Part shown: piece by piece, positions 1 to 64,000 of the stretch | How the letters are laid out: each line of letters begins with the position of its first letter | How positions within the stretch are numbered: position 1 is the first letter of the stretch | Sequence record: OL744216.1 | Reading direction: 5' to 3' (one strand) | DNA from: Enterobacter phage vB_ExiM_F4M1E | Length of the DNA: 64,000 nucleotides | Made by a program: the position numbers and the translations under genes | Notes under the pieces: generated by a model | Told to the model about the DNA's origin: nothing | Database searches by the model: none | Seen by the model: the letters and a program-made list of their open reading frames with translations, nothing else

Positions 1-78
1 CGCAAGAAAGCGCCTACGTGATCGGGAAGGGTACGGATCACGCCTCCCACGTGGCACAAAACTTTATTTGCAAAACGC

Positions 79-108
79 TTGACGTGTGGTTATGCCGTCG
101 CCTACAAT
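79..108 (+). promoter_or_regulatory. sigma70-like promoter (TTGACG, 18 bp spacer, TACAAT)
   Basis: -35 ttgacg at 79-84 and -10 tacaat at 103-108, immediately upstream of the ORF starting at 155. Confidence 0.5.
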
Positions 109-154
109 TACGGCATAGACAAACGAAAGCAGACAACCAAACGAGGGTTAAATT

Positions 155-448
155 ATGTTTGAAGTATTCGCCGGAATGTGCTTTTATGCCGCCGCCGCTT
201 TAAAGCAGTGTGATGATTTTGTTGTGGAGTCCTACGACGATCCGCTGACGTGTGAGATCGTGGCGACCGATTACCGCCAGGACACCCGCTGGATTAACCC
301 GGCTTGTATTCCATCGCCAGAAGTCGAACCGATGCCAGAAGGCGAAGAGATTCAAGATCCTGCCGTGGCTGTTACCTCGTTTTTTGTGGATAATCTGGAC
401 GCCGCCGCGCTGGTCCAAATGTACGCAAGCCAGGAGGCCGCACAATGA
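155..448 (+). CDS. hypothetical small early protein (97 aa)
   Basis: ORF directly downstream of the promoter at 79-108; acidic protein. Confidence 0.5.
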   Translation: MFEVFAGMCFYAAAALKQCDDFVVESYDDPLTCEIVATDYRQDTRWINPACIPSPEVEPMPEGEEIQDPAVAVTSFFVDNLDAAALVQMYASQEAAQ

Positions 449-588
449 ACCACAGCCGCAACATTGCAAAGCGCCGCCGCCCTAATTCCAGCGCCGCCAA
501 TGATGAGCGCCGGATCGCTGGTTTCATCGCTTGCGGCTACACCGTACAGCAGGCCCGGCAAATGGTAAAAGCAAAAGGCAGAAAATAA
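445..588 (+). CDS. hypothetical small basic protein (47 aa)
   Basis: ATGA overlap with the upstream stop; aggagg RBS at 432-437; not in the ORF track (<60 aa). Confidence 0.35.
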   Translation: MNHSRNIAKRRRPNSSAANDERRIAGFIACGYTVQQARQMVKAKGRK

Positions 589-591
589 TTG

Positions 592-621
592 TTGACACCG
601 GGCACCGTCCCGGCTTATAAT
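592..621 (+). promoter_or_regulatory. consensus sigma70 promoter with palindromic GC spacer (TTGACA, 18 bp, TATAAT)
   Basis: ttgaca then ccgggcaccgtcccggct then tataat; spacer stem ccggg/cccgg. Confidence 0.65.
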
Positions 622-659
622 TCAGCTACACCAAACAAAACAGGCAAACGAGGCCACAA

Positions 660-839
660 ATGAAATCATCCTTACTTTTCGCCCTGGTAGACATAGTGAT
701 CGGCAATGGTTGCGGTCAACATACCTTCATTGCAAACCGTCCCTATCCGCTCAAATCGTTGCAGGCCGACGCCCGCCTAACCGCCGGGCAGATCCGCCGC
801 TACTTTCGTGAACCACACCCGGCAAAAACTGCAAAATAA
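660..839 (+). CDS. hypothetical small protein (59 aa)
   Basis: ATG about 40 nt downstream of the promoter at 592; MKSSLLFALVDIVIGNG... Confidence 0.4.
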   Translation: MKSSLLFALVDIVIGNGCGQHTFIANRPYPLKSLQADARLTAGQIRRYFREPHPAKTAK

Positions 840-842
840 TTG

Positions 843-872
843 TTGACGCCGGGCACCGCCCCGGCTTATAAT
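843..872 (+). promoter_or_regulatory. consensus sigma70 promoter with palindromic GC spacer
   Basis: ttgacg then ccgggcaccgccccggct then tataat; near-identical to the promoter at 592. Confidence 0.65.
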
Positions 873-902
873 TACCGAACACAAACAAACGAGGCTACAA
901 AA

Positions 903-1202
903 ATGCAACAGGCAAACACTCTTTTCATTCTGGCAAACGTAGCGGATCACGTTGTGGCGTCACTGTCCAACGTGGCGGGCACCGTGCAGATCATTTGCCG
1001 CCATATGGATGACACCGCGCCGAACCGCCTACAAATCAACGTAGACCGTAAAGGGGCCGACTTTGTGATCTCTTATGATGCCATTTACAACGGGCGGCGC
1101 TTTATGCAGGCCAAAAGCGACCCGATCCCGGCTAACTACATTCAGGAGGCGATCGCCGTCCTGGTAAACGACACTATCCCGGCGGGGGCTATGTTACCAT
1201 GA
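903..1202 (+). CDS. hypothetical protein (99 aa)
   Basis: ATG 903 after the promoter at 843; the track ORF 840..1202 has an upstream alternative start. Confidence 0.55.
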   Translation: MQQANTLFILANVADHVVASLSNVAGTVQIICRHMDDTAPNRLQINVDRKGADFVISYDAIYNGRRFMQAKSDPIPANYIQEAIAVLVNDTIPAGAMLP

Positions 1203-1354
1203 ATCCGCATAAACTTTTAATCACCGCCTACCCAAACAAGGCGGATCGCCGTGAAACTTTGGACCGCTTAACCCTGTATTATCAGGAGGCCGGGCACAGT
1301 AAAGCGACGGCCCGCGCCTTGGCTAAAAAACGTTTACGTTTTGGTAAAAATTAG
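1199..1354 (+). CDS. hypothetical small protein (51 aa)
   Basis: ATGA-coupled to the upstream gene; stop tag at 1352-1354. Confidence 0.35.
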   Translation: MNPHKLLITAYPNKADRRETLDRLTLYYQEAGHSKATARALAKKRLRFGKN

Positions 1355-1355
1355 C

Positions 1356-1384
1356 TTGACGCCCGGCCCGAAAGGGCCGATAAT
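1356..1384 (+). promoter_or_regulatory. sigma70 promoter, hairpin spacer (cccggcccgaaagggcc), -10 GATAAT
   Basis: ttgacg, 17 bp palindromic spacer, gataat; followed by the conserved leader catagggcgggg...ccccgc. Confidence 0.6.
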
Positions 1385-1436
1385 CTCTCACATAGGGCGG
1401 GGAATGGTTCCCCGCATTATCTAAGAGGTTATGAAT

Positions 1437-1589
1437 ATGTTTACTTTGATGACTTGGGAACACGAATCAAGCGCCCCTGTCCGCCGGACCTTTGAAAACT
1501 TATGCGCCGCTTATCGCCTGGCGCAAGGCGGTTACTATAAAGCCCAAATCATCGACGAAAATAATATTGTAATGTACGAATTTAAATGA
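1437..1589 (+). CDS. hypothetical small protein (~50 aa)
   Basis: aagagg RBS then ATG; downstream of the promoter at 1356. Confidence 0.35.
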   Translation: MFTLMTWEHESSAPVRRTFENLCAAYRLAQGGYYKAQIIDENNIVMYEFK

Positions 1590-1618
1590 TTGACATCCGG
1601 CCCGAAAGGGCCGATAAT
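1590..1618 (+). promoter_or_regulatory. sigma70 promoter, hairpin spacer, -10 GATAAT
   Basis: ttgaca, tccggcccgaaagggcc (17 bp), gataat. Confidence 0.6.
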
Positions 1619-1654
1619 GACCCCACACCAAACAAAAGAGAGAGAGACCGTAAA

Positions 1655-1861
1655 ATGATTACTATGATTCTTCAAAAGTCCCGCCTGATTGATGTTACCG
1701 TTACCCTGTCCGCTTGCGGTGACACGTCCCGCCGGGCCGATCATTACCAGGTGACCGCTGTTAGTGATCGCGGCGCTGTCCTGCTGTCTGAAGTAACAGA
1801 GCATTTGCACGAGGCTTTTAAAACCTATTCAAAGTGGAAAGGCGACGAAGAAATAAAATAA
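1655..1861 (+). CDS. hypothetical small protein (68 aa)
   Basis: ATG 1655 downstream of the promoter at 1590 with a gagagaga purine run. Confidence 0.5.
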   Translation: MITMILQKSRLIDVTVTLSACGDTSRRADHYQVTAVSDRGAVLLSEVTEHLHEAFKTYSKWKGDEEIK

Positions 1862-1869
1862 AAATCCGC

Positions 1870-1899
1870 TTGACGCCGGGGCCACGTTGGCCCCATAAT
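1870..1899 (+). promoter_or_regulatory. sigma70 promoter, hairpin spacer (ggggccacgttggcccc), -10 CATAAT
   Basis: ttgacg, 18 bp palindromic spacer, cataat. Confidence 0.6.
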
Positions 1900-1933
1900 G
1901 CCACCACACCAAACGAATAAAGAGAATCACAAA

Positions 1934-2188
1934 ATGTTAAAATTCATCAAATCACTTTTCACCCGCACCACCCCGGCTTGCAAGTTGCCACCCCTGGAGG
2001 CTAAAGGCGTGATCGCTCGCAAAGTCTCAGAATTGTTTATCATTTCATTGGTTCACAACGGCGGAGACTGTTACGAAATCATCGAAATGGGCCGCTACAC
2101 TAAAACAGGGTCAAGCCGTGTCCGTTACGGTGAACACCGCGCCCGGAATCATTTTGATTCTGTATGCTGTATGGTGGGTGCAAAATAA
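1934..2188 (+). CDS. hypothetical small protein (84 aa)
   Basis: ATG 1934 downstream of the promoter at 1870. Confidence 0.5.
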   Translation: MLKFIKSLFTRTTPACKLPPLEAKGVIARKVSELFIISLVHNGGDCYEIIEMGRYTKTGSSRVRYGEHRARNHFDSVCCMVGAK

Positions 2189-2191
2189 ACC

Positions 2192-2220
2192 TTGACGGGG
2201 CCAACGTTAGGCCCCATAAT
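2192..2220 (+). promoter_or_regulatory. sigma70 promoter, hairpin spacer (gggccaacgttaggccc), -10 CATAAT
   Basis: ttgacg, 17 bp palindromic spacer, cataat; leader catagggcgacacaacgccgccc follows. Confidence 0.6.
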
Positions 2221-2272
2221 GTAACACATAGGGCGACACAACGCCGCCCACAAACAGAAAAGAGATCGTAAA

Positions 2273-2632
2273 ATGAGCAAATACACCCCGTGGGAACCAA
2301 TGTACAAAATCACCCTGTCCGAGTGCAGCAAAAACGAACTGGATGGAATTGTCCGCGCCGCTACTGCCGTGATCCGTGGGCTTAACTTCAAACGTTTAAC
2401 CTTCAAAGAAGTAAAACAAATTTTTGAAATGCCGGATCACAAGGCCGCTTCCCGCTTGGGGCTTACTGTAACATCGCAAGGGCTTTACAAAGATCACGAC
2501 CTTAAAGGGCCGCACGTGTGGCTTTTAGCTTGCGCCGTGGGCCGCACCATTGCCGACACTATCAAAGAGATGAAAGCGCTACGCGATGACGCAAAAGCCC
2601 GCCGGGCCGCGCTGGAAGTGGCACAAAAATAA
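2273..2632 (+). CDS. hypothetical protein (119 aa)
   Basis: ORF after the promoter at 2192. Confidence 0.6.
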   Translation: MSKYTPWEPMYKITLSECSKNELDGIVRAATAVIRGLNFKRLTFKEVKQIFEMPDHKAASRLGLTVTSQGLYKDHDLKGPHVWLLACAVGRTIADTIKEMKALRDDAKARRAALEVAQK

Positions 2633-2645
2633 TTTAAAAATAAAG

Positions 2646-2675
2646 TTGACGCCGGGAAGCGTTACGGGCTATACT
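2646..2675 (+). promoter_or_regulatory. sigma70 promoter (TTGACG, 18 bp, TATACT)
   Basis: ttgacg, ccgggaagcgttacgggc (partly palindromic), tatact; drives the 25-aa hydrophobic peptide ORF. Confidence 0.5.
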
Positions 2676-2723
2676 CTTTTCATCGGGTCACAACAGACCA
2701 AAACAAACAAAGAGAGAAACAAA

Positions 2724-2801
2724 ATGAGCGTAATCTTCCTGGTATCTGTTTTCGTAGCTATCGCATCTTCTACCGCAATTTGTATCAAACTGGGATACTA
2801 A
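2724..2801 (+). CDS. 25-aa hydrophobic micro-protein (MSVIFLVSVFVAIASSTAICIKLGY)
   Basis: own promoter at 2646; agagagaaa RBS; single predicted TM helix. Confidence 0.35.
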   Translation: MSVIFLVSVFVAIASSTAICIKLGY

Positions 2802-2805
2802 TAAA

Positions 2806-3198
2806 ATGACTACTTTCAACGTTTTAAACTTAAACGCTTTTATCGCGGGTTACATTGAGGCAATGTTTTTTGCAGAGTCCGCCACCGATAGCGACGGCGA
2901 AGAAATCGAAAGTTTAGCCGGGTATGAGTTAAGCGCTGAAGCCCTGGACGCTGCCCGCATGGATTGCGCCCGCTTTATGGATGTTGCGCCGCTGTTACTC
3001 AAAGGGGCAATGTTGGCAGGGGTTGACTACGACCACACCCAGGCAGGCCGGGATCTATGGTTTAGCCGTCAAGGTCACGGCGTAGGATTCTGGGATCGCG
3101 GACTTGGGACGATCGGTGATAAACTTCACGACGTGGCGCAGACTTTCGGATCAAAAAATCTGTTTATCAATGATGCTGGATTTATTGAGGTAGAATAA
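2806..3198 (+). CDS. hypothetical protein (130 aa)
   Basis: ORF, acidic. Confidence 0.55.
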   Translation: MTTFNVLNLNAFIAGYIEAMFFAESATDSDGEEIESLAGYELSAEALDAARMDCARFMDVAPLLLKGAMLAGVDYDHTQAGRDLWFSRQGHGVGFWDRGLGTIGDKLHDVAQTFGSKNLFINDAGFIEVE

Positions 3199-3659
3199 TG
3201 AACCTTACAGATCTGAAGTATTACGATGAATTAACCCCAGCGGCGCAAGCTGAAGCCCGGCGCAACGTTGCCGCCAGTGTGCAGACTCACCACGGGCGGG
3301 AAATCGGAAAGGCGTTTTTTAAATTCCAGCGGGACCCAAACAAGGCGATCAATGACCCGCTACACATCCGCCGGATCGTCAACGGCGGCGAAGCGTGGCG
3401 CAAGATCCGCCAGGAGGGCGACGCCTATCTAATCCGCTTTATCCGGTCCAATAAAGTGATCTTTACTGATTGCGGTGCGTATGTGGCGTATGTGGACGCC
3501 TTCACAATGTTTATTGATGGGTTGGAATACATACCCACAGCCGAACAGCAAAAGACGCTTAGAACGCCTTACATCGACGTTAACGGGCGCGGCCCGGCGT
3601 TTCATAATTGGCTATACCGTATGCACCACAAAATAAAGTTTTTCATGATCCGGGGTTGA
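3198..3659 (+). CDS. hypothetical protein (153 aa)
   Basis: ATGA-coupled ORF. Confidence 0.55.
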   Translation: MNLTDLKYYDELTPAAQAEARRNVAASVQTHHGREIGKAFFKFQRDPNKAINDPLHIRRIVNGGEAWRKIRQEGDAYLIRFIRSNKVIFTDCGAYVAYVDAFTMFIDGLEYIPTAEQQKTLRTPYIDVNGRGPAFHNWLYRMHHKIKFFMIRG

Positions 3660-3684
3660 CACCCGGCGGAATAGGGCCGATAAT
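3656..3684 (+). promoter_or_regulatory. sigma70 promoter, hairpin spacer, -10 GATAAT
   Basis: ttgaca, cccggcggaatagggcc (17 bp), gataat; leader catagggcggggaatggtccccgg follows. Confidence 0.6.
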
Positions 3685-3737
3685 GTCTCTCATAGGGCGG
3701 GGAATGGTCCCCGGCCCAATGACCTGGAGTCAGTACA

Positions 3738-3989
3738 ATGGAAATCAAACACGTAATTTCTGCAAACGTCGCCGTTTTAGGTTCTGTAAGTGAAACCCGT
3801 GTGAGTCTCGCTAAATGGTGCGCCGCTCAAACTTTCGGGAGTTACGGCGAAAAGGTAACAGAGGTTAAGCGCTTGCTTTCCTTTGGTAACGTGGGCCGCA
3901 AGTTGTTAACAGAGGATATCGCCCGCCGGGTTGAGATCCATTATTCACTTGCTCAAATCATCGTAAAAGAGATCGAAAGCGTAATTTAA
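3738..3989 (+). CDS. hypothetical protein (83 aa)
   Basis: ORF after the promoter at 3656. Confidence 0.55.
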   Translation: MEIKHVISANVAVLGSVSETRVSLAKWCAAQTFGSYGEKVTEVKRLLSFGNVGRKLLTEDIARRVEIHYSLAQIIVKEIESVI

Positions 3990-4025
3990 CCCGGCCCGGC
4001 CCCGCAAGGGGCCAACAGAGGACAA

Positions 4026-4250
4026 ATGAGAATGATTATCAAAAACACTTTGGGCAAAACTGATTTTCTGCGCTCGCTGGAGATCGGCAAGCCGCAAGCC
4101 TGGTATTGTAAAAAGCTGGCGCATGATGAAATGAAAGATTTTACAGCCACGTTAACCCGCGTTAAAATCAGCATTACCCAAAAGAAAGCGCTTTTAGTGA
4201 TTGAGGGGCAGATCCCGCAAACCGTGATCATTGTTGAGAGGACCGCATAA
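4026..4250 (+). CDS. hypothetical protein (74 aa)
   Basis: ORF with gaggacaa RBS. Confidence 0.45.
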   Translation: MRMIIKNTLGKTDFLRSLEIGKPQAWYCKKLAHDEMKDFTATLTRVKISITQKKALLVIEGQIPQTVIIVERTA

Positions 4251-4251
4251 A

Positions 4252-4476
4252 ATGGGGGCCAATACTCGCAACCGCTACGGCATAACGCGCCGTTTCGGGG
4301 TCTGCTATATGCTGGCAGATGATCCACAATATCGGGCCTTGCTGGAGGCTTACCAGGTCACCAAACTGGACGCCCAAAAGGGCCGGGCCGAACACGACGC
4401 CCACACCGCCAACATTAAAGCGCTTCACGACTTTTTAGCCGTCGCGGAAAAGCGTCACGACATCCGCCACAATTGA
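4252..4476 (+). CDS. hypothetical protein (74 aa)
   Basis: ATG 4252 with gagagga RBS; the track ORF starts earlier at 4231. Confidence 0.45.
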   Translation: MGANTRNRYGITRRFGVCYMLADDPQYRALLEAYQVTKLDAQKGRAEHDAHTANIKALHDFLAVAEKRHDIRHN

Positions 4477-4486
4477 GGGCCGAACC

Positions 4487-4681
4487 ATGATCACAGCTTC
4501 AGAGATCCGCCAAACGTTAGCCGCCTTGCGTTACCTCCACGCCTTACGCCGGGAAAGTGATCCGACTTATGCCGGGTCATGCCTGGCTAACGATGCCGAA
4601 AACGGGATCGCCACACTGAAAGAATTAAATGATCGCATGAGCGACAGCGACCGATCCGACTTTATCGGGGGCGAAATATGA
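4487..4681 (+). CDS. hypothetical protein (64 aa)
   Basis: ORF with gaggg RBS. Confidence 0.45.
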   Translation: MITASEIRQTLAALRYLHALRRESDPTYAGSCLANDAENGIATLKELNDRMSDSDRSDFIGGEI

Positions 4682-4986
4682 TCGCCATTACGCCAACCGT
4701 TTTAGATTGGTATCGCCAGCAGATCGCGCCGCCGCTGGCTATCTTCAAACAGGCCGAAAGCAAACAGCGCCGGATCTCCATTCATGAGATCATTACGCTT
4801 AACGCTGGGCAGAAAATGAATGTTTCCCGGTCCCATATGGGCAACACGTTAGCGCTTTTAAGTTTACGCCGCAAGCGTCAACGGTTAACCCTGGAATCAC
4901 TCCGCATGATGGGACAGCCGCACCAGGTCACCGGGGACAGGATCGCCAGGGCATGGAACCGGGCAAACAGTCGAAAGGCTGGATGA
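4678..4986 (+). CDS. hypothetical protein (102 aa)
   Basis: ATGA-coupled ORF, basic C-terminus. Confidence 0.45.
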   Translation: MIAITPTVLDWYRQQIAPPLAIFKQAESKQRRISIHEIITLNAGQKMNVSRSHMGNTLALLSLRRKRQRLTLESLRMMGQPHQVTGDRIARAWNRANSRKAG

Positions 4987-5128
4987 ATTAACAGTGTTCA
5001 CAGGGGTTGACTTGTTCGCCCCTTTTTTGTTATCCTTTTGTCATGCGATGGCACCTGATGCAGGGGGAGACAAACACCGGACCTGCCCGCTATTCAGGGA
5101 GGCGGACCGGACCTGGGCCGCGCCGGGC

Positions 5129-5150
5129 AAATGAGAATGGTTATCATTCC
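5129..5150. promoter_or_regulatory. Fur-box-like / AATGAT-ATCATT dyad motif (isolated copy)
   Basis: aaatgagaatggttatcattcc resembles GATAATGATAATCATTATC. Confidence 0.35.
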
Positions 5151-5405
5151 CAACAAAATCAAATACATACTTTAAAACCGTTGTCAAATTTATTTCTTAC
5201 CCCTGTATAAATGTACATGCCCGCCAAACGCTCTAAAACGCGTTTTAAGCCGTTTTGCCCTTCCCCGGTATCCTACACCATAAAAATATAGATCGCCCGA
5301 AATCGGACTTTCGCACTTTTTGTCCTTGCAAACGTGAAATTTTTATGTTAGGCCTGAAGGGCTGAAAGCCGGGTGTACGTTGACAAAACTTTACAAAACT
5401 CCCTA

Positions 5406-5434
5406 TTGACGCCCGGCCCGTTATCCCTGATAAT
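5406..5434 (+). promoter_or_regulatory. sigma70 promoter, -10 GATAAT
   Basis: ttgacg, cccggcccgttatccct (17 bp), gataat; leader cgtagggcggcaatgatgcgacggccc follows; second ttgaca at 5381. Confidence 0.55.
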
Positions 5435-5486
5435 GTATCTCGTAGGGCGGCAATGATGCGACGGCCCACAAAGAGGGGACAGTAAA

Positions 5487-5726
5487 ATGAAAGAAATCAT
5501 GACCTTGGTAAAATCCCGTATGTTACGTGGCGGATTCAACGCATACGCCGACGGCAATATCATTGCCACGGTCGCAAAAGTTACAAAAAATGATAATGAT
5601 TCTCAGTTCGCCGGGCAGTATCGGATCTGTTTTACCCGTGGAAAGTTGCAAGGTAAAACGGCATACGCACCAGATTTTCAAGAGCTTAATGATCGTATTT
5701 GCGCCGTTTTAGATTTTGCAAAATAA
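5487..5726 (+). CDS. hypothetical protein (79 aa)
   Basis: ORF after the promoter at 5406; agagggga RBS. Confidence 0.55.
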   Translation: MKEIMTLVKSRMLRGGFNAYADGNIIATVAKVTKNDNDSQFAGQYRICFTRGKLQGKTAYAPDFQELNDRICAVLDFAK

Positions 5727-5729
5727 ATG

Positions 5730-5758
5730 TTGACGCTGGGGCCGAAAGGCCCCATAAT
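5730..5758 (+). promoter_or_regulatory. sigma70 promoter, hairpin spacer (ctggggccgaaaggccc), -10 CATAAT
   Basis: ttgacg, 17 bp palindromic spacer, cataat. Confidence 0.6.
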
Positions 5759-5803
5759 ACCCACTCAAGCAACAAACCACTAAAAACACTGGAGACCGTA
5801 AAA

Positions 5804-6118
5804 ATGACCAAATCTAAATTTTTCGAAATGCTGGATCGCTACCTGTCAAGCCATAACGAGTGGGCCAAACTGGGCAACGGGTACGACTCATACAAGGCCG
5901 AACAGTTAAAACCTTATGTTTTCCATGAGGACCCGGCGAACCTGGAGAAGTGGAAAGCGAAAGATCCGTCCTATCCTTGGACCGCTCACGCTTCAGGCTT
6001 TACCCTGGCTGATTGTTGGCATGTTGAGGTAATGCAACATAAAACCGCTGAAGCCGCCGAAAAACAGCACGTAATTTTCACCCGCTGGATCGCAGACTAT
6101 CAAAAGGCCCGCGCTTAA
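5804..6118 (+). CDS. hypothetical protein (104 aa)
   Basis: ATG 5804 after the promoter at 5730; ctggagacc RBS. Confidence 0.55.
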   Translation: MTKSKFFEMLDRYLSSHNEWAKLGNGYDSYKAEQLKPYVFHEDPANLEKWKAKDPSYPWTAHASGFTLADCWHVEVMQHKTAEAAEKQHVIFTRWIADYQKARA

Positions 6119-6363
6119 TGTCCCGGCTTTTTAAAATCAATCTTCCATTGTGGGCCGCTTTAGCGGTCCTCATTGCCTTTTCTGGCGATACGGTCAACAA
6201 TTGGATTTTGTCCGCTGTACTTGGACCCGATCAAATGGTCACAACATTTTTAAACGCTTTCGGCGCTACACTGGCAACGGCCCGCCTTGCCTATCGTGGC
6301 AAATCAATAAACCGTTATGATCTGGCGCTATCACTGCCCGCCCTGGTTACCTGCCTAAACTGA
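6118..6363 (+). CDS. hypothetical membrane protein (81 aa)
   Basis: ATGA-coupled; hydrophobic segments. Confidence 0.5.
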   Translation: MSRLFKINLPLWAALAVLIAFSGDTVNNWILSAVLGPDQMVTTFLNAFGATLATARLAYRGKSINRYDLALSLPALVTCLN

Positions 6364-6367
6364 AGAG

Positions 6368-6395
6368 GCCCGCCACCCCGGCGGGCTTTTCTTTT
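6368..6395 (+). terminator. rho-independent terminator
   Basis: gcccgcc-acccc-ggcgggc hairpin followed by ttttcttttg. Confidence 0.7.
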
Positions 6396-6695
6396 GTCCC
6401 AAACGTGGCAAGCCTGGAGGCCCGGCCCGGTATCGGTCCGACTCCCCCAGTCAATCCCCTTATCACTTCCATTTGTGGAAATCAACACTTAATTTTATTC
6501 ACTTTAAAGCGCATAATTGAATAAACGAGGAGCTAACCCACTAACCAGGGTTGAGAGTAGCGGCCCGCATAGGGCCTTACAGCGCGTTTTAGCCCCTATT
6601 GACTTCTATCTGCAAACGTGTATCAAGCCGGATCGGTGAATCATCCATTTTCTTTACATAACTTGACACTATTTATTCATTTATCTGCATAATGC

Positions 6696-6713
6696 TAGAA
6701 TGATTCTCATTTA
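6696..6713. repeat. AATGATTCTCATT motif copy
   Basis: tagaatgattctcattt. Confidence 0.4.
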
Positions 6714-6758
6714 CTATCAATAACTTAACTTTTTATTGACTTCTGACAAAACACGGTT

Positions 6759-6906
6759 TTACGTTCCCACGGATCAAGGGAGGGCGCGCCGTAGGCGCGA
6801 CCAATAGAAAACAGGTAACGGATCACCCCCTTTGCTAACTCGCAAAGGATTGTGCTCACGTTCCCACGGTCAAGGGATGACCGCTATCACCTGTTTTCTA
6901 TTGGTC
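6759..6906. repeat. composite direct-repeat/inverted-repeat element
   Basis: direct repeats cacgttcccacggNtcaaggga at 6759-6781 and 6856-6877; perfect 18-bp inverted repeat gaccaatagaaaacaggt / acctgttttctattggtc at 6800-6817 and 6889-6906; GGCGCGCC palindrome inside. Confidence 0.6.
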
Positions 6907-7165
6907 ATTACGTAGTAATAAAACCGCTATTGTCAAGGGCTTTTTAGTGCCTACAGGCACAAATACGAATTATTCTCATCTGCATAAAGATTGGTTTTAT
7001 CTGCATAAGTACGTAAACAGGCGGACCCGTACAGCGTAGCGGGGGCCGCATAGGCCCTACCGGGCAAGGGCCTTTATTGCTCACAAAACAGCCGAAAGCG
7101 TAGTATTTGCCTGGCAAAATTCGCTCTTCGTGTCAAGCGAAAAATAATTTTTTTTTCTTTTTGCG

Positions 7166-7313
7166 TAAACGATAATGATTCTCATCCGAGAACCATTCTC
7201 AAAGGGCTAATGCGAATCATTCTCATTATCATGCCACAAGGTGAGTGAGACTCATTCTCATCCAGGCCAGTGCTGGCGGGCCTCTCCACGTGTTGGGAAT
7301 GATTATCATTCAC
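7166..7313. promoter_or_regulatory. cluster of >=5 Fur-box-like AATGATTCTCAT(T) repeats
   Basis: gataatgattctcatcc, gagaaccattctc, gcgaatcattctcattatcat, gagactcattctcatcc, gggaatgattatcattcac. Confidence 0.5.
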
Positions 7314-7678
7314 GTCAGTGCGTATAAGGTGTATTATGTTAAATGGGGAAATGTTGGGGGAGGCACACCACGGCCCGGCTGTCAATAAGAGAAGTGTAAA
7401 GATGGGCAAGATGGTAGACATTTTGTGACTTTGATCGCGTAAAGTTAGGGGCTACCGATCTGGATTCAAGATTGAGAGGGAGAGGCTAAGTGATTGATTA
7501 TTAAGGATATTTGGGAAAAATAACAGGTGCCCCTCCCCACCCCTGTTCGCCATGCCTGGCAGCTATATCCACACACTGAGATATTTTTCTGGTTTCTGGG
7601 CAAGAAGGGCCACCCCTGATCGCGTTCTAAAAATTTTGGCGGGAGGGTATTTTGACATAAAAAGAGGGCACAGCGCCT

Positions 7679-7870
7679 TACAGGTGAGCCTCTTCAGGCG
7701 TCCCTTGATATTTGGGCAATGTGGGAATACAGACGGGTACGTCTCTGTGGGAACAGGTATACCCGGCGGGAGAGGGCCTCCCGGACGGGGTATGGCGCTC
7801 GCAGAGTTATCAACAGGTCTGCCTCTTTAGGCAGTGGGTACAAGACAGGTTAGGCTCTTCAGGTCTACCA
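7679..7870. repeat. three copies of ACAGGTnnGCCTCTTyAGG plus TGTGGGAA repeats
   Basis: acaggtgagcctcttcagg at 7679, acaggtctgcctctttagg at 7813, acaggttaggctcttcagg at 7845. Confidence 0.45.
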
Positions 7871-7901
7871 GTGTGGGAAACAAAATTGTGGAGGGAGATA
7901 C

Positions 7902-7925
7902 AAAAATACCGCCCGAAGGCGGTTT
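7902..7925 (-). terminator. rho-independent terminator (ccgcccgaaggcgg family)
   Basis: hairpin accgcccgaaggcggt with an A-run on plus immediately 5'; ends the minus-strand gene stopping at 7924. Confidence 0.6.
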
Positions 7926-8361
7926 ATGGTTGGTATGGATCGTGGTAGTAATCCAGGTGGGACAGAGAGTTTCTGAGCACGGTCATATGGATACCTGTCC
8001 ATTCCGACTGTGTGGTGGGGTAATTGGCAACCCAATCCTGAAGACGTGCTTTCAGGACCGGATACTCAACACCGACCTTACCGTGTTTGGTTCGACACAT
8101 CACAATACTGTGGCACAGTTGTCGATAGGCGGTCTCCCGCTCCAACCTGGCGACATACTCCTCGTTGCCTCTCTTCATACGGGCAATCTCCGCATTGAGT
8201 TTACGGCGCTCCCGGAGGTCAGCGCTCCACAGGTGAGCCACGGTAGGCGCAGTTTGGATGTAAGTGATGTGCCTCTTTGGCGTGGGTCCGTACATAGGTG
8301 TTCCTCTTTGGTATGTTTTGGAATATGTGGGGAGTATACGGGAGTTTTGGGAAGAGGTCAA
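7924..8361 (-). CDS. hypothetical protein (145 aa)
   Basis: ORF at the distal end of the minus-strand block; preferred over the antisense 7834..8424. Confidence 0.45.
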   Translation of the reverse strand: MTSSQNSRILPTYSKTYQRGTPMYGPTPKRHITYIQTAPTVAHLWSADLRERRKLNAEIARMKRGNEEYVARLERETAYRQLCHSIVMCRTKHGKVGVEYPVLKARLQDWVANYPTTQSEWTGIHMTVLRNSLSHLDYYHDPYQP

Positions 8362-8377
8362 GGGCCTTTCGGCCCTT

Positions 8378-8713
8378 TTATACGATTTCGAAGGATTTTC
8401 GGAACAGGTTCATGTGGTCATTGAGGAATACCCATGTGGCACTGTCTCCCTGCTCATAATCGTCGTTGTACACAACCACGACATCATATGGTGGGAATTT
8501 CTCAGCGTATGTGGTGGTCCGGAACCTGTAGACCTGCCCAACCTGGAATCCATGCCCGTTGTGCTCAAGGCACCGGGCAACCCCGAACTCCGGCACCGGG
8601 AAGTAGAGTTGCCTCCACTCGGGCCTCCTGGGCCGGGCCTTCAGGTTCCACCGGGTAGCAAGTTTGCACGGGATTCGACTCATAGGTAGTCCTCTAAAAT
8701 TTGGAGATACCAT
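8378..8713 (-). CDS. hypothetical protein (111 aa)
   Basis: ORF. Confidence 0.45.
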   Translation of the reverse strand: MVSPNFRGLPMSRIPCKLATRWNLKARPRRPEWRQLYFPVPEFGVARCLEHNGHGFQVGQVYRFRTTTYAEKFPPYDVVVVYNDDYEQGDSATWVFLNDHMNLFRKSFEIV

Positions 8714-8937
8714 CCAGACAGGTCCGGGCGTAACGGGTTTATTGGGCCATCATCGTGGATAAGGTAGATGACACCATCTGTGCCCTCGAAGATACGTAGG
8801 CCACAGTCTACCGCCAGATAGCGGATCTCCTTTTGGGTGTACCCATATTGTGGATAGAGCACACCAGTTTTTGGGCAGACCTCCTTACTCATTGGATTCG
8901 GCCCCCGCCTGATAAGCGTCCCACAAATCCTCGACAT
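8680..8937 (-). CDS. hypothetical protein (85 aa)
   Basis: ORF. Confidence 0.45.
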   Translation of the reverse strand: MSRICGTLIRRGPNPMSKEVCPKTGVLYPQYGYTQKEIRYLAVDCGLRIFEGTDGVIYLIHDDGPINPLRPDLSGWYLQILEDYL

Positions 8938-9124
8938 ACTGCTTGTCCGGGTGGTCAGACGGCTCGTACCCGGTAAGGTCCTCGAAGAAGTCGTTGAACT
9001 TGTCTCGCAGGGTCCGGGGCGACCAATCAGGAACCCCGGTATAGTCTAAATCATAAGACATAAAAACTCCTATAGGTTTCGGAAACCGTTGATGACGTGA
9101 TCTCCCAATGCCCCGCCAACCCAC
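8885..9124 (-). CDS. hypothetical acidic protein (79 aa)
   Basis: ORF. Confidence 0.45.
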   Translation of the reverse strand: MGWRGIGRSRHQRFPKPIGVFMSYDLDYTGVPDWSPRTLRDKFNDFFEDLTGYEPSDHPDKQYVEDLWDAYQAGAESNE

Positions 9125-9390
9125 AGTCGATAGAGGTTGTGCTCTCGACGCAGGACCTTTCCGTACACCGACATTCCCGGTTTGAACTCGTCGTACTTGT
9201 AGCCGTCCTCATCCTGATACCAGACACGGATAGTCAGACCCTTTTCCCAGCAGCGGTCCAAGAGGGCCATCTGGTAGGTATGAACATCATTGAGGCCCTC
9301 CTTGAAGATGAGGTAATCGGTATACGAAAACGACGAATGCACGTTGAACCGGGTCGGCGCATCCGACGGATGAAAGTTTACAATATTCAC
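9070..9390 (-). CDS. hypothetical protein (106 aa)
   Basis: ORF. Confidence 0.5.
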   Translation of the reverse strand: MNIVNFHPSDAPTRFNVHSSFSYTDYLIFKEGLNDVHTYQMALLDRCWEKGLTIRVWYQDEDGYKYDEFKPGMSVYGKVLRREHNLYRLWVGGALGDHVINGFRNL

Positions 9391-9426
9391 AGGAACTCCT
9401 TAGTTATCAACAGGTTCGCCACATTT

Positions 9427-9618
9427 CTACAACACCGACGGGGGTGTGTAGTCGCATTCCAGCAAGGCCAAAAGCTGGTTCAGCTTCAGGTGCCCAGTGA
9501 TTACGTGTTTCTCTTCCGACAAATCTTCTTTTGAAGTCAGGAAGACAACGGTGATCGGCAGCGAACGCTCACAGGACTGATAGAAGTGAGTCAGCACTTT
9601 GTCATTTCTCATCAGCAA
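9427..9618 (-). CDS. hypothetical protein (63 aa)
   Basis: ORF. Confidence 0.4.
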   Translation of the reverse strand: MLMRNDKVLTHFYQSCERSLPITVVFLTSKEDLSEEKHVITGHLKLNQLLALLECDYTPPSVL

Positions 9619-9818
9619 TCCCCCAGACGACGCATGAAGCTGGCTACATCATCTTCGTCCGCCGGGCGGACCGTGCAGGTCACCGGAAGGCTGCGGTTCC
9701 AGAAGCGAGCCGCCAGTGCCGCCGTGCGGTGGTTAAATGACAGCAACATAACGTCGCCATTACTGTCAACAACCACGTGGGGTAAGTTGAAAGTTTCTTC
9801 GCTTGGTGTGTAACTCAT
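9612..9818 (-). CDS. hypothetical protein (68 aa)
   Basis: ORF. Confidence 0.4.
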   Translation of the reverse strand: MSYTPSEETFNLPHVVVDSNGDVMLLSFNHRTAALAARFWNRSLPVTCTVRPADEDDVASFMRRLGDC

Positions 9819-10138
9819 TGTTTATCCTCCAATTCCGCCAATCGGGCGGTGTCTCGTGCGATACGTTCTTTGAGCAGGGCAATCTCCCGATCGCGGTGCT
9901 CCTCGTCTGTTGCCAGAGGGTACTCCACAACCAGTCCGGTAGACAGGATCTTCAGTTCGGTACGGTGCCCGTTAGCGTAGTGAATGATGCGGGTCCCAGC
10001 CTTGTACATCTTCTCTAAATCCTTCATAGACCCTCCACAATGGTGCAGTACCCGGCGAAGATGAAGATCGACGCCAGCAGTGCCCAAGACAGCCATGCGT
10101 ACCACGCAGGCCACAGCAGGTAGTCGCAGTTTTCCCAT
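9815..10138 (-). CDS. hypothetical protein (107 aa), coiled-coil C-terminus
   Basis: ORF. Confidence 0.5.
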   Translation of the reverse strand: MGKLRLPAVACVVRMAVLGTAGVDLHLRRVLHHCGGSMKDLEKMYKAGTRIIHYANGHRTELKILSTGLVVEYPLATDEEHRDREIALLKERIARDTARLAELEDKQ

Positions 10139-10157
10139 GCGGCGTTAGGGTTGTCTT

Positions 10158-10343
10158 TCATTCTTGTATTCCTCTCTCCTCCGCTTCCCGCAGAAGCTCT
10201 GCCAGTACGCTTTCCGGACCACCGTCTGACCCCTTACGCTGCCAAGTAACGCTCACCTTAGTAAGCTGGATGTACAGGCAAAGTTGTTCGTCAGACAGGG
10301 CCTTGATCCTTCCCTTCAGTAGTTCCAGTTCTTCGTTTGTCAT
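10158..10343 (-). CDS. hypothetical protein (61 aa)
   Basis: ORF. Confidence 0.4.
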   Translation of the reverse strand: MTNEELELLKGRIKALSDEQLCLYIQLTKVSVTWQRKGSDGGPESVLAELLREAEERGIQE

Positions 10344-10445
10344 AGTTGCTCCCCTCTTCAGTCAATATGCTCAATATACACCCATATGTTTATGCTGTAA
10401 ACATGTTTTGAGGTATTTGTCGAAAAAAGTGCATTTCTTAAACAT

Positions 10446-10464
10446 AAAAACCGCCCGAAGGCGG
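10446..10464 (-). terminator. rho-independent terminator (ccgcccgaaggcgg family)
   Basis: aaaaa then ccgcccgaaggcgg; downstream of the minus gene ending at 10466. Confidence 0.55.
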
Positions 10465-10465
10465 C

Positions 10466-10668
10466 TTATTTGCGGAAGATTTCCACCTTTGTCGGGATGT
10501 AGTGGCCCGGCGGGTTCAGCGGGTGTCGGTAGCAGTCGAAGTCCTCCGGGTTGTCGTTCGACTTCAGGATCGCTTCACGAACAAACGGCAGGCTGCTGAA
10601 CATGCCCCAGTCCACGTCAGTCTGCCCCATCTCTTCTCGCATACTGACGTGGAACAACTGGTAAACGT
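10466..10668 (-). CDS. hypothetical protein (~67 aa)
   Basis: start at the internal Met MKAYVYQLF of track ORF 10466..10771; avoids overlap with the next gene. Confidence 0.4.
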
Positions 10669-10679
10669 ATGCTTTCATA

Positions 10680-11183
10680 TCACTCCCCGTATTTCGCTTT
10701 GAGGCGGGCCAACTGGGCGCGTTCCTCGATCTCCCGACGTTCAGCCGCCTGCTGCTCTGCCTTCTCTGCACGAAGGCGCTGTGCCTCCCGATGGTCTACC
10801 AAACGAGCGTCGTACTTGCGCTTGGCGATGATCTCAGCATCCTCCAGCATCAACTGACGTTCGGCAGAATATTTCTCGTAGTCTTCGTCAGAGATTTCAT
10901 CCACCGCATAAGAAGACCCGAAGTAGCCGTTAATGCCCAGAGTTATGTCCGCCCCGGCGGTAAACTCGTAGTCCTTGTTCAGGCTACGATCCTGGGCCAC
11001 AGTGTCCAGATAGATGGCATGGGCCAGTAACTCAATTGCCTGTTCCCGAGACTGAGTTGACTGAAGAGTCATGTCACTGTCAGTGCGGCCTTCACAGTAG
11101 CCGCCACGGTAGACGGCATCGTTTTCACGGTAAGAAATAATTGTGTACATATTAACCTCCGCAGTATTTGTTAACTGGTTCAC
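10680..11183 (-). CDS. hypothetical protein (167 aa), Glu/Arg-rich coiled-coil tail
   Basis: ORF. Confidence 0.5.
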   Translation of the reverse strand: MNQLTNTAEVNMYTIISYRENDAVYRGGYCEGRTDSDMTLQSTQSREQAIELLAHAIYLDTVAQDRSLNKDYEFTAGADITLGINGYFGSSYAVDEISDEDYEKYSAERQLMLEDAEIIAKRKYDARLVDHREAQRLRAEKAEQQAAERREIEERAQLARLKAKYGE

Positions 11184-11556
11184 CGTTGATGTCCAAATCG
11201 GTGATTACGTGTTGAGGGCCAGTATAGTCCTCTGCCAGTTTCTTTGCAACCCTTTTCGCCTCTTCCAAGGTTTCAAAATCCTTGATGTCTGGGTCGCCAT
11301 GGGCATAATTCTGTTGAACGTACTGCCAGAAAGGCCACCAGAATCCACGATTATACTTCACCCGGAAATACTCAACCACCCGCCCGTTGGCGAAGGTCTT
11401 CACGTTCTTCTCGATCAGGATCTTCATTTCTGTCTCCCACGTGTAAATATTTTGAAGTTTTGTGCAGAAAAGTCCCGGAATTTTGACTTTTACGTGCAAA
11501 AACGGCACATTTTTACCCGATTTGTGCAGAGTACATGAAAATAGGGTTGAAATCAA
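11152..11556 (-). CDS. hypothetical protein (134 aa)
   Basis: ORF. Confidence 0.5.
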   Translation of the reverse strand: MISTLFSCTLHKSGKNVPFLHVKVKIPGLFCTKLQNIYTWETEMKILIEKNVKTFANGRVVEYFRVKYNRGFWWPFWQYVQQNYAHGDPDIKDFETLEEAKRVAKKLAEDYTGPQHVITDLDINGEPVNKYCGG

Positions 11557-11562
11557 CCCTTT

Positions 11563-11778
11563 TCACAGTTTTATGCCTGTCTTGGCCTGCCAAGAGACCT
11601 GGAGGTTGATCTGCTCGATTACGTACTCCAATTGTTCCGGAAATAGCATCGAGAAGAAATCCCTCTCCTCTGGGTCGTCGAGGAAGTCCGGCTCCATGTC
11701 TTCGATGTACTGAACCACCTCTTCCATCGCCAAAAAGGCCACTTTGAAACCTTTGTATTGCAATTCTACCAGCTTCAT
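11563..11778 (-). CDS. hypothetical acidic protein (71 aa)
   Basis: ORF. Confidence 0.45.
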   Translation of the reverse strand: MKLVELQYKGFKVAFLAMEEVVQYIEDMEPDFLDDPEERDFFSMLFPEQLEYVIEQINLQVSWQAKTGIKL

Positions 11779-12062
11779 ACCGCCACAAACCCATCTTCGT
11801 TCATAAGCACGTGATTCGGTGCCCAGAAGTTGTGCCGGGACTCAAGCCACAGGTAGAACCGCCGCTTACTTGACAGCGGATGCGGATCTGTCTCGTAGGA
11901 AACGAGGGCCGTTCGGCCCTTATTCTTCCCACGCAGAATACGCACACGCTGATCCTTTTTCCACTGGCACGGCACCCGTGGAGAGTCGTAGCATTTAGGC
12001 AGACATTCCATGATATGGCCCCTTTCCGCAGAACTTTTCCCAGAGTGCAGAGTCAACACCAT
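11775..12062 (-). CDS. hypothetical protein (95 aa; start may be an internal Met at 12011)
   Basis: ORF. Confidence 0.4.
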   Translation of the reverse strand: MVLTLHSGKSSAERGHIMECLPKCYDSPRVPCQWKKDQRVRILRGKNKGRTALVSYETDPHPLSSKRRFYLWLESRHNFWAPNHVLMNEDGFVAV

Positions 12063-12507
12063 GCAGGCCCGGCAGCAGTTCCGTGATTTGTGATGTAATG
12101 CCGGGGTACAGAAACTCCAGCATCTCCAGTTCTTCGTTCTGAATGTCTCGGCAATCCATGAAGAACTCTGTCATCTTTATCGGCGGTTGCCACACCTTCC
12201 CGATCCTGCGTTTCAGGAATACATCACCACCCGGCATAGCCATCCATGTGATTCTGTCCAGCTTCCCCGTTGTGGAAATACTGAAGTGTGTTGGGACCGA
12301 TGTGACTGTGCCACCCAAGTACGGACCAACATCGAAGCGGAACTTAATGGCAGGTTTGCCGACGTTCTGCACGACACGGTTATCCTTGCGGTAGCCTCCA
12401 TTGCCTGTAAAGATCAGATTCCCGACGTATTTACGCCGGGTGAGGTCTCTCCATGTCCACTCCTTAAACAGCTTGTGCAGAGTGGTTTTAGTCATCCGTG
12501 GAATCAT
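11995..12507 (-). CDS. hypothetical protein (~170 aa)
   Basis: internal start with strong aggagga SD before ATG at 12507; track ORF 11995..12618. Confidence 0.45.
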   Translation of the reverse strand: MIPRMTKTTLHKLFKEWTWRDLTRRKYVGNLIFTGNGGYRKDNRVVQNVGKPAIKFRFDVGPYLGGTVTSVPTHFSISTTGKLDRITWMAMPGGDVFLKRRIGKVWQPPIKMTEFFMDCRDIQNEELEMLEFLYPGITSQITELLPGLHGVDSALWEKFCGKGPYHGMSA

Positions 12508-12718
12508 CACTTTCCTCCGGCAGGATCTCAAATTTTGCCACACCCAGCACCACCACGTGACCCAGCGACAGGACCCCGGTCCACGGAGATCCGTCACGCT
12601 TAGGGCGGGTCCCTTCAACGTCGCAGAAGCCGTTTTTAAGCTCGGTTGAAGTGAAAACCTGCCCCTTTGGAAACACTTTGTTGAAGTCCGTGATCACGTT
12701 CGTACATTTCAGCTTCAC
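12488..12718 (-). CDS. hypothetical protein (76 aa)
   Basis: ORF. Confidence 0.4.
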   Translation of the reverse strand: MKLKCTNVITDFNKVFPKGQVFTSTELKNGFCDVEGTRPKRDGSPWTGVLSLGHVVVLGVAKFEILPEESDDSTDD

Positions 12719-12968
12719 GATTCATCTCCTCATATTCAATAGCCACGGCTTTCTGCCACTCTTTTACGTGCGGGGTCAGTGCCTCTGCCACAAGGCAGGC
12801 CCGCTGACGCAGAACTTCAGAAAACTTACCGGAGTTCTGTGTTTCCTGCGTGATGGCAGACACCTCAATGTCCAAGCCTTTGCTGACAAAACCTTTGTAG
12901 TACATGTCGTGCGCCTGCACGGCGATGGCCTCCCAAAGGTGCCAGTGCATATCTTCTACTTGCATCAA
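12636..12968 (-). CDS. hypothetical protein (110 aa)
   Basis: ORF. Confidence 0.45.
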   Translation of the reverse strand: MMQVEDMHWHLWEAIAVQAHDMYYKGFVSKGLDIEVSAITQETQNSGKFSEVLRQRACLVAEALTPHVKEWQKAVAIEYEEMNREAEMYERDHGLQQSVSKGAGFHFNRA

Positions 12969-13198
12969 TAAACCCTCCTTCCGGTTTCCAAAGACATTTC
13001 GATCGCCTCGATATCGTGAGAGGCGGCAGTTAGCTCCGCAGAGTGCTCAACACGCTGCCACGGGGTGTACTCGTCAGTGTAGACATTTACCTTGCTTGCC
13101 TTGCCGAGCCAATCTTTTAAGAGCAAAAGCTCCAGTTTCAACTGCTGGCGCTCGTAATTATCCAGCACCTTCCCATCAGGGATATTACTGTTCGACAT
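12965..13198 (-). CDS. hypothetical protein (77 aa)
   Basis: ORF. Confidence 0.45.
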   Translation of the reverse strand: MSNSNIPDGKVLDNYERQQLKLELLLLKDWLGKASKVNVYTDEYTPWQRVEHSAELTAASHDIEAIEMSLETGRRVY

Positions 13199-13298
13199 AA
13201 CCCTCCCGTATCCCCTTCAGAGGATAATCAATGACTTATCCCCTCCGGGGGATAACCTACACAACCAGTATACACGAGCAGACTCAGATTGCAAGCAA

Positions 13299-13322
13299 TA
13301 AAAAACCGCCCGAAGGCGGTTT
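13299..13322 (-). terminator. rho-independent terminator
   Basis: aaaaaa then ccgcccgaaggcgg then tt. Confidence 0.55.
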
Positions 13323-14472
13323 AAATAACAAGGCTTGTGTCCAAAGGCACATAGGTATCAACCCTTGTCCCTCCCACACCGGGAAGAGTTCCTGCTGTCC
13401 CTCCTGAGTCCTGCCCTGTTCCGTAGAGGTTTCCGTCAATCAGCAGGTAAGATACTGAGTAATTTGATCTCATGGAGTGATAATCACCCTGTAAGGTGCT
13501 CGAAGGCATCGCCGTAAAAGAGTACCTCTGTGCCTGGGAAGGTCCCGTCCCTTGACTTTGACCACTGTTTGTCCCTGTGTAGTAAAGCACCCCTGTGACC
13601 GGATGGGTTACCCTTGCCGAGTAAAGACCTGTATAAATTACAGGCACGCCCTTGCTCCGATCGGATATGTTCTGCCACACCGCCGTCGGGTTTCGGTAAC
13701 TTGCATCACCAGTGGAACCTGTCCCCAGACTTCCTCCAAAGTGACGACCTTGGACATAAGTGGCATAAACAGACCCTGTATCCACAATCATAAAGACCCC
13801 AGTGTGTCCCGGGAAGAAGTCTTTTGTGATGAGGGATTGCAGTGCCCATGTACTAACTGCACCGCTGATAGACCCAGCCTGTCCGTAGTCAGACGACCCT
13901 GCCACATAAAAATGGCCACTTTTTCTGAGGAGGTAGGAGGTATCTGTGGAACCTTGGTCAAATGCAATTTTCTCAACGTCAGTGAAGTCATTCCTCATGG
14001 TCAGGGTTCTGACTTGATCGGCATTACCTTGTCCCAAACCTCCACTGTTATTCCTTCCACACATGGCGTACTGCCCATCTGTAAAGACCACAGCAAGAGA
14101 CCTGAACCCCAGAGAAACCTCTTTGATAGACAACCCTTCCGGATAGGTCATGTACTCAGAGACATCAGTCAGCCCTTGTATAACGGAGCCAAGGGCAGTG
14201 GGGAACATCTCGTTTGAACCCACGAACATCCACCTGCCGTCCTTCATCCTCATCAGCACTTGACGGTGAGCCATCCAAAAGTCTTCAACCCCTCCGGCGA
14301 GGAGGGTCCAAGTCTTGACAGCACCTCCAGTACCGCTGATATACAGGTCACCAATAACGTACAAATTGCCAGAATTTGCAAGTGCCCCTATTCCTGTCGA
14401 GGATGTCCCGATCTTTAGGATATTCCCCCCGGGGACAGGAGTTTTACCCCCTGCCAGCATAAGTTCAATCAT
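13321..14472 (-). CDS. RCC1-like repeat (beta-propeller) protein, paralog A
   Basis: repeated G-x-x-G-(Q)-x-G motifs (SGGLGQGN, YGQAGS, GGSLGTGS); N-terminus MIELMLAGGKTPVPGG matches the neighbour; ggagga SD before ATG 14472. Confidence 0.55.
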   Translation of the reverse strand: MIELMLAGGKTPVPGGNILKIGTSSTGIGALANSGNLYVIGDLYISGTGGAVKTWTLLAGGVEDFWMAHRQVLMRMKDGRWMFVGSNEMFPTALGSVIQGLTDVSEYMTYPEGLSIKEVSLGFRSLAVVFTDGQYAMCGRNNSGGLGQGNADQVRTLTMRNDFTDVEKIAFDQGSTDTSYLLRKSGHFYVAGSSDYGQAGSISGAVSTWALQSLITKDFFPGHTGVFMIVDTGSVYATYVQGRHFGGSLGTGSTGDASYRNPTAVWQNISDRSKGVPVIYTGLYSARVTHPVTGVLYYTGTNSGQSQGTGPSQAQRYSFTAMPSSTLQGDYHSMRSNYSVSYLLIDGNLYGTGQDSGGTAGTLPGVGGTRVDTYVPLDTSLVI

Positions 14473-14486
14473 GTCATCCTCCGATA

Positions 14487-15650
14487 TCAAACCAGCGCAG
14501 ACGTATCAAGTTCTTGGAACTCCCTGAGTTGCCCGGGAGGATGTCCCGGCAGAAGGCCGTCAGAAGTATTACCTGCCCCGTACAGCCGCCCATCGTCAAT
14601 ATAATACGACTGGTAGAAAGACCCACGAGAGCACGTCCAGTTTTTTGTTGGGTTCTGGGTTGCAACAGGCATCTCTGTGAATACCCCTAAGTATGCCCCG
14701 GAGTTCCAGTTTGGTGCTCCGTTTGCCGCAGAGTTATTCCCTGTGTGGTTCCAGAGACCATTTGTACCCCACACTTTTGCCATATACACCCCCATCACAA
14801 ACGGGGAATCTTCAATCGCCACAGAAGGTGCCGCCACTAAGGCCGATTGGGGGTACGCCGAGTTCGATCCGTTACCCCTTCCGATTGACCCTTGCGACTG
14901 GAATCCGTTGGACCAGATCTGGTGGTAATTCGGTATTGTTGCGTGACGACGACGGACAAAGAGGGCTTGGTTACCGCCAATAATTTCCGCATTCAGTGTG
15001 TGGGTGACAGTCGATATGAATGTCAGGGCGGTATTGTTGGCAAGAGTCCCTCCAAGCTGACCTTGGCTCCCGTTTCCCCATCCCCCAACCCTGCCATCCT
15101 CCAGCAACACATAAGTAGTATCGATGGTGGAATAATCCAGTGCAAACTGAACTATTGGAGATGGCCCATTTATCGCGCTCCAATAGTTCTTCCCTGTGGA
15201 GGTTGAGCCGAGACCACATCCACCGTTGGAGTTCAAACCCCGAAGCCTGAGCATACCAGAAGTGTATAGAACACCAATGGTCGTATGTGAGATGTCCCAC
15301 TGTTTAATTTCCAGCGCCCCGAGGATCTCCATTAGGCTTGTTACATCCGTTGGGGTGTACAGGTTTGTCGCCAAGGAGGCAAAATAGTTATTGACCCCCA
15401 CGAACATCCACCTGTCAAAGGAAGTCCTCCACAGGATGGCCCTGTAACCACATCGGAAATCGGCGACACCTGTTGCCAAAAGCGTCCACTCAGTGACTTT
15501 GGCTCCGGTCCCGCTGGTGTACAGGTTAGAGATTGTGTACATGTTCCCCGTGTCTGTCAGGGCAACAATCCCGCCATCCACTGTGCCAATCTTGGCTATT
15601 TTCCCCGGCGGTGCCGGGACCTTACCCCCGGTCATCATCAATTCGATCAT
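14487..15650 (-). CDS. RCC1-like repeat (beta-propeller) protein, paralog B
   Basis: GWGNGSQGQLGG-type repeats; N-terminus MIELMMTGGKVPAPPG; aggagga SD. Confidence 0.55.
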   Translation of the reverse strand: MIELMMTGGKVPAPPGKIAKIGTVDGGIVALTDTGNMYTISNLYTSGTGAKVTEWTLLATGVADFRCGYRAILWRTSFDRWMFVGVNNYFASLATNLYTPTDVTSLMEILGALEIKQWDISHTTIGVLYTSGMLRLRGLNSNGGCGLGSTSTGKNYWSAINGPSPIVQFALDYSTIDTTYVLLEDGRVGGWGNGSQGQLGGTLANNTALTFISTVTHTLNAEIIGGNQALFVRRRHATIPNYHQIWSNGFQSQGSIGRGNGSNSAYPQSALVAAPSVAIEDSPFVMGVYMAKVWGTNGLWNHTGNNSAANGAPNWNSGAYLGVFTEMPVATQNPTKNWTCSRGSFYQSYYIDDGRLYGAGNTSDGLLPGHPPGQLREFQELDTSALV

Positions 15651-15814
15651 AAATCCTCCTGTGAAAAGGTAATTTTATCACACATCCCTGTGAAATTCAC
15701 CTTACAGGGGTGCAATATCTGACTCAGGCACTTCCTGAATCACAGGTCGCCCACCGATATTTACCTCAACATACCAGTTCTCTGTATCAATAACCGCAGA
15801 AAGAGTCTTCCCGG

Positions 15815-16315
15815 TCAGACCTTCAAATGGGCCGGAGATGAATCGGATTTGTTGATATTCACTAAGTGACATTTATCTTCCTCGTTAATAAACAAAGACA
15901 TATCTGTCTTAAAGTCGTATTCTCTACGCCAAAAGACAGCCATAGTTTCGATGATTTGCGTCCCGTACATCGTACTGATGAACGAAATATCACCGTAGGT
16001 TAATTCCTTGCCAACAGGCAAGGAATCATAGAAGTGCCTCGGGACCGGAGACCAGAACTCAATACCCTTCCAGAAGAACTGGGCCTTTTGGTGCGTTCTC
16101 TCGTCGAAGGCATATTTATCCCAAGCATCTCTCCCTGCCATCCCGTCTCTTCCAGTCATGCCCATAGGGCCAGTTGGGCCGGGAGGTCCGGGTCTGGTAG
16201 CAATCTCAGCGGCAGCTATGTCCCGGATGCCAGTAAAGATCTCCCCTATGGTAACTTTGTACCCCTCCTTGTTAAGCACCTCAGAAAGGGCATCACAAAG
16301 ATTAAAGTTATCCAA
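15815..16315 (-). CDS. hypothetical protein with short collagen-like G-X-Y run (TTG start in track)
   Basis: GPPGPTGPMGMTGRDGMAGRD in the N-terminal third. Confidence 0.4.
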   Translation of the reverse strand: MDNFNLCDALSEVLNKEGYKVTIGEIFTGIRDIAAAEIATRPGPPGPTGPMGMTGRDGMAGRDAWDKYAFDERTHQKAQFFWKGIEFWSPVPRHFYDSLPVGKELTYGDISFISTMYGTQIIETMAVFWRREYDFKTDMSLFINEEDKCHLVNINKSDSSPAHLKV

Positions 16316-16511
16316 AGATCATCCCCCCGAAGAAGAATACCAATGTATAATAGATTGGAAGCCCCACCAGTATGAATCCGAAGAGGCCCAAGAGTCCTAC
16401 GATCACACTCTCCGCCTTATCGAGGCTCCAATAGATCGTAAAAACCAACCCAAAGCCGGGGATTACCCCGCCAAAAACCCACATGTACACCATCATCAAC
16501 GTAGGCATCAT
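16308..16511 (-). CDS. small integral membrane protein (67 aa)
   Basis: two long hydrophobic helices. Confidence 0.45.
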   Translation of the reverse strand: MMPTLMMVYMWVFGGVIPGFGLVFTIYWSLDKAESVIVGLLGLFGFILVGLPIYYTLVFFFGGMIFG

Positions 16512-16894
16512 TTAATCCCCTTCACGCCATCAAGTCGGTCGATCTCCTCACGTACCGCATCTGCGTAGTCCTTGTCAACAGTGACGACGATCACCTCGGT
16601 GGTTTGGATCTTCTTCCATCGACGGAAGAACGTTGCCAAGGACAGGTCATGACGACTTGACGGGAAGTCGTCGTCGGTCTTGTACACATAGCCTGATTCT
16701 ACCTTCACCACAGCATCATCTGCCGGGTTGTCGTAGTCTTCCTGCTCAACGCCGTCGAACGTGATCAGAACGTCATCATGGTAATGACCTTTCCAGTATT
16801 CTTCGTCGTTGTAAAACTGTTTCCAGAGGGCACCTTGTACTTTCATTTGAGTTCTCCGATAAAGTTTGCGACGGGAATGCCCGTCAGGATTCAC
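16508..16894 (-). CDS. hypothetical protein (128 aa)
   Basis: ORF. Confidence 0.5.
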   Translation of the reverse strand: MNPDGHSRRKLYRRTQMKVQGALWKQFYNDEEYWKGHYHDDVLITFDGVEQEDYDNPADDAVVKVESGYVYKTDDDFPSSRHDLSLATFFRRWKKIQTTEVIVVTVDKDYADAVREEIDRLDGVKGIK

Positions 16895-16981
16895 CAGTCC
16901 GATTCTGAGAGGTTTTCTGGCAGAAGATGATAAATCACCTTACCTCGGTGCAAAACCTCTTAGAATGCGTTACAGAGCGTT

Positions 16982-17188
16982 TTACGGAACCTGTGTGCAA
17001 CTAGCATTGGGACTGCCTTGCATCAATCGGCAGATCATTGTCTTTTCAGATGTCTTCGTGACGATGTAATCCGGACAGGCAATGATCGTTGCACCACCAC
17101 CGTGGTCATGTATGGTACACTTATTCAGGTCCTTTTCCGCATTGACCCCGAAGGCCAGAACTGCCAACAAAATAATCAACTTTTTCAT
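16982..17188 (-). CDS. small secreted Cys-containing protein (68 aa)
   Basis: N-terminal signal peptide MKKLIILLAVLAFGVNA; 4 Cys; HGGG motif shared with the ORF at 46755. Confidence 0.45.
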   Translation of the reverse strand: MKKLIILLAVLAFGVNAEKDLNKCTIHDHGGGATIIACPDYIVTKTSEKTMICRLMQGSPNASCTQVP

Positions 17189-17237
17189 AGCTTTTTACCC
17201 AACATGCATCCGATCCAAAAACAACACCCGATCCAAA

Positions 17238-17552
17238 CTACTGAGAAGATTGCTGCTGCGATGTACGGTCCAACCATTCATCATACTCCTTCTGCAAACC
17301 ATCAAGGGTTGAGTTCACGATAAGAGGCTCTCCCTCCACCGGATCAATAACATACAGAGCGCCGGATACGTTGTCAACCTCTTCCATCATCTTTTTGATT
17401 TCCGGGCGGTTGAAAACATCATACGGCAAGCCGTGGTAGGCTGTCTGCAACATTGTTTTGCAGTCTCGCGCCCAACCTGTATGCCAAGCATCCCCGTTTT
17501 GATCCACAATAAACATCTGGACAGTGACGAATTTACTCATCAGTTTTCCCAC
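17238..17552 (-). CDS. hypothetical protein (104 aa)
   Basis: ORF. Confidence 0.5.
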   Translation of the reverse strand: MGKLMSKFVTVQMFIVDQNGDAWHTGWARDCKTMLQTAYHGLPYDVFNRPEIKKMMEEVDNVSGALYVIDPVEGEPLIVNSTLDGLQKEYDEWLDRTSQQQSSQ

Positions 17553-17800
17553 CCAATCTTTTTGGATTCAACAACTTCCATGTTTTTATAGTTCACAATC
17601 TGGTATCCTCCCAGAACCGTCCCGTGATCCGCAACCATCGCACGGGCTTGGTTCAGTGATAGAGCCATACCGATGAAGTCGTTGAACCCACCCGCCGGGT
17701 AGTACGTATCAAACGCAAACACCAAGAACATCCCAACCTCGTTGTGGTTAGCCGCTGCGGTAAGTGCTTGCGGGGTGATTTCTTTAGTCATTTCGAGCAT
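17540..17800 (-). CDS. hypothetical protein (86 aa)
   Basis: ORF. Confidence 0.45.
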   Translation of the reverse strand: MLEMTKEITPQALTAAANHNEVGMFLVFAFDTYYPAGGFNDFIGMALSLNQARAMVADHGTVLGGYQIVNYKNMEVVESKKIGWEN

Positions 17801-17803
17801 AAT

Positions 17804-18103
17804 TTAGTCCTCGTCCCAGTTAATCTTGCTGGCCCGGTGGCAAATTAACAACCGGGTCGCCTCTGTTTGTTTACCTTCGCCCAAGAGTGTATTGTAATCT
17901 CGGCTGAACTGCAAGTCTTTTATGACCTCTTCCAACTTTGGTTGCAGGACTTCCATCAGGATGTCCGCCTTTTCGGGATACAACGTCTCAAAAAGGTTCC
18001 ACCCTGCGTCGGTGTCTTCCTCCCCCTCGCTGAAGAACTCCTCTCGGAGTTCAGGAGACATGGCATGAACCAGGAGAGAAGAGTATCTGGTGTATTTTCC
18101 CAT
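17804..18103 (-). CDS. hypothetical acidic protein (99 aa)
   Basis: ORF. Confidence 0.5.
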   Translation of the reverse strand: MGKYTRYSSLLVHAMSPELREEFFSEGEEDTDAGWNLFETLYPEKADILMEVLQPKLEEVIKDLQFSRDYNTLLGEGKQTEATRLLICHRASKINWDED

Positions 18104-18106
18104 CAG

Positions 18107-18276
18107 CTACGCGCCTTGTGCAAAAGGCCGATGATAAAAGCGCCAACAAGGCCAAAGAACAGGCCGTTAACTACTGCCTGTGGCGTCGTCATTTGGCCCA
18201 AATACGCACCAAGCCCGCCAATCAGGGATACCATGCCAATGATAAATGCTTTCTCTGCGGTGGATACCTTTTTCAT
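18107..18276 (-). CDS. small membrane protein (~56 aa)
   Basis: manual translation MKKVSTAEKAFIIGMVSLIGGLGAYLGQMTTPQAVVNGLFFGLVGAFIIGLLHKAR; not in the track (<60 aa). Confidence 0.4.
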
Positions 18277-18330
18277 CTCTATCTCCTGTTTTGTTTGATA
18301 GGACCCATCATACAGGGTCCTGAGTGGATG

Positions 18331-18789
18331 TCAATCGTTTTCGAAAGCATTTAATGCCTGAAGTTCTTTCCAGGCTGTCATCCATGCCTGCTTGATCCGA
18401 GAATGCTCTTTAGGGTGTGCGATCTCCAACAAACGAAGCTCATCCCGGGTAATATTTCGCTCATCCTCAAAAAACTCCATAGCCTCGTCAGAAAGGTAAG
18501 CCGTAAAGACGATCTCTTTGAACTTTATCGTCCTGTTCCTCGACGTCGGAGGATCTACGATGACTTGGGTTCCAGTTGTTGTGATAGTTGGGGACGGAGT
18601 TTTCATCAAGTCCCTCATGATCTTTTCCCACTCCCTCGCCTTAATGTCCGAAGGGGGAGGTGTCCACGGTTGATGGATATTCGGAGATGTGTGCCCGTCC
18701 CCAACTCTCCACGGCCCTCCGATCCCAATTGTTCCATTACCCATCAATGAAGAATTGATTTGGTCCTTCAGGTTCTTAGATTCACTCAT
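18331..18789 (-). CDS. hypothetical protein (152 aa)
   Basis: ORF. Confidence 0.5.
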   Translation of the reverse strand: MSESKNLKDQINSSLMGNGTIGIGGPWRVGDGHTSPNIHQPWTPPPSDIKAREWEKIMRDLMKTPSPTITTTGTQVIVDPPTSRNRTIKFKEIVFTAYLSDEAMEFFEDERNITRDELRLLEIAHPKEHSRIKQAWMTAWKELQALNAFEND

Positions 18790-19186
18790 CTGGCATCATC
18801 TCCCCAAGTTCAAATGCCCGGTATGCCCGGCGATTGTTCCACTCTTCCGCCCACGACTCTCGGATCGATTTCCACTCTTGCTCATCCACCATCTTGATAA
18901 ATGCCAGTTCATCACCATTAAGCTCTGTAGCATCCTCAATCATGGCGAAGGTTTCTGGTTTCAACCGGACCTTAAATGGAAGCCCGGCATACGATAAAAC
19001 ATAAAGCTCCGTGTGGACACCCATAGGGCCGGGGGTCCCGGACACCCCTGCATCCCCTCTTGGACCCGACGTCCCATTTACCCTTGTCACAACCCCTGTT
19101 GTCGCATCGTAGCGAAGGTGACCCGCCTGTAATTCCCGACGAATCCTATCCGCTGCGCTGGGGCTAATATTTCGCTTTTGGCCCAT
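18782..19186 (-). CDS. hypothetical protein with short collagen-like motif (~134 aa)
   Basis: internal start MGQKRNIS chosen to avoid a 256-nt overlap; GTSGPRGDAGVSGTPGPMG. Confidence 0.4.
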   Translation of the reverse strand: MGQKRNISPSAADRIRRELQAGHLRYDATTGVVTRVNGTSGPRGDAGVSGTPGPMGVHTELYVLSYAGLPFKVRLKPETFAMIEDATELNGDELAFIKMVDEQEWKSIRESWAEEWNNRRAYRAFELGEMMPDE

Positions 19187-19637
19187 TATATTTCTCCAGT
19201 AAAAGACGATCAGCTTCATCCAAAGCCCCGGCAAACAGGGGCACCATCGGGGCAAGATCTGCGTACAAGACCTCGAACATTGCCACCTCTCCTTCGTCCA
19301 CATTATGGGTGTCCAAGAAGATTTCTTCGATCGATAATCGCTCCGTGTCGTTCCGTCCAAAGGCATGATAAACCAAACGATCACCTTTCTCCGGGCAGGT
19401 TCTCCATTGGAGAAGGCCACTCATACTCTTGGTCCACAGCCGGAGATCTCCGTTCTTCATCTCGTGACGCATGGTAAACTCACGGTTGGTATTAGGTCCG
19501 GTAGGAACCTCCAAGGTCAATCCCCGGAACTTACCTTCCAGCCTGGTTACGATCTGCCTTCTAACCGGATCGCCCATAACCGCCTTCCAACTCCAGTCTC
19601 GTGCCAGTCTTTCTATCACATCTTTGATTTCACTCAT
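19164..19637 (-). CDS. hypothetical protein (157 aa)
   Basis: ORF. Confidence 0.5.
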   Translation of the reverse strand: MSEIKDVIERLARDWSWKAVMGDPVRRQIVTRLEGKFRGLTLEVPTGPNTNREFTMRHEMKNGDLRLWTKSMSGLLQWRTCPEKGDRLVYHAFGRNDTERLSIEEIFLDTHNVDEGEVAMFEVLYADLAPMVPLFAGALDEADRLLLEKYNGPKAKY

Positions 19638-19639
19638 TA

Positions 19640-20173
19640 TCAGTCCTTCAGTGGGAAAAATACAGACAGGGTATTAGAACCCGCCGCCTTATCGAGTTTC
19701 CGGATAACACCGAAGAACTCTCGGTTCATATCTATCAACATCTGCTCGTCACCATAAAGCATCTGGAACATATCCAACTCTTCAAATGTCGGACGCCAAG
19801 GATCGTTAAACATCTCCGACATGTGGGTTTTCAATCCTGCCCCGTTATCGTAGATGCAGGAGTTCCCCGTTACTGTTAAACGAGACCGGGATAGCATCAG
19901 CCCGGGAATCTCCAGGCTCACCAATTCACCGGACGCTGGGTCGATATTCGCCTTTACCATCTTCTCGATATCCCAAGAGGAATCAGTCTTGGTCTTCAGG
20001 TAGAACGATGCTCGGCTATCGACATCTATTCCGCGCTCCACCCGGTACTCCAAGAACTTGAAGAAAATCTGGTGCTTCAGCCAGTGGCTCCAGCCGATCC
20101 ACCTGGCACCCTGTCCAAATACCTCACGGGTTATCTCCTCTGATGTCTTTCGCATATTTGTCTCTCCACTCAT
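19640..20173 (-). CDS. hypothetical protein (177 aa)
   Basis: ORF. Confidence 0.5.
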   Translation of the reverse strand: MSGETNMRKTSEEITREVFGQGARWIGWSHWLKHQIFFKFLEYRVERGIDVDSRASFYLKTKTDSSWDIEKMVKANIDPASGELVSLEIPGLMLSRSRLTVTGNSCIYDNGAGLKTHMSEMFNDPWRPTFEELDMFQMLYGDEQMLIDMNREFFGVIRKLDKAAGSNTLSVFFPLKD

Positions 20174-20549
20174 TTAGCTCGTTGCTCGCCAACTGCTTCG
20201 CCCTGAGATCTGACCACAGGTCCTCAAATGCCTTGTAATCTTCAGGGTATGTTGTCTCGAATATCGCCAAATCATCCATGTCCAGATTATCGGGGTCGGG
20301 GAACAATTCAGTGATATCGTGTTCAGACCACAGTGTAACCTCAACACCCTTGTAAGTCAACGTGTATTGATTCTTCCTTACGAAAGGTCCCTGTGGGCCA
20401 GTCATAGACCCCAACCCATTCCATTGCCTGCCGTCCCATGAGTACAGGTCTGACCCGACAATATAAGTGTCCCCGGCTGAAACCGCCTGCGGGGGACAGG
20501 GGAGTTCATGGACCCCGGACAAATAACCTTTTATCACCAACCCGTTCAT
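20124..20549 (-). CDS. hypothetical protein (141 aa)
   Basis: ORF. Confidence 0.5.
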   Translation of the reverse strand: MNGLVIKGYLSGVHELPCPPQAVSAGDTYIVGSDLYSWDGRQWNGLGSMTGPQGPFVRKNQYTLTYKGVEVTLWSEHDITELFPDPDNLDMDDLAIFETTYPEDYKAFEDLWSDLRAKQLASNELNEWRDKYAKDIRGDNP

Positions 20550-20596
20550 ACCACCCCCAAAAAGAAAGGCCGATCGCCTTTCGACGATCGACCCGA

Positions 20597-21040
20597 TTAT
20601 CCAAAGAACAGCACGATGACTGTGACAATGGTGTAGACAACAGCCCCGGCAATCAGAATCATGCCGAATGGCTTGCGTGTGAAACGCCGCAGGCGGGCAA
20701 ACAAGGAGTTCCTTTTCTTATGCTCCACAACAAAATTATTGCAGAGTGTCAGGAAAGCATTGATCTCCCCAGCATGTCCCGTCATAGCGAATGGAGTGTG
20801 CTTCAACTCTCCGGGGTTCGGGACTGCAATCGGACCGGAAGGTGTTTCTACCACCATACCGTGCTGATTTACCCGGTAAGTAACCCCTCGGACCTTATCT
20901 TCAAGGACGTATGCCCTGAATCCCCAAGTGTCCGCCTTGGCCCTGCGGATTGACCCGCACGAGTATTCCAAGCGATCGCCTCGGATCAGGTCGAGGTTAC
21001 CCTCTACCATCGGAAGTTGACGAACGTATGCGTAAAACAT
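20597..21040 (-). CDS. hypothetical protein (147 aa), C-terminal TM segment
   Basis: ORF. Confidence 0.5.
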   Translation of the reverse strand: MFYAYVRQLPMVEGNLDLIRGDRLEYSCGSIRRAKADTWGFRAYVLEDKVRGVTYRVNQHGMVVETPSGPIAVPNPGELKHTPFAMTGHAGEINAFLTLCNNFVVEHKKRNSLFARLRRFTRKPFGMILIAGAVVYTIVTVIVLFFG

Positions 21041-21245
21041 AGTCTTCCTCCCGTTGTAAGATTCCGCACACTCATTTTATCATGTTATGCAAAAATACAA
21101 CAGGAGACTCTTGGCAAAGTTAGCATGTTGTCATTTTACACAACAATTTCTCCGTTTCACATTTAAATTGCTAAAATACATTTTAATACATCGAAAATGC
21201 CTATCGTCGGGATCTGGTCAATAGGCATAACCTTACAGTGAATTT

Positions 21246-21839
21246 TTAGTCAAAAGTGCTTTCGCATTTTTGTTGGAATCTCTCCAGTGCGATCGACGTC
21301 CTTGGTTCTGCCAATCCGGTGCCGTAAACATAGGAATTTCCCCGTAGGGTTTTACGAACTCCGTATGACCCGAGTTCCAAATCTTCGTACATCACATCGA
21401 ACCCATCTGGAGTTTCAACCACTGATGTGGGCAAGGCATAAAATTCCATCAGGAACTTCTTCATCTTCGTTGCGATCCACAGTGCATCGGTACGGGTATA
21501 AAAGTTTCTTTCGTCACTGAGCTTGATCAGTTCCAGCTTGAGGAACACAGGGAGATGTGTCTCATCAAGGATCGGCTCATCCCGGTAACAAGGGGTCAAA
21601 GCCATCCAACGGCCCGGCTTCAGTTTACCTTCTTTCTCTAACTGGAGGAAAGACTGCTCCGCAGATGCCACGACGGTATCATCACCTGCACCATACAATC
21701 GGCTGTCGTGTACGCCCGGCGGGCAGGTGTGAGACATTACATCTGGGTCCACAAGTGCCGGGACCTTCTTGGTCTCGAACCAAAGACCCCACCAATTGGT
21801 GGCGTCCTTGATTAATTGCAGATTCATAGGATATTTCAT
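21246..21839 (-). CDS. hypothetical protein (197 aa)
   Basis: ORF downstream of an AT-rich intergenic region. Confidence 0.5.
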   Translation of the reverse strand: MKYPMNLQLIKDATNWWGLWFETKKVPALVDPDVMSHTCPPGVHDSRLYGAGDDTVVASAEQSFLQLEKEGKLKPGRWMALTPCYRDEPILDETHLPVFLKLELIKLSDERNFYTRTDALWIATKMKKFLMEFYALPTSVVETPDGFDVMYEDLELGSYGVRKTLRGNSYVYGTGLAEPRTSIALERFQQKCESTFD

Positions 21840-21840
21840 A

Positions 21841-22101
21841 TCACCCCCGATATCCGTTTTTGAATGCCCGCTGGGTAATCCCGGAGAACTTCTTTAGGTC
21901 CTCCATCTTAAAGCCGGGGTAGTTTTCTTCCAAGAAGCCCTGCATGGCCCCATAGAGATCAGACATCTCGACAAGAATCATGACGTGGCTACCCTGACGG
22001 TGTGCATCCAGCAGTTCCTCGACCTCCTCTTGAATCTTGCCGAGAGATCCGAAACGGCGTTTTTCTATTTTATCCAAGTGATAACCTGGTTTATTTTCCA
22101 C
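21841..22101 (-). CDS. small MazG-like NTP pyrophosphohydrolase-fold protein (86 aa)
   Basis: EEVEELLDA...EMSDLYGAMQGF helical motif pattern; weak. Confidence 0.35.
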   Translation of the reverse strand: MENKPGYHLDKIEKRRFGSLGKIQEEVEELLDAHRQGSHVMILVEMSDLYGAMQGFLEENYPGFKMEDLKKFSGITQRAFKNGYRG

Positions 22102-22113
22102 AATGTGCCCTCC

Positions 22114-22605
22114 TCACGGACAACAGCGGTCTGACCCGCCGCAGTAATATGACCAGTTCTTACCGTCATAGTAATTTACTGATCCGACTCTTTCACATCT
22201 CTCGCAGCGTTCCTCTCTTACGTAGTAGTCGATGCTGCACGAGTGTGGTCTGTTGAAAGCCTCGATTAGGTCAAAGCATAAGGTTCTTAACCACTGCATC
22301 TGATTATGGTCACAAACCTCCAGCAAGTCAATCTCTTCTTTTCTCGGACGGGCAGGATCTTCGAAATATGGTGTCACAACCGACCCGAGTGCGAGACTGG
22401 TTACCTCACCATCCACCACGTTGTACACAATATCCTCTATGTGGCGGACAGTAACTTCTTCGATTACTTCCTTGCAGGCTTTTCCACCAATGCTTACTTT
22501 CCCATTCCGGATGTTGTCCTCAATCCAACGAATCACCGGGAATTTCTCCCGGTGTGTTTTCATTGACAACAGGTAAGCCATTCTTCCGTTGTTCATTGTT
22601 ACCAT
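22114..22605 (-). CDS. hypothetical Cys-rich protein (163 aa)
   Basis: C-terminal CERCERVGSVNYYDGKNWSYYCGGSDRCC. Confidence 0.45.
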   Translation of the reverse strand: MVTMNNGRMAYLLSMKTHREKFPVIRWIEDNIRNGKVSIGGKACKEVIEEVTVRHIEDIVYNVVDGEVTSLALGSVVTPYFEDPARPRKEEIDLLEVCDHNQMQWLRTLCFDLIEAFNRPHSCSIDYYVREERCERCERVGSVNYYDGKNWSYYCGGSDRCCP

Positions 22606-23750
22606 ACGGAATCCTGAACTTTGAGGATCAGTTCTTCAGCCAAGCGTTTGTTGCTGTTCTTTGGCAACTTACTCTCATGGTACAGAACTTCACGAATCAG
22701 TTTATCCTTGTCTTCCGCCCACTCAACGATATCCTCATAGCTGTGGGTTCCGTTACGGATGCCGAGCAGTTCCTCTGCGTCCGGACGGCGAACGATAACC
22801 TGACCAGTTTCCAAGATTTCCTGTCCCATACGGAGAAGGCGCACCAAGTGCATGGCATGTTTGGTGTCGTAACCGAACTTCTCTTCCAGTTCGTGCCGGG
22901 CGGCGTTACGGTTCTTCACCCACTGCCAGTAGTTGTGATGCTTATCCTTTGCCACCATATGGTCCTGCCGCAGATACTTCACGATGAACAGCGGCGGTTG
23001 CTTCTTCACAGATTCCGGGATCTCGTCGTACTGCAATTTACGGATCGATCCATCCGGGTTGAACATTGGGCCAACATCTTCCCGATGGTCTGGAACGACA
23101 CCGTAGATGTCTGCACCGAATGGCACCAGTGTGCAAACGCCTTCCATGTTGTTCAGCTTACGCATGAAGTCTTCGTGCTTCAACACCTTCACGTCGAGGT
23201 AGCTCTGGACCAAACGGAAGAACTCCAGTTGGGTAGGCTTGGCCTCCGGCATCGGGTTATTGATGTGCTTGTTGTGACCACGAATACGTTTCAACTGGGC
23301 CATTGCATAACCGCCGAAGCGGTAGGCTACGTTTTTGTTCAGCAACTCCGGCAGGAAAGATTTGAGGTAGTCCCACGCCGGGTGCTTGTACAGGGTTGCC
23401 TGATCATCGGTGAAGCCAAGCTCGATGATGTTGGGATTCATGTCGCAGAACAATTCCATGAAGTTGTTCAGTTCATAAACCTTACCATCCTCTTCGTCCT
23501 CAATCCCCATTTCACGGAGAGTGCGGAACGGTGCCCGGATGACTCCCGGGCGGGCAACGATAATGCCACGGATATCGGTATCGCTAGTCGGAGTCGCCGT
23601 CCCATACGCATGAGATCCGGCGAGACATAACATCAGCACCTTCGACACGTCTTTGTGACTTTCCAGTTTCTCGACGATGCTTTTTACCCTTCCATTTGTC
23701 ACAATGGTATTTTCCATTAATCCTCCAGTCGTGCAAATCACAGAGACCAA
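22599..23750 (-). CDS. Pol-beta superfamily nucleotidyltransferase (383 aa)
   Basis: GSHAYGTATPTSDTDIRG matches the hG[GS]x9-13Dx[DE] NTase signature. Confidence 0.55.
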   Translation of the reverse strand: MVSVICTTGGLMENTIVTNGRVKSIVEKLESHKDVSKVLMLCLAGSHAYGTATPTSDTDIRGIIVARPGVIRAPFRTLREMGIEDEEDGKVYELNNFMELFCDMNPNIIELGFTDDQATLYKHPAWDYLKSFLPELLNKNVAYRFGGYAMAQLKRIRGHNKHINNPMPEAKPTQLEFFRLVQSYLDVKVLKHEDFMRKLNNMEGVCTLVPFGADIYGVVPDHREDVGPMFNPDGSIRKLQYDEIPESVKKQPPLFIVKYLRQDHMVAKDKHHNYWQWVKNRNAARHELEEKFGYDTKHAMHLVRLLRMGQEILETGQVIVRRPDAEELLGIRNGTHSYEDIVEWAEDKDKLIREVLYHESKLPKNSNKRLAEELILKVQDSVW

Positions 23751-23804
23751 CCCACCCGGGCTTCTTCACCCGGATGAAATTGTTGCAGTTCGTACAGTCT
23801 TTGG

Positions 23805-24206
23805 TTAGAGACATTTTACCCCGTAGACAATTAGCGCGATCACCATCCCACTTGTGTAGATTGCACCGAAGACATGTTGACCGTAAGTGAACGTTTTGGT
23901 CTTACCTGCATTGGCGATCCCCAGAATGTATCCCACGATGATCGATGCCCAGTGAACAATCAGGATGCCAAGGCTCAGTGCGCCAGGAGACCAAATGTAC
24001 AGCGAGTACGAAAGGTACGCTGCAAAGATACCCATCAAGGTCTTAAAGAGAAGAGACCCGGCACCCAGCGTCCGCTGTTCGAACTTCAATGCTTCCGGCT
24101 TAATGCTTTCTAAGAAGAGCATCAGACCCAAGCTGATTACATTCAGGCTCGCGCCCAAGCAGAAGATTACCATAAGAACGATGTACTGCCAAGTTGGTGC
24201 CAACAT
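23805..24206 (-). CDS. integral membrane protein (133 aa, ~4 TM)
   Basis: hydrophobic profile. Confidence 0.5.
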   Translation of the reverse strand: MLAPTWQYIVLMVIFCLGASLNVISLGLMLFLESIKPEALKFEQRTLGAGSLLFKTLMGIFAAYLSYSLYIWSPGALSLGILIVHWASIIVGYILGIANAGKTKTFTYGQHVFGAIYTSGMVIALIVYGVKCL

Positions 24207-24607
24207 TATAATTGCTCCTCATAAATATCAGTGATGAGGTCAGAGACCTCGAAAGGTTCTAACTCTTCGACGTTAATCAGGCGTTTCAGGCGCTCAATAA
24301 CGAAGTCCTTCTTCACAAACACATCCGACAGGTGTGCAATGTCCTGCTTCCCACGCATCCCGCTGACCAACTGCTTGTACCGGATGTGCTCATAATACTC
24401 TTCCCGGGTGATGTCTGTCAACATGTTTCCATCTTCCAGTCGCAGAAAGACGATGCCGTGGTCCCAGTCGAATCCGCTGTGGGCAGAGTCTACACCGACA
24501 CGTGGTGTTCCGCCAATGGTCACGAAACCTTTGTCGATCTGTACCGCCACTTTGTCTTCCGGGTTGCATTTCTGCAACTGCTCAATCAACTCTTTAACTT
24601 TTATCAT
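24206..24607 (-). CDS. hypothetical protein (133 aa)
   Basis: ORF. Confidence 0.5.
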   Translation of the reverse strand: MIKVKELIEQLQKCNPEDKVAVQIDKGFVTIGGTPRVGVDSAHSGFDWDHGIVFLRLEDGNMLTDITREEYYEHIRYKQLVSGMRGKQDIAHLSDVFVKKDFVIERLKRLINVEELEPFEVSDLITDIYEEQL

Positions 24608-24903
24608 TTGCCAACCTTACAGAAATGTGCCAAGGCCAAGCCGATCAGGGACAGAACTGCCGCTGCCAAGATGAACGGTAAAAAGAACGGCAGTATTGTC
24701 AGCAGTACCGGGGTGATGAAGCCAAGAACGGCACCAACCAACGATCCCAGCATGGCCCCATTTTCACGATTGTAACTCGGTTCCCCGGCAAGGGCCAAGA
24801 GTACCACCCCCAACCATACCAAGACGCCGATTATCGCCCATACCCACCCGATCATCACGACACTACCGATGGCGTTCGAGGCCGCAACCATTAAATCAAA
24901 CAT
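24604..24903 (-). CDS. small membrane protein (99 aa)
   Basis: hydrophobic. Confidence 0.45.
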   Translation of the reverse strand: MFDLMVAASNAIGSVVMIGWVWAIIGVLVWLGVVLLALAGEPSYNRENGAMLGSLVGAVLGFITPVLLTILPFFLPFILAAAVLSLIGLALAHFCKVGK

Positions 24904-24904
24904 A

Positions 24905-25360
24905 TTAACCCCTTTTAAGATGGAACTTTTTCAGTTCGACGATGAAATTACGTTCTGTTTCCGTAAAGTCTACCCAGCGGCAGTAATCGCCCTCGGCAAA
25001 GTACCCCGCCGGGGCCTTCCCGTCCTCATCCAACTTCACGTCGTAGAAGTGATCCGGGAGAACAAAGGCCACTGCGGTCAGCGCTCCGTTCAGTGCATCC
25101 TCTTCCTCGTGGAAGTAGGCATAAGGGATGGAATTTGGAATCTTGTCCGCAAATTCATACATACGCTGCTGGTATCCACCATCCAGTACGATGAAGGTTT
25201 TGTCCTTTTTGAGCCATTGCTCAATCATCTTCATCTTCGGATTGTCCCGAGGCTCATCCCAATATTCAGCCATCAGTTCGCAAGCTGCGTGTCCGGCCTG
25301 GATACCCGATTGGATACCCATGATATACTGATTCACCAAGAAATACATGCGGGTCTTCAC
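24905..25360 (-). CDS. PTH2-like (peptidyl-tRNA hydrolase 2 fold) protein, tentative
   Basis: MYFLVNQYIMGIQSGIQAGHAACEL resembles the PTH2 core (hhLVxxxDLxMGxGKxAAQCSHA); IEQWLKKDKTFIVLDGG. Confidence 0.35.
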   Translation of the reverse strand: MKTRMYFLVNQYIMGIQSGIQAGHAACELMAEYWDEPRDNPKMKMIEQWLKKDKTFIVLDGGYQQRMYEFADKIPNSIPYAYFHEEEDALNGALTAVAFVLPDHFYDVKLDEDGKAPAGYFAEGDYCRWVDFTETERNFIVELKKFHLKRG

Positions 25361-25680
25361 TCTTTACCTCCGAAAATTTTACGGGCCAATTCCTCATTGC
25401 CGATTGTGTGGTTCCAAATCCAGCAGACGATTTCGATAATCCAAGCCACAACATAAAACAGAATCAGCAGGCCCCAACCTAGAGGCCACAACACCGCCAT
25501 CAGGACCCATCCAAGCATCAGTAGGCTCCAGTCCACATTTTTGTGGTTCAGCGGATCAAGCAGATTCCCGTCAAATTTACGAGGCATCTGGATATACCAC
25601 CCACGCTGGCGGAGTTTGATGCCTAAAAACCAAAGCACGGCACTAATACAGACGCCAAGTAGGTAAATTTGAATCGTCAT
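25357..25680 (-). CDS. small membrane protein (107 aa)
   Basis: hydrophobic. Confidence 0.45.
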   Translation of the reverse strand: MTIQIYLLGVCISAVLWFLGIKLRQRGWYIQMPRKFDGNLLDPLNHKNVDWSLLMLGWVLMAVLWPLGWGLLILFYVVAWIIEIVCWIWNHTIGNEELARKIFGGKE

Positions 25681-26962
25681 ATCCTTCCTCCTCTCTTAAT
25701 TTTTTGATTTCTGCCTTAACCCGGGTCAGGGCACGGGCGACGTATTTAACTTTCATCGCTCGGATCTCAGAAGAGATTAATTCACGACGACCTGCCAATC
25801 TCGTGGAGATCTCTTTACTCTTTTCGGAGATTTCCAGTCGATTCTTGTGCAACTCAACAGCACAGGCCCATAATACATGAGGCTGGTCGTAGATGTCAAA
25901 CATTTTCTCCGGCCCACGGCCCCGTGCGTCGCACATACAAGCCTCGATGAACTTCAGTGCGAACTGATTTTCCTGCGGTTTGTGCGCCTTGATGCGTTCA
26001 ATCAGGTCGAATACCTTGCGGGGCTTCAGGTCCATGATCCGGTGCAGTCGTGTGTGGTCGGCACAAACGCGATGGGCGAGGTCTGCCCATTTGTTTGGTA
26101 CGCCAAAGCGATCACTCAGTTGTGCAACGAACCCAAGGCCAAACTCTTCGTGTCCGTGCAGGTTCCCGTACTCAAAATACTGGACCTTTCCCAAGTCGTG
26201 ACACAGGACTGCCCATTTCACCTCCGGTGATGACATGATGCGCTGGGCATAGTCCAAACACAGCAGCGTGTGAACGTATGCATCACCCTCGGGATGGTGG
26301 GCTTTCGGCTGCAATGCACCTCTCAGGTTTGCCACCTCCGGCATTTCCCCAAGATTGCAGAGCATGTCGATCATTAATGATGGTCGGTTATCATTACTCT
26401 GGTCCTCGAAGCATTTGCGGATCTCTGCCATCTTACGCTCTTTCGGCAGCGCTGCCAAGGTCGCCTTTGCACTCTCGCAAATGAACATCGTTGAGTGGTC
26501 CACGACGAACTTCCCTCCGAAACGGGCCAAGAAGCGGGCCAGTCGGTAGATGCGGAGAGGGTCTTCACGCATCGCTGCCGCTGACACGTTCCGAAGCACA
26601 CCCTTTTGTATATCACGGATACCACCGTATGGGTCGATGTATTCCCCGGTCTCCAGATCCTTTGCGATCGCGTTGATTGTCAGGTCCCGACGGGCCAAGT
26701 CCTCTTCGATGGTCACATCCGGGCTGAACATCACTTCGAAATCGTGGTATCCGTCCCCGGTGGAGCGCTCCTTGCGGGCCAAGGCGTACTCTTCCTTGGT
26801 CTCCGGGTGCAGGTACACAGGGAAAGCCGCACCGTGAGGCATACCGAACCCGAGGGACAGCATTTCTTCATGGGTTGAGCCAACAACCACGTAGTCACGG
26901 TCTTTGCTCGGAACACCCATCAGTTCATCGCGGACCGCTCCGCCGACCAGATAGATTTTCAT
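25643..26962 (-). CDS. cca: tRNA nucleotidyltransferase (CCA-adding enzyme) with HD domain
   Basis: MKIYLVGGAVRDELMG...DRDYVV head motif of class II NTases; CHDLGK HD motif. Confidence 0.8.
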   Translation of the reverse strand: MKIYLVGGAVRDELMGVPSKDRDYVVVGSTHEEMLSLGFGMPHGAAFPVYLHPETKEEYALARKERSTGDGYHDFEVMFSPDVTIEEDLARRDLTINAIAKDLETGEYIDPYGGIRDIQKGVLRNVSAAAMREDPLRIYRLARFLARFGGKFVVDHSTMFICESAKATLAALPKERKMAEIRKCFEDQSNDNRPSLMIDMLCNLGEMPEVANLRGALQPKAHHPEGDAYVHTLLCLDYAQRIMSSPEVKWAVLCHDLGKVQYFEYGNLHGHEEFGLGFVAQLSDRFGVPNKWADLAHRVCADHTRLHRIMDLKPRKVFDLIERIKAHKPQENQFALKFIEACMCDARGRGPEKMFDIYDQPHVLWACAVELHKNRLEISEKSKEISTRLAGRRELISSEIRAMKVKYVARALTRVKAEIKKLREEEGYDDSNLPTWRLY

Positions 26963-27180
26963 TTTTTGATGTTCCCTTCCCAGTTGTACAGATAATCATC
27001 GAAGGTCTCTTCACAATCGGCAGAGACCACCACTTCCGTATCATCACCCCAGTTGGTGACTCCAGACTCAACAACCTTCAGATGCTTTGCACCCCACGAA
27101 GGGTTGTACACATCATCGAAAAACTTGCCCGGCACCGTGCCGCCCTCAAACAAATAGGTTCTTTCTACGTATCCGCTCAC
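26959..27180 (-). CDS. hypothetical protein (73 aa)
   Basis: ORF. Confidence 0.45.
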   Translation of the reverse strand: MSGYVERTYLFEGGTVPGKFFDDVYNPSWGAKHLKVVESGVTNWGDDTEVVVSADCEETFDDYLYNWEGNIKK

Positions 27181-27575
27181 ACTCTTTCTCCTCGTAAGTT
27201 TACAGACCAGCGATCAATATCCTTCTCCCAGTCCATCGTTCGTTTCTGGGTCTCTTTCTCACCACGCAGGTATCTTATGATATTCAGCGGGTGCTTGTCA
27301 ACAAAAGAAACGTCGCTGAACGGATCATGCTCACCACGGAGCATGTTCTCGAAGCGGGTGAACTCGTTTTCCGCCTTCGGCTCGATAGTCATGACGTCAA
27401 AATCGCCATGTGGGCGAGAAGGATCATGAGGATACACAATCATTTCGTACCCGGACAGGGTTTTTGCTTTCTTTGTAAACACCGGACGGTAAAAAATGTC
27501 GTATTTCATGGTCATCTCCTCTTCAATGATGGTCATTATACACAGACCTGAACGCAATGCAATAAAAAAGGCCAC
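27177..27575 (-). CDS. hypothetical protein (132 aa)
   Basis: ORF. Confidence 0.5.
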   Translation of the reverse strand: MAFFIALRSGLCIMTIIEEEMTMKYDIFYRPVFTKKAKTLSGYEMIVYPHDPSRPHGDFDVMTIEPKAENEFTRFENMLRGEHDPFSDVSFVDKHPLNIIRYLRGEKETQKRTMDWEKDIDRWSVNLRGERV

Positions 27576-27596
27576 CCGAAGGTGACCTTTTTGTTA
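27564..27596 (-). terminator. rho-independent terminator (bidirectional-looking)
   Basis: aaaaaaggccacccgaaggtgacctttttg. Confidence 0.55.
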
Positions 27597-28106
27597 TTTT
27601 GGAGAAACCCAGTAGAAAGGCTTCTCCAGATTCAGCTTTTTCTTCGGGTCCCAGATGAAAAATGCGTACCCGGCACCGTCTGTCTTACCGTCATCTGTGA
27701 ATGATGGCCTTTTGGACAGCGTAATCAGGTTGTCAAGAGGGTACTGTTTCCAGAACTCCTCTCGACGCATACTCTCCAAGAACCCCAAGCGAAGCAGCAT
27801 GATTACGACATCGGCATCCTTGTGAGCCTTCTCCACGAACTCCTGCGCCAGTGAGTACGGGGGGTTGGTGATAATGCAATCCACACGATCATAAGAGGTA
27901 TTAAGATAATCAACACCTTCTCGGATCTCTCCCCACGCCGAACCAATCGGCAGTTCGTTGTAAAAGCGCCCGGAGGCGCGGCATGGCTCCATGTAGGTCC
28001 AGCCCTTTCGGATTGGAATCAGGTCGAACAGACATTTAACAGCCCATTCCGGGGTTTCGTACACGTCGAAAGCCTTACGTTCGCCCTTTGGCTTCAATGC
28101 CGCCAT
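27594..28106 (-). CDS. N6-adenine DNA methyltransferase
   Basis: ITNPPYS motif IV (NPPY). Confidence 0.65.
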   Translation of the reverse strand: MAALKPKGERKAFDVYETPEWAVKCLFDLIPIRKGWTYMEPCRASGRFYNELPIGSAWGEIREGVDYLNTSYDRVDCIITNPPYSLAQEFVEKAHKDADVVIMLLRLGFLESMRREEFWKQYPLDNLITLSKRPSFTDDGKTDGAGYAFFIWDPKKKLNLEKPFYWVSPK

Positions 28107-29119
28107 TAATCTTCCTCTCCAACATAGAACTGACTGCCTGCCAAGATCTCTTCAATCAAGCACTCCAGTGCCTGCTGACGAGTATTCTGTGAAGGGTCGA
28201 GGTCAATACCAAAGGCAACTCCGATCTCCTCGATCTCGTCCATATTGTACTCATCGAAATCTTTCGGGCACAAGGTGCTCAGGCGGAACACTTTTTTGTA
28301 ACCGTCGTCCAGAGTGATGTCGAACTCGTCTCCCTGCGGGAAGTCTTCCGCTGACTTCACTTTTGTTTCTGGGAACGGCATGGATACAACCTCCGTGGTT
28401 GGCTTACCTTGCCCTTTGACCACCAAATCCCACCACTCTTTTGGTGATAAATCACCACGTGCCTCTTCACAAGTGGTTGCGCCATATCCCACCAACCCTC
28501 CGTCGGGGGTCTTCATCAAAACCCCAGGCTTTCCATTATCATTGACAATGGCGATTTCAGGTTGATTAGGTGCAGCCTTCTCCAGCCTTTCACGCATCTC
28601 TTCTGCGGTCAGGTAGATTTCCCCTGCACGTTCGAACAACTCAGCCAGTTCAATAGGTGTCAGGACCTCAGCCATCATCCCGTAGAACTTCTCTTTGAAG
28701 AGACGTTCATAAAACTTGCTACGGGCGATCACGTGGGCACTATCACCACCAGACCCCAACTGAACGTTGTGGAACATGAAATAACAACCGTCTTCGCAAA
28801 TACGCTCGTCACCTGCCAGGAAGATCGTGGTTGCTGCACTGGCGCACTCACCGATAGCACGAGTAATGATCTTCGCCTTGCTGTCACGGAAAGCAGCGAG
28901 GTACATGTCGGCAATGTCTACGCGCCCGCCCGGGGACGTAATCAGGATTTCAATAACATCCTCTTCCTCTGCGGTCCGAATCATGTCCAAACCCTCGAAG
29001 TGGTTTCGCGGATCGTTGTCCAGTTCGGTCACATAGAGACGCCAGTCACGGCGCTCTTGAGGGGTACACCACAGATTACCACGGTAAGTCTGGTCAACGG
29101 TATCAAATTGCTCTTCCAT
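28106..29119 (-). CDS. ClpP-like (S14) serine protease
   Basis: ITSPGGRVDIADMYLAAFRD. Confidence 0.6.
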   Translation of the reverse strand: MEEQFDTVDQTYRGNLWCTPQERRDWRLYVTELDNDPRNHFEGLDMIRTAEEEDVIEILITSPGGRVDIADMYLAAFRDSKAKIITRAIGECASAATTIFLAGDERICEDGCYFMFHNVQLGSGGDSAHVIARSKFYERLFKEKFYGMMAEVLTPIELAELFERAGEIYLTAEEMRERLEKAAPNQPEIAIVNDNGKPGVLMKTPDGGLVGYGATTCEEARGDLSPKEWWDLVVKGQGKPTTEVVSMPFPETKVKSAEDFPQGDEFDITLDDGYKKVFRLSTLCPKDFDEYNMDEIEEIGVAFGIDLDPSQNTRQQALECLIEEILAGSQFYVGEED

Positions 29120-29676
29120 CAGGCCCCCTTGTTCAGTTCAGTACGGACACGAATGTGGTTCTGGAGAATCCACTCGATAACCTGCGAGCGGTCAGAGTCC
29201 ACGATCACTTCATGGTGACGCTTAAACATATCGAGAATCTTCTGTGCCTCTACGGCGTATCGCGCCGCCCGGTCGATAAACAGCAAACGATCCTTTGCTT
29301 CGCTGGTCACCGGACAGAGTTCACTCGGGACCTCAATGTCCGACAGGTGGTCAACAATTTCCTGGCGTTCAGAGAACATCAGGTTCACCTCTTGGTCGAT
29401 CGGCATAGAGAGGTTGAACAGTTTGTACCAAAAGCCTGTTTTAACATTCTGCTTACGGATGGCGATGATCTCTTCCTTCATATTGAGAAAGAGGAGTTCT
29501 GCCAGATCCTCAAGGCGTTCGGCATCCACCGCGCCACAGTTTTTAAGCTCCATCAGCTTACGATGTTCAACCGTAGCGAAAATACCCTTATCCATAAACT
29601 CTCCCTTAGATACCGACGAGGTAGTGAAATTTTCCGTCATCTGACGTAATTTTGTCAATAACGTAGTACCACTCAT
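29119..29676 (-). CDS. hypothetical protein (185 aa)
   Basis: ORF. Confidence 0.5.
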   Translation of the reverse strand: MSGTTLLTKLRQMTENFTTSSVSKGEFMDKGIFATVEHRKLMELKNCGAVDAERLEDLAELLFLNMKEEIIAIRKQNVKTGFWYKLFNLSMPIDQEVNLMFSERQEIVDHLSDIEVPSELCPVTSEAKDRLLFIDRAARYAVEAQKILDMFKRHHEVIVDSDRSQVIEWILQNHIRVRTELNKGA

Positions 29677-29920
29677 TGATACCTCGCTTAACAGGAATGC
29701 TTACCCGGTCTCCCGGTGACAACTGCACGTCCGACACGTGCTCAATCGCCTCTCGGAAATAACGCCAGAACGTCATCTCCTTGAAAGCACAGATCCGCTT
29801 GTTGGACCCATCCACTGTCCAAAGCGCTTGGTTGGCCCACTGGCCCACTGACCACTTTCCGGTCTTCTTATCCTTACCCAGTGCAAAAGCACTGTTAAGG
29901 TTATTACGATTTAATGCCAC
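29606..29920 (-). CDS. hypothetical protein (104 aa)
   Basis: ORF. Confidence 0.45.
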   Translation of the reverse strand: MALNRNNLNSAFALGKDKKTGKWSVGQWANQALWTVDGSNKRICAFKEMTFWRYFREAIEHVSDVQLSPGDRVSIPVKRGINEWYYVIDKITSDDGKFHYLVGI

Positions 29921-30500
29921 GTTTTTCCTCCATACTTACCAAAAACTTCTCAAGGACTTCGTGGTTTTTATCGTGCAGAAGGTTCAAGGTACGAATACCC
30001 TGCTTCTTCGCAAGATTGACCGCCGTCGCCGTTCCACCTTTCGGGTCTCCCTTTTTGGTTTCGAGGGCGTAATATAGCACAAACTTGCTCTGGTTCAAGT
30101 AAGCATTTCCGAGATCGGCACCGAACAACTGGTGTACGTTCCGTTCATGGAGCTTGCGAGCACCTTGGGATAACCTCTCCCACCCACCATGCACTTCCTT
30201 CACCCAATCCCAACGCATCTCTGCGTGTTCCGGGAACTGTCTGTCCACAGCGTCCAAAGTGATGTCCCACGTATTGACAAGGCCATCACCACCTGTGAAA
30301 CCTCTCCAAGGGATGAAGATCTCACATTTTGCACCTTCAAATCTCTGCGCTCCACGTTGGAACGCCGCATCTGCCCCGGCAGCTTTACCGGAACGCAAAA
30401 CAAATCCCATGCGGGCCAGTCGGTAAGCGGCGTCCTCCATGACGCCTACGACTTCAGCCGGGGTTTCACGGGAACCAATCCCGGTGTATGCCGTCATCAT
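29904..30500 (-). CDS. DprA/SLOG-like Rossmann-fold protein
   Basis: MTAYTGIGSRETP...RSGKAAGADAAFQRGA. Confidence 0.4.
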   Translation of the reverse strand: MMTAYTGIGSRETPAEVVGVMEDAAYRLARMGFVLRSGKAAGADAAFQRGAQRFEGAKCEIFIPWRGFTGGDGLVNTWDITLDAVDRQFPEHAEMRWDWVKEVHGGWERLSQGARKLHERNVHQLFGADLGNAYLNQSKFVLYYALETKKGDPKGGTATAVNLAKKQGIRTLNLLHDKNHEVLEKFLVSMEEKRGIKS

Positions 30501-31246
30501 TACTCCTGATTTAAGTCACGCTCCCGCGCCTTAACAACTGCCTTACAGAACGGGCTACGGACGATATCGTCACTGGAACCTTCAACAAACTCTGCCAGAT
30601 GGAAGAGATTGTGACGATCGATAAACTCAATCGCCCAGTCCAGCCCGGATTCACGGCCCTTCATGTCGTTCTGAGTGATATCTCCCAGGCAGAACATTTT
30701 GGAACCCTCACCCAGTCGTGTCATGATCGTGTATGCAGTCTCTTCGTCCGTGTTCTGGAACTCGTCGATGATAACCACAGAATCCTCAAAGGATCGACCA
30801 CGCACGTACTCCAGAGGAACGAACTCAATGTTCTTGTTGTTCAACTGGGTCTCGTAGTAGTTCGCTCCGTAGCGATCCTTGACCACCTGAACCAGCGCCG
30901 CGAGGTACGGTTCAAATTTCTCTCGGATATCGCCCGGCAGCAGGCCCAAACTGTTACCCATACCCACGGTCGGGCGGGACAGGACGATCTTTTTAATCTT
31001 CCCAGATTTGAGCCAGTCAATGACGGTACTCATCACAACGAAAGTCTTACCAGTGCCAGCGGGGCCGTTGACAAACACGGCATCCTTCTGGTTTACCGCA
31101 CTCAAAAGGCTTTTCTGGAAGTGGGTACGGGTTTGGATAGCCTTAGCCAGTTCCACCTCTTCCTTGGCGCGTGGTGTTACCACACGCTCACGGCTTGCCT
31201 TCTTCTCACGGCGAGATTGACGCTCTTGACGATTGTTATGACGCAT
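30500..31246 (-). CDS. phoH: PhoH-like ATPase
   Basis: Walker A VFVNGPAGTGKTF. Confidence 0.8.
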   Translation of the reverse strand: MRHNNRQERQSRREKKASRERVVTPRAKEEVELAKAIQTRTHFQKSLLSAVNQKDAVFVNGPAGTGKTFVVMSTVIDWLKSGKIKKIVLSRPTVGMGNSLGLLPGDIREKFEPYLAALVQVVKDRYGANYYETQLNNKNIEFVPLEYVRGRSFEDSVVIIDEFQNTDEETAYTIMTRLGEGSKMFCLGDITQNDMKGRESGLDWAIEFIDRHNLFHLAEFVEGSSDDIVRSPFCKAVVKARERDLNQE

Positions 31247-31261
31247 AGTACCTCCTAACGA

Positions 31262-31645
31262 TTAGGGATATTGCTTAAATGGAAGCTGGAAGTGTGGACC
31301 ATCCTTAAAGGTGGTCCAGTCACCGCCCCACTCAAGCGGTACGCCGAGTTCCTTCGCTGCTGCCTTCATGGCATCCGCCAGAGGATAGTAATACTTCCAA
31401 TCCCAACTGACTTTGCCATCAACCAGGGGCCAAAGATCCACTGCGTGGCCTGTCAAGTGACGACTGTTCATCGTCTTGCTCTTGCCCTCGGCAACGTACT
31501 TACGCTGGGTTTCGATGGTCCGAAGACCCTCCCCAACGGTGAAGTCCCGGTCTACCTTAGTCAGTGCGAGTTTGACAACCTTAACGAGGTCCGGGTGGAC
31601 CCCTTTCAGGCGCTCAAGGCTACGTTTGCCCAGTACAAATGCCAT
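31262..31645 (-). CDS. L-alanyl-D-glutamate peptidase (M15 endolysin)
   Basis: SRHLTGHAVDLWP matches VanY/M15 SxHxxGxAxD; size and sequence style of the T5 Lys endolysin. Confidence 0.75.
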   Translation of the reverse strand: MAFVLGKRSLERLKGVHPDLVKVVKLALTKVDRDFTVGEGLRTIETQRKYVAEGKSKTMNSRHLTGHAVDLWPLVDGKVSWDWKYYYPLADAMKAAAKELGVPLEWGGDWTTFKDGPHFQLPFKQYP

Positions 31646-31653
31646 ATTACTCC

Positions 31654-32133
31654 TTATTGCAGGGTTGGCTTACTTACGACGCCATAAAGAAGCTCCTGCT
31701 GCACTTCCTCAAGCGCCGGGATGATCTGGAGATTCATCTCCGAGATCGCATCCTGATACAGAAGATCAGAATGATATTGCTTCAGATAAACCGGGTTCAG
31801 CGCCGCCAAATGCTCGGTGAAGATGTTCCGCAGTTTATTGTGATAATCTTCCCCGGCAAGAAGATTGACCAGCTTTTCTTGGTCACGAATGCGGCGAACA
31901 TCATCTGCCGTCTTGTCTTCGATATCCTGAAGAAACTCCAGCGTCTCCTCAGCCACCTCAAGCTGCGGGTCGATATTCATTGCCGCCAGTCGGTCCGCCA
32001 CGATGTGTACCAGATCCAGATGCGCTGCGTCCGGAGAAACTACGGTATTCTCAGCCAGTTCACTCATTCCCTTCTCCTTACAGTTCGCCAATGTCGAAAT
32101 CGCCAGCTTTAACGACTTCTTTTTCAGACTCAA
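31654..32133 (-). CDS. hypothetical acidic protein (159 aa)
   Basis: ORF next to the endolysin; not hydrophobic, so not a holin. Confidence 0.5.
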   Translation of the reverse strand: MSLKKKSLKLAISTLANCKEKGMSELAENTVVSPDAAHLDLVHIVADRLAAMNIDPQLEVAEETLEFLQDIEDKTADDVRRIRDQEKLVNLLAGEDYHNKLRNIFTEHLAALNPVYLKQYHSDLLYQDAISEMNLQIIPALEEVQQELLYGVVSKPTLQ

Positions 32134-32368
32134 AATGAGCCACTAACTCAGTGTACCCGCCGATGTAACGATCGTCAAGGAAAATCTGCGGCACTGTGGC
32201 AGCAGGTCGCCCCGTCGCATCTTTCACCCAAGCGTTCATTTGCATGAAGAACACTTCGTCCTCCAGAACATCCTTGTACGTGAACTCCAACAGTTTGGAC
32301 TGAAGCAGTTCCTTGGCCCGCACACAGTACGGGCAGTTTTCCTTACCGAACACTGTAAAGTACATCAA
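32078..32368 (-). CDS. glutaredoxin (NrdH/Grx-like)
   Basis: CPYC active site. Confidence 0.75.
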   Translation of the reverse strand: MMYFTVFGKENCPYCVRAKELLQSKLLEFTYKDVLEDEVFFMQMNAWVKDATGRPAATVPQIFLDDRYIGGYTELVAHFESEKEVVKAGDFDIGEL

Positions 32369-32589
32369 ACCTCCACAAACATAGCCAACACAGGCGACTT
32401 CGGATTAAAGTAATCTACGTGCGCCTCCAGCGGGCCGTGGTTCTCAAAAGTTCCCAGCGTGTGGGGGATGCCGTCATCGTCGTAGACCAAGTTCAGGTCT
32501 TTGCTGTATTTGTACACAGATCCCGGCTTAAACGGGTTATCCATGCTCTTTGCTGCTACTTTGCAATACACATCCTGCAAATCTTCCAT
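32365..32589 (-). CDS. hypothetical protein (74 aa)
   Basis: ORF. Confidence 0.45.
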   Translation of the reverse strand: MEDLQDVYCKVAAKSMDNPFKPGSVYKYSKDLNLVYDDDGIPHTLGTFENHGPLEAHVDYFNPKSPVLAMFVEV

Positions 32590-32810
32590 TATTCCTCCAC
32601 GATTTCGAAAGTTGCCACAATTGCGCTGTCTTCATCGCAACAAGCGGCACGGACCGTAACCCCATCCGGCTCCAATTCCCAGTTGTGGTCAGTTTCGTCG
32701 ATAGAGTCGTTGTCGGCGACACCATATTCCAAATCTGCACCGTAAACCTTGCCGACGGTGAAGAATTTTCCGTACCCATTACCAACGGTCTTGCATTTCA
32801 GCTTTGCCAT
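32589..32810 (-). CDS. hypothetical protein (73 aa)
   Basis: ORF. Confidence 0.45.
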   Translation of the reverse strand: MAKLKCKTVGNGYGKFFTVGKVYGADLEYGVADNDSIDETDHNWELEPDGVTVRAACCDEDSAIVATFEIVEE

Positions 32811-32819
32811 AAAACCCCC

Positions 32820-33950
32820 TTACAGGTCCATATTGAAGTCGGACGCACTCATTGAAGAATCAACCTGGCCGGACAGATACTGACCGTTCTCGGTTTCCTG
32901 TGGTGTTACTTGCACGTTCCCGGTATTCAGGTGACTGTTGATCCAAGGAATTGGGTTCTTGGTCGGCTTACCGATCAGTTCACCCAGACCAACCGCTCGC
33001 ATACGCTGGTCGGTGATGTAGTCGATGTAACCGTCCAGCATACCTTTGTTCAGGCCGATCATCGAACCGTCTTTGAACAGGAAGCTGCCCCAGTCTTTCT
33101 CCTGCACCGATGCGTCGATAAAGCCCTGTCGTGCCTCTTCGTAGCAATCTTCTGCCACACGTGCAAACAGGTCACCTTCGTTACCGTTCTGCATTTCTTT
33201 CAGCATATACTGAGTTCCGGACAAATGCAAGGCTTCATCACGAGCAATCAGTTCAATAATGTTGGTGTTACCCAGCATTACGCCGCGCTCACCGAAAGCG
33301 AAGGAGCAGGCGAAGCTCACGTAGAAACGGATCGCTTCCAGTGCATTGATGTTGTGCAGGCACAGATACAGCGCACGAGCGTGTTTGTACGGATCAACCG
33401 GAAGGTTCAGGGCCTTACGGCAGTTCAGTTCGTACAGGTCATCATACATCTTCGTCACCGCCTCGGCGCGGGCGATAATCTCCGGCGACTTCATGATATC
33501 GTCAAAGACGATCGAGGGGTCTGCCAGGATGTTGCGGATGATATGGGTGTATGAGCGGGAGTGGATTGTCTCACTGAACGCCCAAGTTTCAACCCATGTC
33601 TCCAGGGTGGTGTCGGACACGATCGGCAGAAGGACTGCGTTCGGCCCACGGCCCTGTACAGAATCCAGAAGGATCTGGTACTTCAGGTTACTGATGAAGA
33701 TGTGCTTCTCGTGATCCGGCAGGTTCATGTAGTCGATTCGGTCACGAGTGACGTTCACCTCTTCAGGACGCCAGAAGAACGCCAGTTGCTTCTCAATCAG
33801 CTTCTCGAACTTGGCATGTTTCTGCTGGTCATAACGAGAAACGTTCGGTGTCTCGCCGAGGAACATCGGCTGAGTCAGGAAGTCGAATTTGTTCTGGTTG
33901 AAAGTGCTGTAAGACATTGTTTTCTCCTTTTCTCTAAACTTGTGGTCCAT
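32820..33950 (-). CDS. nrdB: ribonucleotide reductase class Ia beta subunit
   Basis: ferritin-like ExxH ligands ([14 protein letters not shown]). Confidence 0.9.
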
Positions 33951-33989
33951 TATACAGATGCCGGACCAAGTGTCAACACCCTAAGACAG

Positions 33990-34013
33990 AAAAACCGCCC
34001 CGAAGGGCGGTTT
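33990..34013 (-). terminator. rho-independent terminator
   Basis: aaaa then accgccccgaagggcggt. Confidence 0.55.
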
Positions 34014-34014
34014 A

Positions 34015-34221
34015 CTATTTCAGGATTCTCTGCATATCCCGGTATATCGCCCGGTGATCCCTACAGGAGCACAAGTTTACACGATACCCGTTGTTGAGGA
34101 CATCCTTTTTCATCCTTGCGTCGTAATCCTTGGTCCAACTAATCATCCGCCAGCGGCGGTAGATGAACCACCATAACACAGTCATACGGCCCCTTACAGT
34201 TTGCAAGCACCGCCGCCGCAA
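34015..34221 (-). CDS. hypothetical basic protein (68 aa)
   Basis: ORF between nrdA and nrdB. Confidence 0.35.
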   Translation of the reverse strand: MRRRCLQTVRGRMTVLWWFIYRRWRMISWTKDYDARMKKDVLNNGYRVNLCSCRDHRAIYRDMQRILK

Positions 34222-36452
34222 CCATCATCATCCTGATCGTTGCCGTCTTTGGTCTCTTGGTAGTACAGAGTCTTCAGTCCATGCTTATACGCCCACATGA
34301 TGTCTCGCAGCACGACCTTAATCGGCAGCTTACCGCCCGGGAAATCCCAAGGCTTGTAGAAGGTGTTCGCCGACGCAGCTTGGTCGATGAACTTCTGCAT
34401 GATTGCCACGAGGCCCAAGTAAGGGAGCGGAGAATCCATGTCCCACTTGTACTCGTAGACCACGCTCGGGTCTTCTACCCCCGGCACCAACACTGGTAGC
34501 ATCCCAGCGGAGGATTTCTTGAAGGAAATCGCATCACGAGGAGGCTCGAACCCGTTGGTGGAGTTGGTGATTTGGCTGGAGGTCTCACAAGGCATCATCG
34601 TGGACAGCGTAGAGTTACGCAGGCCATGAAGCGCGATGTCGAGGCGCAGCTTTTCCCAATCCATCTTCAGTTCCGCAGTGTGGAGGGCATCCACTTCCTT
34701 CTTGTAACGGTCGATCGGCAGAATGCCTTGAGAATACGTGGTCTCGTGGAAGAGATCACATTTACCCAGTTCTTTCGCCAGGTCAACCGACGCTTCCAGC
34801 AGGTAATACTGGAATGCTTCAGCCAGTTCGTGAACAGCGTTTGCTGCACGAGGATCGCTGTACTTCAGCCCGCGCTTCGCCAGGTAGTACGCCAAGTTGG
34901 TCCAGCCGATACCCAGTGTACGGCGCAGTTTAGTCTTCTCCGCTGCCAGTACCGGATAGTTCTGGTAGTCCAGCAGACGATCCAGAGCACGAACCAGTGT
35001 ACGGACAGGCTCACGCATGTCTTCCAGCTTCTCAATCTTACCAAGGTTAATGGCAGACAGAGTACACAGGGCCACTTCACCCGGATCTTTCGGGTCGTTA
35101 ATGTCATTGATCGGGTGCGTCGGCAGCGCGATCTCCATGCACAGGTTGGACTGTTTCACCGGGGCCTGTTTAGGGTCAAACGGGCTGTTGGTGTTGCAGT
35201 GGTCAACGTGCTGAACATAAATACGACCAGTTTGTGAACGCTCCTGCCCAAAGACAGAGAATGCGTCCGCCGCAGAGATAGACTTCTTCGCCACGGAAGG
35301 ATCTGCTTCCAGTTCCTCGTAAAGCTGTTGGAATTTCTCCTGGTCAGAGAAGAAATACTCATACAGCTTACCACCTGCCACGTTAGGATGGAACAACGTG
35401 ATGTTTTTGCCATGCTGAAGGCGAGTGTACAGCAGCTTGTTGATCTGGAGGCCATAGTCCACATGGCGAGCACGAGTGCTCTCGGTGCCACGGTTGTTCT
35501 TCAGAACGATCAGGCTCTCAAAATCCCAGTGCCACATCGGGTAGAAATAGTTAGCCGATGCCTTACGGACGCCGCCCTGAGAGGTCCACCCAAGAGACTC
35601 TTGGTACATACGGACAATCGGGACGGTGCCTGCGTGTTTAACCTCGCCACCACGAATGGCTGCATCCTGACCACGAATCATACCGAAGTTCAGGCCGATC
35701 CCTGCACGTTGCGCCGCATACTTACCTTGTGCGGTGTTGGCATTAAAGATCTGGTTGATATCGTCACCAGACTCGATCAGTACGCAAGAGCTAAACTGAC
35801 GGGTCGGGGTACGAACACCTGCCATGATCGGTGTCGGTAAGGACACCTTCATCAGGGACACGTTCTCGTACAGATCAACAATTCGATCCAGACGGGTCTT
35901 TTTATCTTCCTTAGACAAGAGGCCCATAGCGATCAACATCAGCGCCATCTGAGGAGATTCGTAAATCTCCCCGGTAACACGGTTCTTGACCAGATACTTG
36001 TCTTCGTACTGGCGCATGGCGGCATAGGTGTAATCGAAGTCGCGGTCGTGAACGATCTTATCATTCAGGAAAGCAATCTCATCACGGGTGTAATCGTCCA
36101 GCAGATGACGATCGTACTTGCCGTTGCCCACGTTAAGATAAATCTGATGGAACAGGTCGAACGGCTGGAAATCACCATATGCCTCTTTACGGATCTTGAA
36201 CAGCAGCAGTCGTGCAGCAGCGTACTGATAATCCGGGTTCTGAACACTAATCAGGTCAGATGCGGCCTTGATCAGTGTTTCGTGAATGGCCTTTGTTGTT
36301 ACGCCATCGAACATTTGGATCTGGGCTTTCATAAGGATCTCTGATGCACACACATCGAGACCTTCACATGCCCACTCTACCACACGGTTAGCCTTCTCGG
36401 CATCGAACTTCTCTGTCGAACCGGAATTTTTTACAACATTAATGCTGGTCAA
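34194..36452 (-). CDS. nrdA: ribonucleotide reductase class Ia alpha subunit with ATP cone
   Basis: 752 aa; N-terminal ATP cone; C-terminal Cys pair. Confidence 0.9.
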   Translation of the reverse strand: MTSINVVKNSGSTEKFDAEKANRVVEWACEGLDVCASEILMKAQIQMFDGVTTKAIHETLIKAASDLISVQNPDYQYAAARLLLFKIRKEAYGDFQPFDLFHQIYLNVGNGKYDRHLLDDYTRDEIAFLNDKIVHDRDFDYTYAAMRQYEDKYLVKNRVTGEIYESPQMALMLIAMGLLSKEDKKTRLDRIVDLYENVSLMKVSLPTPIMAGVRTPTRQFSSCVLIESGDDINQIFNANTAQGKYAAQRAGIGLNFGMIRGQDAAIRGGEVKHAGTVPIVRMYQESLGWTSQGGVRKASANYFYPMWHWDFESLIVLKNNRGTESTRARHVDYGLQINKLLYTRLQHGKNITLFHPNVAGGKLYEYFFSDQEKFQQLYEELEADPSVAKKSISAADAFSVFGQERSQTGRIYVQHVDHCNTNSPFDPKQAPVKQSNLCMEIALPTHPINDINDPKDPGEVALCTLSAINLGKIEKLEDMREPVRTLVRALDRLLDYQNYPVLAAEKTKLRRTLGIGWTNLAYYLAKRGLKYSDPRAANAVHELAEAFQYYLLEASVDLAKELGKCDLFHETTYSQGILPIDRYKKEVDALHTAELKMDWEKLRLDIALHGLRNSTLSTMMPCETSSQITNSTNGFEPPRDAISFKKSSAGMLPVLVPGVEDPSVVYEYKWDMDSPLPYLGLVAIMQKFIDQAASANTFYKPWDFPGGKLPIKVVLRDIMWAYKHGLKTLYYQETKDGNDQDDDGCGGGACKL

Positions 36453-36470
36453 GCGGATCTCCTTATTGAA

Positions 36471-36701
36471 TTACTTAGCTTCAGGCTTTTTGACTTCGTA
36501 CTGCTCAACATCTTCCTCGGAAGCCGCACCGAGGCGGATTGTTTTACCGGAGTACGGGTCGTGGTACGTGTCGTCGTAACCCATCGACTCATCACACAGG
36601 TCGTTGAACTGCAACCAGCCAATATACTCGGCTTTGCTTTGGAAGCCACGTTTGAACCACTTAGTCTGCTCATCCGGAACAGCATTGTTTTTCTTCGCCA
36701 T
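36471..36701 (-). CDS. hypothetical protein (76 aa)
   Basis: ORF. Confidence 0.45.
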   Translation of the reverse strand: MAKKNNAVPDEQTKWFKRGFQSKAEYIGWLQFNDLCDESMGYDDTYHDPYSGKTIRLGAASEEDVEQYEVKKPEAK

Positions 36702-36703
36702 GA

Positions 36704-37219
36704 TTATGCTCCTTTCACCAGGTTGAAAATGTCATCCATGTCATCGAACTCTGGCAAGTCCATGACGATCACGTCGCTACGATCCTCGCGTTTGGTATAC
36801 TTGCGGGTGTTGACCTTTTCCACAGATGGGATGTCGAACGCCAGAGAGTTCACCAGTGCAGCGCCGACGGCACTGTTCACGTCGAGGACATCTACTTTAT
36901 CATAAATTCCCACGAACGGGAAGTCACGTTCATCACGCAGACGACCTGAGAAAATGGTTGTCGTGCGGAACATGTAAGGCTTATCAGCACATCGGACATT
37001 TACGCCGTCCATGCGATCAATCTTGCATGGGACGTACAGACCAGTCTCTTCATTCAGGACAGAGACCTCAAATCCAATCAGGTGCAACACTTGGCGAAGG
37101 GTTTCCTTTTTCTTCATGTCCTTTCCAAGAAACTTTGCACACTCGACGATGAAATCCAGAGTCACAGAGCCATATTTAATATTTTTACCGAAAGCCATTT
37201 TACATCTCCTCGTACACAA
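36704..37219 (-). CDS. hypothetical protein (171 aa)
   Basis: ORF in the nucleotide-metabolism cluster. Confidence 0.5.
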   Translation of the reverse strand: MCTRRCKMAFGKNIKYGSVTLDFIVECAKFLGKDMKKKETLRQVLHLIGFEVSVLNEETGLYVPCKIDRMDGVNVRCADKPYMFRTTTIFSGRLRDERDFPFVGIYDKVDVLDVNSAVGAALVNSLAFDIPSVEKVNTRKYTKREDRSDVIVMDLPEFDDMDDIFNLVKGA

Positions 37220-37279
37220 ATTCCGGGGCCAATGCCCCGGTCATAACAGAATAGGGTAAGGTTACTTCTTTGTCAAACT

Positions 37280-38293
37280 TTATTTTGCAACATGGCCCGG
37301 AATTAACTGACGGTGCTGGATGAACCCCTTGAAGTTACCCGACCAGAAGTTACCGTCACGATCAACATGAGTGATCCCCTCTTCCCATGTCTCAACGCAC
37401 CAGAAGACGTTTACTTGCTGCTGTCCATACTCGACGTCATCCCAAGTCTCTTCGATCTCTCGCGCCTGATGTTCGAAAGGAGAAGCATGGACCTTCTTCC
37501 CAGCAACCAGTCGGGTGTAGATGTCCAGTGCCTTGTCCTTGGTACTGTCCAGACGGCGGTAGCTCACCTGACCACAGCAAGAGGCAGAGATACGCAGAGC
37601 CTCTTCCTCGGTCAGCATTACCGGGCGATCATTTTCGTCCAGAACGCAGTAACCTTCGAAGATGTGTGCGTCGCCCTCCGGCCCGAAACCGTACACGTGG
37701 TCAACATACGGTGTGTGCCATACGCCCGGCTGGAGTAACTCCGGCTCCGAGTTTTCCATCGCCTCTTTCATGAGATTTGCCAGCACTTCGATCGTAGGGT
37801 CTGCATCCGCATCGACACGAAGCCACAGGAAGTTTTCCATTTCCGTTGCGGTCATGACCGTCTTCATCATCTGGAACGGTTCGATCAGGCGATTGGCGAT
37901 CTGTTTGTGATAGCCCGCCTCTTCAAAGCTCAAAGCCATGTCACAAGCCCGACGGGCGGCAATGGCCCATGCGGCACGTCCAGTCACTTTACGGCATAAT
38001 CCGGAGACATCAACCATACCATCATGCTCGGCCCCCTTGTCCTGCATACCCGGCTGGTTTGAACCGAATCGAACGGGCATTGCCATGTTGGTACGGATCA
38101 ACTCAACCATCTTTTTGATCGGCACGGCGCGGGATGACATCGCGTTTCGGCTGAACAGTCGGTGAGTCATAAACTCGCTGTGGATGATACGGGGGTACGT
38201 CAGTTCAAACGTCGTGATACGCCCGCCGCGCTGGCCCACCGAGTCTGCGATAATCTGAACTTCGATGTTGCCTTTGCTAAATACCTGACCCAT
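37280..38293 (-). CDS. thyX: flavin-dependent thymidylate synthase
   Basis: ThyX RHRX7-8S signature (EFMTHRLFSRNAMSSRA). Confidence 0.85.
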   Translation of the reverse strand: MGQVFSKGNIEVQIIADSVGQRGGRITTFELTYPRIIHSEFMTHRLFSRNAMSSRAVPIKKMVELIRTNMAMPVRFGSNQPGMQDKGAEHDGMVDVSGLCRKVTGRAAWAIAARRACDMALSFEEAGYHKQIANRLIEPFQMMKTVMTATEMENFLWLRVDADADPTIEVLANLMKEAMENSEPELLQPGVWHTPYVDHVYGFGPEGDAHIFEGYCVLDENDRPVMLTEEEALRISASCCGQVSYRRLDSTKDKALDIYTRLVAGKKVHASPFEHQAREIEETWDDVEYGQQQVNVFWCVETWEEGITHVDRDGNFWSGNFKGFIQHRQLIPGHVAK

Positions 38294-38308
38294 TAAAATC
38301 TCCTCTAA

Positions 38309-38530
38309 TTACTTCAACTTACGCAATCGGTAAGGACCAACAATATTGTGCCGGACAGCAAGGTAGATGTCAAACATTTCCTTACACATGTCCTGAGTTA
38401 CTCGGAAAGAGGTGAGGAGGTCTCCCTCCTCAGATCTCACCTCAACATGTTCGCCATAGCGAACGATGTATCGACCTTTCCCGCACCGCATTACAGGGTT
38501 TCCAGCAGCCACTCGGCGATCACGTTCCAA
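38309..38530 (-). CDS. hypothetical protein (73 aa)
   Basis: ORF. Confidence 0.4.
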   Translation of the reverse strand: MERDRRVAAGNPVMRCGKGRYIVRYGEHVEVRSEEGDLLTSFRVTQDMCKEMFDIYLAVRHNIVGPYRLRKLK

Positions 38531-39138
38531 TCACTGGATACCAAATCGTATTGGGTACGAGGGGCTTCTTCCTGAGTGAACGGGGTGTCAAATTTTACCT
38601 TGATCACCTCATCCGGGAACTGGTTCAGGAACTGGTGACGATCGTCGATGATTACGCCACCAGCCACGCCTGCTTTTACTTTTGTCGCATAAAACCCGCT
38701 GCCGTCAGAACCACCGTCCAGATCCAAAAATGGGCACTGGCGCTTCAGGAAGCGTACTTTGCTGCTGAAGTGGCCCTTCTTGCAGTAAGATACGAACCGA
38801 ATCGGGTGACCTGCCTCATGGAGGCGACGGACGGCATCAACTGCCCCCGGCAAAGGCTTCAATTTGTCGTAAAGATGCGGATCTTCCCAGAACTCATAAG
38901 GTTCAATGGCTTCCTTGCAGCGATTAGGGAAATACTTGGACAGGTTGTAATTATACAACCCATTCTCGTAACGATCGCGCTGCATAGCGTCGCTATCTGG
39001 GTCACACTGATACACATCCGTCATCCAGTCAAGCCAAGGCCAGCCAGAATCAACAAAGGTCAGGTCCACATCGATCAGGATCGGGGTCTTAGTGAATGAC
39101 ATACAGGTCGCTCCCTTTACAGTCTTGCACAAACTCAC
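38491..39138 (-). CDS. HAD-family phosphatase, probable 5'-deoxynucleotidase
   Basis: HAD motif I ILIDVDLT. Confidence 0.55.
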   Translation of the reverse strand: MSLCKTVKGATCMSFTKTPILIDVDLTFVDSGWPWLDWMTDVYQCDPDSDAMQRDRYENGLYNYNLSKYFPNRCKEAIEPYEFWEDPHLYDKLKPLPGAVDAVRRLHEAGHPIRFVSYCKKGHFSSKVRFLKRQCPFLDLDGGSDGSGFYATKVKAGVAGGVIIDDRHQFLNQFPDEVIKVKFDTPFTQEEAPRTQYDLVSSDWNVIAEWLLETL

Positions 39139-39748
39139 AAATCTTACGGACCGTTCCGTTAAGATCGCCTTCTTCGTTCAGAATATCAGTCTCGTACATC
39201 CGGAGATGTTCAGGAAACTCTTTCGCATAGATATATCGGCGAGAATCCCCATCGAAGTTGTACTCCGTACCATCTTTCTTGAGTCGGTGGATTCGGACAA
39301 GGAAATAATTGTCCGGTCCGACCACATTCACAACCGGAATGGACTCCTCCAGGAACCCTCCGTCGCTAACCACAACTACCAGTTGCACATCTGCCGGGGT
39401 TTCATCCTTCAGTTTTTGCAACTTGGCGGCGAAAGCCTTGCCAAACACATCGTTGCCGAAGGTTGGCTTCATGATATTCTCAGAGCAGTGGATCATCCAG
39501 TCACGAGGACTGACGTTCACTCCGTTGATCTGGAGATACGGGCACGGCTTCTCTTTGTACTCACGCTCATACAGGGCGAACCACAGCTTACGGCTCAGGC
39601 CGGATGCCCGGATGGCGATATCGAACAGAAGCTCCTTGAACTCCATGTGGACGACCTCAAACCCCGGGGTGTTGATGTAACTGTGGAGACCTTCGCACAA
39701 TGCATCTTTGCCAGCGCCCGCTGGGGCGTTCAAATTAATCAGGATCAT
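39089..39748 (-). CDS. deoxynucleoside monophosphate kinase-like P-loop protein
   Basis: NLNAPAGAGKD P-loop. Confidence 0.55.
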   Translation of the reverse strand: MILINLNAPAGAGKDALCEGLHSYINTPGFEVVHMEFKELLFDIAIRASGLSRKLWFALYEREYKEKPCPYLQINGVNVSPRDWMIHCSENIMKPTFGNDVFGKAFAAKLQKLKDETPADVQLVVVVSDGGFLEESIPVVNVVGPDNYFLVRIHRLKKDGTEYNFDGDSRRYIYAKEFPEHLRMYETDILNEEGDLNGTVRKICEFVQDCKGSDLYVIH

Positions 39749-40053
39749 TAGTTCTCAAACTCCTCTCTGTACCAAGATGGCTTTTTAGCCAAATAACCAT
39801 TAATCCGCTCAAGTTCATCAAGGACCGCACGGGCCTTTCCTTCACTGGTGAATTTTCGGATTGTTTTCCAACCCTTCCTGTGAAGAGGACTACCAACATA
39901 AGGTTCACTTTCCACATACCGGAACTCCTGAACCTTATACTTAAAGAAGTAGGAAGTTGGGTCATAGAAGACACGATACTTGAACTGGTCCCCATTTTCC
40001 CTGTGCGCCTGCTTCTTGTCAAGCGCAGCTTTCATCTCTGCCGTAATAAACAT
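39748..40053 (-). CDS. hypothetical protein (101 aa)
   Basis: ORF. Confidence 0.45.
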   Translation of the reverse strand: MFITAEMKAALDKKQAHRENGDQFKYRVFYDPTSYFFKYKVQEFRYVESEPYVGSPLHRKGWKTIRKFTSEGKARAVLDELERINGYLAKKPSWYREEFEN

Positions 40054-40071
40054 GATCGTTTCTCCCTTTCC

Positions 40072-40101
40072 AAAAAGAAAACCGCCCCGAAGGGCGGCTT
40101 T
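40072..40101 (-). terminator. rho-independent terminator
   Basis: caaaaagaaaa then ccgccccgaagggcgg. Confidence 0.55.
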
Positions 40102-40103
40102 GA

Positions 40104-41186
40104 TTACAGAATGTTCGCCAGCGTTTTCTTCATCGCTGCCTTCTCACGAACGTTCTGGCGGTCACGGGCACAAGACCCGCATTCCTGACAACGGTACACC
40201 TTGAATTTGGACAGGAATGTGTGGGCAGATTTGCCTTTTTCTTCCACCAAATCGTCGGAACCGCAGCGTACACATCGCATCACAGACTGATCCGGGTGGA
40301 ACAGGGCAATGTTAGGGTGCTTACGCATAAACGGACGAACGGTCAGGTACAGTTCCTCCAGTGTCGGGATATCCCCGATGTTGTACTCTTCCATTTCGTC
40401 GAATGCCGTAGGATCACCTTCCACACAGCGACGCCACAGACCGAATCCTTCGTGAGACAACTTACGGCTGTCCAGTTCGAAGTAGTTACACGCCGCTTCC
40501 AGTGCATTGGAAGGCAGAGAGAACGACTCCTTCAGTGCCGCCAGTGTGTCGATCGTGATGTATGGGCTTGGCGGTTGCATACCGTAATATGCGAAACGCT
40601 GGTTGGCCCAACCACGGTCGAAACGGGCGTTGTGTGCAATGAAGATATCACACTCGTCAAGGACTTGCCAGAGATCCTGAATCAGTTTTTTATCCGATTG
40701 ATGATCTCGTGCAAACTCTTCCGGGTAGTCGGTCAGTTTACGACTGAAGATGGACGGGTTGTGCAGCCACTTCCCGGCGAACGTCAGCATGTACGGCTCT
40801 TGAATAACCTGCTTCGGCGCGATGAATTGCTTGAAGCGACCAAACGAATAGGCGATGCTCGGAGATGTCTCGACATCACCAAGGAACACTTTGGCACCCG
40901 GGTTATTTTCCTTCACCTTTTCAATGAAGGTCTTCTGGATCTCGGCGACAGTCTTGCCGCTATTGACCTGTTGCTGCATGAAATCCGCATACTCGTCCGG
41001 AGTTGGGATGCTATCGATCAGTTCCTGAACAGTGTCCAGATTACGTGCTTCCAGTTCACGCTTCAGCATGTTGCGTACAGTTGACTCTTGAGATTCCTTG
41101 CCCAGTTGACGGGCCACCTCACGTTGGGACAACCCACCCTTCATCAGAGCCATAACCTGTTCAACAGTAAAAGTCACATTAGCCAA
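40104..41186 (-). CDS. DnaQ-like 3'-5' exonuclease with N-terminal HTH and C-terminal zinc finger (TTG start)
   Basis: Exo III motif IAHNARFD; C-terminal CVRCG...CQECG. Confidence 0.6.
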   Translation of the reverse strand: MANVTFTVEQVMALMKGGLSQREVARQLGKESQESTVRNMLKRELEARNLDTVQELIDSIPTPDEYADFMQQQVNSGKTVAEIQKTFIEKVKENNPGAKVFLGDVETSPSIAYSFGRFKQFIAPKQVIQEPYMLTFAGKWLHNPSIFSRKLTDYPEEFARDHQSDKKLIQDLWQVLDECDIFIAHNARFDRGWANQRFAYYGMQPPSPYITIDTLAALKESFSLPSNALEAACNYFELDSRKLSHEGFGLWRRCVEGDPTAFDEMEEYNIGDIPTLEELYLTVRPFMRKHPNIALFHPDQSVMRCVRCGSDDLVEEKGKSAHTFLSKFKVYRCQECGSCARDRQNVREKAAMKKTLANIL

Positions 41187-41200
41187 AATTAATCTCCCGA

Positions 41201-41464
41201 TTACTTACAAAATTCGATAATGTCTACCACGGCGAAGTCACGAACATCGTCTTTATCGACATCGTGCGCCTTGATGAACCACTGAGCGCCTTTATGGTAC
41301 TCACTTTCCCCGTACCAGAACATTGGGGCACCCTTGATGGTTCGATAACCGCATTCACCTCTCCAGTTACGGTAGAAGAACCGAATGTTCGGGGCATCCA
41401 ACCCCGCATACAGACTTCGATCGATCTTACTCATAAAGATAGTCTTCCTCCAATTTCCGGACAA
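41201..41464 (-). CDS. hypothetical protein (87 aa)
   Basis: ORF. Confidence 0.45.
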   Translation of the reverse strand: MSGNWRKTIFMSKIDRSLYAGLDAPNIRFFYRNWRGECGYRTIKGAPMFWYGESEYHKGAQWFIKAHDVDKDDVRDFAVVDIIEFCK

Positions 41465-41996
41465 ACTCAGTGACGTAGATGGTGATCATTACGCCCTTGT
41501 CCAGGTTCTCGTCAATAACGATACCGAAGTTCAGGTAGGCGTTACGGGCGATAGTTTCCTTTGTCCACCTCTTGAGTGACTTCTTCAAGTCGGCGACAAT
41601 CTCTCCGTGGAACTTATGGTGGAGATAGTCCCTTTCAAGATAGTCTGCCAGTCTACGCAGAGTTTCACTCATTGTCAACCCTGTTTTTCCTTCCATGTGC
41701 TTAGACCACAACTTCTGGACTCCGCCCTCGAAAAGATTAAGAGTTGACCCAATGACCCCACGGCATTTTCCGTCGTAATGGTCATGGTCCAAACATGGGT
41801 CTGTCATCGGCTCCCGCAGGATAGCACAAAGGCCACCCTGCTCCAAAAGGAGTTGATCCCTATAGGCCGCAATACTCTTCGACCCAGACACCCACTTATC
41901 CTTGCTCAAAGGTACACGAATCGGCGTTGTAGCCTTCACTTTAGCAGTGAAGCTGGGCTTCCTCGATCGCCTTCTTCTCCCTGTCCGTATTGCCAC
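41427..41996 (-). CDS. endonuclease VII-like (His-Me finger) junction resolvase
   Basis: CAILREP...LDHDHYDGKCRGV...LFEG parallels the T4 EndoVII C-x-x-C...LDHDH...VRGLLC..C..EG segment. Confidence 0.6.
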   Translation of the reverse strand: MAIRTGRRRRSRKPSFTAKVKATTPIRVPLSKDKWVSGSKSIAAYRDQLLLEQGGLCAILREPMTDPCLDHDHYDGKCRGVIGSTLNLFEGGVQKLWSKHMEGKTGLTMSETLRRLADYLERDYLHHKFHGEIVADLKKSLKRWTKETIARNAYLNFGIVIDENLDKGVMITIYVTEFVRKLEEDYLYE

Positions 41997-42600
41997 TAAT
42001 ACCCTCCATCGTCAGAGCGAAAAGGAACTCCTCCCGGGTCGGGTTTTTGAAGTCCTCAAAATATCCCAGCATGGTCCGGCGGAATAGCGTAACAGGAAAG
42101 TCAAACTTATCCGACAGTGATCCGACATTTGTACCGACGCCTGTACTGGTCAGGGCAATATCTGAACCCAGTCCGTTCCTGATCCTCTCGTCGTTTTGCG
42201 TTAAGAGGAACATAGCCATGCCCGGTATGTAATCTGATCTTTTGCAACGAGACATCACCTGTGCCAAGTTTTCAGGATACTCCATCCTCTCAAAACCCCT
42301 CCCGGTGACGAGGACCTCATCATAAACGAGGCCCCTTGTCTTTTCTGCCCAAGACCACTGATTAGTGCAGTAAAAGTTGATCAGAAAATCAACATTCAGC
42401 ACCGTGTCACGAACAATGATCTCGTCGAAGTGTTTCCTGTCTACAGACTCGTATGTTTTATCGCGGGAAAGGGTCCCCTGCAAAGAAAACCTCCAGTCCT
42501 GCTTATCACTCCGGTCGTAACACAGGATGACCTTACGTGTTGCGTTCTTTAAGATCGAATCCCAGTCTCTCTCCGTTCCTTTCAAGGAAACACCCTCCAA
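41941..42600 (-). CDS. hypothetical protein (219 aa)
   Basis: ORF. Confidence 0.5.
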   Translation of the reverse strand: MEGVSLKGTERDWDSILKNATRKVILCYDRSDKQDWRFSLQGTLSRDKTYESVDRKHFDEIIVRDTVLNVDFLINFYCTNQWSWAEKTRGLVYDEVLVTGRGFERMEYPENLAQVMSRCKRSDYIPGMAMFLLTQNDERIRNGLGSDIALTSTGVGTNVGSLSDKFDFPVTLFRRTMLGYFEDFKNPTREEFLFALTMEGISGNTDREKKAIEEAQLHC

Positions 42601-43171
42601 TCAGGATGGCGTCGGCGAGGTCAGTAGCCCCGCCATTCTTTCCAGACTTATTATAGCCCTTCAGGAATCCCGGATGCAGGATCTCGCAAACACGCATCAT
42701 TTCGTTTTTGCCCATCTTCACCTTGACCATCTTCGTCCCGGCATCGTTCATGGTTTCCTGTTCTTCACCCGGTAACCACTTACGCGCCCAAGACTTAACC
42801 GATGTTGGTGCGATGACATGAATTTGGTCCATAGTATACCCATCCCGCAGGAGAGTCAACTGGATAGCATAAAACAATCCAGCCAAGTCTCGTGTGGCAT
42901 CACCAACGGAACCCAAACTCAACGACTCAAGAACGATATGATCCACATCGAAAGAATCGCAAACCCCCGCAATCTGCCCGGTGATGTATGCGATCTGCTC
43001 CGCCGTATGCTCGAAGTACATGCACCAACCTTTGGAGTCTTTGGCCTTCTTCTCCGAACCAGTGGTGTGGAGGACCTCCTTAAAGATCGGCACACCGTCC
43101 TCCAGAACCACGTAGGCACAGGAGGACAAACTCTGGTCAATCGTCAATAAGCGCATCATCATCCCCAGCAA
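42533..43171 (-). CDS. RuvC-like (RNase H fold) resolvase
   Basis: LLTIDQSLSSCAYVVLEDG ... VDHIVLESL ... IAPTSVKSWA resembles phage RuvC. Confidence 0.5.
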   Translation of the reverse strand: MLGMMMRLLTIDQSLSSCAYVVLEDGVPIFKEVLHTTGSEKKAKDSKGWCMYFEHTAEQIAYITGQIAGVCDSFDVDHIVLESLSLGSVGDATRDLAGLFYAIQLTLLRDGYTMDQIHVIAPTSVKSWARKWLPGEEQETMNDAGTKMVKVKMGKNEMMRVCEILHPGFLKGYNKSGKNGGATDLADAILIGGCFLERNGERLGFDLKERNT

Positions 43172-43472
43172 TAAAATGGTACTGATCCATCAGAAATACG
43201 TAGTTCAGGACTACCTTTTTCACTTCGTCGTAAACGGTGAACATGGCATAGCGATCTCCCGGGTACGGAACTCCGACCGGGTAAACCTCACACAGGCTAT
43301 TCACCCGCTTATCGAACCATTGAATACGCCAAGGCTCTTCCAACATCGTCCACGGTTCTTCGATGAGATAAAAAGTTTTTGAAGCTCCGGGCACTGCTGC
43401 CGCCCGGATCTCGTCTGCCTTTATCATCTCTTCGACGCGAACATCCAAACCGCCAGCGCCGTTTTGAATCAT
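43137..43472 (-). CDS. hypothetical protein (111 aa)
   Basis: ORF. Confidence 0.45.
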   Translation of the reverse strand: MIQNGAGGLDVRVEEMIKADEIRAAAVPGASKTFYLIEEPWTMLEEPWRIQWFDKRVNSLCEVYPVGVPYPGDRYAMFTVYDEVKKVVLNYVFLMDQYHFIAGDDDALIDD

Positions 43473-44590
43473 TACACAACCCCCACTTTACGGAGAACAT
43501 GACCCAGTGTGGTTTTATCATCCGGGGTGCGCTTCATATACACCGCCTGGAAGATAACCGATGCCCACTGCCCGGCGCTGAACTTTCGATCCACGCCCAT
43601 GTGGTCAGTGAACTCCACCCCCTCAGGGAACCACTCCTTATACTGATTGACGATCGCCCCCCACATGGCCTTCTCATCCTGGCAGGGAGAGATGACCTGG
43701 AAAGCAGATGTTTCACCAAACTTGATCTTGTCGAAGTTCTGGTACGGCTTAACGTTATCCGACTGGTCACCGAACAACATCTGGTAACCAAAGAATTTCT
43801 GGCCCCAGCCTTTTACCTTACCTTTCTCCATCCAGATCTCACCCATAGACTCATCAATAAGCCACGGAAGCGGATGCTTCCAGTCTCGCTCTGTAGAGTC
43901 CCGCATGGTGTTAAAGATAAGCCCCGGGCACTGAACCTGATCTTTGTCGAATGATGCCACGATGTAGTTGAATTTGCCAGTCTTTTTGTAATGCAACCAG
44001 CCTTCATACTGCTTCATGGTTAAATAATCATCAGCCTCGATCCCGTCGATAACGATCGCCCCGTACTTACGCTGGACGTATTCTCGGGTGTCTGCCAAGA
44101 GCACCGGGCGGACAGTATCCTCACGATTACCCTTGTAGATCTCCGGCGTAGGCAGTGCCAATCGGAAGTTCCCACTGCCGCCGAGAACCCCAAGACCATT
44201 GGTCGTGCCCATGTGCTCAAGGATCGCATTGATCTTGATCTTCAGTAAGTGGAGGCAGTTTTCAACGGGTTCCGGGTACTGCTTATCCGTAATCGTGAAA
44301 TCATCACGGGTCCAAGGAGTGAACTCCCGGCCCGCTGCCGCCATCTTTGCTTCCATGTTGGTGTTCTGATCCTTCAGCCACCCGCCGACTACTGTTTTCT
44401 GTCGGCCCCAGAACTCTGTTTTGTTCTTGAACTCCATCTGGCGACCAGATTTGTTGTGGGTTGCGATAATGGTCCGCTTCTCTGCGCCCGCCGCCGCAAC
44501 ATAACACGTCTGATCCAAATCAAGAACAATAGTAACATCATCCGTAACAATATCCTTCAGGTTTTCTACAACAGGATAACCCATTACCAA
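43472..44590 (-). CDS. 5'-3' exonuclease / flap endonuclease (FEN family)
   Basis: TIVLDLDQT N-terminal acidic pocket; GIEADD motif as in Pol I 5' nuclease / T5 D15. Confidence 0.55.
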   Translation of the reverse strand: MVMGYPVVENLKDIVTDDVTIVLDLDQTCYVAAAGAEKRTIIATHNKSGRQMEFKNKTEFWGRQKTVVGGWLKDQNTNMEAKMAAAGREFTPWTRDDFTITDKQYPEPVENCLHLLKIKINAILEHMGTTNGLGVLGGSGNFRLALPTPEIYKGNREDTVRPVLLADTREYVQRKYGAIVIDGIEADDYLTMKQYEGWLHYKKTGKFNYIVASFDKDQVQCPGLIFNTMRDSTERDWKHPLPWLIDESMGEIWMEKGKVKGWGQKFFGYQMLFGDQSDNVKPYQNFDKIKFGETSAFQVISPCQDEKAMWGAIVNQYKEWFPEGVEFTDHMGVDRKFSAGQWASVIFQAVYMKRTPDDKTTLGHVLRKVGVV

Positions 44591-44596
44591 CTCCTC

Positions 44597-45103
44597 TTAA
44601 AACGCATCACCAAAGTCCTCTTCTTCCTTGACGGGGCGCTTGAACTTAAAGTCCGGCCCCATGTACTCACTCAGGTAGTCGATATTAAGCGACCAATCCT
44701 GCTGGCTGCGCTGCCGCCATGTGGCGAACTCACTTTTCAGGTAGGCAATGGCCTGATCACGAGTGATCCCATTCACCTTCATGAATTGCTTGATCGCCCT
44801 TTCCAGTTTTCCGTTCTTCTCAGCAAGACCGGGGTGGTGGAACTCATGGCACGGCGGACACAGGCTCATGAGGCCGACCAGTTTAACCTCTCCGTTTTCG
44901 AATGTCCAGCTTTCATGACACTCAACGGGATGTTTTCTTCCGTTGCCGCCCTGACCGCCGCAGATCTGGCACTTATAGTTATGCTCTGCATAGCATTTGC
45001 GGCGAACTTTATCCCACCCGGCTTGAGTCAGGTAGGAGCGAAGGTTGTTATCCCAAGCGGTCTGTGGGATGAGACAAATTTTATGCTTGATCTGCAAAGT
45101 CAC
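44597..45103 (-). CDS. HNH endonuclease
   Basis: CQICGGQ...HPVECHESW...CPPCHEFHH. Confidence 0.65.
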   Translation of the reverse strand: MTLQIKHKICLIPQTAWDNNLRSYLTQAGWDKVRRKCYAEHNYKCQICGGQGGNGRKHPVECHESWTFENGEVKLVGLMSLCPPCHEFHHPGLAEKNGKLERAIKQFMKVNGITRDQAIAYLKSEFATWRQRSQQDWSLNIDYLSEYMGPDFKFKRPVKEEEDFGDAF

Positions 45104-45638
45104 CTCTCACTCGGTCATAACCGCCGCAACGGTCAATAAGGGCGTCAGTCGCCCGGTCCCAAGCCTTACCCAGTAGGTTAAGGCCCAGCCAATTCTGCTC
45201 TTCGTGAATCATCGGGTGGAACTCATCCATGCCGATACCCCAGATCTTGTCTCGTGGAGAAGCCTCTACAAAATTTCGACCCTTCAGCCTGTGAATGATA
45301 GCAGCGCCCCGCAGATCCAGATCGAACACAAGACGGCAGTAACACACGTTCTCAACGATCTGCTCCCGGGATTTCTCCCACAATTCGTTGTTGAAGCCCT
45401 TCACTTTACGACCAAGCATCTTGGCATCCTGCGGACGGAAAGCCTCGGTGATTTGCCGGGCGATGTCGATGTCGCCGAACAACATTGCCTTCTCGTACAT
45501 CATCATGTGCTCCCCGGTGTAGAACTTCACACCCTCTTGCTCATGACGAGGAAGGGCGAAGGCCCTGTCGTTTCGATAATGATTACTGAACATGTCCTTC
45601 CAAGAATAGAAGAACACGTGCTTGTCTGTCACTTTCAT
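45081..45638 (-). CDS. NADAR (YbiA-like) domain protein
   Basis: FFYSW...FSN...TGEHMMMYEKAMLFGD...AKMLGRKV...WGIGM; start at internal Met MKVTDKH, ATGA-coupled to the upstream membrane ORF. Confidence 0.7.
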   Translation of the reverse strand: MKVTDKHVFFYSWKDMFSNHYRNDRAFALPRHEQEGVKFYTGEHMMMYEKAMLFGDIDIARQITEAFRPQDAKMLGRKVKGFNNELWEKSREQIVENVCYCRLVFDLDLRGAAIIHRLKGRNFVEASPRDKIWGIGMDEFHPMIHEEQNWLGLNLLGKAWDRATDALIDRCGGYDRVRGDFADQA

Positions 45639-45835
45639 GATAGCACACTCCATACCAGCGCCCCAAACGCCATTAAAAGCAGAACGGCTATCAAAGTTAA
45701 TGCCAAAGTAAAACCGACGACATCTCGGGCATACAGACCGAAGTCTTGGAATACCGGAATCATCACTGCCGGGATAATACAGGCCGCAACAATGATGAAC
45801 AGGACGTAAATCCCGCCAAAAATCAAAGTCTTCAT
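45635..45835 (-). CDS. small membrane protein (~66 aa)
   Basis: MKTLIFGGIYVLFIIVAACIIPAV...; track ORF 45635..45910. Confidence 0.45.
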   Translation of the reverse strand: MKTLIFGGIYVLFIIVAACIIPAVMIPVFQDFGLYARDVVGFTLALTLIAVLLLMAFGALVWSVLS

Positions 45836-46170
45836 AGTCCATCTCCAAAAATAAGTGACGCCGGGCAACTGATCCGGCAATCCTCTGTTAAAGGGAACTC
45901 TTGGAGGCACTGTGCCAACAGGATGCTTGAGTTGTTGCTATACTGCCCGGCGTTGATGTGAATATAAGAGATCTTCCACGGAAACAGGGGACTGTTCACG
46001 ATATGAGTCTCTACGATATCCATCAATTGACCGAACGTGATCAGCCGCTCACCTTTTGACGGAAGATAAAGGCCAAACCGCAGGCCAGCCGGGCCAGTCG
46101 GTTCCATCTTACGGAACCCTACCGCTTTTGACATATCTACAGCAAAAACTTCAATGGTTACAGTTTCCAT
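45832..46170 (-). CDS. hypothetical protein (112 aa)
   Basis: ORF. Confidence 0.45.
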   Translation of the reverse strand: METVTIEVFAVDMSKAVGFRKMEPTGPAGLRFGLYLPSKGERLITFGQLMDIVETHIVNSPLFPWKISYIHINAGQYSNNSSILLAQCLQEFPLTEDCRISCPASLIFGDGL

Positions 46171-46535
46171 CAGTAGAGATCCTCGCTAAAAAGTTCGTCA
46201 TTCGGGCCAGTCTTCTTACGAACAGTATTCAACTGCCCGGCATGTTTTGCGATGATGACTGCCTCTTCTCGGGTGTGGTACTCACCCCATTGGTCGATGA
46301 ACCCTTGGTCATCCCCCGTCACGTGGTCGCTGACCACTTTATCACGGAGTTGGTCCAAGACCAAGGCCATGTCCTTCGAATAGTGACGGGACCCTGGGAT
46401 TACCAACACGCCACCATCTTTCAACTGAAAACGGTTTGCAGCGCACACGATGCGACGTTGCAGCTTACGACCGTCCCACCAATCCGCGATCTTATAACAT
46501 ACCTCCGGCAGGTCGTCTTTAACAGTTTGTTCCAT
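46170..46535 (-). CDS. hypothetical protein (121 aa)
   Basis: ORF. Confidence 0.5.
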   Translation of the reverse strand: MEQTVKDDLPEVCYKIADWWDGRKLQRRIVCAANRFQLKDGGVLVIPGSRHYSKDMALVLDQLRDKVVSDHVTGDDQGFIDQWGEYHTREEAVIIAKHAGQLNTVRKKTGPNDELFSEDLY

Positions 46536-46750
46536 CAGTTCCTCCAGTATACGTTTTTGTCTTTTTTGATCATGCGGCTTACTTCTTGTGCAGATAGTCG
46601 GTCATAACTTGCACCATCTTCCCGGTAGGCACCGCACGGAACCCAGTCCGGGGTGGAGAAGCTGTAGTGCTGATAGAAGATCGTTCCTTTACAAATCTCC
46701 ATTTCCAGCCACGGGAGGTGGGCAGACCTGATTTTGAAATATGTCATCAT
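46535..46750 (-). CDS. hypothetical protein (~71 aa)
   Basis: internal start MMTYFKIRS of track ORF 46535..46894. Confidence 0.4.
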   Translation of the reverse strand: MMTYFKIRSAHLPWLEMEICKGTIFYQHYSFSTPDWVPCGAYREDGASYDRLSAQEVSRMIKKDKNVYWRN

Positions 46751-46754
46751 CACC

Positions 46755-46964
46755 TCAGTGTTTAACGTATTTGGAGGGGCAGGAACCGCCGCCCTCGTGA
46801 GTGATTGCCACCGTGGTGCGCCCGTTGCTGTAGATGCACACCTTATCGCTGCCGTCGGTATAGTAATCTTCCAAGTCAAGCGTCTGCGCCGCATGGGCCG
46901 CTGAGAAGTTTACCAAGCCTGTGATCAGGCATCCGAGTGCAAAACCTAAGATTAGTTCTTTCAT
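46755..46964 (-). CDS. small secreted/lipo- Cys protein (69 aa)
   Basis: signal peptide MKELILGFALGCLITGLVNFSAAHA; EGGGSC motif shared with the ORF at 16982. Confidence 0.45.
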   Translation of the reverse strand: MKELILGFALGCLITGLVNFSAAHAAQTLDLEDYYTDGSDKVCIYSNGRTTVAITHEGGGSCPSKYVKH

Positions 46965-47164
46965 TACATTTCCTCCATCATTTCCTGTAAGCGTTGACGA
47001 AGGATCTCTTCGCCGGGGATTGGTCCATCTTTCAAAAACTGCCGGGCCTCTGGGAACTCAGTCTCCGGTAAAGATCCGAGAATCTGCTTCAGGAAACAGA
47101 GAGCCTGCATACGATGCCCATCGAACTGGAGGGCAAGGTCCCGCCATTTCATGTCTGTCGTCAT
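46964..47164 (-). CDS. hypothetical protein (66 aa)
   Basis: ORF. Confidence 0.45.
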   Translation of the reverse strand: MTTDMKWRDLALQFDGHRMQALCFLKQILGSLPETEFPEARQFLKDGPIPGEEILRQRLQEMMEEM

Positions 47165-47661
47165 TTCTCATTACCCTCTTTTGCTATATCGTTTATCATT
47201 TTCGTGATGGTCTCATCCCCGTTTAGTCGAAGAATGTCCGCTGCCCAATGCATTGCATTAAGATGGAGTTGTACCATACCCAAACGCCATTTTCCGTAAT
47301 ATTCCGCCAGGGACGGTTGATTACGACTCATCTCTTCCAACTCACCATAGAGATGGTACGCATGTTTTTCGAACTTTGCAACCAGCTTTACAATGTTTTC
47401 GTACTTCGGCGGGAACGGGTTGTATTCGAACATCCGGTCCAGAACAACCATCTCACGAATAATCTCACGGACGGTGCCGATCGGATTGGGGTATTTGGCC
47501 CCTTCCCAGTTGAACTTGTACAGCGCCTCACAGACTTCCTTACAGCGTTTCTCCTTCTTTTCTTGGCTTTTTGGTGCCTGGAAGTAGAGTTCCGCCGGAG
47601 GATACACTGACACATTGTTGATCCACTTCTCCAAGCAGTTCAGGTATTGGCTGTTCGACAT
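47161..47661 (-). CDS. hypothetical protein (166 aa)
   Basis: ORF. Confidence 0.5.
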   Translation of the reverse strand: MSNSQYLNCLEKWINNVSVYPPAELYFQAPKSQEKKEKRCKEVCEALYKFNWEGAKYPNPIGTVREIIREMVVLDRMFEYNPFPPKYENIVKLVAKFEKHAYHLYGELEEMSRNQPSLAEYYGKWRLGMVQLHLNAMHWAADILRLNGDETITKMINDIAKEGNEK

Positions 47662-47732
47662 GATATTTCCTCTTTCTTTGTTTGATGTGAGTAGTATACA
47701 TGATGGTCGGCAGGAGTCAATAGGCAGATAAA

Positions 47733-47758
47733 GAAAAACCGCCCCGAAGGGCGGTTCT
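47733..47758 (-). terminator. rho-independent terminator
   Basis: gaaaaa then accgccccgaagggcggt. Confidence 0.55.
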
Positions 47759-47759
47759 T

Positions 47760-48041
47760 TTAGTATTGATCTTCAGCGTAGCGGCGCTGATTTTCTGTGT
47801 TATCCGCGTCCTTTAGCGTAAAGTTGTACTGCTCGCTACGGACTGGGGCCGGGCGCGGTGTCGGGTCCAGATGGGCCAGCTTAACACCCGGCGGAATTTC
47901 GTTGATGGTGAACGTGGTGTTGACCAGTTGTCCTGCCAGTTCATCCATACGCATGGAGACAAAAGCGGCGACGGAACGGCCCTCACGGTCAGCCAGGAAA
48001 CGCAGTTTTTCGAAGGTTGCATCGTTGAAGTTAATGTTCAT
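47760..48041 (-). CDS. hypothetical protein (93 aa)
   Basis: ORF. Confidence 0.45.
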   Translation of the reverse strand: MNINFNDATFEKLRFLADREGRSVAAFVSMRMDELAGQLVNTTFTINEIPPGVKLAHLDPTPRPAPVRSEQYNFTLKDADNTENQRRYAEDQY

Positions 48042-48113
48042 ATTGTAAATCTCCTTTCTGAATTATATTTGGGTTAACCGCCCCCGGAGGGGCGGGCACT
48101 GCATAGCGGAGTA

Positions 48114-48431
48114 TTACTCGCCGTCTTCTTCAGAAGCTCGGCCCATCAGGATGTCCAGTTCGTTCAGTTGTTCAATCTGGCCTTCCAGCGCCGCACGTTT
48201 CTTCTCGGCGGCGTCCTGCTTGTCGTACTCGCCGTTGATCAGGGTACGCAGGAATTTAGGATCGATGTTCAGGTCTTCTTTGGTGATTGCCAGGATGCTT
48301 TTCAGATCTTCGGCGGCGTCCTTCTGCTTACGAATCGCATCAACACCTTCCTGAACGATGTTTGCCAGGCGCTTGCGTACAGCCGGGTCAGAAGGCAGGG
48401 TGGTCAGTAGTTCAACTTTTAATTTAGCCAT
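48114..48431 (-). CDS. hypothetical coiled-coil protein (105 aa)
   Basis: ORF. Confidence 0.5.
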   Translation of the reverse strand: MAKLKVELLTTLPSDPAVRKRLANIVQEGVDAIRKQKDAAEDLKSILAITKEDLNIDPKFLRTLINGEYDKQDAAEKKRAALEGQIEQLNELDILMGRASEEDGE

Positions 48432-48499
48432 GTGTATTACTCCTCTTCAGTGAATGTGTGAGCATTATGCCCGTTATAACTCAATGTGTCAACAAAAAC

Positions 48500-48835
48500 T
48501 TAAACTTTTTTCAGAACTACCACAACTTCAGGTACTTCTCTGCTCAGTTCTTTGATGTAGATGTTATCCACACGAAGAATGCCGCAGCTAACAGATACCT
48601 TACGCTCACCACCTGCGTGGGCAGAAATACTCAGTACGCCAGTATTACCTACACCGATTTTCTGAAGAAAATCACTGGTCACCTGGAGGTGAAGCTCATG
48701 ATGGTCTTCAGAGACACGTACATATTTTTTATCTGCCGCAGAACCCATCACCCGGTGCCCGTCAAAAACGACACTCGTTTTTGCAGGATCATAAGCAATA
48801 CTTGCAAGACTACGGGCTGTGATTTTAGTTTCCAT
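48500..48835 (-). CDS. hypothetical protein (111 aa)
   Basis: ORF. Confidence 0.5.
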   Translation of the reverse strand: METKITARSLASIAYDPAKTSVVFDGHRVMGSAADKKYVRVSEDHHELHLQVTSDFLQKIGVGNTGVLSISAHAGGERKVSVSCGILRVDNIYIKELSREVPEVVVVLKKV

Positions 48836-48843
48836 TACCTCTC

Positions 48844-49020
48844 CTATCGGACGAACATTCGCCCTTGTTCAAAATAACCATTCTTAATGCCCCGAGGAGC
48901 AGAAAGAGACTTTACCGCAGTAGCGCCGCAATTGCAAGGGGCAGTTTCGCGCTCTGCAATCTTCCGATTCTTGTCAAACACTGCCCCGCACTCGGGGCAT
49001 TTGTAAGAATACGTCGGCAT
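48844..49020 (-). CDS. FmdB-family zinc-ribbon protein (58 aa)
   Basis: manual translation MPTYSYKCPECGAVFDKNRK...CNCG; not in the track (<60 aa); TAATG overlap with the upstream gene. Confidence 0.5.
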   Translation of the reverse strand: MPTYSYKCPECGAVFDKNRKIAERETAPCNCGATAVKSLSAPRGIKNGYFEQGRMFVR

Positions 49021-49421
49021 TACTTATCTGTCTCCAGGATCTTACGTTCGGTCGCCAGATCGCGGTTCTCTGCCAGTTCGTTATCGAACTTGCTCGGGTA
49101 GCGCGCCTTCAGCTTACGGATCACACGGTCCTGCTCTGCATCGAAGTCGGTTTCGAGTGCATCCATCGCCAGTGCCAGATACCACAGCAGGTCGCCCATT
49201 TCCTCTTTCAGGTTGGTGGTATCCAGCGGCTTGCCGTAGAACAGAGACTTCTTCAGGGCATCCTGAAACTCTGCCGCTTCTGTCACCAGTCCCATAGATG
49301 CATGAATCAGGCGCGGGCCAACCGCATCCAGATAAAAGTTATGGGACTCGGTACGAATGGCATCTTTAATAAACTGCGACATCAACTTCTCCTTTTCTGT
49401 TTCAGTGGGGCCATTATACAT
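49020..49421 (-). CDS. MazG-like nucleoside triphosphate pyrophosphohydrolase
   Basis: EEMGDLLWYL (EExxD/E motif). Confidence 0.65.
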   Translation of the reverse strand: MYNGPTETEKEKLMSQFIKDAIRTESHNFYLDAVGPRLIHASMGLVTEAAEFQDALKKSLFYGKPLDTTNLKEEMGDLLWYLALAMDALETDFDAEQDRVIRKLKARYPSKFDNELAENRDLATERKILETDK

Positions 49422-49436
49422 GACCCCGGCACACTG

Positions 49437-49877
49437 TCAACGACTTTCGTAAAACTTTTTGGCTTGCTCACGACGTTTTTTGTCACGAGCCTCCTTCTCG
49501 ATCCGATTGGCCTCGTTCCATTTGCGCCAACGTTCACGTTGAACGGCATGGGCAACCTTGTAGACACGATTTTTCTCGTGCTGGTTCATCCAATCCAAAT
49601 CGCCTTCTACAATGGCACATTCATGGAAACTATCCCAGTACAAGAAAGTCTTAGCCAAACGCTCGGTATCCAAGATAACATACTCTGCTAACTGGCAGCG
49701 CTTACGGTCGTCAGACGACAAATTGTCGTAGACGTCCAAGATCTTCTTCTCTCTGATCAAATCCATAATCAGTGTCACCGGGGGCCGGGTGGCCCGCCGT
49801 GGAGTGATATACTTATCCCATGCCCATACCAAGACCAGAAGAATAAACAAACCTGTGCAGACCCATAACCCCGTCAT
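49437..49877 (-). CDS. membrane-anchored protein (146 aa)
   Basis: N-terminal TM helix MTGLWVCTGLFILLVLVWAW. Confidence 0.45.
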   Translation of the reverse strand: MTGLWVCTGLFILLVLVWAWDKYITPRRATRPPVTLIMDLIREKKILDVYDNLSSDDRKRCQLAEYVILDTERLAKTFLYWDSFHECAIVEGDLDWMNQHEKNRVYKVAHAVQRERWRKWNEANRIEKEARDKKRREQAKKFYESR

Positions 49878-51241
49878 TCCAGATCCTCCGCAATTGCCCG
49901 CAGCAGATCCAGCAGGGAGTCAGACGCTTCGATCACTTCCTCCAGACTGTTCGCCTTAGTCTTGTCCATGCGGATCTCAACGAATTTGTAGTTGAGTCGC
50001 GGCAGGAACAGAGACTGAAGCTCTTTGGTCTCTGACTTGGTGATGTCGTTAGCCTTGATCGTAATGATCTGACCGATGAAGTATTCCGATGGCTTCTTGC
50101 GAAGCGCATCGGTAAGGCCGGAGCCAACGCCAACTTCCAGCAGTCCGTCACGAGTACGACAGATCAGTGCGCCGACGAGGCTCGGATCTTTCTTGTGCGG
50201 CGTTGTAGCCACGACTTCCAGATCAACATCGAACTCGTTCTTCAACTTGACGCCTTTCTTCGTCTTGTTGTCTCCCCACGGCATCTTCGCCTCTTTGAGG
50301 ACGGTGCCCTCTTTCTTCTGGAGACGCATCTCGATGAAGTGGTCGATCGCTTCCTTCAGGCTATTGATCTTACGCCCCGTAACCATACGGAAATTATAAG
50401 GCAGATCAACATCGCGGACGAGTAGGTCGGCATCAATTCGACGATCGGCGTAGTCGGTCTTGGACTTACGATCGATATACTCTTCCATCGTCACGATGTC
50501 CCAGATCACCAAGCGTACACGATCACGATCGATGTCTTCAGGGTCTTGGTTAAGGTAACCGTTGCCTTCTGCACGTTCCATAACCCCATGCAGGCCATTT
50601 TCGTCAATAACCAAGCCTTCACCGTGCGCCACAAAAGCACCACGGCTTTCTGCCGCCTGCATGAGGCGTTGCTCAACATCCTCCGGAGCACGGAAGTTCA
50701 GTTCCTTCCCGGAGCGGGAACGGTAGATCACTTGCTCAGGCCACACCATGATGTCCGCATACAGACCGTCCATCTTCTCGTCGGAGAAAGCGCCCTTGTA
50801 GTTGAACTTACGCAGCAGATCTTCTTTGAACAGGGTGTAACTCTGATACGGCGGCTCCGTGATCAGATCTTTCCACACCTTGTTGGTCAGAGTCGTCTGA
50901 ATGCCGCACTCCAGATCTCGGTTGATGATCTTCAGCAGGGTGCTAGGCTCTTCGCAGGTTTGCACCAGTTGTTCCATGTACGACTTGGCATCGTCGCCCG
51001 TATAAACTCGCCCAGCGATGTTCTTCACCAGCAGATCCACGCTTTCCGCCAGCGGAGTCAGTCCATTAGTGAAGAACGGAACCCTCAATCCACGGACGAA
51101 GAAATTCAGTTCTTTGGAGTAAGCGACCCGGAAGGCTTGTTTAAGGCCCTCATTATCGGCATTGGCTCGCAGGATCGCTTCCTTCTCCTTCAGGGATCGG
51201 GTTGCAGACAACTCTGCGAGAATACTCGTTACGTTTGACAT
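49874..51241 (-). CDS. lig: ATP-dependent DNA ligase
   Basis: KMDG adenylation motif I (EKMDGLYADIMVW). Confidence 0.75.
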   Translation of the reverse strand: MSNVTSILAELSATRSLKEKEAILRANADNEGLKQAFRVAYSKELNFFVRGLRVPFFTNGLTPLAESVDLLVKNIAGRVYTGDDAKSYMEQLVQTCEEPSTLLKIINRDLECGIQTTLTNKVWKDLITEPPYQSYTLFKEDLLRKFNYKGAFSDEKMDGLYADIMVWPEQVIYRSRSGKELNFRAPEDVEQRLMQAAESRGAFVAHGEGLVIDENGLHGVMERAEGNGYLNQDPEDIDRDRVRLVIWDIVTMEEYIDRKSKTDYADRRIDADLLVRDVDLPYNFRMVTGRKINSLKEAIDHFIEMRLQKKEGTVLKEAKMPWGDNKTKKGVKLKNEFDVDLEVVATTPHKKDPSLVGALICRTRDGLLEVGVGSGLTDALRKKPSEYFIGQIITIKANDITKSETKELQSLFLPRLNYKFVEIRMDKTKANSLEEVIEASDSLLDLLRAIAEDLE

Positions 51242-51327
51242 TTGGTCTCCTCATTAACGCCACAATTGTAAGCCCGGCGAGAATAGCGCCGCCGAGAATT
51301 AAGAATACCGCAATAAACCGGATCGCG

Positions 51328-51753
51328 TCAAGCATTATCTGGTGACCAGAGCAATACCGACTCTTCTACCTCAAAGTCGTAATCATCAACCTGACCGGAC
51401 TCACGATCGATATGCGTGTGATAACTGCACGTCCAGCGATAAACACCAGGGTCCATGTCATCCACATCTGGAGGGAGTCCGAGATATTCCGCCTCCGGAC
51501 CATTGTCCAGAAGAGCAGGGTGAATGTTCGGTGTTTCCAGAACAGTTACACGTCCTGCATAATCGACAGCCACAATCCACACACTCCCGTTAGGAGAGTC
51601 GTAATCAGGCTCATCTTCGTCATCAAACGGCTGGATCTCTTCCTCCCGAGGGAAGTCTTTCAACTTTTCACGGAGAGCTTCCTCAATTTTTGGCTGCTCA
51701 AGGCATCGTCCGATTCCTGCATCCAGCCACATCTCCGATAAACTCTTAGCCAC
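51328..51753 (-). CDS. hypothetical acidic protein (141 aa)
   Basis: ORF. Confidence 0.5.
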   Translation of the reverse strand: MAKSLSEMWLDAGIGRCLEQPKIEEALREKLKDFPREEEIQPFDDEDEPDYDSPNGSVWIVAVDYAGRVTVLETPNIHPALLDNGPEAEYLGLPPDVDDMDPGVYRWTCSYHTHIDRESGQVDDYDFEVEESVLLWSPDNA

Positions 51754-51970
51754 GCTTACCTCCGAGGTAAAGTATGTTGATCTCGTGCTTCAGGAGCGCG
51801 ATCTCATTCTCCAGGATGCTATCGAGAGCCTCCAAATGCTTCACCGTACCTTTCGGTGGGTGAAGACCATCTTTACGGAACATTGCCAAGGTTCTCAGTG
51901 TACCTTGGATTGCATCACGACGTAGCTGCCGCTTCAGGATTGCTTTGTCCAGTTTGTTCTTTCTGCTCAC
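51746..51970 (-). CDS. hypothetical protein (74 aa)
   Basis: ORF. Confidence 0.45.
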   Translation of the reverse strand: MSRKNKLDKAILKRQLRRDAIQGTLRTLAMFRKDGLHPPKGTVKHLEALDSILENEIALLKHEINILYLGGKRG

Positions 51971-52229
51971 GAACCCACCCCTTTGATTTCATATACGCCT
52001 CTGCCGAGGGCCAGTTGTTATCGACGACAGCCTTTAACCAATCATGGTCAAGACCGTCATGGACGTGTTCTGAGTACAGGTCGTTAATTGTCTCCAAGTG
52101 ATCCTCTTGACCTTGGTCAACGAGATAATCACGGAGCGCCGTCACCCGGCGACCCAGCTTGCACGATTCGCAATCACACATCAACTTCCTCCACGACGCG
52201 AAGTCTTTGAGCCAGAACCCAAGTTCCAC
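51915..52229 (-). CDS. hypothetical protein (104 aa)
   Basis: ORF. Confidence 0.45.
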   Translation of the reverse strand: MELGFWLKDFASWRKLMCDCESCKLGRRVTALRDYLVDQGQEDHLETINDLYSEHVHDGLDHDWLKAVVDNNWPSAEAYMKSKGWVREQKEQTGQSNPEAAATS

Positions 52230-52593
52230 CTTGTGACTCTGGTCTCTGGAATGTTCTGATCCCCTGAACCCTCACCTTGAACCACTTCCGAGTTTCCCCA
52301 GACTTCAGGTCGGTTTTCAGATGTGGGGCAACAGGGGCCAGTGTACAGTGCCAGCCGGGCCGCAGGGCGAATCCCTTTGTCGGGTGGGACTCTGCCTCCA
52401 TCCACTGCCCCGGCACCACTACGAGCTTCCTGTTGATAAACAGAGGCCCTATCGTACCATCTTTCCGCACACGGAACAACTTGTATGCGGTTATTTCAAG
52501 ACATATCTCAGCCATCAATATGCTCCAGAACCAGCAGGTGTTTACACCGCTTGTTGTTTGCCCAGACCAGAAGCGCCATGTCCATCCATGCAA
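52174..52593 (-). CDS. hypothetical protein (139 aa)
   Basis: ORF. Confidence 0.45.
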   Translation of the reverse strand: MHGWTWRFWSGQTTSGVNTCWFWSILMAEICLEITAYKLFRVRKDGTIGPLFINRKLVVVPGQWMEAESHPTKGFALRPGWHCTLAPVAPHLKTDLKSGETRKWFKVRVQGIRTFQRPESQGGTWVLAQRLRVVEEVDV

Positions 52594-52870
52594 CCTGATC
52601 CGGGTCTCCGGTCACGGTTAAGTGCATGTTGTCACAGTTCTGCCTTACTTTCGTCACAGTGAAGTCAATATTGGCCCGGTTCATCCTTTCCTCAAGATAC
52701 TCCAACTGGTCGTTCAGATCAATACTCCATTTGTAAAATCGCGGTTTTTCTTGTGCCCGGTAGATCTCTTCCATGCGATCAACCACGCCATCCGCAAAAC
52801 TCAGTGTCATTCTACCCCCTTCATTCCAGCCCGGCACTCTGGGCAATACCAAACCCCTAAGCCAGGACAT
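52508..52870 (-). CDS. hypothetical protein (120 aa)
   Basis: ORF. Confidence 0.45.
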   Translation of the reverse strand: MSWLRGLVLPRVPGWNEGGRMTLSFADGVVDRMEEIYRAQEKPRFYKWSIDLNDQLEYLEERMNRANIDFTVTKVRQNCDNMHLTVTGDPDQVAWMDMALLVWANNKRCKHLLVLEHIDG

Positions 52871-53148
52871 TCCGAATCTTCCACATAATTATCGGGTTTG
52901 TCCAATACAGTCACTGATTGACCGATCACCGCACCCGGTATTTTGTAGAAACAGATATGCGGTCCGACACCATAGTGAGGGTATGACCCATCAGCACAGT
53001 TACCACACATCGCGTTTCTTACCACGAGGATGCAGATCCATATCCACAGCCAAGAACGGATTCTTACGCGCCCAGCGCTCTTCTTTGGTCTCCAGCCCAT
53101 AGTTAAGATAGGACAACAACCAACGGCCCAGCACAACAGCCAACACAA
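52807..53148 (-). CDS. hypothetical Cys-rich protein (113 aa)
   Basis: ORF. Confidence 0.4.
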   Translation of the reverse strand: MCWLLCWAVGCCPILTMGWRPKKSAGRVRIRSWLWIWICILVVRNAMCGNCADGSYPHYGVGPHICFYKIPGAVIGQSVTVLDKPDNYVEDSECPGLGVWYCPECRAGMKGVE

Positions 53149-53242
53149 TGATCACCACGAAGGCTACCAAGTCCAACTCTCGTTGATTCAGGCCGAATGC
53201 CACGATATCGTTCACACATTGTTTCATGATTTTCTCCCGCAC
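53000..53242 (-). CDS. small membrane protein (80 aa)
   Basis: TM helix. Confidence 0.4.
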   Translation of the reverse strand: MREKIMKQCVNDIVAFGLNQRELDLVAFVVIIVLAVVLGRWLLSYLNYGLETKEERWARKNPFLAVDMDLHPRGKKRDVW

Positions 53243-53324
53243 AATGATTTAATGAAGACTGTCAAGAGACAGACCGCTGTCAGGTAGACACCAACACATA
53301 GCATGATTTTCATAAATTCCATCA

Positions 53325-53606
53325 TCAGATCATCTCCATCGTAATCAGTACATTGTCGAGGTCATCAGCAGTAAGCTGGAGTTCAGACTTCATACTATCT
53401 TCCACACGATGATAAATCAACCCCTTTTCCACATATTTAATCATCACATCATAATATTTTCCCAACAGGGTGTCCCATCCACATTCGTAAACAGACACCA
53501 TGCAGACTTTCAGGCCAGCTTTTGCTGAGTGCCATGCCTCACGCACAGCTTCCAGATGGGCTAATTCCAGTTCATCAATTTTATTGCGTTGCTTATTACT
53601 TAACAT
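53325..53606 (-). CDS. hypothetical protein (93 aa)
   Basis: first gene of the minus-strand block, next to an AT-rich divergent promoter region. Confidence 0.5.
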   Translation of the reverse strand: MLSNKQRNKIDELELAHLEAVREAWHSAKAGLKVCMVSVYECGWDTLLGKYYDVMIKYVEKGLIYHRVEDSMKSELQLTADDLDNVLITMEMI

Positions 53607-53953
53607 TCTATAACCCTCATACGGTTGTCTCGTTTCGATGTGTGCATTCTATGATCCAATGATCCTCTTGTCAATACTTTAAATTTAAAATTTTTCATGT
53701 AAGATCTATATAAAGATCCTAAAGATCAATAGAAATCTTCTATTGTTTTCTTGTTTTTAATAATTATTATGAATGAATATGAATAATAATTATAAGATCA
53801 ATAATTTATGAGTGAAACGAATAAATTATAAGATTAATAAAACCGTAGCCCGGAGGGCGAGCGTAGCGAGGTTTTATTTATATTATTGTCTTGTGTGCCT
53901 TTTGAGGAACATACCCCCTGTTGACATCTCGGTGGGTATGTGGAACACTGGAA

Positions 53954-54346
53954 ATGTCTTGGCAGAAGGAGGGTAAAGTGGAAGAGTTGTTTGTGAAGGA
54001 AGGTTCGTTCGTATGCTTCCCTTCTCAATGGGTGTTTGACTTGTCAGGAGACGACCTGAAGAAAATGTTCATCCTGCACTGGAGGTTCAAGTTCTTCGCT
54101 GACCAGGCGTTTGCAGAGGGGAGGGACGTAACCCGGTGCTTCTACGAATCGCAGCAAAAGCTGGCGGTTTTGTTCGGCATGTCTGAAAACTCAAGAACCA
54201 AGGTTGGTGCGTTCCTAAAACGGATGGAAGACAGGGGTTATGTGAAGATACACCGAGACACCGCATTGGTTAATGGGGAGCTAAAACCCCGTCACTACAT
54301 TGTGGTGAACGACAGGATGCTTCTCGGGACTTACAATGTTAATTAA
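53954..54346 (+). CDS. putative winged-helix DNA-binding protein
   Basis: track ORF starts with TTG at 53921; ATG 53954 or the SD-preceded GTG at 53978 is more likely; helix-turn-helix-like SQQKLAVLFGMSENSRTKVGAFLKRMEDRGYV. Confidence 0.45.
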   Translation: MSWQKEGKVEELFVKEGSFVCFPSQWVFDLSGDDLKKMFILHWRFKFFADQAFAEGRDVTRCFYESQQKLAVLFGMSENSRTKVGAFLKRMEDRGYVKIHRDTALVNGELKPRHYIVVNDRMLLGTYNVN

Positions 54347-54411
54347 CAGGCCCTTGACAGGGCCTTTTTCTTTTTGTAATATGGCTGTACTTTAACTGAG
54401 AGGAGAGAAAT

Positions 54412-55302
54412 ATGATTCGTGCGTATCTTGGCGGAAGCCAACTGGATGTCGAATTTGGAACATTCGCCGGGGGTGAGCGTAGCGTCCGCATCAACGGTTA
54501 TATGCTGACAAGCCCATTCAACCCGGACCTGAAAGAGAACATTCCTGAAGGTAAAGACCTGGTGGTTTATGCTCACGTTGATAGTTCAGATGCCATCATG
54601 GATCTGCTTCTGTTTACAGATGCATTCAACCGCTTGGGCCGTGGTACGGGCCACCTGGTTAAAAAGGTGTGCTGCCTTCCGTACATTCCGTATGCCCGAC
54701 AAGACCGGGTAATGGTCCCTGGCGAACCACTGTCTGCCGAGGTGTTTGGCAGAATCATCGGTCTGTGCGCCTTTGACCGTATCATTGTGGATGACCCACA
54801 CTCGGATGTGTCTCCTTCACACATCAAAAACGTCTCCATCTTCGAACAATATGAACTGGCGTTGGATATTCTCGGCCCAGGGTTCTTTGATGATGCCGTT
54901 ATCGTAGCACCGGATGCTGGGGCGATTAAGAAGGTTATCAAACTGGCGAAGAAGGTTAATCACCGACATATCGGTGTGGGCACTAAGCATCGTGATCTTG
55001 TGACCAACAATATCACGGATACAACTTACGCAGGGCCGGATGTTAATGGTAAGCGTGTCATCATGGTGGATGACATCTGCGATGGTGGTCGAACCTTTAT
55101 CGAACTCGGGAAGGTGCTCCGTGCCAATGGTGCCAAAGAAGTGATTCTGTACACCACCCACGGCATTTACTCCTACGGCGCGGATGTGTTCCGTGATGTT
55201 ATCGACGAAGTTTATTCCGCTTACCCTTGGATGAAGAACCTCGAAGGCCGAAACGAAAATAATATTTTCAAATCGGTTGACAAGATGGTCGAGTTCAAGT
55301 AA
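54412..55302 (+). CDS. ribose-phosphate pyrophosphokinase (PRPP synthetase)-like protein; candidate ADP-ribose pyrophosphokinase
   Basis: Prs architecture: PYIPYARQDR, VAPDAGA, VIMVDDICDGGRTF PRPP-binding loop. Confidence 0.7.
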   Translation: MIRAYLGGSQLDVEFGTFAGGERSVRINGYMLTSPFNPDLKENIPEGKDLVVYAHVDSSDAIMDLLLFTDAFNRLGRGTGHLVKKVCCLPYIPYARQDRVMVPGEPLSAEVFGRIIGLCAFDRIIVDDPHSDVSPSHIKNVSIFEQYELALDILGPGFFDDAVIVAPDAGAIKKVIKLAKKVNHRHIGVGTKHRDLVTNNITDTTYAGPDVNGKRVIMVDDICDGGRTFIELGKVLRANGAKEVILYTTHGIYSYGADVFRDVIDEVYSAYPWMKNLEGRNENNIFKSVDKMVEFK

Positions 55303-55353
55303 TATTCACAACGTTCCGGGGCAATGTGCCCCGATTTCACTGAGGAGATTTAT

Positions 55354-57144
55354 ATGTTACATAATGACCTGCCTATTCTGTTTGCTGACTGGTACAAGCC
55401 GAGCCACATTTCCATGTACAGCAAAAAGTCTGAGATCGTACAGGACAACCTGACACCACGCTCAAGCAAACACTTCCAGCACTTCTCTGACAGTGACCAG
55501 CGTGTTATGTCTGCGGGTCTGCAAGGCTTTATTAAGTGGTTCCTGATTGAACACTTCAACCGCGAGTTCTTCGGTCGCCCGAAAGAAGAAGTTATCGGCG
55601 AGTTCAAAGAAATCTGTGACTTGGCGATCGGCCCGGACATGGTTGAAACGTGGGGCTTCGAAAAGCTGCATGACTTGGGCTATCTGCCTGTTGAAATCCG
55701 CGCCCTGCCGGAAGGTACACTTTCTCCGGTACAAGTGCCGCTGTTCACCATTCAGAACACGCACCCGGACTTCTACTGGCTTCCTAACTATCTGGAGTCA
55801 GTGATCTCCTCCGAAAACTGGAAAACCGTGACTACGGCAACCATTTTCTGGCAGTACCGTAAGCTGGCTGAACTGTGGGCGCAGAAAACCTGCGACAACA
55901 ACCTGCACGTCCCGTTCCAGATCCACTGCTTTGCTTATCGTGGTCAGGCTGGTACTCACGATGCGGCACAGTCTGAACTGGGTCAACTGATGAACTCTCA
56001 GGGCACCGACACCATCCCGGCGATCCTGTATGCAAACCGTTATTACGGTATGAAGGGTAAGTTCGTATCCGGCTCCATCCCGGCATCCGAGCACAGCGTT
56101 GCAACAACGAACATCGGCTTCATCATCGGACGCCTCCGTTCTGAGCATCCGGAAATGTCGCTGGATGACCTGCGTTTCCACGCAGAGGTCGAGTTCCTGC
56201 GTCGTTACATCACTGAAATCTTCCCGAAAGGTTTCGTGTCATACGTCGGCGACAGCTACGACTGGTTCCGTCTGATTACAGAGGGTGTTCGCATCCTGAA
56301 AGACGAAATCATGGCCCGTGACGGTCGTGTAGTATTCCGTCCGGACTCCGGCGTACCGGAAGACATCATCTGCGGAACACTCGACTGGCGCAAGATCGAG
56401 GATTTGGATGAAGCTGGCTCTCTGGAACGTGCTGCCGAGTGGGCACTGGAAAGCGCAGAAGAGGAAGTTCGCCAGGACACCCCGCACGGTGAATGTGGCG
56501 ATGAGACTGTTGAACGTTACTTCCTGTTCGATGGTGACCTGTACCTGATGAAGGGTGAGCTTGACTGGAACCGTTATGACAAGCAGTATTACTACATCGA
56601 CGGTAGTCGTGTCCTGTCTTACGAAAAAGCGGAACTGACCAACGAGCAGAAAGGCTCTGTTGAACTGCTGTACGATGTGTTTGGTGGTGACCTGAACTCC
56701 AAAGGCTATCGCACTCTGGATACCCACGTTGGCCTGATTTACGGTGACTCCATCACCGTGGCCCGTGCCAAAGAGATCTTCGAGCGCCTGGAAGCAAAAG
56801 GTTTTGCATCGAACAACGTTGTGTTCGGGGTTGGTTCCTTCACCACCCAGTTCAACACCCGCGATTCTCTGGGTCAGGCCGTGAAGGCTACTGGTGCGGT
56901 TATCGACGGTCAGCAGATCATGGTCGTCAAAGAGCCGAAGACCGACCTCGGTAAGAAGTCTGCACAGGGCTTCCTGAAGGTTGTTCGTGGCGAGGATGGC
57001 GAACTGAAGCTGGTCGATAACCTGCAACTTGAACAGGTTAACGACGCTGACAACGAACTTCGTGTTGTGTTCCGTGATGGCAAGCTGTTGGTTGACGAAA
57101 CGCTGACTGAACTTCGTGAGCGTGTCACAGCAAACCTGAAGTAA
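55354..57144 (+). CDS. nicotinamide phosphoribosyltransferase (Nampt)-family protein, 596 aa
   Basis: NAPRTase/Nampt-family fold; gaggag RBS before ATG 55354; track ORF 55324. Confidence 0.7.
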   Translation: MLHNDLPILFADWYKPSHISMYSKKSEIVQDNLTPRSSKHFQHFSDSDQRVMSAGLQGFIKWFLIEHFNREFFGRPKEEVIGEFKEICDLAIGPDMVETWGFEKLHDLGYLPVEIRALPEGTLSPVQVPLFTIQNTHPDFYWLPNYLESVISSENWKTVTTATIFWQYRKLAELWAQKTCDNNLHVPFQIHCFAYRGQAGTHDAAQSELGQLMNSQGTDTIPAILYANRYYGMKGKFVSGSIPASEHSVATTNIGFIIGRLRSEHPEMSLDDLRFHAEVEFLRRYITEIFPKGFVSYVGDSYDWFRLITEGVRILKDEIMARDGRVVFRPDSGVPEDIICGTLDWRKIEDLDEAGSLERAAEWALESAEEEVRQDTPHGECGDETVERYFLFDGDLYLMKGELDWNRYDKQYYYIDGSRVLSYEKAELTNEQKGSVELLYDVFGGDLNSKGYRTLDTHVGLIYGDSITVARAKEIFERLEAKGFASNNVVFGVGSFTTQFNTRDSLGQAVKATGAVIDGQQIMVVKEPKTDLGKKSAQGFLKVVRGEDGELKLVDNLQLEQVNDADNELRVVFRDGKLLVDETLTELRERVTANLK

Positions 57145-57150
57145 TTTCAG

Positions 57151-57170
57151 CCGCCCTTCGGGGCGGTTTT
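57151..57170 (+). terminator. rho-independent terminator
   Basis: ccgcccttcggggcgg then tttt. Confidence 0.7.
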
Positions 57171-57189
57171 CCCTCATCTGGAGAACAAA

Positions 57190-57381
57190 ATGAGAAACCT
57201 CGTTGCAAAGAACGACCATAACCGTGCAGCAACCCACCTGGATCGCTCTAAGGAGCCTTTACTCACCGTAGACGAGGGTTTGCTTGACTACTACGCAGAA
57301 CACGCTGAGAACGTCGCACAGAGCGAATATGCACGTGCCTCTGTAAATGCCCCTGGGTCACCCCTCCCACCCCGACGTTGA
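57190..57381 (+). CDS. hypothetical protein (63 aa)
   Basis: ggaga RBS. Confidence 0.45.
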   Translation: MRNLVAKNDHNRAATHLDRSKEPLLTVDEGLLDYYAEHAENVAQSEYARASVNAPGSPLPPRR

Positions 57382-57440
57382 CTATCGTTAAGTCCTCCAG
57401 TAAAATGACCATATCACTTGATTAACTTACTGTTGGACTT

Positions 57441-57692
57441 ATGACTCCCTATAAACTTACTCTCAGCTTTGTCACCCCCGATTACACTTCCGAAGAACAC
57501 TCTGAGCACTACCCCACACTTCAAGATGCCATCGACGATGCAGATGATTTAGCTTTCAGCACCGTCGGCTTTCCTCTTGAACATTGGCAAAGTGTTGACT
57601 TCGGTGACGGTAACCGTTTATACTCGTTTTACCCGAATGAGGTTGATAAGACCTCTCGTTATAAACTGGCGATTTTGAAGGAGGAGATTTGA
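57441..57692 (+). CDS. hypothetical acidic protein (83 aa)
   Basis: ORF. Confidence 0.45.
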   Translation: MTPYKLTLSFVTPDYTSEEHSEHYPTLQDAIDDADDLAFSTVGFPLEHWQSVDFGDGNRLYSFYPNEVDKTSRYKLAILKEEI

Positions 57693-57916
57693 GAAAGTTT
57701 CAGTACGTACTCACCGTGGACTTAGATGATGACTATCTGTCCCGAAAGGAAACCTTGGATGAACTTAAAAAAGTGCCAGGTATTGACATCAACAACCCTA
57801 TCTACTCTTTAGCCGCTGACAAGTTCCCGGATGCCATAGTTGAAACACTTAGCCGCGGTATTGGCGACTCCGGTGAAACAAAAATCAGTGTCACCTTCGA
57901 AAGAGAGGTTAAATGA
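57689..57916 (+). CDS. hypothetical protein (75 aa)
   Basis: ATGA-coupled. Confidence 0.45.
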   Translation: MRKFQYVLTVDLDDDYLSRKETLDELKKVPGIDINNPIYSLAADKFPDAIVETLSRGIGDSGETKISVTFEREVK

Positions 57917-58140
57917 AACAAGTCATCGAGGTAAAAATCACGGCGACGTTTGATTACGACAATCCAGAGCTTCTGGAACTGCTGAAGGCCAAGATGGTTG
58001 ACACGGGCATGACTGCCGATCAGATCCGCGCCCAAGCCAAGTCAGAAATCTTCGCTGGGTTCAAAGAACTCATTGATGATGACATGCGGGGAGAGAAACT
58101 TCCCGGCTTTACTTACACAGTGGAGGATATTTCAGTATGA
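57913..58140 (+). CDS. hypothetical protein (75 aa)
   Basis: ATGA-coupled. Confidence 0.45.
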   Translation: MKQVIEVKITATFDYDNPELLELLKAKMVDTGMTADQIRAQAKSEIFAGFKELIDDDMRGEKLPGFTYTVEDISV

Positions 58141-58226
58141 ACAGCACAGAATTGGTGATTGGTTACGGAGAAGGTATCCGTGACGAAGAAGATTTTGAGT
58201 TCTTTGAACAAAATTGGGGAGTCTGA
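58137..58226 (+). CDS. acidic micro-ORF (29 aa)
   Basis: MNSTELVIGYGEGIRDEEDFEFFEQNWGV; ATGA-coupled; paralog of the next micro-ORF. Confidence 0.3.
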   Translation: MNSTELVIGYGEGIRDEEDFEFFEQNWGV

Positions 58227-58227
58227 C

Positions 58228-58311
58228 ATGAAAGACGAGTTCGATTTTTTGACTGGATGGGGTGAAGGTATTGAATCTGGGTGTATCGAAGATGAGCGCC
58301 CGGACCTTTAA
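58228..58311 (+). CDS. acidic micro-ORF (27 aa)
   Basis: MKDEFDFLTGWGEGIESGCIEDERPDL; shares the G(Y/W)GEGI motif. Confidence 0.3.
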   Translation: MKDEFDFLTGWGEGIESGCIEDERPDL

Positions 58312-58462
58312 CCATCTGCCGGGGGCGGATGACCCCCGGAACCACGAATACAAGGGATACATCTGCCTTTGTTTTGTGTGCGGAAACAAATATCTTGGTC
58401 CAAAACGCTCGGTTATGTGCAATCTTTGTGCAAACGGTAAAAAGCCTGTTGACAAAGAGTAG
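58292..58462 (+). CDS. small C4 zinc-finger protein (~56 aa)
   Basis: CLCFVCGNK...CNLCANG; start at the internal Met of track ORF 58262..58462. Confidence 0.4.
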   Translation: MSARTFNHLPGADDPRNHEYKGYICLCFVCGNKYLGPKRSVMCNLCANGKKPVDKE

Positions 58463-58764
58463 GGCTACAGGTAATCTGAATATGTCCCGAACGAGATGAC
58501 AATCAAGTAGGTGGATGGATAAGTCAACCCGGTCTGTTAAACGACCAAAGTGCCATTGCGGTTCGGGTTGAGTTCAGCCGGATAAACAGCGGCTCCATCG
58601 ACGGCCTCTGGAATAGCGACGGTTGCTTCAGGTCTCACGACCACCCGTTACGTGAAACACGCTTTTGCTGGACGAGAAGGGGAAGTCAACCCCACGGGCA
58701 TACGTCCTCTGCCCATTTCTCCCTCCCCCGGAGCGTAACAACTACCGGACTTGCTGGGAGATTT

Positions 58765-58840
58765 GCTGGATTAGCTCAGTAGGTAGAGCGCCTCACTTGT
58801 AATGAGGATGTCGCGGGTTCGATTCCTGCATCCAGCACCA
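58765..58840 (+). tRNA. tRNA-Thr (anticodon TGT)
   Basis: hand-folded cloverleaf: acceptor gctggat/atccagc, D arm gctcagtaggtagagc, anticodon loop cttgtaa, T loop ttcgatt, encoded CCA. Confidence 0.8.
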
Positions 58841-58846
58841 GATCAT

Positions 58847-58923
58847 GCAACGTTGCCGGAGTCTGGTAACGGCTCTCGCTGCAAACGAGATGATCACTGG
58901 TTCGAATCCAGTACGTTGCTCCA
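58847..58923 (+). tRNA. tRNA-Cys (anticodon GCA)
   Basis: acceptor gcaacgt/acgttgc, anticodon loop ctgcaaa, T loop ttcgaat, CCA. Confidence 0.75.
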
Positions 58924-58924
58924 A

Positions 58925-59001
58925 GCGCCTTTAGTCCAATTGGTAGAGGCACTACATTCAAAATGTAGGGGTTCCCAGTTCGAATCTGGGAAGGCGCACC
59001 A
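58925..59001 (+). tRNA. class-I tRNA with anticodon CAA (Leu-decoding by anticodon; isotype uncertain)
   Basis: acceptor gcgcctt/aaggcgc, anticodon stem ctaca/tgtag, loop ttcaaaa, 5-nt variable loop, A73, CCA. Confidence 0.6.
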
Positions 59002-59010
59002 AATTATCAT

Positions 59011-59046
59011 GTAACCTATTGACATAGTGTAATTATGCTGTTAAGA
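59011..59046 (+). promoter_or_regulatory. candidate promoter for the embedded AT-hook gene
   Basis: ttgaca, 17 nt, taagat. Confidence 0.35.
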
Positions 59047-59073
59047 TGAATACACTAACTCAATGGGGGCATT

Positions 59074-59448
59074 ATGAGCAAGGCTGCGATTGTAACTCGT
59101 AAGCGTGGTCGCCCAAGCAAAGAAGAGAGCACAGCAATTGCCCTTGAAAAGGCAATGCTTGATCTCCGAGGCGAATTGGCCCGTCTGACGCCGAAGGCCA
59201 TTACTACTCTCGAAAACCTGCTCACAACGGGTACAGAGAAGGTGAAGGAAACCACGGCGAAGTATATCCTTGAGCAGGCGAAAGAGGTTAACAACCTCTA
59301 CACTGAAGAGGATAACGAAGACGACGCAGCAGGCGGCACAACATCTGCCTCTTCTGAAACTCACGCTGGTTCTTCTGACGAGATGAAAAATGCCATCCCG
59401 TTGACTACCCAGATTCGTGAGTATAAAGTAGTAGGCGAAGATGATTAA
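59074..59448 (+). CDS. AT-hook-containing acidic protein (124 aa)
   Basis: RKRGRPSK AT-hook near the N-terminus; acidic C-terminus; embedded within the tRNA array. Confidence 0.55.
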   Translation: MSKAAIVTRKRGRPSKEESTAIALEKAMLDLRGELARLTPKAITTLENLLTTGTEKVKETTAKYILEQAKEVNNLYTEEDNEDDAAGGTTSASSETHAGSSDEMKNAIPLTTQIREYKVVGEDD

Positions 59449-59454
59449 TTGGAA

Positions 59455-59476
59455 GGCTCCCGAAGGAGCCTTTATT
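59455..59476 (+). terminator. rho-independent terminator
   Basis: ggctcc-cgaa-ggagcc then tttatt. Confidence 0.65.
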
Positions 59477-59613
59477 AGAAGTTCTCTTTTGACGGGCACT
59501 TGTTAACGACCCGCAGCATGGCGTCGGTGTACAACGGAGTTTGATGGCGAGGAAGGTCTATAGGGATCAGCGCAGATCCTTGGATATCAGGTGAGCCGTA
59601 CAAAAGAGAATTT

Positions 59614-59701
59614 GGGGAGTTATTTCCGTAGAGGTAGCGGTGCAGACTGTAAATCTGTTGTCATTGCGACTCGGGTGGTTCGACTCCATCACTCCCCACC
59701 A
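59614..59701 (+). tRNA. tRNA-Tyr (anticodon GTA), class II
   Basis: acceptor ggggagt/actcccc, anticodon loop ctgtaaa, long variable arm, T loop ttcgact, CCA. Confidence 0.75.
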
Positions 59702-59707
59702 AATTTT

Positions 59708-59802
59708 AGTAGGATGGCTGAGTGGCTTAAAGCAGCATCTTGGAAAGGTGTCGGTCGCAGTGACCCTGCGGCCCGGGAGTTCAAATCTCCCTCCTACTGC
59801 CA
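59708..59802 (+). tRNA. tRNA-Ser (anticodon GGA), class II
   Basis: acceptor agtagga/tcctact, 3-bp D stem with long D loop, anticodon loop ttggaaa, long variable arm, G73, CCA. Confidence 0.7.
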
Positions 59803-59806
59803 GATC

Positions 59807-59884
59807 GGATCGTTAGCTCAATTGGTTAGCAGCAAGGCACTTTTAATGCCGAGGTTCGGGGTTCGAGTCCCTGACGGTCCACCA
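59807..59884 (+). tRNA. tRNA-Lys (anticodon TTT)
   Basis: acceptor ggatcgt/acggtcc, anticodon loop cttttaa, T loop ttcgagt, CCA. Confidence 0.7.
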
Positions 59885-60044
59885 GAAAGAAGAGGGTCCA
59901 AGCTGGTACTGAGTGCTAAAGCATACTCTAAGCCCAGATGGAGGCCACCCTGAAGTCGTCCAACTGAAGGTCCCTGATTGAGTAATACTTCCCCGCCTGT
60001 CGGGTACAGTTCTCAGTCACACCGGACGGGGCGCACCCAATTAT
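59885..60044 (+). ncRNA. 160-nt non-tRNA spacer inside the array; possible structured RNA
   Basis: no cloverleaf or TTCGA T-loop found by hand; GC-rich internal complementarity (ccccgcctgtcgggt...accggacggggcg). Confidence 0.2.
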
Positions 60045-60120
60045 TGGTCTTTCGTATAATCGGTTATTACGGCGGACTGTTAATCCGTTTATCCGGGTTC
60101 GAGTCCCGGAGGACCAGCCA
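60045..60120 (+). tRNA. tRNA-Asn (anticodon GTT)
   Basis: acceptor tggtctt/aggacca (T1:A72), anticodon stem gcgga/tccgt, loop ctgttaa, T loop ttcgagt, G73, CCA. Confidence 0.65.
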
Positions 60121-60158
60121 ATACTTAATCAATAGTCATTTCGATGGCTATTCGTTAA

Positions 60159-60236
60159 GTCCTGGTAGACAAACTTGGTAAAGTCACCACCCTTTCACGG
60201 TGGGGTTTGAGGGTTCGATCCCCTCTCAGGACGCCA
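60159..60236 (+). tRNA. tRNA-Glu (anticodon TTC)
   Basis: acceptor gtcctgg/tcaggac, anticodon stem ccacc/ggtgg, loop ctttcac, T loop ttcgatc, CCA. Confidence 0.7.
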
Positions 60237-60325
60237 ATCTTTTAGGTCGGTAGATTAATGGAGTTGTGGAACTCCACCGGGTTCCAACCCCGGCTCCGGG
60301 GGTTCGACTCCTCACCTTCCTGCCA
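60237..60325 (+). ncRNA. aberrant tRNA-like element ending in CCA (possible Trp-CCA or Pro-TGG loop; fold ambiguous)
   Basis: T arm gggg-ttcgact-cctc and 3' CCA are present, plus two 5-bp hairpins with 7-nt loops (ggagt-tgtggaa-actcc; ccggg-ttccaac-cccgg); acceptor pairing is poor (5/7) and the 5' half is 7 nt too long. Confidence 0.35.
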
Positions 60326-60327
60326 TC

Positions 60328-60434
60328 TTTGAGGTGTTACAGTTAAATCCTGTGTCGGAAGTGCGAATCGCGCGATAGCTGCCAATTGACAACGGGTAAG
60401 GCTGTACAGGACTCGGACTCCCATCTCAAAACCA
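60328..60434 (+). ncRNA. 107-nt CCA-terminated tRNA-like/ncRNA element
   Basis: ends tttgagg...tctcaaa pair 7/7 and are followed by A-CCA; no canonical T loop inside; hairpin tacag-ttaaatc-ctgtg. Confidence 0.3.
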
Positions 60435-60440
60435 AATTCA

Positions 60441-60516
60441 GGTCCTATGGTATCAGCGGTAAACATACTCGCCTGTCACGCGAGAGTCACGGGTTCGAAT
60501 CCCGTTAGGACCGCCA
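60441..60516 (+). tRNA. tRNA-Asp (anticodon GTC)
   Basis: acceptor ggtccta/taggacc, anticodon stem ctcgc/gcgag, loop ctgtcac, T loop ttcgaat, G73, CCA. Confidence 0.8.
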
Positions 60517-60520
60517 CTTT

Positions 60521-60596
60521 TGGGGATTAGCTCAGTTGGTAGAGCAGGCTCTTGATAAGGGTCAGGTCGCTGGTTCGAGTCCAGCATCCCCAACCA
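60521..60596 (+). tRNA. tRNA-Ile (anticodon GAT)
   Basis: acceptor tggggat/atcccca (T1:A72), D arm agctcagttggtagagc, loop ttgataa, T loop ttcgagt, CCA. Confidence 0.8.
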
Positions 60597-60599
60597 ACA

Positions 60600-60676
60600 C
60601 GGTGTGTAGCTCAGTCTGGTAGAGCGATTGCTTTGGGAGCATTAGGTCCGAGGTTCGAGTCCTCGTACACCGACCA
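60600..60676 (+). tRNA. tRNA-Pro (anticodon TGG)
   Basis: acceptor cggtgtg/tacaccg, D arm gctcagtctggtagagc, loop tttggga, T loop ttcgagt, CCA. Confidence 0.75.
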
Positions 60677-60682
60677 ACTTAT

Positions 60683-60757
60683 TGCGAGGTAGTTCAGCGG
60701 TAGAACAGGGGTCTCATACGCCTCATGTCGGCAGTTCGATTCTGCCCTTCGCAACCA
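60683..60757 (+). tRNA. tRNA-Met (anticodon CAT; elongator, initiator or Ile-lysidine type not resolved)
   Basis: acceptor tgcgagg/cttcgca (T1:A72), loop ctcatac, T loop ttcgatt, CCA. Confidence 0.75.
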
Positions 60758-60762
60758 GCTTT

Positions 60763-60840
60763 GCTCCAGTAGCCCAATTGGCAGAGGCACTTGATTTAGG
60801 TTCAAGTCAGTGATGAGTTCGAATCTCTCCTGGAGTACCA
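60763..60840 (+). tRNA. class-I tRNA with anticodon TAG (Leu-decoding by anticodon; isotype uncertain)
   Basis: acceptor gctccag/ctggagt, anticodon stem cttga/tcaag, loop tttaggt, short variable region, weak 3-bp T stem, A73, CCA. Confidence 0.55.
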
Positions 60841-60847
60841 CATTAAA

Positions 60848-60924
60848 GCATCCATAGTGTCAGTGGTCTAACACTCCGTCCTTCCAAGTCGGAACCCTCG
60901 GTTCGAATCCGAGTGGATGCTCCA
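60848..60924 (+). tRNA. tRNA-Gly (anticodon TCC)
   Basis: acceptor gcatcca/tggatgc, loop cttccaa, T loop ttcgaat, U73, CCA. Confidence 0.75.
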
Positions 60925-60964
60925 ATTTAATTGCCCGTGGTGATCGGGTTATCTCACCCAGTGT

Positions 60965-61040
60965 AGGGGATTAGTTTAATTGGCAAAACAGCGGGTTTTG
61001 ATCCCGCTAACGCGAGGTTCGAATCCTCCATCCCCCGCCA
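60965..61040 (+). tRNA. tRNA-Gln (anticodon TTG)
   Basis: acceptor aggggat/atccccc with A1-C72 mismatch, D stem gttt/aaac, anticodon stem gcggg/cccgc, loop ttttgat, G73, CCA. Confidence 0.7.
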
Positions 61041-61042
61041 AA

Positions 61043-61112
61043 CTAAAGGGTTTTCGAAATGGTAGCGCTGCCGCTCTGCAAACCCACCCGCAAAGCTGCG
61101 AGAACCCTTTAG
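61043..61112 (+). ncRNA. 70-nt hairpin element closed by a perfect 10-bp inverted repeat
   Basis: ctaaagggtt at 61043-61052 and aaccctttag at 61103-61112 enclose ~50 nt with sub-hairpins (ctgcaaa loop; cgca-aagc-tgcg). Confidence 0.35.
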
Positions 61113-61113
61113 T

Positions 61114-61189
61114 GTGGCCTTAATTCAGCAGGTAGAATCCCCGGTTGTGAACCGGGCAGTCGTGGGTTCAAGTCCCACAGGTCACCCCA
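61114..61189 (+). tRNA. tRNA-His (anticodon GTG)
   Basis: acceptor gtggcct/aggtcac, anticodon stem cccgg/ccggg, loop ttgtgaa, T loop ttcaagt, C73, CCA; no encoded G-1. Confidence 0.75.
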
Positions 61190-61194
61190 ACAAT

Positions 61195-61287
61195 GGAAGA
61201 TAGGGCGTAGTGGTACGCACCCGGATTTGAACCCCGGCCCGCTGTGGCGACCCCACGGTGATAGTTCGACTCTATTATCTTCCGCCA
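61195..61287 (+). tRNA. tRNA-Ser (anticodon TGA), class II
   Basis: acceptor ggaagat/atcttcc, 3-bp D stem, loop tttgaac, 22-nt variable arm, T loop ttcgact, G73, CCA. Confidence 0.7.
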
Positions 61288-61291
61288 ATTT

Positions 61292-61379
61292 AGAAGAGTG
61301 GCGAAATCGGTAGCCGCACCGGACCGCTAATCCGGGGTCCCCTCGGGGCCTGAGAGTTCAAGTCTCTCCTCTTCTGCCA
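61292..61379 (+). tRNA. tRNA-Ser (anticodon GCT), class II
   Basis: acceptor agaagag/ctcttct, anticodon stem ccgga/tccgg, loop ccgctaa (C at position 33), long variable arm, T loop ttcaagt, G73, CCA. Confidence 0.65.
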
Positions 61380-61384
61380 AACAT

Positions 61385-61460
61385 GGAACTGTAGCTCAGT
61401 TGGTAGAGCGGTTGCCTGAAGAGCAGCGCGTCAGCGGTTCAAATCCGTTCAGTTCCACCA
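61385..61460 (+). tRNA. tRNA-Phe (anticodon GAA)
   Basis: acceptor ggaactg/cagttcc, D arm agctcagttggtagagc, loop ctgaaga, T loop ttcaaat, A73, CCA. Confidence 0.85.
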
Positions 61461-61502
61461 AATTCCAATAAGAATAAAATATCTCCTCTCCTTCGCCTCA
61501 GT

Positions 61503-61530
61503 GCCCTCCCTTTGCGGAGGGCTTTTTTAT
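61503..61530 (+). terminator. rho-independent terminator after the tRNA array
   Basis: gccctccc-tttgc-ggagggc then tttttt. Confidence 0.75.
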
Positions 61531-61570
61531 TTGTGCTTTCGGTGATAAAATACCCGAAAGGAGGATTCGA

Positions 61571-62395
61571 ATGCTTGAGCTTATGGTTTGTACTAATCAA
61601 CCACAAAAACCACCACCAAGTGGTCAACTTTTTGTAAGTTCTGACCAAGACTACATATGGACCGTCCCTGACAGGGTGTTTAAAATCTCGATCGTCTGTG
61701 TTGGTGGGGGACAGCCATCTGCCAATATGGCAACCTCCGGAAAGTACGGTGGGGATCTTAGATGGACTAACAATGTCCCTGTTTCTCCCGGGGAGACATT
61801 GATTATCCGGACTACTTCCTCCACCCCGGCTTCCGAGACGGCAGGCAGAAGTTCTGCCGTATACCGAGGTTCTGCATCTGAAGAGAACCTCATCCTTCGG
61901 GCAGGTGGAGGAGGAAACTCCACTTATCCTTCTACCCTTCTCGGGGGCGGAGTAGGAGGAGGTAACGGAGGTGCTCCTTCGGGAAGGTCAGGAGGAGGGG
62001 CAGGCGGTTATTTGGGCAACGGAGGAGCCGGGGGCGGGAATCCTGCAACATCCGGCTCAGGCGGAGGAGGAGGAGGGGCACCATACACCTTCCAAGGGTA
62101 TAGTTTCGGAGGAGCCGGGGGCGGGGTTGGTGTTCACGGAAAAGGATCAGACGGGGCAGGCGGCACCTCTTCCGGAGGGGATACTGCGGGTGGGTCATAC
62201 GGGTCATATATCCAAGGGTCACCTGTATCCCAAGCCCCCACAAGAACCTCTGCCACCAAGCCAGGTAGATTTGGAGGAGGAGCCGGGTCAACCAATAGAG
62301 ACTTGGCGGCAATTCCGGGGTCCCCCGGTGCAGTAAGGATAGTCTGGGGGGAGGGTAGAGAGTTCCCTGATGCAGATAATGTTAAGGATGTGTAA
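61571..62395 (+). CDS. glycine-rich protein, paralog 1 (274 aa)
   Basis: aaggagg SD; conserved N-terminal module (MLEL...DYIWTVPDRVFKISIVCVGGGQPS), central GGxGG low-complexity region, conserved C-terminus GAVRIVWGEGREFP. Confidence 0.65.
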   Translation: MLELMVCTNQPQKPPPSGQLFVSSDQDYIWTVPDRVFKISIVCVGGGQPSANMATSGKYGGDLRWTNNVPVSPGETLIIRTTSSTPASETAGRSSAVYRGSASEENLILRAGGGGNSTYPSTLLGGGVGGGNGGAPSGRSGGGAGGYLGNGGAGGGNPATSGSGGGGGGAPYTFQGYSFGGAGGGVGVHGKGSDGAGGTSSGGDTAGGSYGSYIQGSPVSQAPTRTSATKPGRFGGGAGSTNRDLAAIPGSPGAVRIVWGEGREFPDADNVKDV

Positions 62396-63217
62396 ATGCT
62401 TGAACTTTTAGCAATGACTGGAAAAAAGTACGATCCTGACCCGACAGATGTTCAAGGTCAGGTTTTCTTCACTGCTACTACAGGAACTGACTGGACTGTC
62501 CCGGCTGGCGTCTACGCTATATCTGCTGTATGTATTGGGGGTGGTCAGCCGTCCGGATCAGGAAACATAAACGGTAGGGATGGCGGAGATCTGCGATGGA
62601 AAAACAAAATTCCAGTAACTCCGGGAGAGGTGCTGAGAATAAGAGCCTCTGTTGCAACAAATTATCTAACCTTTGCGGGCCAGGCATCTAACATCGTAAG
62701 AAAAGAGAGCGGAGAGGTCCTTCTTCAGGCCGGGGGCGGAGGAAACACTCAAGAATTATCAACCCCTCTCGGCGATGGTGTTGGCGGCGGAAACGGCGGG
62801 AAAGGGAACATGAGAGGCGGCGGCGGTGCAGGGGGCTATTCAGGGAACGGCGGTAACGGGTCAAGTAATGAAAAAGGGTGGCCTGGTACAGGTGGTGCCG
62901 GAGGTGGTGGTTGTTATTATGTCTACAACGGGACCACTTATGGCGGCGGCGGCGGAGGAACGGGCGTCCACGGAGAAGGGCCTAATGGAATTGGAGGTAC
63001 GGGAGGATCAGCCCCCTCTTCATCTGGAGGAGGATCAGGCAGTTGGTTCTCAACAACCCCCTCCGGACAGAAGCCTTTAAGTGCCAACGGACCTAATGGC
63101 GGCGACTTCGGAGGAGGCGCAGGAGGTTCATCCGGTTACAACGGGACCAGGGGTGCTGTCCGAATCATCTGGGGCAAAGGTCGAGAATTTCCTTCTACGG
63201 GGACTAAAGATGTCTAA
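62396..63217 (+). CDS. glycine-rich protein, paralog 2 (273 aa)
   Basis: start immediately follows the paralog-1 stop; MLEL...DWTVPAGVYAISAVCIGGGQPS ... GAVRIIWGKGREFP. Confidence 0.65.
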   Translation: MLELLAMTGKKYDPDPTDVQGQVFFTATTGTDWTVPAGVYAISAVCIGGGQPSGSGNINGRDGGDLRWKNKIPVTPGEVLRIRASVATNYLTFAGQASNIVRKESGEVLLQAGGGGNTQELSTPLGDGVGGGNGGKGNMRGGGGAGGYSGNGGNGSSNEKGWPGTGGAGGGGCYYVYNGTTYGGGGGGTGVHGEGPNGIGGTGGSAPSSSGGGSGSWFSTTPSGQKPLSANGPNGGDFGGGAGGSSGYNGTRGAVRIIWGKGREFPSTGTKDV

Positions 63218-63220
63218 TTT

Positions 63221-63583
63221 CTTCATTAAGTATAAGAGGTATCTGATCGGCATCGGGGTTGCGATCCTGTTGCTGTTCTCCTTTAACTGGTACGTAGGCA
63301 CAAAAGAGTCAGCGGCATATGACCGTGGATTCCAGTCTGCGAATATTCAGTGGGAGAAAAAGGGGAAAGAGTACGTGGACCTTATCGACAAAGGTAAGGC
63401 CGAGAACACGGCTCTTAATGCTAAACTGGCGAAAGTCTCTGAAGAAAAGCGAAAGCTGGAAGAGGCCCGCCGTCATAATGTAAACGACAAGCAGATCGAA
63501 TACAACAAGACTGAAGCCGCCCGGAAGAAAGGGTTGGATGATGATTTTGTGGATCTGTACAACGAATCCTTGGGGGACTGATG
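63221..63583 (+). CDS. membrane-anchored coiled-coil protein (start 63221 within track ORF 63081..63581)
   Basis: internal Met MSNFFIKYKRYLIGIGVAILLLFSFNWY (TM) directly after the Gly-rich gene; coiled-coil KLAKVSEEKRKLEEARR. Confidence 0.4.
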
Positions 63584-63895
63584 AGAAAATTCATTCTCGG
63601 AATGTTCATGGTTCTGGCACTGTCAGCGTGTAGCAACAAAGACAGAATCCCAGAGGTGGCCTTTAAAGGAACCACGGTAGAAGACCTTGTAGATAAGCCG
63701 GACCGAGAGTTGATGCGTAAGGCTCCACCAAAGCAGTACCTCAAGAAAGGTACAGACAACGGTGAAGGCGCAGTTGTTATAAGTAACAACAACTTGCGGG
63801 CAGGGACAGTCGAGCGCAGGCTCGAAGACCTCCAGCAATATGTCTGCAACCTCTTCAAAGACCCGGTTGGGGAAGTCTGCGAAAAGGGTAAGTGA
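63581..63895 (+). CDS. putative lipoprotein (104 aa)
   Basis: MRKFILGMFMVLALSACSNKD has a LSAC lipobox; ATGA-coupled. Confidence 0.5.
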   Translation: MRKFILGMFMVLALSACSNKDRIPEVAFKGTTVEDLVDKPDRELMRKAPPKQYLKKGTDNGEGAVVISNNNLRAGTVERRLEDLQQYVCNLFKDPVGEVCEKGK

Positions 63896-64000
63896 TTGTG
63901 CCAAAAGGCTCTCCATTCGTGGAGGGCCTTTTCTTTTGGGGCACTTTGTGATAATATACCTACTATCGACACATGTCAATTTCTTTATTCAGGAGAGTTA

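Follow-up and report, generated by a model that had tools for sequence, protein, structure and literature searches.

The stretch of DNA analysed here, 64,000 nucleotides of Enterobacter phage vB_ExiM_F4M1E (OL744216.1; hereafter the window), comes from a Certrevirus-like lytic myophage and carries two co-oriented genes on the plus strand, an Adps-type gene followed, after a 51-nt spacer, by a Namat-type gene (Table 1). The original prediction had placed a Prs-like gene for a 296-aa protein at position 54412 with a Nampt-like gene next to it, and both ORFs are present there. The Prs motifs that it had cited are found in the first protein as LPYIPYARQDR and VDDICDGGRT, and this protein also matches phrog_619 (E 2.5e-84), TIGR01251 (E 4.6e-40) and three Pfam Prs domains, while the second matches NF006629 (E 1e-137) and phrog_448 (E 2e-188). 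The family matches of both proteins are far beyond chance. The longest ORF for the second gene in the ORF listing runs from 55324 to 57144 and would encode 606 aa. This start was rejected, as its ATG forms the loop of a hairpin and lacks a Shine-Dalgarno sequence; because GAGGAG lies 6 nt before the ATG at 55354 and homologues begin with MLHNDLP, the 596 aa originally given for the Nampt-family protein is the right length.

Table 1. Features of the Adps-type and Namat-type gene pair and its surroundings, in positions of the window
Feature	Position	Strand	Basis
Terminator-like hairpin AGGCCC-TTGACA-GGGCCT with T-run, closing the upstream gene (53975-54346 region)	54348-54376	+	sequence scan
Candidate sigma-70-like promoter, TTGACA / 17-nt spacer / TAATAT, directly upstream of the pair	54354-54382	+	10/12 consensus matches only
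Shine-Dalgarno GAGAGGAGAG, ending 4 nt before ATG 54412	54398-54407	+	read from sequence
Adps-type gene (Prs-like, predicted ADP-ribose pyrophosphokinase), 296 aa	54412-55302	+	ORF, profile matches, KaOmega orthologue
Lys192 codon, aligned with the catalytic Lys of Adps (SPbetaL1 K162, ICP1 K185)	54985-54987	+	residue map
PP loop DDICDGGRTF, residues 220-229	55069-55098	+	alignment
Intergenic hairpin CGGGGCA-ATG-TGCCCCG, loop being the non-functional first ATG of the 606-aa ORF	55317-55333	+	read from sequence
Shine-Dalgarno GAGGAG, 6 nt before ATG 55354	55342-55347	+	read from sequence
Namat-type gene (Nampt-like, predicted nicotinamide ADP-ribose transferase), 596 aa	55354-57144	+	start site, profiles, KaOmega orthologue
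Selectivity-clamp loop (SCL) S37-S38-K39-H40	55462-55473	+	alignment
Insertion 1, about residues 254-277, about +21 residues, predicted helical, fairly well conserved	56113-56184	+	alignment, prediction
Insertion 2, about residues 344-431, about +81 residues, predicted helix and three-stranded beta-meander	56383-56646	+	alignment, prediction
SCH adenine-clamp motif GSFTTQFNTRD, residues 494-504	56833-56865	+	alignment to published motif
Terminator-like hairpin CCGCCC-TTCG-GGGCGG with TTTT, 6 nt past the Namat stop codon	57151-57170	+	read from sequence

Judging from the signals around it, the pair appears to be a self-contained unit, with a promoter-like site of its own, a Shine-Dalgarno sequence for each gene and hairpins on both flanks. 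Both genes are intact and each has a good Shine-Dalgarno sequence, that of the first gene having its AGGAG core at 54401-54405, 6 nt before the ATG. A sigma70-like early promoter common to the genus has been described in the CB7 paper, and the related phage phiTE has annotated terminators at the places homologous to both flanking hairpins, the downstream one of which was missed by the terminator scan because its T-run is short. An Rfam search around the operon for riboswitches or other RNAs returned nothing at gathering score. Ten flanking ORFs contain no Macro (Adpp), RyR or Nmnat domain (Pfam, E <= 0.1) and have PHROG matches in families of unknown function only; going by these ten ORFs, the operon is, on its predicted gene content, the core two-gene form of NARP1. 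Antisense ORFs inside the pair (for example one of 332 aa at 56239-57237 on the minus strand) were judged spurious, with no PHROG match in any of them.

GenBank names for related genes, like the Certrevirus literature, imply a classical salvage pathway, in which a true Prs makes PRPP from ribose-5-phosphate, a true Nampt turns PRPP and nicotinamide into NMN and host enzymes complete the synthesis of NAD+, and the CB7 paper describes the pair exactly so. Percent identity was dropped as a means of telling Adps from Prs, since the first protein of the window is about 33% identical to each Adps reference and 32% identical to E. coli Prs, and profile and HMM scores were needed because identity is uninformative. 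By blastp, the window protein lies somewhat nearer to E. coli Prs, with 94 bits versus 60-66 for the reference Adps proteins, and reaches only 80 bits with the Adps of Bacillus phage SPbetaL1, which favors salvage, as do the family cutoffs that the two window proteins pass (TIGR01251, 137 versus 113 bits; NF006629, 459 versus 405 bits). However, the same family-level cutoffs are passed by characterised enzymes, namely the Adps of phage Bas63 and all three Namats, and for this reason the TIGR01251 subfamily cutoff, the sole Prs cutoff that the window protein passes, does not discriminate between Adps and Prs. Against a salvage role, the Prs-like protein falls far short of every NCBIfam equivalog- or PRK-level Prs cutoff (108 versus 297 and 74 versus 536 bits, for instance). 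The window protein scores 107.6 bits with NF002320 (cutoff 297), where Adps references score 74-101 and E. coli Prs 532.6, and 100.7 bits with NF002095 (cutoff 296), its two highest scores among these models. With phrog_619 it scores 284 bits, the three Adps references 248-333 and E. coli Prs 193, and with TIGR01251 its 137 bits compare with 98-139 for the Adps references and 423 for E. coli Prs. HMMs were also built from the characterised Adps and Namat enzymes and scored against held-out members, and those for Adps gave 127-159 bits for the window protein, 109-151 for held-out Adps and 72-97 for Prs. Profile and HMM scores alike suggest that the Prs-like protein groups with Adps and not with cellular Prs.

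The catalytic Lys of Adps, which sits on a beta-hairpin, is essential (10.1101/2024.02.11.579819, PMC13586617), and its counterpart in the first protein, Lys192, is necessary but not discriminating because Prs has a Lys too; residues of the acceptor site likewise cannot separate the two enzymes, being common to both. The PP loop of the window protein, DDICDGGRTF, has exactly the sequence found in Bas63 Adps and compares with DDICDGAASF in the Adps of Vibrio phage ICP1, DDLSSFGGTF in SPbetaL1 and DDMIDTGGTL in E. coli Prs. In ICP1 Adps the PP loop and donor site are remodelled over C215-S220, with F221 and F223 serving as a lid. C223 and F229 of the window protein are equivalent to C215 and F221 of ICP1, positions occupied by I and L in E. 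coli Prs, whereas A218, A219, S220 and F223 of ICP1 are replaced by G226, R227, T228 and E231. Alignments to Prs models and PDB entries end at residues 257-268 of 296, and the last 28-39 residues align with no part of the Prs C-terminus, the loss of the C-terminal alpha11-alpha12 module of Prs being an Adps feature that this protein may share. A PDB sequence search with this protein returned Prs entries only, from a copy of the database that holds none of the ICP1 Adps structures. The assignment to Adps is softer than the assignment of its partner to Namat.

For the second protein, a published motif separates the two enzyme families. The SCH motif of Namat is GS-X-Phi1-X-Phi2-X-Phi3-TRD, with adenine contact assigned to positions 3 and 7 only in a 2026 structure paper on Namat (PMC12774641), and the window protein has an aromatic residue at both of these adenine-stacking positions (F496 and F500), with Phi1=T, Phi2=Q, Phi3=N and a non-aromatic Thr at position 5. 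The signature is kept in 120/120 of the closest homologues. The KVP40 Nampt (NadV), in contrast, has GGGLLQQLDRD at this site in place of the clamp motif, and in the alignment against it the Nampt-type GGG-LLQ segment is absent from the window protein. According to the published rule for the SCL, either an Arg at position 3 stacks, or a Lys or Tyr occupies position 3 and stacking falls to position 4 (PMC12774641). With SSKH, the window protein has Lys at position 3, like Bas63 (SDKW) and ICP1 (HGKY), followed by a ring residue, so that the candidate for stacking at position 4 is His40 where Bas63 has Trp and ICP1 has Tyr. The K-H pair is conserved across homologues, and His40 may stack on the adenine. 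By alignment, the second protein carries the adenine clamp of Namat and not the Nampt-type segment, which stands against the salvage pathway.

The catalytic core of this protein is intact, with D12, Y14, F193, R196, D219, H247, R329, D331, G464, D465 and R503 corresponding to D13', Y15', F189, R192, D215, the catalytic His, R306, D308, G360, D361 and R399' of the SPbetaL1 Namat, and over 120 homologues it is 75-97% conserved. In a PDB search the best solved matches were 9w5x and 9w5w at 417 bits, whose sequence is that of SPbetaL1 Namat across the printed alignment, whereas true Nampts scored 191 (Xanthomonas) and about 157 (human). HMMs from characterised Namats gave 480-561 bits for the window protein, 494-559 for held-out Namats and 196-260 for the KVP40 Nampt. 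The NF006629 score of the window protein (459 bits, cutoff 405) compares with 468-594 for three Namats, although this model and phrog_448 were dropped as discriminators between Namat and Nampt since KVP40 NadV passes both. The alignments proposed as a check by the original prediction, against Adps and Namat on one side and Prs and Nampt on the other, have therefore favored NARP1 on both counts: 417 bits to SPbetaL1 Namat versus at most 191 for Nampts, and a first protein that is Adps-like on profiles. All published sequence features of Adps and Namat that could be checked are either present or compatible with this reading. The accompanying caution that sequence alone cannot distinguish the two possibilities no longer applies to the Nampt-like partner, in which the published motif is present, and holds in part for the Prs-like protein, where discrimination is weaker.

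Two further points weigh against salvage. No Nmnat partner lies in the flanking ORFs, and in published work SPbetaL1 Adps made ADPR-PP from ADPR and ATP with no product in a Prs-type control, the substrate of which was PRPP and ATP according to the paper's text and ribose-5-phosphate according to the figure legend. A classical salvage pair is very improbable on this evidence, and the pair is best read as the core two-gene NARP1 operon in a Certrevirus-like lytic myophage, a reading to which we would give a probability of roughly 0.88. Its substrate specificity and anti-defence effect we infer from homology to characterised enzymes that are 33-46% identical.

The NARP1 reading leaves room for some classical activity in the window Namat, because published in vitro work has found that Namat enzymes can still convert PRPP to NMN. 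In a dual role, the pair would act as NARP1 when ADP-ribose is abundant while the Namat-like enzyme also made NMN from host PRPP, boosting NAD+ in cells where no defence is active. The fully conserved catalytic core would allow this. However, in a published assay only NAD+ was formed when both substrates were offered, and NARP1 phages did not raise NAD+ in defence-free cells (10.1101/2024.02.11.579819), which makes a dual role very improbable.

The original prediction had also remarked, correctly, that the Nampt-like protein is about 100 aa longer than typical Nampt: it has 596 aa versus 491 aa in SPbetaL1 Namat, and the surplus consists of two insertions. Because the extra length of about 100 aa is common to the validated Bas63 Namat (593 aa, with insertions at the same two sites) and to all 120 closest homologues found, it is no anomaly of the window protein. 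Insertion 2 has a fixed site in the Namats of Vequintavirinae and Felixounavirus phages and is absent from the SPbetaL1 and ICP1 enzymes. It is hypervariable, evolving roughly 2-3 times faster than the remainder of the protein and ranging from 65 to 105 aa across homologues, is confidently predicted to fold as a subdomain, and gave no detectable relative in a fold search. A full-length AlphaFold (AF2) model of the Namat was too poor for judging adenine stacking or where the insertion sits relative to the active site, its pLDDT averaging 56 and staying under 50 in the core and N-terminus. That the insertion 2 subdomain is a functional module rather than neutral decoration is doubtful; if it were one, it might serve to dock the Adps hexamer, so that the labile ADPR-PP intermediate is channelled, or present a rapidly changing surface by which Namat evades a host-encoded inhibitor of NAD+ reconstitution.

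An HNH endonuclease gene interrupts the Namat gene in three sister phages (phiTE, CB7 and DU_PP_I), in phiTE at insertion 1, and the CB7 paper states that the interrupted gene is not spliced. Such disruption by homing endonucleases suggests that the pair might be a decaying, non-functional pseudo-operon. In the window, however, neither of the HNH genes is present, the two reading frames are whole, each behind a good Shine-Dalgarno sequence, all catalytic residues are retained, and the core is conserved across homologues as given above, all of which makes decay hardly credible here.

Near-identical operons occur in sister phages. Proteins gp285 and gp286 of Klebsiella phage vB_KaeM_KaOmega (MN013077) are 99.7% and 99.3% identical to the Adps- and Namat-type proteins of the window, differing at a few positions (such as 184, I in the window and T in KaOmega), and relatives within Certrevirus (KaOmega, CR3, CR8, CR9, PBES 02 and PcCB7V) share the synteny, in which a phrog_8453 gene precedes the pair, small ORFs follow it and a tRNA array is present. 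At the nucleotide level, identity is 95% over 90% of the region. The published NARP1 catalogue, which covers 859 phages in Tables S1 and S2, includes the orthologues of KaOmega (MN013077_00282 and MN013077_00283), CR3, CR8, phiTE and PcCB7V, with the labels 'Namat within 10 genes: Yes' and 'Adps-associated' (10.1101/2024.02.11.579819); of the KaOmega pair, gp285 stands in Table S1 and gp286, as 'Adps-associated', in Table S2. By way of near-identical orthologues, the module is an already catalogued instance of NARP1, a correct but ordinary find. A literature search for NARP1 and Vequintavirinae together found no paper.

Drawn by homology from the NARP1 of other phages, the mechanism would comprise three steps. 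An NAD+-depleting host defence with SIR2, TIR or SEFIR effectors (Thoeris, DSR1/2, SIR2-HerA and similar) would split NAD+ into ADP-ribose and nicotinamide; Adps would then attach the beta,gamma-pyrophosphate of ATP to ADP-ribose at 1'' of the terminal ribose, forming ADPR-PP; and Namat would swap the pyrophosphate of ADPR-PP for nicotinamide, yielding NAD+ directly and allowing phage replication to go on. The module would thus predict replication on hosts whose NAD+-depleting defences produce ADP-ribose (type I Thoeris, DSR1/2, SIR2-HerA and SEFIR). That prediction leaves out aRES, whose product is ADPR-1''-phosphate, since none of the ten flanking ORFs is an Adpp phosphatase gene; by the logic of the NARP1-AP paper, a phage that lacks Adpp is not expected to overcome this system. 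This bears on predicting the host range of Certrevirus phages under consideration for Pectobacterium and Cronobacter biocontrol. For annotation, adps and namat (NARP1) are the names to use, since the GenBank records of the sister phages still say Prs and 'nicotinase phosphoribosyltransferase', and names of the ribose-phosphate pyrophosphokinase and nicotinamide phosphoribosyltransferase type are misleading. Current understanding is unchanged, with a catalogued instance confirmed and the NARP1 reading of the original prediction supported by the SCH clamp, the profile and HMM scores, the architecture and the catalogued orthologues.

NARP2 (the KVP40 Nampt NadV with the Nmnat NatV) and cellular Nampt/Prs salvage draw on the same two protein superfamilies as the window pair and the same nicotinamide-ribosyl coupling chemistry, yet NARP2 pairs Nampt with Nmnat whereas the partner in the window is a Prs-like gene, and no phage with both NARP1 and NARP2 was found in the published survey (10.1101/2024.02.11.579819). 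NARP1-AP of Vibrio phage Gary (Adps, the Macro-domain phosphatase Adpp, and Namat) and RyDEP-assisted NARP1 have the core Adps and Namat in common with the window. The enzymes of SPbetaL1 and ICP1, for which structures exist (Namat crystals 9w5w and 9w5x for SPbetaL1, and an Adps crystal and cryo-EM for ICP1), share with the window the catalytic core and the adenine clamp; their Namats have 488-491 aa and lack both insertions, and the SPbetaL1 SCL stacks with Arg40. The NARP1 of Escherichia phage Bas63 (JohannRWettstein) has the same gene order and nearly the same lengths (293 and 593 aa versus 296 and 596 aa), at 33-37% identity for Adps and 40-42% for Namat. Its differences from the window lie in the SCH (GSYTYQYMTRD, with Tyr at position 5, versus GSFTTQFNTRD, with Thr), in the H-D/C-F segment, where Cys192 of the window Namat is Asp, and in the large Namat insertion, the sequence of which is essentially unrelated. 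It has in common with the window the catalytic Lys, the Adps PP loop, the SCL Lys at position 3 and both Namat insertion sites, and it is in this phage that deletion of the pair (bas63_0079/0080) abolished evasion of SIR2-HerA and that ADPR-PP was seen in vivo.

The adjacent Prs-like and Nampt-like genes of phage vB_ExiM_F4M1E very probably work as NARP1, as had been proposed from the arrangement of the pair; we put the probability of this sequence-based reading at about 0.88. Its support comes from the adenine-clamp (SCH) motif, the scores of the second protein in Namat HMM and PDB searches, and the profile scores, residue K192 and donor-site (PP) loop of the first. NARP1 was defined on genes 79-80 of phage Bas63 and on purified SPbetaL1 enzymes. 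Adps, an ADP-ribose (ADPR) pyrophosphokinase, converts ADPR and ATP to ADPR-PP, with no product in a Prs-type control reaction, and Namat combines ADPR-PP, which it favours over PRPP, with nicotinamide to yield NAD+; membership, found in 859 phages, means placement in an Adps clade specific to phages and a Namat homologue in the neighbourhood (10.1101/2024.02.11.579819). In Namat a catalytic core of the Nampt type is joined by a 'selectivity clamp' for adenine (2026 structure paper, PMC12774641). In Adps the catalytic Lys sits on a beta-hairpin and the ATP donor is held by a remodelled PP loop, while the acceptor groove stays Prs-like and the C-terminal alpha11-alpha12 module is lost (2026 structure paper, PMC13586617).

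Features of the probable NARP1 region of vB_ExiM_F4M1E
Feature	Position	Strand	Remarks
Promoter-like site TTGACA, 17-nt spacer, TAGAAT	in 53646-53816	-	11/12 positions
Upstream gene, phrog_8453 (unknown function)	53921-54346	+	TrmB-like winged-helix match, sub-threshold (E 0.06)
Hairpin and T-run, end of preceding gene	54348-54376	+	from sequence
Promoter-like site TTGACA, 17-nt spacer, TAATAT	54354-54382	+	overlaps upstream hairpin
adps-type ORF	54412-55302	+	296 aa, from ORF list
Intergenic hairpin	55317-55333		perfect 7 bp; 3-nt loop is ATG 55324; from sequence
namat-type CDS	55354-57144	+	596 aa, from second ATG of ORF
tRNA array	58765-61460	+	18 genes; starts 1.6 kb downstream of operon

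Both genes were recovered as the original prediction had them, a Prs-like gene followed by one of the Nampt family. In profile searches the first protein, which has the motifs LPYIPYARQDR and VDDICDGGRT, hits phrog_619 (E 2.5e-84), TIGR01251 (E 4.6e-40) and three Prs domains of Pfam, and its neighbour hits phrog_448 (E 2e-188) and NF006629 (E 1e-137). Counted from its first ATG the second ORF would encode 606 aa, a start that was dropped because this ATG forms the hairpin loop and, on reading the junction, has no ribosome-binding site. The second ATG follows GAGGAG by 6 nt and homologues start MLHNDLP, so the predicted 596 aa is the right length. The GenBank record of the sister Klebsiella phage KaOmega takes the equivalent of the spurious ATG as the namat start. 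The spacer hairpin itself might play a part in mRNA stability or in coupling the translation of the two genes. Both genes also match phrog_12872, a profile of 547 positions in which Adps-like proteins cover about 31-224 and Namat-like proteins about 373-537, a layout that suggests a natural Adps-Namat fusion in some phages, which would tie the two enzymes together as a Rosetta-stone link.

The Nampt-like protein was aligned with the Bas63, SPbetaL1 and ICP1 Namats and the Nampt (NARP2) of KVP40, all fetched from the phage collection. Its SCH segment reads GSFTTQFNTRD, compared with GSYTYQYMTRD in Bas63, GSFTYQYNTRD in SPbetaL1, GSYTYQYVTRD in ICP1 and GGGLLQQLDRD in KVP40, and the signature is kept in 120/120 of the closest database homologues, with an aromatic residue at position 3 in all. 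The residue map shows every catalytic position retained (D12, Y14, F193, R196, D219, H247, R329, D331, G464, D465 and R503), and the selectivity-clamp loop, S-S-K-H, has Lys at position 3 as in Bas63 (SDKW) and ICP1 (HGKY). HMMs built from characterised Namats score the protein at 480-561 bits, held-out Namats at 494-559 and the KVP40 Nampt at 196-260. The PDB sequence search gave 9w5x and 9w5w as top matches (417 bits), their printed alignment being the SPbetaL1 Namat sequence, against 191 bits for the true Nampt of Xanthomonas and ~157 bits for that of human. The second-best solved relative, 9ke8/9keo (357 bits), is named only 'nicotinamide phosphoribosyltransferase' and has GAQTYQRNTRD at the SCH position. 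Beside the nicotinamide-stacking Phe lies Cys192 (codon 55927-55929, segment IHCFAYRG), invariant in a Vequintavirinae alignment (n=32 sequences), whereas Bas63, SPbetaL1, ICP1 and KVP40 have Asp there (HDF).

For the Prs-like protein percent identity is no help, at 33% to each Adps reference and 32% to E. coli Prs. Profile scores fall with the Adps references: phrog_619 gives 284 bits (references 248-333, E. coli Prs 193), TIGR01251 137 (98-139, 423) and NF002320 108 (74-101, 533), and Adps HMMs give 127-159 (held-out Adps 109-151, Prs 72-97). K192 aligns with K162 of SPbetaL1 and K185 of ICP1, and the PP loop reads DDICDGGRTF, residue for residue as in Bas63 Adps, against DDMIDTGGTL in E. 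coli Prs. Alignments to Prs models end at about residue 257-268, and sequence alignment found no similarity between the tail and the Prs C-terminus. The assignment as Adps is nonetheless softer than the Namat call: blastp places E. coli Prs (94 bits) ahead of SPbetaL1 Adps (80 bits) and several ICP1 donor-site residues differ.

The Nampt-like protein had also been flagged as about 100 aa too long. The extra length is real and stems from insertions at 254-277 (~21 residues) and 344-431 (~81) that SPbetaL1 Namat lacks, but it is a clade feature rather than an anomaly, since Bas63 Namat (593 aa, validated in vivo) has insertions at the same two sites and homologues from Felixounavirus, Pakpunavirus and all Vequintavirinae align end to end (555-598 aa). 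Insertion 1 shows fairly good conservation. Among the 120 homologues no stretch varies more than insertion 2, at 12-28% identity to the window protein versus 75-97% in the core and with a region length of 65-105 aa. AlphaFold predicts insertion 2 with confidence, at pLDDT 85-96 within an otherwise poor full-length model and at mean pLDDT 76 and pTM 0.66 when taken alone, and folds it as one helix on a three-stranded meander. The Namat structure paper (PMC12774641) makes no mention of an insertion. This hypervariable subdomain, common to Namats of Gram-negative myophages, is the single point that merits further attention.

Transcription changes strand at about 53.7-53.9 kb, and the two promoter-like sites are divergent and flank the switch region; cumulative GC skew across the window is lowest at 52-54 kb. 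The phrog_8453 gene, the first + strand gene past the switch, also lies beside the pair in KaOmega and phiTE and is annotated 'transcriptional regulator' in PcCB7V. A strong Shine-Dalgarno sequence precedes ATG 54412, and a hairpin (CCGCCC-TTCG-GGGCGG) with TTTT follows the namat stop codon; phiTE has annotated terminators at the homologous places on both sides of the pair. Macro, RyR and Nmnat domains are absent from the ten flanking ORFs, which argues for a core two-gene NARP1 rather than NARP1-AP. Antisense ORFs had no family match, and no Rfam family reached threshold around the operon.

All Megablast matches of 54000-57600 are to Vequintavirinae myophages, Certrevirus among them, and KaOmega is the top one (MN013077; 95% identical across 90% of the query). 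By tblastn its proteins are 99.7% (Prs-like, gp285) and 99.3% (Nampt-like, gp286) identical, and the local order is the same: small upstream gene, pair, several small ORFs and long tRNA array. Past tRNA-His the window has an additional tRNA-Ser(tga), in the place of a 672-nt CDS (gp312) of KaOmega. In phiTE (JQ015307, 1639-4601; window 55303-57144) the module holds two HNH endonuclease genes, both missing from the window. One occupies the adps-namat spacer; the other cuts namat into CDSs of 278 and 332 aa, between window residues 261 and 268, within insertion 1. Since the equivalent element of CB7 is not spliced, according to the CB7 paper, the gene is expressed in pieces.

Older Certrevirus literature and GenBank records still call the pair PRPP/NMN salvage. 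The literature search found no paper tying NARP1 explicitly to Vequintavirinae and no experiments on any Certrevirus NARP1. The module is nevertheless already catalogued as NARP1, since supplementary tables published with the discovery of that system (10.1101/2024.02.11.579819) mark KaOmega MN013077_00282, one residue off the window protein, 'Namat within 10 genes: Yes', class the Namat homologue MN013077_00283 as 'Adps-associated', and also contain the orthologues of CR3, CR8, phiTE and PcCB7V. Neither the system nor the lineage is new.

Follow-up and report, generated by a model that had tools for sequence, protein, structure and literature searches.

Bacterial tRNA-Leu is marked by a long variable arm, a hallmark that is nonetheless not an identity element for E. 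coli LeuRS (PMC9976931). Enterobacter phage vB_ExiM_F4M1E (OL744216.1), a Certrevirus with 96% identity to Klebsiella phage KaOmega, carries in its tRNA array two genes that have leucine anticodons and lack this arm, raising the question of whether they encode leucine tRNAs, tRNAs for another amino acid, or tRNA-shaped RNAs that are barely charged. We addressed this question in a stretch of 64,000 nucleotides of the phage, hereafter the window, in which the following features were found.

58765–61460, plus strand: tRNA array of 18 genes (ARAGORN, Rfam)
58925–59001, plus strand: class I tRNA-Leu(CAA) of 77 nt with its CCA encoded (ARAGORN, Rfam, class II Leu covariance model)
59019–59047, plus strand: candidate sigma-70-like promoter, TTGACA-17-TAAGAT with TG (consensus scan, 10/12 match)
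59614–59701, plus strand: class II tRNA-Tyr(GUA)-like gene (relaxed ARAGORN; missed by default ARAGORN)
60763–60840, plus strand: class I tRNA-Leu(UAG) of 78 nt with its CCA encoded (ARAGORN, Rfam, class II Leu covariance model)
61503–61532, plus strand: intrinsic-terminator-like hairpin and T run (terminator scan)

The array runs in the order Thr, Cys, Leu(CAA), Ser(GGA), Lys, Asn, Glu, Asp, Ile, Pro, Met, Leu(UAG), Gly, Gln, His, Ser(UGA), Ser(GCU), and Phe, and is syntenic with the arrays of KaOmega, CR8, CR3, and CR9; in KaOmega, the counterparts of both short Leu genes are already annotated as tRNA-Leu. All three Ser genes keep their long arms (88–95 nt). The Tyr-like gene, which scores 32.9 bits with the Rfam tRNA-Sec model, below threshold, is the orthologue of an annotated tRNA-Tyr in CR9. 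In the window phage, long arms persist on Tyr and Ser and are missing from Leu: as an earlier sequence-only reading had stated, and as ARAGORN and the class II Leu covariance model agree, the array holds no class II tRNA-Leu, and neither method found a long-armed tRNA-Leu anywhere in the 64-kb window. The candidate promoter lies directly 3′ of tRNA-Leu(CAA) and upstream of a 124-aa ORF (59074–59448). It may serve as an internal start for the array genes that follow, although this is a weak call, and the total count of sigma-70-like sites in the consensus scan did not exceed the shuffled expectation. The hairpin, with a 7-bp stem containing 6 GC pairs and the tail TTTTTTATTT, is located 43 nt past Phe, the last tRNA of the array, and is the probable end of the array transcript. 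No pseudo-ToxI-like tandem repeats, as annotated near the phiTE tRNAs, were found in 55000–64000.

Both Leu genes match Rfam RF00005 over their full length, tRNA-Leu(CAA) with 57.8 bits (58925–58998) and tRNA-Leu(UAG) with 43.8 bits (60763–60837), the lowest Rfam score among the array tRNAs; the gathering score is 29. In tRNA-Leu(CAA), the anticodon CAA (58959–58961) sits in the anticodon loop UUCAAAA, the D stem GUC/GGC encloses the D loop CAAUUGGUAGA (58937–58947), and the 5-nt variable loop is GGGUU. In tRNA-Leu(UAG), the anticodon TAG (60797–60799) sits in the loop UUUAGGU, the D loop is CAAUUGGCAGA (60775–60785), the first pair is G1.U72, and the variable loop is again 5 nt, with U48 at its end. 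ARAGORN and Rfam confirmed the short variable loops and the anticodons that had been proposed from the letters, and the A73 and encoded CCA are visible in both sequences. The proposed cloverleaves held only in part. The fold itself is returned by ARAGORN and Rfam, but the D stem, given as 4–5 pairs, has 3 pairs in both genes, with C13 and A22 unpaired and a D loop of 11 nt, and the T stem, taken to be regular, is imperfect in tRNA-Leu(UAG), where it forms either GA(u)GAG/CUCUC, in which one U bulges out, or 3 pairs between mismatches. This irregularity recurs in CR9 and KaOmega.

The short form might be suspected of being a boundary or folding artefact that hides a long arm or another anticodon. 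Indeed, single-sequence minimum-energy folding returned a cloverleaf for neither Leu gene, with a weak z-score of −0.93 for tRNA-Leu(UAG); the same was true of most neighbouring tRNAs, and the cloverleaf energies of both genes fall within the array range. Against an artefact, two independent tRNA finders concur, and because other tRNAs flank both Leu genes within 1–7 nt, there is no space for a long arm. Moreover, the cloverleaf is supported by covariation among 24 aligned short phage tRNA-Leu genes. In this alignment 98.7% of cells are paired, double changes occur at 18 of 20 pairs, compensatory changes are seen in all four stems, and the covariation score is 0.933, compared with 0.249 after shuffling and no more than 0.17 when the partners are slid, thus fitting the stated register alone. 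Covariance-model folds give the same anticodons, with ARAGORN and the covariation in agreement, which disposes of the suggestion that the anticodon stems had been mis-assigned, and correcting the boundaries revealed no long arm. An artefact of this kind is vanishingly improbable.

E. coli LeuRS requires A73, A15-U48, G18G19, and A20a, and arm-less variants are still active (PMC9976931). At the sequence level, both Leu genes have A73, U8/A14, A15/U48, and G18G19, as well as U55C56 facing G18G19. Both also contain a Leu-type D arm, which consists of a 3-bp stem, unpaired positions 13 and 22, and an 11-nt loop of the form N-AAUUGGYAGA. The motif N13-AAU(Y1-2)GGYAGA combined with a 3-bp D stem is found in 6 of 6 E. 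coli Leu tRNAs and in 17 of the 24 short phage Leu sequences, including both window genes, and in none of 181 other tRNAs; the seven short genes with diverged D loops are three from Cali and one each from wV8, CR9, 4MG, and Alone3. Across the 24-sequence alignment, U8, A14, G18, G19, U48, and A73 are invariant (A73 being counted as present in two Bacchae genes in which a register shift by ARAGORN had hidden it) and A15 is found in at least 90%. The same core positions are invariant or nearly so in 45 class II tRNA-Leu sequences. A35 and U33 are also invariant in the short phage alignment. The anticodon loops of the window genes have exact counterparts in E. coli, UUCAAAA in leuX and UUUAGGU in leuW. 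All the sequence elements that an E. coli-type LeuRS reportedly needs are thus present, and what both genes lack is solely the long variable arm of bacterial tRNA-Leu, reportedly dispensable for the E. coli enzyme, which is replaced by 5-nt loops. In Streptomyces, good leucylation needs a variable loop of at least 5 nt that includes nucleotide 48 (PMC6614811), a minimum that both genes match exactly.

Scoring by models led to the same group. With a home-made covariance model trained on the 45 class II Leu sequences only, tRNA-Leu(CAA) scored 56.9 bits and tRNA-Leu(UAG) 54.3 bits, and no other class I tRNA of the array exceeded 42.4, which places both Leu genes 12–14 bits over every other short array tRNA. 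Applied to nine further phage loci, the model ranked 18 of the 22 short Leu tRNAs above all non-Leu class I tRNAs. In the related phage Sf14, tRNAscan-SE isotype models rank Leu top for three short tRNA-Leu (PMC12482277). Comparison over the whole sequence with 29 E. coli tRNAs was less decisive, as Leu was best in 10 of the 24, a comparison in which the arm gap penalises class II targets. In structure-registered similarity, Leu came first among the E. coli isotypes by small margins, and phage Glu, Arg, and Gly tRNAs were equal to it. The family may have arisen either through deletion of the arm from a class II tRNA-Leu or through recruitment of a class I scaffold, for example that of Trp.

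The two genes are not a local oddity. In ten unrelated cultured phages, all 24 tRNA-Leu genes are short and the tRNA-Ser and tRNA-Tyr genes are long; this form is thus the usual one, rather than a rarity, where cultured phages have large tRNA arrays. T4, with its long-armed tRNA-Leu, is an exception. The hosts of the cultured phages with short tRNA-Leu belong to three bacterial phyla. KVP40, the wV8/Felix O1 group, and DU_PP_V (T5-like), as well as the mycobacteriophage Cali, the Streptomyces phage Alone3, and the Lactobacillus phage Bacchae, all contain short tRNA-Leu with the scaffold and identity elements of the window genes. These genes are 74–80 nt long, share 75–98% identity with the window genes, and are all annotated as tRNA-Leu; their anticodon sets differ from that of the window, and those of the actinobacterial and Lactobacillus phages, unlike the window genes, do not encode CCA. 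Short tRNA-Leu is also common in uncultivated viral contigs, where one locus set, drawn independently of Leu, is an arbitrary tRNA-bearing sample from a mis-registered pattern search and not a clean survey. In viral contigs, the scaffold carries six different Leu anticodons, and 112 of 123 viral matches to the scaffold pattern have Leu anticodons, spanning all of them; we count the presence of six Leu anticodons on one scaffold as pointing to selection for decoding. A blastn search of 5,426 genomes, able to detect near-identity only, found no close copies of either gene in E. coli chromosomes or prophages. We found no paper on short-armed tRNA-Leu in phages in the full-text literature, a search whose coverage leaves out subscription journals. 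Judged by their sequences, the window genes are members of a widespread, little-discussed phage family of short tRNA-Leu.

We consider it likely that both genes are functional leucine tRNAs of this phage-borne class I family, because they combine the E. coli-type identity set, the D-loop motif, and the anticodon loops of leucine tRNAs with Leu-specific model scores. This favours the first of the options raised by the sequence-only reading, that of unusual Leu tRNAs relying on A73 and tertiary elements, and its overall interpretation is partly supported. Transcription would cover both genes together with the remainder of the array, and host enzymes would process the products. Both tRNAs would then be leucylated by the LeuRS of the host, an enzyme for which the anticodon is irrelevant, so that charging by an enterobacterial LeuRS is predicted, and the matching anticodon loops would attract the same host modifications. 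The CAA tRNA would decode UUG and the UAG tRNA the CUA/CUG/CUU group, thereby sustaining leucine decoding for phage genes. A check of codon usage, proposed earlier, was run on the window ORFs. With crude ORF calls and with E. coli, not the true host, as the reference, UUG and CUU make up 18.5% and 16.7% of Leu codons in the window versus 10.6% and 8.8% in the E. coli sample, which favours the functional reading. The rarity of CUA (2.8% of Leu codons) counts against it. We also count against it the whole-sequence result, in which Leu is the nearest E. coli isotype in just 10 of 24, and the irregular T stem, low Rfam score, and weak z-score of the UAG gene.

A further objection comes from the enzyme. 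E. coli LeuRS does not leucylate the S. coelicolor type I tRNA-Leu(CAA), the sole bacterial type I tRNA-Leu to have been tested with it, and is said to charge only type II (PMC6614811); its leucine-specific domain reportedly prefers a large variable region. Phage tRNAs have, in addition, been proposed to counter tRNA-targeting defences (PMC10264068). The two genes might therefore specify stable tRNA-shaped RNAs that enterobacterial LeuRS charges barely or not at all, whether decoys for nucleases or toxins or relics of the array, and the imperfect T stem and low Rfam score of the UAG gene would suit such a role. However, the failure of E. coli LeuRS may not be transferable to the phage tRNAs, because the S. 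coelicolor tRNA tested by Fan et al. has C48 and not U48. Further, a decoy would need neither a whole LeuRS identity set, which is conserved here in phages of three bacterial phyla, nor six Leu anticodons with invariant A35 and U33, nor anticodon loops that match host isoacceptors, and the compensatory changes in all four stems indicate that a working tRNA has been under selection. We therefore think it distinctly unlikely that the genes are decoys or relics.

Charging with an amino acid other than leucine, which would partly recode UUG and CUN codons, was another option raised earlier; descent from a class I scaffold such as tRNA-Trp, with later gain of a Leu anticodon, would be an example. 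The D arm of the window genes is about one inserted nucleotide away from that of tRNA-Trp, the pattern CCAATTGGYAGAG...GTTCGAATC also matches 72 cellular tRNA-Trp genes, some members of the family have E. coli tRNA-Trp among their best whole-sequence matches, and CCA becomes CAA by one change. The likeness to the tRNA-Trp D arm is, however, confined to the loop sequence, and A73 is invariant in the family, whereas tRNA-Trp has G73. Neither gene has the G3:U70 of AlaRS substrates, the pair being G3-C70 or U3-A70, nor do they have the long arm or G73 expected for SerRS, and by known identity rules CAA and UAG fit no anticodon-reading synthetase (PMC9976931). The 112 of 123 viral matches have Leu anticodons and no others, and the class II Leu model sets the window genes apart from Trp and other class I tRNAs. 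Recoding has no support and appears very improbable.

A broader proposal, which we put forward tentatively and think unlikely as a whole, is that one arm-less tRNA-Leu lineage circulates in phages of Proteobacteria, Actinobacteria, and Firmicutes, leaks into some bacterial chromosomes, and is kept because the long arm of cellular tRNA-Leu becomes a liability once infection begins. The arm could be what a nuclease or toxin of host defence, or an activity induced by the phage, grips to remove class II tRNA-Leu; an arm-less phage copy would be spared and could supply leucine decoding in its place. If true, E. coli-type LeuRS would charge type I tRNA-Leu in vivo, against the current description of the enzyme. 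The short phage set sets up a testable conflict with the published finding that E. coli LeuRS accepts type II only, and it offers natural, sequence-diverse arm-less substrates for questions of LeuRS recognition. For annotation, length is no ground for flagging such genes as pseudo or mis-annotated.

Among known systems, the class II tRNA-Leu of E. coli (leuX and leuW) and T4 share with the window genes A73, U8/A14, A15/U48, and G18G19, as well as the 3-bp D stem and 11-nt D loop N-AAUUGGUAGA. The D arm of T4, GGUC-AAAUUGGUAAA-GGCAC, differs little from its counterpart in the window CAA gene, AGUC-CAAUUGGUAGA-GGCAC, and G1.U72 is found in part of both the bacterial class II and the short phage sets. 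By contrast, the class II tRNAs have a variable arm of 12–15 nt in place of the 5-nt loop, the T loop is UUCAAGU or UUCGAGU in E. coli Leu and UUCGAAU in the window genes, and whole-sequence identity is unremarkable. The S. coelicolor type I tRNA-Leu(CAA) resembles the window genes in combining a Leu anticodon with a variable loop of ~5 nt, and a bacterial LeuRS has been shown to leucylate it (Fan et al. 2019, PMC6614811); that study describes this exception as rare and does not mention phages. It has C48 and is recognized independently of A73, the window genes having U48 and A73, and it depends on a particular leucine-specific domain of its LeuRS (PMC6614811), whereas the phage genes live in hosts with an E. 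coli-type LeuRS. Assemblies of Streptomyces, Nocardia, Pseudonocardia, and Corynebacterium do contain single genes for short tRNA-Leu on the scaffold of the phage genes. Finally, animal mitochondrial tRNA-Leu, like the window genes, is class I, with A73 and A14 as identity elements, and is charged without a long arm (PMC9976931), but mitochondrial tRNAs have a loose structure and a dedicated LeuRS, whereas in the phage tRNAs the stems are strong and the D- and T-loop elements are canonical.

The plus-strand array at 58765-61460 holds 18 tRNA genes (ARAGORN), two of which are leucine genes with short variable loops (class I, or type I). These two genes and two further elements are:

58925-59001, plus strand: tRNA-Leu(caa), 77 nt (ARAGORN)
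60763-60840, plus strand: tRNA-Leu(tag), anticodon UAG, 78 nt (ARAGORN)
59019-59047: promoter-like site after tRNA-Leu(CAA), the best of the region
61503-61532: terminator-like hairpin and T run, directly after the last tRNA

The Rfam general tRNA model (gathering score 29) matched both genes end to end, with 57.8 bits for the CAA gene and 43.8 bits for the UAG gene, and gave the same anticodons as ARAGORN and a short variable region. Both genes carry A73 and an encoded CCA, and the variable loop is exactly five nucleotides in each. The two programs thus agree with the sequence-only reading, which had described short-loop class I tRNAs with anticodons CAA and TAG, A73 and CCA at these positions. 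Its 7/5/5/5 geometry is to be amended at two points: the D stem is three pairs long, as C13 and A22 do not pair, and its loop has 11 nt; and the UAG gene has one extra nucleotide in its T stem, GA(u)GAG/CUCUC. This nucleotide is common to the copies at 60763-60840, in Klebsiella phage vB_KaeM_KaOmega (locus L001, 3642-3719) and in Cronobacter phage CR9 (L016, 2501-2578); the latter two differ from the window copy at position 38 and by a U.U mismatch in the anticodon stem, absent from the window copy. The reported absence of a class II (long-armed) tRNA-Leu from the array extends to the full 64 kb, where neither ARAGORN nor a covariance model of class II Leu found one. Long arms are present on the array's three tRNA-Ser genes (88-95 nt) and on a Tyr-like gene, indicating that the phage has not lost them generally.

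The array is 96% identical to that of KaOmega and 88-95% identical to those of Cronobacter phages CR8, CR3 and CR9 and Enterobacter phage ENT3, all of genus Certrevirus, subfamily Vequintavirinae. The window genes themselves are not new, since records of these relatives already annotate both as tRNA-Leu(caa) and tRNA-Leu(tag). Nor is the short form a local accident, because blastn of both genes against 50,697 phage records returned full-length ungapped matches annotated as tRNA-Leu in many lineages, including Felix O1-like phages, T5-like phages, vibriophages of the KVP40 type, mycobacteriophage cluster C (84% identical to the UAG gene) and Streptomyces, Gordonia, Lactobacillus and Myxococcus phages. 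ARAGORN, applied to the window and to the arrays of nine cultured phages belonging to these lineages, gave 24 distinct tRNA-Leu genes, every one 74-80 nt long with a variable loop of 4-7 nt, while tRNA-Ser and tRNA-Tyr were long in 26 of 27 cases. The single exception is a 74-nt tRNA in Streptomyces phage Alone3 (L018, 4207-4280) with serine anticodon GCU, a 4-nt variable loop, A73 and a poor D arm; SerRS is not expected to recognize it. All E. coli K-12 tRNA-Leu are 85-87 nt, and blastn found no close counterpart of either window gene in 5,426 E. coli genomes.

A search pattern derived from the family, CCAATTGGYAGAG-N27-33-GTTCGAATC, identified at least 120 loci in IMG/VR; among the matches listed, 112 of 123 pattern-bearing tRNAs had leucine anticodons (UAG, CAA, UAA, CAG, AAG, GAG). 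An arbitrary sample of viral loci contained 25 short and 21 long tRNA-Leu, with tRNA-Ser long in 41/44 and tRNA-Tyr in 14/14. The long form exists too: phage T4 keeps an 87-nt tRNA-Leu that turns up again in 580 phage records, chiefly of T4-like and phiKZ-like phages, so that the short form, although common, is not found in all phages. The pattern also gave 48 short tRNA-Leu, built on the phage scaffold, in 46 GTDB loci (within L140-L259, for example L193 from a Dehalococcoidia MAG, L148 and L190). Some of these tRNA-Leu belong to very dense arrays, with 29-34 tRNAs in 8 kb, and others stand alone, notably in Actinobacteria (Nocardia, Streptomyces, Pseudonocardia, Corynebacterium).

The sequence-only reading had offered three explanations, namely unusual leucine tRNAs relying on A73 and tertiary elements, charging with another amino acid, or mis-assigned anticodon stems. 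The last is contradicted by the matching ARAGORN and Rfam anticodons and by covariation. In the 24-sequence alignment of the family, standard pairs fill 98.7% of base-pair cells and 18 of 20 pairs show two-sided changes; the covariation score is 0.933, compared to 0.249 with shuffled partners and no more than 0.17 after shifting the partners by 1-3 columns. Single-sequence energy minimisation did not return the cloverleaf for the window genes or for most array tRNAs, and the cloverleaf energies of both genes lie inside the array's range.

Several observations place both genes in the leucine identity set. According to a recent review, E. coli LeuRS does not read the anticodon, and the long arm is not among its identity elements, arm-less variants still being active (PMC9976931). 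Both genes contain A73, U8, A14, A15, G18G19 and U48; across the family alignment A14, G18, G19, U48 and A73 never vary and at least 90% of sequences have A15, and the identity positions show little or no variation in 45 class II tRNA-Leu. The D arm has tRNA-Leu geometry, N-AAU(Y1-2)GGYAGA on a 3-bp stem, a motif found in 6/6 E. coli tRNA-Leu and 17/24 short phage tRNA-Leu (both window genes included) but in 0/181 other E. coli and phage tRNAs. With UUCAAAA and UUUAGGU, the two genes have exactly the anticodon loops of leuX and leuW in E. coli, so host modification enzymes should treat these tRNAs alike. G1.U72 occurs in the UAG gene, in 13/24 short phage tRNA-Leu and in 2/6 E. coli tRNA-Leu, but is rarer among phage non-Leu tRNAs, at only 15/158. 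The class II Leu model, built solely from 45 long-armed tRNA-Leu (E. coli, T4, viral contigs and GTDB genomes), serves as the isotype-specific check and ranks both genes (56.9 and 54.3 bits) above the array's other class I tRNAs (next, 42.4 bits) despite the cost of deleting the arm; in the nine other phage loci, 18 of 22 short tRNA-Leu score above every non-Leu class I tRNA. The UAG gene is 79% identical to tRNA-Leu(UAG) of phage Sf14, all three of whose tRNA-Leu had Leu as first tRNAscan-SE isotype score in a 2025 study that does not mention the variable arm.

With regard to charging with another amino acid, the D-loop sequence resembles that of tRNA-Trp, and the family pattern also matched 72 cellular tRNA-Trp genes in GTDB. 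However, tRNA-Trp differs by its G73 and its 4-bp D stem, and is told apart from short tRNA-Leu by the Leu model. The absence of G3:U70 from both genes speaks against alanine identity and that of G73 and the long arm against serine identity, and anticodons CAA and UAG fit none of the anticodon-reading synthetases. The supported reading is that of unusual leucine tRNAs, with charging itself predicted from identity bases, D-arm motif and model scores. As for the family's origin, whole-sequence similarity points neither to arm loss from class II tRNA-Leu nor to a class I scaffold; the CAA gene and the class II tRNA-Leu of T4 have nearly identical D arms, which would favour arm loss as a possible route.

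Other elements of the region deserve description. The Tyr-like gene (59614-59701, plus strand; class II, anticodon GUA) has an odd, over-long acceptor-to-D-stem stretch; default ARAGORN missed it and relaxed ARAGORN misfolded it as Cys, and it is the ortholog of an annotated tRNA-Tyr in CR9, CR8 and wV8. The 88-nt tRNA-Ser(GCU) (61292-61379, plus strand) has G73 and a long arm, yet a leucine-type D arm (GUGGCGAAAUCGGUAGCCGC); the class II Leu model ranks it first (60.7 bits; 67-68 bits in KaOmega and CR9), and it may reflect a Leu-to-Ser identity switch. A degenerate tRNA-Trp(CCA)-like element (60249-60321, plus strand), called only by relaxed ARAGORN and matching Rfam tRNA-Sec at 30.3 bits, combines a good anticodon arm (CCGGG-UUCCAAC-CCCGG) with a mismatched acceptor stem and is probably a decaying tRNA gene. 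The 160-nt gap between tRNA-Lys and tRNA-Asn (59885-60044, plus strand) gave no tRNA call or Rfam match. Within the array, 3' of the promoter-like site, a 124-aa ORF (59074-59448, plus strand) is conserved in KaOmega (gp297) and CR9, where its product is called hypothetical. Directly after the terminator lie adjacent paralogous ORFs (61571-62395 and 62396-63217, plus strand; 274 and 273 aa) with long glycine-rich cores, hypothetical in the KaOmega annotation, and spanin-like genes are found downstream of the array. The related phage phiTE has an annotated 'pseudo-ToxI' element beside its few tRNAs; the corresponding region of the window, 55000-64000, contains no tandem repeats. KVP40, wV8 and Alone3, three unrelated phages, have a large gene for an 'RNA-binding' or Ro-like protein beside the tRNA array; YrlA-like Rfam matches at tRNA junctions in the window region are weak.

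In crudely called window ORFs compared with one E. coli sample, UUG makes up 18.5% versus 10.6% of leucine codons, CUU 16.7% versus 8.8% and CUG 40.7% versus 56.8%. Of the two codons singled out for comparison, UUG is enriched, but CUA is rare in both sets. These figures fit, weakly, with tRNAs that supply UUG decoding and, provided that U34 carries the host modification, decoding of the CUN box. Possible reasons for arm loss, offered as leads, are escape from activities that recognize class II tRNAs, protection from mis-serylation and portability between hosts. T-even infection is reported to cleave a host tRNA-Leu. A toxin preferring tRNA-Ser via its long loop is also on record.

Type I tRNA-Leu is a known kind, found in animal mitochondria and Streptomyces coelicolor. 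Our full-text literature search found no paper recognizing that the short tRNA-Leu predominates in large tRNA arrays of phages across bacterial phyla, among them phages whose hosts' LeuRS is described as type II-restricted. The genes would be ordinary in function and are under-appreciated in architecture; they raise a clean biochemical question, whether Enterobacteria would leucylate these tRNAs. The S. coelicolor tRNA-Leu(CAA), the sole bacterial type I tRNA-Leu studied, is leucylated by its own LeuRS and not by E. coli LeuRS, which its authors describe as charging type II tRNA-Leu only (PMC6614811). The phage genes match the working minimum of that system, a five-nucleotide loop (PMC6614811). 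In contrast to the S. coelicolor tRNA, which has C48 and in which A73 is not used, they carry U48 and A73, as E. coli LeuRS reportedly needs; with these features combined, the negative result with E. coli LeuRS need not apply to them.

Follow-up and report, generated by a model that had tools for sequence, protein, structure and literature searches.

The glycine-rich tip of gp24 of cyanophage Pam3 has been proposed to bind the receptor (PMC9608196), host-adaptation mutations of the Klebsiella phage protein TFP_Y fall in its glycine-rich domain (PMC12671077), and the porin specificity of Gp38 goes along with the hypervariable segments that separate its glycine-rich motifs (bioRxiv 10.64898/2026.04.02.716166). 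The T4-type Gp38 of Salmonella phage S16 (PDB 6F45) is a small, monomer-sized adhesin in which glycine motifs scaffold the hypervariable specificity loops. Mycobacteriophage Bxb1, a siphovirus of Actinobacteria, has two known related proteins, the 'tail wing brush' gp33 as well as gp29 (PDB 9D93), and other siphophages carry polyglycine-rich domains of the 'brush' type (ORF65 of Jabs, the hub of LSH1). A homologue of Bxb1 gp33 is missing in the related phage Hami1, and deletion of gp30, on which the assembly of gp33 likely depends, lowers fecundity only modestly (PMC12646305). In the secondary receptor-binding proteins (RBP2) of Klebsiella-infecting podophages KP32, K11 and KP34, a short N-terminal peptide of 29 residues is required for incorporation into the virion; it can be parted from the functional domain and moved to unrelated ones.

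In this contribution we compare with these systems two adjacent genes, GrpA and GrpB, in a stretch of 64,000 nt from Enterobacter phage vB_ExiM_F4M1E (OL744216.1), hereafter the window (Table 1). A TNF-like beta-sandwich with a glycine-rich subdomain, the fold of Pam3 gp24, Bxb1 gp33 and the glycine-rich domain of ALK, was recognised in them by structure comparison, with the Pam3 tail-fibre tip and Bxb1 tail-tip proteins as matches. The link to solved structures came solely from this comparison of folds; PDB searches by sequence, with a single protein or a profile of 63 sequences, gave nothing meaningful and no detectable similarity to Pam3 gp24. The latter (PDB 7YPX/7YFW) trimerises and docks to the baseplate by a long N-terminal alpha-helical domain, whereas in GrpA and GrpB the first strand of the sandwich comes after only about 20 residues, a stretch with no predicted helix. 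Pam3 gp24 furthermore needs the chaperone gp25, while the neighbours of GrpA and GrpB are spanin genes downstream and a tRNA array upstream. Unlike the two proteins of this enterobacterial myovirus, those of Bxb1 and the siphophage brushes have other attachment elements and are encoded within the tail gene cluster. The likeness to ALK/LTK (PDB 7LRZ, 7LS0, 7NX3), metazoan receptor tyrosine kinases in which the domain is the ligand-binding part of a large ectodomain, is one of fold only. In function, a free-standing polyglycine-rich domain (PGD) protein that caps another virion protein finds its nearest analogue in Gp38; the Gp38-type fold of N-terminal attachment domain, beta-helix and three-layer polyglycine sandwich is not found in GrpA or GrpB. 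As in the Klebsiella podophages, a short N-terminal peptide stands on otherwise unrelated proteins, here the leader M-x-E-[LM]-[LMI], and by analogy the logic of a separable docking peptide may also hold for the M-x-E-L-L leader. The Klebsiella peptide differs in belonging to podoviruses, with a T4gp10-like branching partner and a trimeric depolymerase as cargo; here the cargo folds are PGD, RCC1 and LamG.

Table 1 Features of the GrpA-GrpB locus and of the leader-bearing gene pair elsewhere in the window
Feature	Position	Strand	Remarks
RCC1-like beta-propeller protein	13321..14472	-	383 aa; begins with the same leader (MIELMLAGGKTPVP)
RCC1-like beta-propeller protein	14487..15650	-	387 aa; same leader at its start (MIELMMTGGKVPAP); paralogous to, and in tandem with, the 13321..14472 gene
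Intrinsic terminator closing the tRNA array	61503..61532	+	hairpin 61503-61522, GCCCTCC-loop-GGAGGGC, then T-run TTTTTTATTT
Shine-Dalgarno sequence AAAGGAGGA	61557..61565	+	5 nt before the GrpA ATG; read from the sequence
GrpA (cassette type A)	61571..62395	+	274 aa; leader, TNF-like beta-sandwich, polyglycine-rich insert, closing C-terminal strand
GrpA leader MLELMVCT (proposed docking peptide)	61571..61594	+	followed by a Pro-rich linker; pLDDT 59, residues 1-10
GrpA glycine-rich region	61904..62329	+	aa 112-253; 8 of the protein's 9 glycine-rich motifs
GrpB (cassette type B)	62396..63217	+	273 aa; architecture as GrpA
GrpB leader MLELLAMTGKK	62396..62428	+	pLDDT <50, residues 1-9
GrpB TNF-like beta-sandwich strands	62456..62731	+	aa 21-112
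GrpB glycine-rich region	62732..63154	+	aa 113-253; 9 of the protein's 10 glycine-rich motifs
GrpB conserved C-terminus GAVRIIWGKGREFPST	63155..63214	+	
Rz-like i-spanin (MSNFFIKYKRYLIG...)	63210..63581	+	one TM segment; translationally coupled to GrpB
Lipoprotein o-spanin (MRKFILGMFMVLALSAC...)	63581..63895	+	

The gene pair and its genomic setting

An earlier note on this DNA had described two adjacent reading frames of 274 and 273 aa, set off from the tRNA genes by a strong terminator and preceded by a strong Shine-Dalgarno sequence. Both frames exist exactly as described, the terminator and the Shine-Dalgarno sequence are present, and the TAA of GrpA directly abuts the ATG of GrpB. The motifs MLEL..., WTVP, GGGQPS, GGDLRW.N..PV.PGE and GAVRI[VI]WG.GREFP, on which the note had based conserved modules at both ends, are present in the pair. 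The similarity is not confined to these modules: a global alignment gives 134 identities in 265 positions (51%; 37% without Gly-Gly columns), so the likeness of GrpA and GrpB spans their full length and not just the ends. By BLASTP, 45% identity is found across the first 127 aa (E 3e-29). Glycine makes up 25% and 29% of the two proteins. Since each frame holds a full N-terminal module, a glycine region, the C-terminal motif and all 19 of the 19 invariant residues of the family, these are two genes and not one frameshifted gene. The identical GrpA sequence occurs on 13 independent contigs, with a partner gene of type B or type C. No long DNA repeats that would indicate recent duplication or gene conversion were found between the two genes; the duplication is thus old, or the copies were acquired separately.

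The array upstream comprises 18 tRNAs and ends at 61460. The stretch around the Shine-Dalgarno sequence is conserved in phage KaOmega and in contig L009. GrpA, GrpB and the spanin genes form a coupled operon, in which the last 8 nt of the GrpB gene overlap the start of the i-spanin gene, and in relatives the terminase gene comes after the spanins. GrpA and GrpB are probably expressed late. The two genes are located outside the tail module, and the structural module of the phage falls outside the window. A pseudo-ToxI-like RNA as present upstream of phiTE_203 was sought here, and Rfam showed none between 56000 and 64000.

Fold and family

AlphaFold2 models were obtained with a pLDDT of 87.5 and a pTM of 0.87 for GrpA and of 92.1 and 0.90 for GrpB. 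The glycine-rich region, taken as low complexity in the earlier note, is instead predicted to be ordered: in GrpB the pLDDT exceeds 90 through most of it, with almost no helix or strand assigned by DSSP. This combination is the pattern that one would expect of a polyglycine-II-type strand lattice; a Gly-X-Y periodicity is absent. In GrpB the glycine motifs are interrupted by variable, aromatic-rich loops (CYYVYNGTTY, GSWFSTTPSGQKPLSANG), with the aromatic loop residues at 173-182 and 216-230, and the variability of the sequences is concentrated in such non-glycine loops. The loops of lowest confidence and greatest divergence in the glycine-rich region of GrpA are those of aa 201-230. Behind the glycine-rich region of GrpB, a strand of residues 254-259 presumably closes the sandwich, and R256, W259, G260, R263 and P266 in this C-terminus are invariant across the family. 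Neither a signal peptide nor a TM segment is visible in GrpA or GrpB.

GrpA and GrpB are small members of the known phage PGD family. A search retrieved 541 homologues, and 32 of the 63 that were aligned match PF21722 (Gly_rich_2), the best with an E of 2.9e-14; a search with GrpB returned PF21722-carrying proteins with E values down to 1e-36. Against the curated gathering score of 24.3 bits for PF21722, GrpA itself remains below at 18.6 bits (E 0.002, model positions 3-225 of 226), and GrpB has no reported match. Both proteins match phrog_4474 (E 1e-54 to 1e-60). PF21722 and PHROG 4474 are both annotated as 'unknown function'. The family holds 7721 representative clusters; many members are C-terminal domains of long proteins, and distant ones have long N-terminal extensions or form the C-terminal domains of very long proteins. 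Relatives in BFVD carry names such as tail fibre, minor tail or baseplate component, and some in giant viruses are annotated as collagen-like. NCBIfam and PADLOC gave zero matches and hence no support for a role in defence or anti-defence.

The glycine-rich phage domain family that the earlier note had thought possible exists, and its view that the architecture fits no family that could be named finds no support. A clear relation to a tail-fibre or structural family, which the note had listed as evidence against its own reading, is largely there at the level of the fold. Among the three functions it had considered, that of a structural, virion-associated protein is the best supported, albeit as a compact adhesin or receptor-binding module and not as a fibre; a secreted effector or another anti-host function found no support, PADLOC included.

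The leader and the exchange of cassettes

GrpA and GrpB begin with a leader of 8-11 residues that follows the motif M-x-E-[LM]-[LMI] and is disordered or of low confidence in the monomer models; in the pair it reads M-L-E-L-[LM]-... and is succeeded in each protein by a Pro-rich linker. The statement that nothing else in the window resembles the pair is not quite correct, as the first ~10 residues recur in the two RCC1-like genes on the minus strand (Table 1). The RCC1-like pair lies among small genes. The motif starts 4 of the 113 open reading frames of the window, where 0.5 would be expected; taken for the window alone and with paralogues counted as one event each, this is of modest significance (P about 0.1 for at least two families). 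In other phages, the leader is carried by KaOmega gp208, gp312 and gp315, by phiTE_203/CB7_251, by CB7_55, by PVP-SE1 gp018 and by Deimos-Minion gp116, gp117 and gp119. In Certrevirus, Seunavirus and Agricanvirus it thus stands on proteins of the PGD, RCC1-like, LamG-like and CB7_55 types, in variants such as MLELL, MIELM, MFEMM, MNELL and MQEMM, and the Shine-Dalgarno sequences and their spacing are alike among these genes. The PVP-SE1 homologue adjoins the DNA polymerase gene. In the Eneladusvirus jumbo phages, 11 consecutive genes have a common leader of their own, MLPFPIIS. A limited literature search revealed no earlier description of either the MLPFPIIS or the M-x-E-L-L leaders.

We assume that the leader is probably a docking element onto the virus particle, because a single leader on unrelated folds is most readily understood as an address for assembly that these proteins have in common. 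A capsid-targeting or prohead-protease signal and a Sec or lipoprotein signal were set aside by inspection, since the hydrophobic stretch comprises 5-6 residues with a Glu, Cys is absent and the cargo folds are lectin-like. The protein phiTE_203/CB7_251, which takes the same slot in phiTE and CB7, was considered as a glycine-rich homologue and rejected: it is LamG-like and has the leader alone in common. A Pfam scan of the tail-fibre, collar and baseplate proteins of CB7 for a docking partner showed Collagen, Collar, Big_2, Baseplate_J and Caudo_TAP and no T4gp10-like branching domain.

Published mass spectrometry places relatives of the leader-bearing proteins in phage particle preparations. 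MS/MS of purified CB7 virions revealed CB7_55, the RCC1-like CB7_37 and, by one peptide, CB7_251. LC-MS/MS of gel-separated phage protein preparations of uncertain purity, from three Eneladusvirus phages, recovered the glycine-rich 'PE-PGRS' protein and the RCC1-like 'DNA condensation' proteins. Taken together, several leader-bearing proteins from two independent lineages were detected, several of them by 4-25 peptides or spectra. The 'PE-PGRS' protein 00566 itself gave no BLASTP match at E <= 1e-3; the neighbouring protein 00569 shows 43% identity to GrpB across 249 aa. In crude lysates of Agricanvirus, gp116, gp117 and gp119 are not listed.

Among related phages, the part downstream of the leader is exchanged as an entire cassette. 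The arrangements A-B, A-C, C-B and B alone are found in backbones with flanks that are 93-99% identical, and in contig L034 the left breakpoint of the swap lies 20 nt into the gene of the second slot. This breakpoint is inside the 20 nt that code for the leader, which therefore acts as a homology arm. Combinatorial exchange in near-identical backbones is what one would expect of determinants of specificity that are under selection by the host, and accessory adhesins would fit it too.

Probable accessory adhesins and alternative readings

We consider it rather probable that GrpA and GrpB are diverged, free-standing PGD adhesins, exchangeable accessories that dock on the virion by their leader. 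Both would be expressed late, from an operon that couples them to the spanin genes and is situated just upstream of the terminase gene. The leader would then dock them onto a virion socket that would also be used by the RCC1-like pair and, in relatives, by the LamG-like proteins. In the glycine-rich insert of ~140 residues, the GGxGG motifs may provide the scaffold and the variable aromatic-rich loops the binding surface, with the conserved closing strand GAVRIIWG.GR.FP as the putative fourth part of each adhesin; two diverged copies could confer two specificities. That the loops bind the host surface is suggested, by analogy, by the fold relatives together with the concentration of variability in the loops and the shuffling of cassettes. 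A more general proposal, to which we give slightly less than even weight, is that a common 'plug' of ~10 residues lets small binding proteins of unrelated folds dock on one virion socket. As part of this tentative proposal, the plug would extend over the Certreviruses and, with lineage-specific leaders, over Seunavirus, Agricanvirus and Rak2-like Eneladusvirus, and its genes would be dispersed over the genome, occur as tandem duplicates and be exchanged as cassettes at the leader. For large myoviruses, accessory adhesins of such a plug-and-play kind were not described in the literature searched.

Proteins of the same fold and family could also act apart from the virion, as soluble, lectin-like proteins that are made late and are released at lysis or act on the envelope of the infected cell, for instance by masking receptors on debris and neighbouring cells or by aiding the spanins in envelope disruption. 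The position directly upstream of, and coupled to, the spanin genes would suit such a function, as would the location outside the structural module (for the PVP-SE1 homologue in the replication region), the one peptide of CB7_251 and the gel-separated Eneladusvirus preparations. This is nevertheless unlikely in view of the various leader-bearing proteins in particle preparations of two lineages, of the sharing of the leader by unrelated folds, of the long extensions or C-terminal placement of distant members in very long proteins, of the tail and baseplate names in BFVD and of the lack of a visible signal peptide or TM segment. Quite unlikely, too, is a Hoc-like decoration of capsid, neck or whiskers, in which the proteins would provide weak, reversible attachment and not set the host range: every solved structural relative is located on tail tips, and the cassettes are exchanged as specificity determinants are, though accessory adhesins fit that exchange as well. 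For a decoration speak the small size of the proteins, which have no trimerisation or shaft domain, the general binding modules among the partner folds (LamG, RCC1 propeller) and the precedent of Bxb1 gp33, a dispensable accessory (PMC12646305).

The shared N-terminus might instead be a landmark for DNA recombination, a context for translation initiation or a signal for chaperones or degradation. The cassette breakpoint exactly in the leader-coding 20 nt and the similar Shine-Dalgarno sequences and spacing agree with this idea, which we hold to be very improbable: the leader is conserved at the protein level through synonymous and conservative changes and across genera, and the wholly different MLPFPIIS has the same organisational role in Eneladusvirus. 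Both observations argue for a lineage-specific fit between proteins over a nucleotide signal. Note that docking and nucleotide-level roles of the leader are not mutually exclusive. Hardly any weight can be given to a disordered, low-complexity or collagen-like fibre, or to a single gene split by a frameshift. The glycine content, the GGxGG repeats and the collagen-like label of some giant-virus relatives may suggest a fibre, whereas the missing Gly-X-Y periodicity, the confidence of the model and the match to ordered glycine-rich domains speak against it; a split gene disagrees with two complete frames that retain the invariant residues and with the exact recurrence of GrpA on 13 independent contigs next to a B or C partner.

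The glycine-rich domain is already recognised as an adhesion module of phages, and naming the pair as such removes just two 'hypothetical proteins'. The shared leader would be of more consequence. Four genes of the window, along with dozens from related phages and jumbo phages, would be joined by it as one class of virion accessories. This would explain why virion proteomes contain 'unknown structural proteins' whose genes lie at a distance from those of the tail, and it would put right labels like 'PE-PGRS family', 'DNA condensation protein' or 'regulator of chromosome condensation'. Should the leader be a docking address that can be transferred, it would offer a simple handle to add or exchange host-binding modules on large myoviruses, in parallel to the present use of the conserved peptide in Klebsiella podophages. 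The A, B and C variants in near-identical backbones represent a natural experiment for the mapping of specificity.

Locus, family and fold of GrpA and GrpB

GrpA and GrpB, the two tandem glycine-rich paralogues, are plus-strand open reading frames whose positions and lengths agree exactly with those proposed in the earlier note (see table). Upstream of them, an array of 18 tRNA genes extends to 61460. Since the two genes abut and GrpB overlaps the i-spanin gene, GrpA, GrpB and the i- and o-spanin genes are translationally coupled as a single unit; the spanins are followed in relatives by the terminase gene. This region is closest to Certrevirus phages (Vequintavirinae). Among these, KaOmega of Klebsiella and ENT3 of Enterobacter are the nearest records (81-84% identity); next come phiTE and CB7 of Pectobacterium and CR3 and CR8 of Cronobacter. 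The slot, i.e. the interval between tRNA array and spanins, holds a single GrpB-like gene (gp315) in KaOmega, with tRNA-Phe on one side and the spanins on the other. Two tRNA-like elements in gaps of the array, not called by ARAGORN, reach ≈33 and ≈30 bits with the tRNA-Sec covariance model (gathering score 47, hence sub-threshold) and may be degenerate or unusual tRNAs. In phiTE a pseudo-ToxI escape locus lies immediately upstream of the gene that fills the slot; a ToxI or pseudo-ToxI-like RNA was not detected at 56000-64000 of the window.

Features of the locus, slot cassettes and leader-bearing proteins
Feature	Position	Strand	Description
RCC1-like protein	13321-14472	-	383 aa; from leader scan of the window; start MIELMLAGGKTPVP...
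RCC1-like protein	14487-15650	-	387 aa; from leader scan of the window; start MIELMMTGGKVPAP...
tRNA-like element	59615-59696	+	tRNA-array gap
tRNA-like element	60249-60320	+	tRNA-array gap
Intrinsic terminator, T-run	61503-61522		between tRNA array and GrpA
SD AAAGGAGGA	61557-61565		upstream of GrpA; read off the sequence
GrpA	61571-62395	+	ORF, 274 aa
GrpB	62396-63217	+	ORF, 273 aa; ATG abuts GrpA stop codon
i-spanin	ATG at 63210		Rz-like; overlapped by final 8 nt of GrpB
o-spanin			lipoprotein; directly after i-spanin gene
Cassette type A			GrpA-like, 274 aa
Cassette type B			GrpB-like, 273 aa
Cassette type C			246-247 aa; start MIELLAISGTKP; 41-49% identical to A and B
KaOmega gp208			RCC1-like; leader MLELMMSGGK
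KaOmega gp312	L001 2130-2795		weak LamG_3 match; MNEMMIVSS; inside tRNA array, between tRNA-His and tRNA-Ser
KaOmega gp315			GrpB-like; leader-bearing
phiTE_203			LamG-like; MNELLLIG; fills the slot in phiTE and CB7
CB7_55			leader MQEMMIVTSKPG
PVP-SE1 gp018			glycine-rich; MFEMMLATS; adjoins DNA polymerase gene
Deimos-Minion gp116, gp117			Agricanvirus; glycine-rich; clustered with gp119
Deimos-Minion gp119			leader-bearing; LamG-like, judged from its similarity to the contig L011 LamG_3 protein

BLASTP aligned GrpA with GrpB over the first 127 residues only (45% identity, E 3e-29), as its composition correction masks the glycine-rich part; global alignment gave 51% identity over the full length and 37% without Gly-Gly columns. 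No long repeats were found between the two genes at the DNA level, which points to an old duplication or to separate acquisition of the two copies. That the pair represents one frameshifted gene is ruled out, as both members are intact and retain every invariant family residue (19 of 19 in each), and is also countered by the recurrence of the exact GrpA sequence on 13 metagenomic contigs, three of which are shown to come from separate sequencing runs.

The earlier note could not assign the architecture to any family. This puzzle is largely resolved because the glycine-rich domain is of a known kind, represented by Pfam PF21722 (Gly_rich_2) and by the polyglycine-rich domains (PGDs) of Pam3, Bxb1, Jabs and LSH1, which have their fold in common with the glycine-rich domain of ALK/LTK. 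GrpA matches PF21722 end to end below threshold, GrpB gave no Pfam match, neither was matched in NCBIfam or PADLOC, and both fall into phrog_4474 (unknown function) of PHROGs. A database search with GrpB retrieved 541 homologues, many with PF21722 and some fused to LamG_3, cadherin-like or fn3 domains. PF21722 was matched by 32 of the 63 full-length homologues that were aligned with GrpA and GrpB, and the profile of this alignment detected 7721 representative clusters (E <= 1e-3), in which the domain is often C-terminal or repeated within proteins of 500-5000 aa. From these homologue and profile matches, both proteins belong, as divergent members, to a large family that has a name but no functional annotation.

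AlphaFold2 models built with the 63-homologue alignment reached a pLDDT of 92.1 and a pTM of 0.90 for GrpB (87.5 and 0.87 for GrpA), with a low-confidence N-terminus (residues 1-19 of GrpB, 1-10 of GrpA). Both consist of beta-strands up to about residue 112, continue with ≈140 residues that are almost free of helix or strand yet have a pLDDT > 90, and end in the strand AVRIIW. Foldseek again ranked the fold relatives from structure comparison (Pam3 tail-fibre tip, Bxb1 tail-tip proteins) at the top, and predicted viral structures yielded 158 matches, including proteins annotated as tail fibre, minor tail protein or baseplate component, as well as one from Erwinia phage pEa_SNUABM_47 that is annotated 'PE-PGRS family protein'. 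A disordered or collagen-like glycine region is ruled out by the high pLDDT and the match to an ordered glycine-rich fold. In this fold, glycine-rich motifs project from a TNF-like sandwich and pack into a compact lattice, whose distal tip is less conserved and is the proposed receptor-binding part (PMC9608196). In contrast to Pam3 gp24 with its helical shaft, GrpA and GrpB are shaftless and have ≈20 residues ahead of the sandwich. We regard the assignment to this fold and family as very probable.

Variability among GrpA, GrpB and their close relatives is mostly confined to non-glycine loops between the glycine motifs (GrpB residues 81-100, 151-160, 171-180, 201-210 and 221-230), whereas scaffold motifs such as GGGGAGGYSG are almost invariant. 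Aromatic residues are abundant in the variable loops (GrpB: CYYVYNGTTY, GSWFST; GrpA: APYTFQGYSF, GSYGSYIQ). The same logic applies to T4-type Gp38 adhesins, in which hypervariable segments between glycine-rich motifs track porin specificity (bioRxiv 10.64898/2026.04.02.716166). Host-adaptation mutations of Klebsiella phage TFP_Y fall in the glycine-rich domain (PMC12671077), and polyglycine-rich or 'brush' domains of several siphophages are now regarded as adhesion modules.

A leader common to unrelated folds

GrpA starts with MLELMVCT and GrpB with MLELLAMTGKK, each followed by a Pro-rich linker. The earlier claim that nothing else in the window resembles the pair is not quite accurate, as this leader also heads a second pair of tandem paralogues (MIELMLAGGK and MIELMMTGGK). 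The bodies of this second pair are RCC1-like beta-propellers that match PF25390 (E 1e-14 and 1e-10) and phrog_4219 and bear no relation to the glycine-rich fold. KaOmega has one RCC1-like copy, so that relative to it both loci of leader genes are duplicated in vB_ExiM_F4M1E. Leader starts were found in 4 of the 113 window ORFs of >= 100 aa versus 0.5 expected, a result that is only suggestive if a paralogue pair is taken as one event. The case for the putative leader rests on its recurrence on at least four unrelated folds in several genera, and a metagenomic contig equivalent to the Deimos-Minion locus carries the same leader-gene cluster. The window has no gp312 counterpart, tRNA-Ser(tga) at 61195-61287 following directly after tRNA-His. 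The annotated start of CB7_251 appears 30 codons late (L003 3371-3460, KY514263.1); an in-frame MNELLLIGCQETETLLFNIPPVEGGGSKTV, identical to the phiTE_203 start, lies upstream.

Among GrpB homologues, only the closest 24 of 120 have the leader. The more distant ones begin differently, some with other short hydrophobic N-termini (MPIQQMLLGSGG...) and some with long extensions that we take to resemble tail-fibre N-termini. Other small glycine-rich clades on IMG/VR contigs (L013-L033) start with MPIQQMLLGSGG, MSIQQVLFSGG or MIHQLLFSS, all short and hydrophobic and followed by small residues. Such starts hint that a short N-terminal tag may be a general feature of free-standing members.

Cassette exchange and virion proteomes of relatives

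The window and L035 (99% identical) have A-B in the slot, L034 (flanks 97-99% identical to the window) has A-C, L037 and L009 have C-B, and KaOmega has B alone; the backbones of the four contigs are 93-99% identical to the window. Identity between L034 and the window runs through GrpA and breaks off at 62415, within the leader of the second gene and 20 nt past its start; it restarts at 63228 in the spanin gene. From this break at 62415, the gene body was swapped between near-identical phages, with the leader-coding segment as one boundary. Such a swap is the pattern that would be expected of specificity determinants under host-driven selection.

A parallel is found in the Rak2-like jumbo phage pEa_SNUABM_47 (Eneladusvirus), in which 11 consecutive genes (00565-00575; MT939487.1 344791-355058) start with MLPFPII(S/M) and differ in their bodies. 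Several begin with RCC1-type repeats, and 00565, 00571 and 00572 match the RCC1-like proteins of the window by BLASTP; 00569 is glycine-rich and 43% identical to GrpB over 249 aa, 00566 is also glycine-rich (32% glycine), and the rest have other kinds of body. Four of the RCC1-like genes are annotated 'DNA condensation protein' and 00566 'PE-PGRS family protein', names that look misleading. CB7_37, an RCC1-like protein encoded next to the CB7 tail-fibre gene, has the start MIPFAIIG, and its alignment with 00575 begins at residue 1. Together with the MLPFPII(S/M) cluster this indicates that each phage lineage has its own leader, common to the same kinds of binding domain. To read the leader solely as a DNA-level recombination landmark is argued against by its conservation at the protein level across genera and by the wholly different Eneladusvirus leader in the same role.

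ESI-MS/MS of purified CB7 virions identified CB7_55 (4 peptides, 24% coverage), CB7_251 (1 peptide, 10%) and CB7_37 (4 peptides, 19%), three of the 'unknown structural proteins' of CB7, of which CB7_55 was noted by the authors as encoded outside the structural region (PMC7344957). LC-MS/MS of phage proteins from three Eneladusviruses (PMC7760394, text and Table S5) detected at least two 'DNA condensation proteins' as well as the 25.9 kDa PE-PGRS protein, the latter with a coverage of 10-28% from 1, 6 and 13 peptides or spectra. An MS data set from crude Agricanvirus lysates is uninformative; gp116, gp117 and gp119 are absent from its list.

Mechanistic model and alternatives

GrpA and GrpB could instead be soluble lectin-like proteins that are freed at lysis or act on the envelope. 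This explanation fits the translational link with the spanin genes and a location outside the tail module; the virion proteomes of relatives and the leader shared with other proteins speak against it. It is also possible that both proteins decorate the virion and are not determinants of host range, since Bxb1 gp33 seems to be dispensable: the related phage Hami1 lacks a homologue of it, and deletion of gp30, on which gp33 assembly probably depends, caused only a modest loss of fecundity (PMC12646305). A Pfam scan of the CB7 tail proteins found no T4gp10-like branching domain; the structural genes of vB_ExiM_F4M1E lie outside the window. Precedent for a docking peptide comes from the secondary receptor-binding proteins (RBP2) of Klebsiella podophages, in which deletion of the conserved N-terminal peptide abolished virion incorporation and its fusion to a foreign enzyme led to incorporation (PMC13352976). 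In a limited literature search we found no description of the minimal free-standing PGD format, of a lineage-specific leader common to RCC1-like, LamG-like and other proteins, or of combinatorial A/B/C cassettes.

We favour a model in which GrpA and GrpB are host-binding proteins of the virion, and consider the whole chain from late expression through leader docking to host binding somewhat probable. As the operon structure suggests, both would be made late, together with the spanins. The N-terminal leader would then bind a socket on the virion, consistent with its presence on several folds, its disorder in the monomer models and the mass spectrometry of relatives. Finally, a component of the host surface may be bound by the aromatic-rich variable loops at the tip of the predicted lattice of glycine motifs, to which the fold relatives, the pattern of variability and the cassette shuffling all point. 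The phage would thereby gain additional or alternative attachment specificities.
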